From assembly GCA_041576165.1 (NCBI GenBank), contig JBFGLM010000092.1, positions 1 to 11,429 on the forward strand: a stretch of DNA of 11,429 nucleotides. The letters run 5' to 3'. Shown here piece after piece: positions 1 through 11,429 of the stretch; the first letter of the stretch is position 1; every line of letters starts with the position of its first letter. The notes beneath the pieces were generated by a model that was given only the letters and a program-made list of their open reading frames with translations, had not been told where the DNA came from and ran no database searches. The DNA is from Acidimicrobiia bacterium (lineage in GTDB: Bacteria > Actinomycetota > Acidimicrobiia > Spongiisociales > Spongiisociaceae). The position numbers and the translations under genes are program-made.

Positions 1-18
1 CGGCGGCGCCCGGCCGCA

Positions 19-603
19 CTACCCGCTCCGCTTGGCCAGGTAGGCCTGTCCCCGTGGCGACAAGCGATAGCCAGGGTTGAGGCTGATCGTTAGTCCCAGG
101 TTCTTTAGTTTCCGCACGTCCAGCTTGAACGACCGAGCGTCACGGCCCGCCAACTCGGCCAGATCCGGCGCTCTCGTCGCAGGCAGCTCAGCGATGATCT
201 GCAGCGTCCGGCGGGTCCACGCACCATGCGTGGAGGCCCGATCTAGCCGGTCGAGCCGGCGATTGATCTCGGCGACGTCCTCGGCCGTGAGGTCAGCGGT
301 GTGCGCCAGCACGTCCCGGGGATCGGGCTCAGCCAGCAGGTTGAACTCGACCCGGTATACAGCCCAGGTCGGATCGCCCCGCAGCTGGGCGCGAATGTCC
401 TCGGCCGAGAGGTGCCCGGCGCGGCGGGCCTCGTCGTCCGTAATGTGCATCGGGTCGACGACGTGAACTGAGACGATCTCGACCCGCCCAGCAGGTGTTC
501 GATAGGGCCGCCCGACGGCGACGGTGGGTCGCTTCCACCGCCGGAAGGCTAGGGTGATCGACCCGTCTTCGATGCCAGGCCAGAACTCCTTGGTGAAACG
601 CAT
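19..603 (-). CDS. ASCH/PUA-like domain protein with C-terminal winged helix-turn-helix (194 aa)
   Basis: The N-terminus MRFTKEFWPGIEDGSITLAFRRWKRPTV...ITDDEARRAG resembles an ASCH domain. The C-terminus WTRRTLQIIAELPATRAPDLAELAGRD...FKLDVRKLKNLGLTISLNPGYRLSPRG resembles a wHTH. Start set at the ATG at 603 because the ORF-track extension to 1164 overlaps the + strand gene. A TACACT -10-like hexamer lies on the - strand at 615-620. Confidence 0.8.
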   Translation of the reverse strand: MRFTKEFWPGIEDGSITLAFRRWKRPTVAVGRPYRTPAGRVEIVSVHVVDPMHITDDEARRAGHLSAEDIRAQLRGDPTWAVYRVEFNLLAEPDPRDVLAHTADLTAEDVAEINRRLDRLDRASTHGAWTRRTLQIIAELPATRAPDLAELAGRDARSFKLDVRKLKNLGLTISLNPGYRLSPRGQAYLAKRSG

Positions 604-641
604 GATGCCCGGCAAGTGTACCGACGAGACTTCCGGGCATC
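604..641. promoter_or_regulatory. Inverted repeat overlapping the -10 of the ASCH-wHTH gene (candidate operator or hairpin)
   Basis: GATGCCCGG-C-AAGT (604-617) and ACTT-CCGGGCATC (629-641): 13 bp with one bulge, abutting the start codon at 603. Confidence 0.45.
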
Positions 642-663
642 CTCTGGCCCGGATCGGGGTCGG

Positions 664-683
664 TAGGCTCGATGGCCGGAGGT
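664..683 (+). promoter_or_regulatory. Putative -10 (TAGGCT) and RBS (GGAGGT) for the 688 gene
   Basis: TAGGCT at 664-669 fits the TAnnnT consensus; GGAGGT at 678-683 precedes the ATG at 688. Confidence 0.5.
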
Positions 684-687
684 CGCA

Positions 688-1155
688 ATGAAGAATCTTA
701 TGCAAGGGGCGCTGGCAGGGGCGGCGGGCGTTGCGGGCATGGCGGGCGTGATCACGTCGTTGAGAAGAGCAATCCTCACCAGCGACCAGCTGGCGGGTGC
801 GAAGTGGCATCCGGAGAAGGTCGTGGAGGCGCTGGTACAACGAGCGGGTTACCGCGAACTCGACGACCAGACGCGGCGACGGTTGGGTGACCTGATCCAC
901 TACGGCTACGGCGCGATGTGGGGTGCGGTGTTGGCATCCGCCACCCGGGGCGGGCAGATCAGCCCGAGCCGTCACGGGGTGCTGCTGGCCGTGGCGCTGT
1001 GGTTGCTGGGATTCGGCGCCGTGCTGCCGGTGGTGGGGGCACATCCCCCGTTCTGGACATGGAAGACGCCGCGCGAATTCGCGCTGACCGGCGCCGCCCA
1101 CCTCACCTGGGGCGTGGGCACCGCCACGGTGCTGAAAGCCCTCCGCGCCCCCTGA
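688..1155 (+). CDS. Integral membrane protein, DUF1440/YagU-like (155 aa)
   Basis: Strong RBS and about 4 hydrophobic segments. N-terminal GALAGAAG helix, plus LIHYGYGAMWG and AAHLTWGVGT His-containing TM motifs recalled from DUF1440-like proteins. Family assignment is by recognition only. Confidence 0.7.
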   Translation: MKNLMQGALAGAAGVAGMAGVITSLRRAILTSDQLAGAKWHPEKVVEALVQRAGYRELDDQTRRRLGDLIHYGYGAMWGAVLASATRGGQISPSRHGVLLAVALWLLGFGAVLPVVGAHPPFWTWKTPREFALTGAAHLTWGVGTATVLKALRAP

Positions 1156-1168
1156 CCGCGTCATCCGG

Positions 1169-2134
1169 GTGAACCTGCGCGCCGCGGCGTCGCTGAGTCT
1201 GACCGGGCCGCTTGCCCTCCAGGGCCGGGATGCCGCTCGCGGGCTCCGGTGGTGGGCCGACTTTACGGGCGCCGAGCTCTACCTCTCGGACGATCGCAGC
1301 TCACCGGGAGTGGTGGAGGGAATCTACCGGCAGTGGCTGCAATCAGACCTGGACGTCGTGCTGGGACCCTACGGCAGCAATCTGGTTCGGCGCGCGGTTG
1401 CTCTCGTCGGTGAGCAGGGTCAACTCATGTGGAACCACGGCGGGGCAGCCGATGATCTCGCCCGTCCCCGAGTCGTTCCGGTCGCGGCGCCCGCCTCGTC
1501 GTATTTTCGCGGCGCGGTGGAGCTGGCCGCAGGCCAAGGACTCACTCGGGTACTGCTGGCACTCGGTCCAGGCCGTTTCAGCGCCGCGGTCGGGGCGGGG
1601 GCCGAGATGACTGCCCGCCGCCTGGGCTTGGAGGTCAAGCATCTCCCGCTCCACAACGAAGCGGCCGTGGTGGCGGCCGCCCGCCCAGACACCGCCGTCT
1701 TGGTGGCCGGGACGTTTGAACAGGACGCGGGGCTTGTCAGTCGGCTGCGAGGAGCCCAACCCGGGCTGCGGTGCTGCGTGGCGGCCGGACTCCCCGAGTT
1801 TGGGATCCGGCTCGGTAGCGACGCCGAAGGCGTCGTCGGTCCGGTGCAGTGGCTGCCGAACAAGGAAAGACCTGAGGTGGGCCCCAGCGGTGCCGAGTTC
1901 GCTGCAGGTTTCACCGCGCGGTTCAGAACGTTCCCTTCCTATGTTGCGGCGCAAGCAGCGGCAGCGGCATTCCTCGCTGCGGAGTTTTGCGAGCGGCAGG
2001 AGAAGGACGTGCATGGCCGGCGCACCACCACATTGCTCGGGCATTTCGAGGTCGACTCTGGATGGCGGCAGGTCGCTCACGCGGCCGCCACCGTGCAGTG
2101 GGAGCGCGGCCGGCAGGTCCCGATCCGGGACTGA
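1169..2134 (+). CDS. LivJ-like (periplasmic binding protein type 1) ligand-binding protein with no signal peptide (321 aa)
   Basis: Motifs ASLSLTGPLALQG, DDRSSP, VVLGPYGS, LMWNHGGA, LGSDAEGVVGPVQW, PSYVAAQA and TTLLGHFEVD...GWRQ...VQW match branched-chain amino acid SBP families. GTG start 13 nt after the previous stop. Confidence 0.8.
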   Translation: MNLRAAASLSLTGPLALQGRDAARGLRWWADFTGAELYLSDDRSSPGVVEGIYRQWLQSDLDVVLGPYGSNLVRRAVALVGEQGQLMWNHGGAADDLARPRVVPVAAPASSYFRGAVELAAGQGLTRVLLALGPGRFSAAVGAGAEMTARRLGLEVKHLPLHNEAAVVAAARPDTAVLVAGTFEQDAGLVSRLRGAQPGLRCCVAAGLPEFGIRLGSDAEGVVGPVQWLPNKERPEVGPSGAEFAAGFTARFRTFPSYVAAQAAAAAFLAAEFCERQEKDVHGRRTTTLLGHFEVDSGWRQVAHAAATVQWERGRQVPIRD

Positions 2135-4270
2135 TCAGGCCCGCCCGCCGGCGCCGTCCGCGGCTTCGGCGACGGGCTCACGCACCCCGGCCCGGGGCAA
2201 CAACGCCGGTATCACCAGCAGCGCTCCGAGCGCGGCCACCGTCATCGAGACCCACATGATGCCCGAGATGTGATGGTGGGGGCGCAGTGGAGACAGCAGC
2301 AGCGCCGACAGCGCGATGGCAATGCCGAGAGCGTTGGCCACGATCGGCCTCCCAGCGCGATCGATCGCCCGCATGATGTAGCCGTCTCCCGCCTGGCGGG
2401 CGTGGTCGATCGCCGCCACGAAATGTATTGCGTAGTCGATGCCGACGCCTATCACGATGGATGACGCGACTGCGGTGATCAGGTTGAGCTGGATCCCGGA
2501 CGCCGCGATGAAGCCGAGCAGGGCGGCGATTGTGAGGATCAGCGGAAGGAGCGCCACAACGGTCGGTCGAATCCGGCGGTATGTTGCCAGCAGTAGAGCC
2601 GCTACCAGCACCAGCGCGGCGATGACCGACCAGATCTGCGCGCCGAGTATGAGCCGGGCCATTTCGTCCCACAGCACAGGCAAGCCGGTGATGATCCGCA
2701 CCTGATCGTTTTCGTCTGCGAAGTCGAGCCAGCCGCGAAGCTCTTCGGCCGAGAACTCGCCGGGTAGCAACAAGAACCGTAGGCCGTCGTCTGAAATCAA
2801 GCTGCCGATGGGCAGTTCGCGGCCGGCCGATATGGCAGCATCAGCCGGGAGCACTCCCGCTAGATCGACCAAGGAGAAGACCGAGCGAACTCCTGCGAGT
2901 GACTCGAGCTCAGCCGTGTTCTCGGCCGCAGTAGCGAGCGACTGCTGGGGATCGGCGGGATCGAACACAAACTCGCCGAACAGGGGCGTAGCGCCGCCGA
3001 ATAGTTCTTCGGTCCGGTCGAAGGCCTGGCGTACTTCGTGGTCGGTGGTGAAGAAGAACAACGGGTCCGAGTCCACTTCGAGCTGCGGGATGAAGATTCC
3101 GGCGAAGATCACCACGGTCACGACCAGCGCCGCAGCCGGCCAGCGGGCGGAGACGAGACGGCGGAGGCCCACCACCACCCCCCCGAGAATCGGCGGGCGG
3201 GCGGGGGCGGTGACACCTATCCGGGTCATCAGAGCGGGCAGCGCAAAGAACGAGATGACGCCGGCGAAGGTGATCCCGATGGCCGCGAACAGGCCGAGCT
3301 GACGGATTGGACGGACATCGGTCGCGAGGAGGGAAAGGAAGCCGGCCGCGGTAGACACCGTCGTGAGGATCATCGGGGTTCCGACCTCTCGCAGCGTGGA
3401 GATCACACGCTCGCTGGGATCATCGTGCTCGGCAGCGATGTCCTGGAAATGCGTGACGAAGTGGAGGCCATCGGCCGAGCCCATGACCAGCACGAAGATC
3501 GGGACGATCACGGTGACTACGTCGATCGGACGGCCGAGGACCGAGATGAGCCCAAATGTCCAGAGCGACCCGAGTAGGGCCGGCACGACTGCCAGCACGC
3601 TGAGGCGGCGATCTCCCACGTTGGCGTAGAAGACGGCCAGCAGCAATAGGAGCACCACTGGCGGGATCAGCAGCAAGAACAAAGAAAGGATGTCCACCAC
3701 AGCCGCATAAACGGCAGGATTCCCGGCGATTGTGACGCCGACCCCTGGAGGCGGCGACACCGTCCCGACGTCGCGTGCCACCTGAATACCGTCGCCATCC
3801 GGGATGACCACCAGCATGCTGTGGCGGGCGTCCTCGCTGAGCAAGAGACCGGCCAGCGGGCCGCTCGTAGCCACGTTCAGGAATTCTTCGGGAACTGCCG
3901 CCAGTCGCTCTGGCGTGAGAGGCGAGCCGTCTAATGGTGACACGTCCGGGATCAACGCACCGACCGAAGCCACGCCGTCCAATGCCGCCAGGGCATCACG
4001 GAATTCGGCCAGATCGACCAGCCGGCTGCGCGATGCGAAGGTCTCACCGTCGGGAAGGCTCAGAACGACATTCACCGGGTCTGCCGTCTCGTATTTGGCC
4101 TGGAGAGCAGCAAAGGCCTCGCCGCGCTCGTTGCCCTCCGTGATGAACGAGGCGACGTCTGCGTTGAACTGGATCCGAAACAACGATATCGCCGCCAGGA
4201 TGCTGACCAGGGCAGTGGCGGCGAGGAACGGCTCAGGGTGACGGGCGATCAAACTCCCGATGCGGCGCAT
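2135..4270 (-). CDS. MMPL/RND-superfamily transporter (711 aa)
   Basis: Two repeats of 1 TM + extracytoplasmic domain + 5 TM. TM4/TM10 motifs MGSADGLHF and GVGIDYAIHF; also PMILTTVSTAAGFLSL and GRPIVANAL. Start moved to the ATG at 4270 because GAGGAG lies just upstream. Confidence 0.9.
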   Translation of the reverse strand: MRRIGSLIARHPEPFLAATALVSILAAISLFRIQFNADVASFITEGNERGEAFAALQAKYETADPVNVVLSLPDGETFASRSRLVDLAEFRDALAALDGVASVGALIPDVSPLDGSPLTPERLAAVPEEFLNVATSGPLAGLLLSEDARHSMLVVIPDGDGIQVARDVGTVSPPPGVGVTIAGNPAVYAAVVDILSLFLLLIPPVVLLLLLAVFYANVGDRRLSVLAVVPALLGSLWTFGLISVLGRPIDVVTVIVPIFVLVMGSADGLHFVTHFQDIAAEHDDPSERVISTLREVGTPMILTTVSTAAGFLSLLATDVRPIRQLGLFAAIGITFAGVISFFALPALMTRIGVTAPARPPILGGVVVGLRRLVSARWPAAALVVTVVIFAGIFIPQLEVDSDPLFFFTTDHEVRQAFDRTEELFGGATPLFGEFVFDPADPQQSLATAAENTAELESLAGVRSVFSLVDLAGVLPADAAISAGRELPIGSLISDDGLRFLLLPGEFSAEELRGWLDFADENDQVRIITGLPVLWDEMARLILGAQIWSVIAALVLVAALLLATYRRIRPTVVALLPLILTIAALLGFIAASGIQLNLITAVASSIVIGVGIDYAIHFVAAIDHARQAGDGYIMRAIDRAGRPIVANALGIAIALSALLLSPLRPHHHISGIMWVSMTVAALGALLVIPALLPRAGVREPVAEAADGAGGRA

Positions 4271-4319
4271 CCTGCTCCTCGTCGAGCTTCCGGCGATGCC
4301 CGGCTTCAACCAGAAAGCG

Positions 4320-4371
4320 GCCGAGCCGATCCGTTCCTCGGCGCATAACTTACTCGCCGTCCGGAACGGAC
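4320..4371 (-). promoter_or_regulatory. Inverted-repeat cluster between gltD and the MMPL gene, enclosing a -10-like TAAGTT
   Basis: TCCGTTCC (4330-4337) pairs with GGAACGGA (4363-4370). Alternative stems are GCCGAG/CTCGGC (4320-4342) and GTCCG-GAA-CGGAC (4359-4371). TAAGTT lies on the - strand at 4347-4352. Confidence 0.35.
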
Positions 4372-4409
4372 AGCGGGAGCGCGCCCGGGCCGCACCAAGA
4401 CCAGGTGGG

Positions 4410-5876
4410 TCAGAGGGGATGGTCGCTCGGAGCGACCGGCCGTGGCAACGTGTCTTCCCCGGTCAGGTTGGCATGGACGGCGGCCGCGCACGCCCGCCCA
4501 TCGGCGATCGCCCAGACCACCAGGCTGGCCCCGCGGGTGGCGTCGCCGCAGGCATATACACCAGGCGCAGTGGTTTGCCAGTCGTCATCGATCGCAATGG
4601 TGCCATGACCGGTCAGGTCGATCTCCAGGTCGCGCACGAGACGCCCGGCCTCGACCCCGTCGAACCCCATCGCCAGCAGGACGAGGTCGGCCCGCACCTG
4701 GAACGCCGAGCCGCCGATCGATTCGAAGCGGCGATGGTGCTGCTCCCATACGGCGTCAACCCGATCGCCACAGATCCCGTGGACTCGTCCGGTTTGGTCG
4801 GGTACCAGCTGACGCACCTCGGTCCTCCACTCCTCCCGCACCCCTTCCTCCTGCGCGAAGCCGTGCTTGTGGACTCGTGGCCACTGAGGCCACGGGTTGG
4901 TGCTGAAGTCGCGCTCAGACGGCGGGCACGGGTTGTGGTCGAACATCCGGACAGACGCGGCGCCTTGGCGATTGGCGGTGCCAAGGCAATCCAGACCGGT
5001 GTCCCCACCGCCGATGATGGCCACATGCCGCCCGGCCGCATCGATGCTGGTGTGGTTCTGGTCGCCCGCTTGAACGCGATTGGCCTCCTCTAGATAGGTC
5101 ATACCTTGATGTACGCCGACCAGATTGGCGCCGGGCACGTCCAGCTGGCGGGCGAAGCTGGATCCGCAGGCCACGATCGCCGCATCGAAAGAATCGACCA
5201 GCTCGTCGGCCGTGAGGTCCCCACCGACATCCACTTGGGTGTGGAACTGTGTCCCCTCCGCCGAGAGCTGTTCGAGGCGCCGGTCAAGCAGAGCTTTGTC
5301 CATCTTGAAGTCAGGAATCCCGTAGCGCAGCAGACCTCCTACGCGGTCGGCCCGCTCGAACACGGCAACCTCGTGGCCGGCGCGGGTGAGCTGTTGAGCA
5401 GCGGCCAGCCCGGCTGGACCCGAACCCACCACTGCCACCGAGAAGCCTGTCGCATGATCGGGCGGATGTGGCACCACCCACCCTTCTGCGAACGCTCGAT
5501 CGATGATGGCGAGTTCGATCTGACGGATCGCCACCGCGTCGTCATTGATCGCCAGAACGCAACTCGCCTCACACGGAGCTGGGCACAACCAGCCTGTGAA
5601 TTCTGGGAAATTGTTCGTGGCGTGAAGCTGTTCGATCGCGTATTGCCACCGACCGGATGCCACCGAGTCATTCCAGTAGGCAATCTCGTTGCCCAGGGGG
5701 CACCCGAGCTCGCAAAACGCCACCCCGCAGTCCATGCACCGGGTGGCATTGCGCTCGATGACCCGGCCGGCAGGGGCCTCGATGACGACGCGCCAATCCC
5801 GGATACGCTCGCCCACTGGCCTGACGAGGGCATCTTCCCGGCGGTATGTCAGAAAACCCCAGGGATCGACGGCCAC
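4410..5876 (-). CDS. gltD: Glutamate synthase small (beta) subunit (488 aa)
   Basis: N-terminal DPWGFL; Fe-S motifs CMDCGVAFCELGCP and CPAPCEASC; FAD motif VAVVGSGPAGLAAAQQL; GGLLRYGIPDFK; pyridine-nucleotide motif IIGGGDTG; NPWPQWP; C-terminal GDATRGASLVVWAI. GTG start at 5876 with GGAGGT 6 nt upstream. Confidence 0.93.
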   Translation of the reverse strand: MAVDPWGFLTYRREDALVRPVGERIRDWRVVIEAPAGRVIERNATRCMDCGVAFCELGCPLGNEIAYWNDSVASGRWQYAIEQLHATNNFPEFTGWLCPAPCEASCVLAINDDAVAIRQIELAIIDRAFAEGWVVPHPPDHATGFSVAVVGSGPAGLAAAQQLTRAGHEVAVFERADRVGGLLRYGIPDFKMDKALLDRRLEQLSAEGTQFHTQVDVGGDLTADELVDSFDAAIVACGSSFARQLDVPGANLVGVHQGMTYLEEANRVQAGDQNHTSIDAAGRHVAIIGGGDTGLDCLGTANRQGAASVRMFDHNPCPPSERDFSTNPWPQWPRVHKHGFAQEEGVREEWRTEVRQLVPDQTGRVHGICGDRVDAVWEQHHRRFESIGGSAFQVRADLVLLAMGFDGVEAGRLVRDLEIDLTGHGTIAIDDDWQTTAPGVYACGDATRGASLVVWAIADGRACAAAVHANLTGEDTLPRPVAPSDHPL

Positions 5877-6056
5877 GGTGGCACCTCCGGACAACCTGGC
5901 CGGCCGCCGTACTAGCCAACGGCCCGCTCATCGCGATTCGCTCGATTGTCCTGGCGGACTCATGCTCTCATGCCGAGTTGTGATCTGACAAGGGCAGGGC
6001 ACCGGATTCTTGTAGCCCCGTGACTGTTGCCCGGCTTGGCCGTACCTGGGTGGGGC

Positions 6057-6608
6057 TCACCTGCCGGGTGTCCAACCGCCCGCCGTCGGTTTGATGGCTT
6101 GAGTGCGCTCGAGCCAGTTTGTGAGCGGCGCCGGAAGCTCGGCCGGTCGATCACCCCAGTCGTAGACGACGGCGGCGCCGGCGATGACATCGTGCAATGC
6201 CCGCCGCTCCCTCCCGAACAGAACACCCAGGAACCCAAGACCCAGGATGGCAAAACTCAGCGGAAGCGCGAGCACGCGCACGGCCGCTCGCGCCGGGGTC
6301 AACGGCGTTCCATCCCTGCAGACCACTCTGAGCCCAACCACGGCCTTGCCCGGGGTGCGCCCGCTCACGATGAGGCCCACCACCAGATAGATGAAGGCCC
6401 ATCCAGCCATCCCGAGAATCCAGTACAGCGAGTGGTCGCTGTCGGCGACGCCGATGTCCCATGCGAAGAGCGCGGACAGTAGGAACGACGCACCCCCAAG
6501 CAACAGGCTGTAACTCACAGCGATCACGAGCCAGTCGATCACAAACGCCGCCAGCCTCGTGAACACCCCGGCGTAATTGCCCGTGACGACTCCTGCCATA
6601 CGCTTCAT
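6057..6608 (-). CDS. RDD family membrane protein (183 aa)
   Basis: YAGVFTRLAAFVIDW, GRTPGKAVVGLRVV and ERRALHDVIAG are the RDD signature motifs. The start overlaps the upstream stop (ATGA). Confidence 0.92.
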   Translation of the reverse strand: MKRMAGVVTGNYAGVFTRLAAFVIDWLVIAVSYSLLLGGASFLLSALFAWDIGVADSDHSLYWILGMAGWAFIYLVVGLIVSGRTPGKAVVGLRVVCRDGTPLTPARAAVRVLALPLSFAILGLGFLGVLFGRERRALHDVIAGAAVVYDWGDRPAELPAPLTNWLERTQAIKPTAGGWTPGR

Positions 6609-7450
6609 GATGGAGGCTCCGACTGCGCCTCGGTCAGTGCTCGGGGACCGGGCGGCATCGCGTTCGAGTCCCTTCCCAGGATCCGATTCACTGTCCGGGC
6701 CAACAGGACGTCGAGACCGACGCCCTGGCGCCGAGCGAGATCTATTGCCGACTCGGCAATTTGTTCGGTGCCCTCAACGACCCTGTCGCCCACCCGCACG
6801 CGGCGCACGATGGCCTCCACATCCACCCGATCGAGGAGCGCATCGAGATCAACTTCGGCCAGCAGGTCGTTGAGATCGATGCGTTCCATCATCGACCCAA
6901 TATCGACCCTAGACATGAGCTGAGCGATGTCTAGGTCACCGAGAAGCCGGTTCATATCGACGTGTGACAGCAGGGCGTTCACGTCCACTTCATCCAGCAT
7001 CGCTTCGAGGTCGAGCCGCTTGATGAGGTCGCCCTGGTCAACTGACTGGACCACGACCGGCAACACCACCGCGACGACTCTTGCCAGGCGTTGTTCCGCC
7101 AGTCGAGTGGCTTGACTCCAATCAACTCCGAACTCTTCCCGGGCAACGGCGAGCGTGTCCAAAGTCACCTGACTGACCACCCTGACGGGACTGGTCTGTG
7201 CCAAACGGCGGGCAACCGCACCCAGCGCCGCCCCCGTGATTCTTGCGGCTGTCAAACCCACATAGCCACCCAGCTCAATCAGCGAGCGCGTCAAGGTCTC
7301 CTCGGGAGTCGGGTTGGTGGCAGCACCGTTCCCACCAGCATCGAGCTGGATCTGTTGCCGCTCATTGCCCATGACCGTCATATTGCTCTGCTGTTCGCGA
7401 ACGTCACGATCCGGTGAGTGATCGAAATGGAGCCCGACCATTTCCTCCAT
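6605..7450 (-). CDS. Uncharacterised protein with nine tandem 9-residue hDhxxhhxx repeats
   Basis: Clear periodic repeats and an ATGA overlap with the RDD gene. The start is uncertain: ATG 7450 has GGGAGAGGG upstream; ATG 7381 and 7372 are alternatives. The 7531 start lies inside the upstream palindrome and is unlikely. Confidence 0.8.
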   Translation of the reverse strand: MEEMVGLHFDHSPDRDVREQQSNMTVMGNERQQIQLDAGGNGAATNPTPEETLTRSLIELGGYVGLTAARITGAALGAVARRLAQTSPVRVVSQVTLDTLAVAREEFGVDWSQATRLAEQRLARVVAVVLPVVVQSVDQGDLIKRLDLEAMLDEVDVNALLSHVDMNRLLGDLDIAQLMSRVDIGSMMERIDLNDLLAEVDLDALLDRVDVEAIVRRVRVGDRVVEGTEQIAESAIDLARRQGVGLDVLLARTVNRILGRDSNAMPPGPRALTEAQSEPPS

Positions 7451-7527
7451 GTGCACCCTCTCCCGCTGTATGACAATGGGCGCGCCAAAACGCGTCCCAT
7501 TGTCATGACGGCAGACCGGGCGGGTCC

Positions 7528-7544
7528 TCACCCCGTGGGGGTGA
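7528..7544. promoter_or_regulatory. Palindromic box 1, TCACCC-CGTGG-GGGTGA (candidate activator site for the repeat-protein/RDD operon)
   Basis: Perfect 6-5-6 palindrome in an intergenic gap; GACAAT (- strand, 7499-7504) lies 23 nt downstream. Confidence 0.7.
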
Positions 7545-7552
7545 GCCCAGGC

Positions 7553-8383
7553 TCATTGCCTGCGGCGATCGGCGACCTTCAACAGCTCGGCTGCGGCCAC
7601 GATGACCTGCGCCTCGAAGTAGAGCCAGACCAGCACCACCAAGACGGCTCCCGCGGCACCGGTGAGAGACACTGACGTCAACTGCGAGTAGATCGTAAAC
7701 ACGCCCGTACTGGCAACGAGGCACACCGCTGTGAGGCCCGACACCCAGATGACACTCAACAGGCGAACAGGGACAGGTACCAGCATGCGAAATAGCACCA
7801 CGAGCACCCCGATGCCGAGACCCCACGTGGCAGCCGTCACGGCGAGATTGTCGATCGCCGCCAGCCAAGCTGGTTGGCCGGGCAGAATGCCCACGATCAG
7901 ATTGGCGACCGTTTGGACCAGCAAGCTCGCGACGAGCAGGGCACTCGCCAGCAGGACCACTGCAACAGCGAGCAGGCGACGCCGCATCGTGTACGTCAAG
8001 CCATCGCCGACAGGGCGATGCCAGATGACATTGAACGTGTCTTGCAACGCAACGAACACCACCGACGCGGCGAACGCCCACGATGTGATGCCGACCACTC
8101 CCAACCCTGCGGTGGTGCCCGGCGACTCGATGTCGGCGGCGAGCTCCGTGGCGACCTCGCCGGCCGCGTCTTGCAGCACGGGACTGAGCTGGCTAGCGAC
8201 GTAGGCGGCGATCTCCTCTTGCGTGAACAGCAGACTCGCTACGAATATCGCGATGGAAACAAGCGGGATGATCGCGAACAATCCGTAGTACGCGAGACCG
8301 GCGCCCAACCGCATGGCTCTGTCGCGCCGCCACTCTGCGTAGGCCGTGGCCAAAAGCGCGTAGGCAGCCGAGATCCACCTCAC
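7553..8383 (-). CDS. YihY/virulence factor BrkB family membrane protein (276 aa)
   Basis: W..DRAMRLGAGLAYYGLFAIIPL, ASVVFVALQDTFNVIW and GAAGAVLVVLVWLYFEAQVIVAAAE are typical YihY motifs; about 6 TM. No in-frame upstream start before a TAA. Confidence 0.92.
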   Translation of the reverse strand: MRWISAAYALLATAYAEWRRDRAMRLGAGLAYYGLFAIIPLVSIAIFVASLLFTQEEIAAYVASQLSPVLQDAAGEVATELAADIESPGTTAGLGVVGITSWAFAASVVFVALQDTFNVIWHRPVGDGLTYTMRRRLLAVAVVLLASALLVASLLVQTVANLIVGILPGQPAWLAAIDNLAVTAATWGLGIGVLVVLFRMLVPVPVRLLSVIWVSGLTAVCLVASTGVFTIYSQLTSVSLTGAAGAVLVVLVWLYFEAQVIVAAAELLKVADRRRQ

Positions 8384-8540
8384 GACGCCACCGCCGGGGC
8401 GAGACGGTGGTCCCGGATTGGCACGAATCCACCCCCACGGCCGTCTGAGCCACCGGCGCCCGGAGATCTCGTGCGCCGGGCCAGGATCCGAACTTGTCCC
8501 GTGTGGCGGACAACCGCTGCCTGATTACGGCGATCGGGGT

Positions 8541-8741
8541 TCAGTAGGCGACGCGCTCGGCATAGGCACTTCCCGGCCTGGCCGGTAGAACCGCTCCGAT
8601 GAGCCACAGAATCGGGATGAAGATGCCGAATATGAACAAGGCCACGTGACCTTTGCGAAGCGTCACCAATGCGACCGTGAACCAAAGGGCGATGTAGATA
8701 GCCGCCAAGGCCGAAATCAGGATCCATTCGAGCCCGGTCAT
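8541..8741 (-). CDS. Small two-TM membrane protein (66 aa), unknown function
   Basis: Hydrophobic hairpin joined by LRKGH and followed by FIFGIFIPILWLIGAVLP; AGGTGA RBS upstream of the ATG; GC-biased codon use. Confidence 0.8.
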   Translation of the reverse strand: MTGLEWILISALAAIYIALWFTVALVTLRKGHVALFIFGIFIPILWLIGAVLPARPGSAYAERVAY

Positions 8742-8771
8742 TGTCCGTCACCTGCCTTTCCTGCGTTGCCT

Positions 8772-8816
8772 ATTGTGCTGGCGTTTGCCGAGCTGGAAAG
8801 AATCGTGCTGGAGTTT
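8772..8816. repeat. 15-bp direct repeat with 30-bp period in the promoter of the 66-aa gene
   Basis: ATTGTGCTGGCGTTT (8772-8786) versus ATCGTGCTGGAGTTT (8802-8816), 13/15 identical. Confidence 0.55.
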
Positions 8817-8829
8817 CGGTCTTCGAGCG

Positions 8830-8846
8830 TCACCCGGCCTGGGTGG
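8830..8846. promoter_or_regulatory. Palindromic box 2, TCACCC-GGCCT-GGGTGG (candidate activator site for the 66-aa/YihY unit)
   Basis: 11/12 match to the box; CACGAT (- strand, 8802-8807) lies 22 nt downstream. Confidence 0.65.
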
Positions 8847-8911
8847 TTCAAGCAGAGCCTCCAGGCGGGCCTGCGCCGCTTTCGGGCAGCGATGGATAAC
8901 GGCGGGCGCAC

Positions 8912-8928
8912 TCACCCTCCATGGGTGA
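8912..8928. promoter_or_regulatory. Palindromic box 3, TCACCC-TCCAT-GGGTGA (candidate activator site for the holin-family gene)
   Basis: Perfect 6-5-6 palindrome; TGc-CATCGT (hexamer 8951-8956) lies 22 nt downstream on the + strand, followed by RBS AGGAG at 8963-8967. Confidence 0.7.
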
Positions 8929-8973
8929 CGGCGCCATTCGCGCCAGCTGCCATCGTTATGCCAGGAGCATGAC

Positions 8974-9342
8974 TTGAAGCTACTGATCGCACTGCTCATC
9001 AATGCTGTTGCCCTGTTGATGACGGCCTATCTGTTGCCCGGGCTTGAGTTCGACGGCGGGGTGTTCGAACTGCTCGTAGTGACAGTCGTCTTCAGCCTCA
9101 TCAACACGTTCATACGACCCGTCGTGAGATTCCTCACCCTGCCGCTCACGGTCGTCACGTTTGGTTTGTTCACGTTGGTCGTCAACGGGTTGATGGTGAT
9201 CATCACAACGTGGCTCGTCGACGCGTTGTCGCTCGCAGGCGGGCTGGTGCAAAGACTCTTCACGGCCATCGTGGCTGCCCTGGTGATCAGCGTGATCAGC
9301 GTTGCGCTGAGCTGGCTGTTGTTCAGAGACAGAGATTCATAG
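8974..9342 (+). CDS. YvlD-like / phage holin family 4 (4-TM) membrane protein (122 aa)
   Basis: LLINAVAL...LLPG...LINTFIRPVVRFLTLPLTVVTFGLFTLVVNG is the family signature. TTG start 6 nt after AGGAG. Confidence 0.9.
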   Translation: MKLLIALLINAVALLMTAYLLPGLEFDGGVFELLVVTVVFSLINTFIRPVVRFLTLPLTVVTFGLFTLVVNGLMVIITTWLVDALSLAGGLVQRLFTAIVAALVISVISVALSWLLFRDRDS

Positions 9343-9361
9343 CTGTCGGGCGATGCCCGGG

Positions 9362-9407
9362 CGCTCCGTGAAAACGCCGCTCCGTGAAACGCCGCTCCGT
9401 GAAACGC
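9362..9407. repeat. Tandem repeat, 3 x CGCTCCGTGAAA(A)CGC
   Basis: Units at 9362-9377 (16 nt), 9378-9392 and 9393-9407 (15 nt each), in the gap between convergent genes. Confidence 0.9.
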
Positions 9408-9464
9408 GAGGAGCGGGCATGGGAATCGGGTCACACGTCTTAGCCCAATTGACAGGCACGCCGT

Positions 9465-11429
9465 TCAGGAATCGTCCGTGCTGCCGAGGAGGCCAAGTTG
9501 CCGAGCCTTTGCGATCGCATCGGTCTTCGACCCAACGCCCAGCTTGCGATAGACGAGGCGGAGGTGCGTTTTGACAGTGTTACGCGACAAGAACAGCCGT
9601 TGCGCTATCTGAGCGTTGGTCAGATTCTCCGGTAACAGTTCCATGACGGCCTGTTCCGCCGGCGACAAGCGGGGCGGGCCCGGCGGCGTCTCATCGAACC
9701 GCTGCGCTTGTATGCGAATCAGATCGTCGAGAGCGGTCGGGCTCGCGAACCGTCCGGCGAGCTCAGATGCTTCGGCGAGCGCTGCACCCGCGTCCCGCGT
9801 GTCTCCAGCCCTCCATGCGAGCTCAGCCCGTATCAGGGCCCTGACGCACATCAGGTCGCCTGGGAGGTTTTGCGCGGTTGGTTGCGCACAGTCGATCGCC
9901 CACGCGGGCGTTGACGTGTGCTCCGTCCACAAAGCGGCCAGGCATCCATATGCAGCTTTTCGGGCTCTCATCTTCATGGGGATGTGCTCCACAAGTGTGG
10001 CCATGCGAGCGACGTTCGACTGGGCAGTGAGTATGTCCCCGCTGACAAACGCCAACAAGGCCGCCAAACCGTGGCGCTCAGCCGTCGTGTGCAACGTGGC
10101 CTGGGGCGCGCGGATTCGAGCCAACACGACGAATGCATCCGACAAGGAGCCCGCCAGCCAGCGAACCCTGGCTGCCGAAATGGCCAGATGACCAGACGTG
10201 TCCGCCTCCCTACGCGCAGCAGCATCAGCCACCTGATGGGTGGATCGGTTCAGTTGTTCGAGCGCCTCATCGACGTTCCACCCGTAAAGCGAGAGATCAA
10301 TGCGGTTCGCCAGCCACTCGGTAGTAAACCCGACCGCATCACCGATCCCGTCTGACTCACTTTCCAGGGCGGAAAGATGCTTCGCCGCCGCGTCGAGATG
10401 CCCCGACTCCAGCGAGCTCCGGGTGGCCACGAGGCGTAAGGCAGGTCGCTTCGCGATCATTTCGACAGGCATCCGGTCGATCCAACTGAAGATCTGCGCC
10501 TCGGAACAATCCTCATACACGGCGGAGCTGTGCATGGACAGCACTGCGGCTGCGTCAGCGACGTCTTGGGGATCGCCGCGCATCATGTACTCGACCGCAT
10601 CGCACACATGCCCGTGCGTGAGACACCACTCACGGGCCCGCCGATAGGTGGCCAGCTGGTCGTCGGGGGACGGTGACGCCAGTGCCTCAAAGGCATCTCG
10701 GAGAACCGGATGATGCTCGAACCATCCCGGCGAATCGAGGACCGGCCGGAGGAAGGTCTCTCGGGTGGTCAGATCATGAAATGTCCGTGGGGCAGCGCTC
10801 CGGCTGACAACTGCGCACAGATCCGCGCAGAGGCGAATGAGCCCTACCGTCTGCAAGACAAGCTGTCTCGCCGTCGCGTCGAGCGGCCCAACTATCTCCC
10901 GCGACACGTAGTCCACTACCGAGGCGTCGGCGCCGCTGAATGTGTTGACCCACGCGTCTACATCCTCAACCTTCTGGGCTTGCCGGCCCGCCAAGAGAAT
11001 GCCGGTCACCCAGCCACCGGTACGATCGGCCAGCTGTGCGGCCGCTGCGTCCCGCACATGCAAGCCGTACAGGTCGCGCAGCAGTCGAGCAACGCCAGTA
11101 GGCCCATGGCACAGATCATCGAGACGTACCTCTGCAGCGAGCATCTGAGAGCGCCACCGCGCGATGGATAGTGGCGGCACAGTGCGCGACCCGATCCTTA
11201 AACGCCAGTTCGCTCCGGCTTCCTCCACCAGGCGAGTCACCAGGCTGTGGACACCAGGATGGCGGATCTGCTCGTAGCGGTCAAGAAAAAGGACGACCTC
11301 GCGGTCCGATCTGATCGCGTCATTGATCAGCGCCCGCACAACTTCATGCGGCTCCGCCGGTAGATCTCCGTTCCAAAGTCTCGCACGGTGGACACCGTGC
11401 ATGGACCCGACCAACGCGGCCGCAAACGC
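9465..11429 (-). CDS. MalT-like STAND ATPase / LuxR C-terminal HTH transcriptional regulator (5'-truncated by the window edge)
   Basis: The frame is open to the window edge. MalT-type motifs: VVLFLDRY (Walker B position), GSRTVPPLSIARWR, RTGGWVTGILLA, WFEHHPVL. C-terminal LSPAEQAVMELL...TNAQIAQRLFLSRNTVKTHLRLVYRKLGV is a LuxR HTH. Confidence 0.92.
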   Translation of the reverse strand, partial: AFAAALVGSMHGVHRARLWNGDLPAEPHEVVRALINDAIRSDREVVLFLDRYEQIRHPGVHSLVTRLVEEAGANWRLRIGSRTVPPLSIARWRSQMLAAEVRLDDLCHGPTGVARLLRDLYGLHVRDAAAAQLADRTGGWVTGILLAGRQAQKVEDVDAWVNTFSGADASVVDYVSREIVGPLDATARQLVLQTVGLIRLCADLCAVVSRSAAPRTFHDLTTRETFLRPVLDSPGWFEHHPVLRDAFEALASPSPDDQLATYRRAREWCLTHGHVCDAVEYMMRGDPQDVADAAAVLSMHSSAVYEDCSEAQIFSWIDRMPVEMIAKRPALRLVATRSSLESGHLDAAAKHLSALESESDGIGDAVGFTTEWLANRIDLSLYGWNVDEALEQLNRSTHQVADAAARREADTSGHLAISAARVRWLAGSLSDAFVVLARIRAPQATLHTTAERHGLAALLAFVSGDILTAQSNVARMATLVEHIPMKMRARKAAYGCLAALWTEHTSTPAWAIDCAQPTAQNLPGDLMCVRALIRAELAWRAGDTRDAGAALAEASELAGRFASPTALDDLIRIQAQRFDETPPGPPRLSPAEQAVMELLPENLTNAQIAQRLFLSRNTVKTHLRLVYRKLGVGSKTDAIAKARQLGLLGSTDDS

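Follow-up and report, generated by a model that had tools for sequence, protein, structure and literature searches.

A TCACCC-N5-GGGTGA box as a predicted operator of MalT-like regulators in an Acidimicrobiia bacterium

Results

Genes and boxes at the locus

The window, by which we mean the whole 11,429-nucleotide stretch analysed, is contig C92 of the source genome, that of an uncultured organism (5.1 Mb, 161 contigs). Its minus strand carries the genes for an RDD-family membrane protein (6057..6608), a 281-residue protein with short internal repeats and no Pfam family (6605..7450), a BrkB/YihY-family membrane protein (7553..8383) and a 66-residue membrane protein with no Pfam family (8541..8741). 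On the plus strand, 8974..9342 encodes a four-transmembrane protein matching the Phage_holin_4_2 family, and convergent with it is the gene for a MalT-like STAND/LuxR regulator (9465..11429, minus strand), whose 5' end, including the Walker A region and the promoter, lies beyond the contig end. Between these two genes, at 9362-9420, a 15-16 nt unit occurs three times in tandem inside a longer inverted repeat, possibly a terminator region. The tetranucleotide composition of 7400-11400 is among the top 1% of distances from the genome average and the GC3 of the regulator is low (0.72 against a median of 0.80), both in line with acquired DNA.

Three boxes lie between these genes. Box 1 (7528..7544; TCACCC CGTGG GGGTGA) and box 3 (8912..8928; TCACCC TCCAT GGGTGA) are exact, while box 2 (8830..8846), which stands back to back with box 3, reads CCACCC-N5-GGGTGA on the minus strand. 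The preliminary description had counted three copies of the palindrome; its coordinates are correct and all three boxes are intergenic, but only those at 7528 and 8912 are exact, since 8830-8846 ends in GGGTGG, a single mismatch that falls in the promoter-distal half. In contigs of two further DNA runs, both from one study that may be the source, all three boxes are covered with zero differences inside them; the mismatch at 8846 therefore does not look like an assembly error. The window holds no further copy, even with two mismatches allowed, and its box count exceeds chance: three matches at no more than one mismatch compare with a shuffle mean of 0.05 (0 of 200 shuffles reach three), and the two exact boxes are likewise matched by none of 200 shuffles, the test being weak at two mismatches (10 of 200). 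The longest ORF reading downstream of box 1 (GTG at 7531) would overlap the box; we place the start of this gene at 7450, and box 1 between genes, because the public gene call gives 281 residues and a 60% identical homologue has 280.

Each box is followed by a -10-like nAnnnT hexamer at the distance first reported: GACAAT (7504-7499, minus strand) 23 nt past box 1, CACGAT (8807-8802, minus strand) 22 nt past box 2 and CATCGT (8951-8956, plus strand) 22 nt past box 3. Transcription would start near 7492 after box 1, near 8795 after box 2 and near 8963 after box 3. No sigma-70 consensus promoter was found in window 5800-9600. The preliminary description likened this placement to that of the lux box, centred at about -42.5, a figure that our literature search did not confirm. 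Boxes 2 and 3 would serve two divergent promoters, the minus-strand one for the 66-residue membrane protein, possibly co-transcribed with brkB, and the plus-strand one for the holin-family gene. The third promoter, on the minus strand after box 1, would serve the repeat-protein gene with the RDD gene, whose start overlaps its stop, as probable second gene of the operon. In the window these two are separate overlapping ORFs (6057-7450), and many of 48 homologues carry the RDD domain in the same chain; the repeat protein gave no alignment with the N-terminal part of a box-preceded RDD gene in locus L007. Downstream of the RDD gene, a glutamate-synthase small-subunit-like oxidoreductase (4410-5876) has neither an adjoining large-subunit gene nor a box of its own.

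The box set in the source genome

Exact boxes occur 11 times in the genome at spacer 5, against 0-3 at 12 other spacers and about 1.0 expected. All 11 are intergenic, although intergenic DNA makes up only about 12% of the genome as estimated with a rough gene caller made for the analysis; the intergenic enrichment proposed as a check is therefore found. Once a mismatch is tolerated, spacer 5 no longer stands out in the genome as a whole (30 matches versus 13-44 at others), and only the intergenic share is raised (16 versus 1-4). The reversed-pattern control of the genome searches says little about a motif with a stop codon in it, and we therefore used spacer and family controls instead. The promoters had been put at three, which is too few: at least 14 sites belong to the regulon, spread over five contigs (C17, C60, C92, C109 and C153), namely the 11 exact boxes and three intergenic one-mismatch copies picked by their place among exact boxes, with the remaining one-mismatch matches left out.

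The spacing to the -10 element is as fixed as had been predicted. Of the 14 sites, 12 have an nAnnnT hexamer 22 or 23 nt away in the direction of the gene (C17:8122 and C17:11606 lack it) and none has one on the other side, the background being 0.06. Chance matches in GC-rich DNA, of which about one exact copy per 5 Mb is expected, are refuted by the spacer, intergenic and -10 controls together, and we regard the probability of this explanation as negligible. All three imperfect sites deviate in the distal half, which fits a proximal half at the edge of the -35 region.

The genes that follow the boxes recur as a recognisable set: DUF6325 with SHOCT, sulfatase with FGE, glutamate decarboxylase, DUF1269, DUF7144 and TrkA-C genes, besides the holin-family, small membrane, BrkB/YihY and RDD-linked genes of the window. 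There were no mal genes among those scanned after the 14 sites. Positions 1-141 of the window and of contig C60 are identical over all 141 bases; this overlap with the left end of the window places the exact C60 box, which precedes a DUF7144 gene, about 750 nt beyond it. Two of the sites are not independent because C109:1-6010 is a 77% copy of C17:771-6709, so that the sulfatase-FGE-methyltransferase-DUF6325-SHOCT cluster is present twice. A DUF6325 protein of genome G294 (L147:7890-8483) is 91-94% identical to both the C17 and the C109 copies. The duplication and this identity suggest recent transfer or mixed binning (contamination of the source assembly is 7.5%).

Range and degeneracy of the box

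The box had been taken for an undescribed motif. It is in fact the C-rich form of a published one: in Actinoplanes sp. SE50/110, TCATCC-5 nt-GGATGA precedes 17 of 23 mapped transcription starts, 34.4 +/- 1.0 nt from the box end (PMC7567727). The range given in the text of that paper is five Micromonosporaceae genomes. Our literature search, which took in neither regulon databases nor most subscription papers, returned no other description of the C form or of a wider range.

We fetched 79 named loci around MalT-like genes, 42 titled Actinomycetota and 37 other. The combined pattern TCAYCC-N5-GGRTGA has 31 copies in 17 of the 42 Actinomycetota loci (0-2 at spacers 1-12), the other 25 having no exact box within the fetched DNA; elsewhere there are three copies in one locus of 37, a Chloroflexia contig. 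The hexamer stands at 22-23 nt in 39 of 49 sites outside the source genome, compared with a mean of 2.9 and a maximum of 6 at control offsets; across the 98 flanks of these sites, the offset is 22 in 31, 23 in 15 and each other value in 0-4.

Whole-genome box counts range from 0 to 35 in 44 genomes. In the 27 genomes with at least five boxes each (two Chloroflexia left out, chance matches included), the 368 boxes comprise 176 C/C, 149 mixed and 43 T/T. Because 149 of 368 boxes are mixed, we treat the C and T forms as one degenerate motif. C is the commoner base in the half-sites of these genomes (share 0.68), varying from 0.25 to 1.0 by genome (heterogeneity p 3e-7). The source genome, where every one of the 22 half-sites in the 11 exact boxes has C and no T-containing box occurs, stands at an extreme that it shares with G177 and that G167 comes close to. 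We rejected the idea that the helix-turn-helix specifies C or T: identical recognition helices adjoin C/C and T/T boxes.

These counts bear on the reading of the palindrome as an RNA hairpin or a small dispersed REP-like repeat. Each of the 14 sites of the source genome can pair into a stem of 5-8 bp (with flanks, -8 to -17 kcal/mol), and box 1 lies 9 nt past the brkB stop. Against this, the spacers differ in sequence in 14 of 14 sites while the loop is fixed at five, a T-rich run follows only one of 14, the pairing of a C half with a T half in the mixed boxes is not favoured by a stem, and the one-sided -10 spacing is left unexplained. We consider a hairpin or repeat highly improbable.

The proposed co-occurrence with MalT-like genes is borne out in a sample of the class: an exact C/C box is present in 17 of 23 genomes with such a gene and in 18 of 127 without one (18 of 92 when one small-genome family is omitted), with the proviso that kin among these genomes are not independent. 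The association thus has exceptions on both sides, six regulator-bearing genomes having no exact C-form box and 18 regulator-less ones having it. In 24 genomes of the same family as the source, no MalT-like regulator was detected and there are 0-2 boxes each, which suggests that the regulon was acquired.

Target families recur as well. We picked 70 first ORFs after oriented boxes elsewhere, 51 of them with a Pfam family: DUF6325, DUF7144 and SHOCT account for five each, DUF1269 for four, the regulators themselves for five (four genes), sulfate permease for three, and sulfatase, DUF2252 and ion channel for two each, with holin-family, RDD, GH15, MIP and decarboxylase genes occurring singly. DAGK and DUF308 genes are also found under boxes in other genomes, as are GH15 and DUF2252. 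Statistics of sequence show the box to be intergenic, to face a gene with an nAnnnT hexamer 22-23 nt further on, and to go together with MalT-like regulators and with small membrane proteins and enzymes that recur as a set.

The MalT-like regulators

The source genome has three MalT-like genes, on C17 (697 bits), on C77 (660 bits) and in the window (611 bits, cut at the contig end). The window regulator is STAND-type by its homologues and its fold: the model has a pLDDT of 90, and its best fold match is MalT (8BOB, E 4e-8), with 1HZ4 at rank 10. Walker A is visible only in the orthologue P0001, the window copy being cut. The missing 5' part was not found elsewhere in the assembly, and no close relative was confirmed in metagenome contigs.

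An orthologue of the window regulator, 61% identical, was found in G359 in a search of 400 genomes of the order. It immediately precedes a box that shares the CCACCC deviation and the spacing of box 2, and a 79% identical orthologue of the 66-residue gene follows; retention of this deviation before an orthologous gene is a good indication of selection on the imperfect box 2. In G359 (L143:7113-12313) an 864-residue MalT-like gene lies head to head with the orthologue. A zero-spacer TCACCCGGGTGA is found between the two, at L143:9816. Long MalT-like genes of 864-885 residues occupy the same cluster in both G359 and G293, at the position where C92 ends.

The preliminary description assigned the box to the adjacent regulator gene. 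As the sole activator, a special case of the explanation that we prefer, this gene has several points in its favour: it is about 540 nt from box 3, its G359 orthologue has the placement just described and no C17-type gene turned up in G359, and its recognition helix, SRNTVKTH, matches those of box-adjacent regulators. The C17 paralogue, however, has five boxes within about 7 kb; G294, whose sole detected MalT-like gene is 66% identical to that of C17, has four exact C/C boxes beside it; and the long genes of G359 and G293 belong to the same cluster. We therefore regard sole action of the window gene as unlikely. Sequence cannot single out the neighbour. The candidates are the window gene, the C17 paralogue and an unassembled partner. 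We judge on balance that the window gene is among the binders, and the simplest interpretation is that several paralogues share the box.

The window-type and the C17-type genes form two sister clades (support 0.98), and the long clade stands apart from both. A place for the Actinoplanes activator, ACSP50_3915, is suggested by peptides that two published primers encode: they fit only the clade of about 880-900 residues (1 of 62 tree rows), with the window gene outside it, and match 15 of 120 sequences in one homologue list and 0 of 120 in another. A search by name in a list of 120 homologues did not turn up ACSP50_3915. By this indirect route, the long clade probably holds the Actinoplanes activator. 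The C77 paralogue is an unlikely binder, as its contig has no N5 box and G496, which carries a C77-like gene, has none either (G496 is 82% complete).

Another kind of factor might instead read the box, for example an alternative sigma factor, a response regulator of the NarL type or the product of the small LuxR gene that lies near the C60 box, with the MalT-like genes as neighbours only. LuxR-type helix-turn-helix matches number 31 in the source genome, and one of these is some 650 nt away from the C60 box; the text of PMC7567727 reports no direct binding assay for the Actinoplanes regulator. That paper does find that deletion of the MalT-like ACSP50_3915 lowers 42 of 51 genes and that its overexpression raises 39 (Droste et al. 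2020, PMC7567727). Boxes moreover track MalT-like genes across genomes, and the operator layout follows the clade of the adjacent MalT-like gene, as set out below. Another factor as the reader is, to our mind, very unlikely.

A second predicted operator layout

A zero-spacer peak in a de novo scan led to a second arrangement of the half-sites, TCACCC-GGGTGA-N11-GGRTGA-N7-TCAYCC, which we call layout B, the N5 palindrome being layout A. The same scan returned a GTGGTA-N4-TACCAC palindrome, which we rejected: it is the coding sequence of a conserved WYRYH motif and an artefact of how the loci were picked. With up to two mismatches, layout B has 23 copies in the fetched loci (L027, L032, L037, L056, L029, L083, L094, L110, L126 and L131; for example L037:14147 and L027:17220), and nAnnnT stands 22-23 nt past the third half-site in 23 of 23.

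Layout B adjoins a separate MalT-like clade, mostly of Mycobacteriaceae. On a tree of 141 regulators, scored within 5 kb, 41 have layout A only, 10 layout B only, none both and 90 neither; among the 51 with a layout the label changes twice, compared with a shuffled mean of 9.4. Because kin share labels, this shows clade restriction and not co-evolution. Four Mycobacteriaceae genomes have 5-12 layout-B copies each and 0-2 N5 boxes, a fifth genome tested having none. The layout is present in 5 of 401 genomes in a sample of the phylum and has no copy in the source genome. Its targets differ from those of the N5 regulon (DUF417, SDR, DUF4440, pyridine-nucleotide oxidoreductases and thiolase). A half-site at +7 is also seen in 9 of 84 layout-A promoters. 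Hybrid sites, in which an N5 box is followed by 7 nt and then TCACCC at the spacing seen in layout B, occur at C17:10670 (L001:10670-10700), L147:5177-5206 and L147:6014-6043. A literature search for the exact layout-B string found no relevant paper.

Discussion

We conclude that each window box very probably belongs to the Actinoplanes MRLGR type of activator site (TCAYCC-N5-GGRTGA), read by a MalT-like regulator. The placing of such a site at the -35 edge, as the preliminary description had it, is supported by the Actinoplanes geometry and by the co-occurrence of box and regulator. E. coli MalT is a monomer while ADP is bound; when it binds its ligand it becomes an ATP-bound oligomer, which then recruits polymerase (PMC10427625). 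By analogy, the regulator reading the window boxes would be switched on by ligand and ATP, would oligomerise as MalT does and would so seat one LuxR-type helix-turn-helix domain on each half-site. The half-site nearer the promoter, GGGTGA, adjoins the -35 position, and the bound protein could thus recruit RNA polymerase to promoters that have no good -35 element. As to the inducer, nothing in the present data points to maltose; the Actinoplanes regulon is induced on maltose (PMC7567727). The decarboxylase, channel and permease targets found here, and the arginine deiminase operon of Actinoplanes, hint at a role in stress, which is a guess.

The two layouts suggest a grammar shared by actinobacterial MalT-like STAND activators. 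A GGRTGA half-site would always stand 22-23 nt before the -10 element, and clade specificity would reside in the layout of the extra half-site copies and not in the half-site sequence, so that oligomer geometry, not the recognition helix, would insulate paralogues from one another. Layout A, as in the window and in Actinoplanes, would mark a regulon that is mobile and spread through the phylum, comprises small membrane proteins, channels, sulfatases and glutamate decarboxylase, may serve a stress response and answers to several paralogous sensors. Taken jointly, the fixed half-site, the layout-set specificity, the mobile regulon and the insulation by geometry form a proposal that we hold to be evenly poised between right and wrong. 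If layout B is confirmed, two natural layouts offer a direct test of how STAND oligomers read spaced half-sites. The box is also a handle that ties DUF1269, DUF6325, DUF7144, SHOCT, the four-transmembrane holin family, RDD and BrkB/YihY into one predicted regulon, spanning Actinomycetota and reaching past the five genomes of the 2020 paper (PMC7567727).

Comparison with known systems

The closest known system is that of Actinoplanes, with which the window box has in common the 6-5-6 palindrome and 10 of 12 bases. The 3' end of the box is about 34-36 nt from the mapped start in Actinoplanes and from the predicted start in the source genome, where the distance would be 35-36 nt if the start is 7 nt past the hexamer. 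Both have more than one MalT-like gene among the box targets, the C92 and C17 regulators both sitting among boxes. In Actinoplanes a second MalT-like gene has slight effects (PMC7567727). The Actinoplanes regulon includes SHOCT, three DUF1269 and two BrkB/YihY-type genes besides the arginine deiminase operon (PMC7567727), the first three kinds being targets here too, and neither set has maltose-metabolism genes, as far as the text of that paper describes its targets. The differences are that the exact boxes here have C where the published consensus has T, that the host belongs to a distant class, that its regulators (about 730-750 residues) fall in another clade than the probable ACSP50_3915 clade as placed by primer peptides, and that the targets add sulfatase with FGE, glutamate decarboxylase, DUF6325, DUF7144, holin-family and RDD genes.

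Like E. coli MalT, the regulators of the source genome combine a STAND NOD, a helical sensor and a LuxR helix-turn-helix, and, like the MalT box (as cited in PMC7567727), the proximal half-site lies at the -35 edge. Unlike MalT, they score 134, 286 and 329 bits on the PRK04841 equivalog, the first protein being truncated, against a cut-off of 537 bits; the half-site is GGGTGA and not GGA(T/G)GA; and a single palindrome replaces the repeated boxes, with no mal genes under it. A likeness to the CsgD site was not confirmed, as the letters occur only in a primer of the one paper checked, and it is not used here. Quorum-sensing LuxR proteins have the same type of DNA-binding domain and a site that overlaps the -35 region (PMC10491235), but no autoinducer-binding domain was found in the window regulator, only a GerE-type domain being matched, and the box differs from the lux box in sequence and length. 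The kind of box is thus already known, while its phylum-wide range and the second layout are new; the window box is very probably an operator of a described kind in a new lineage.
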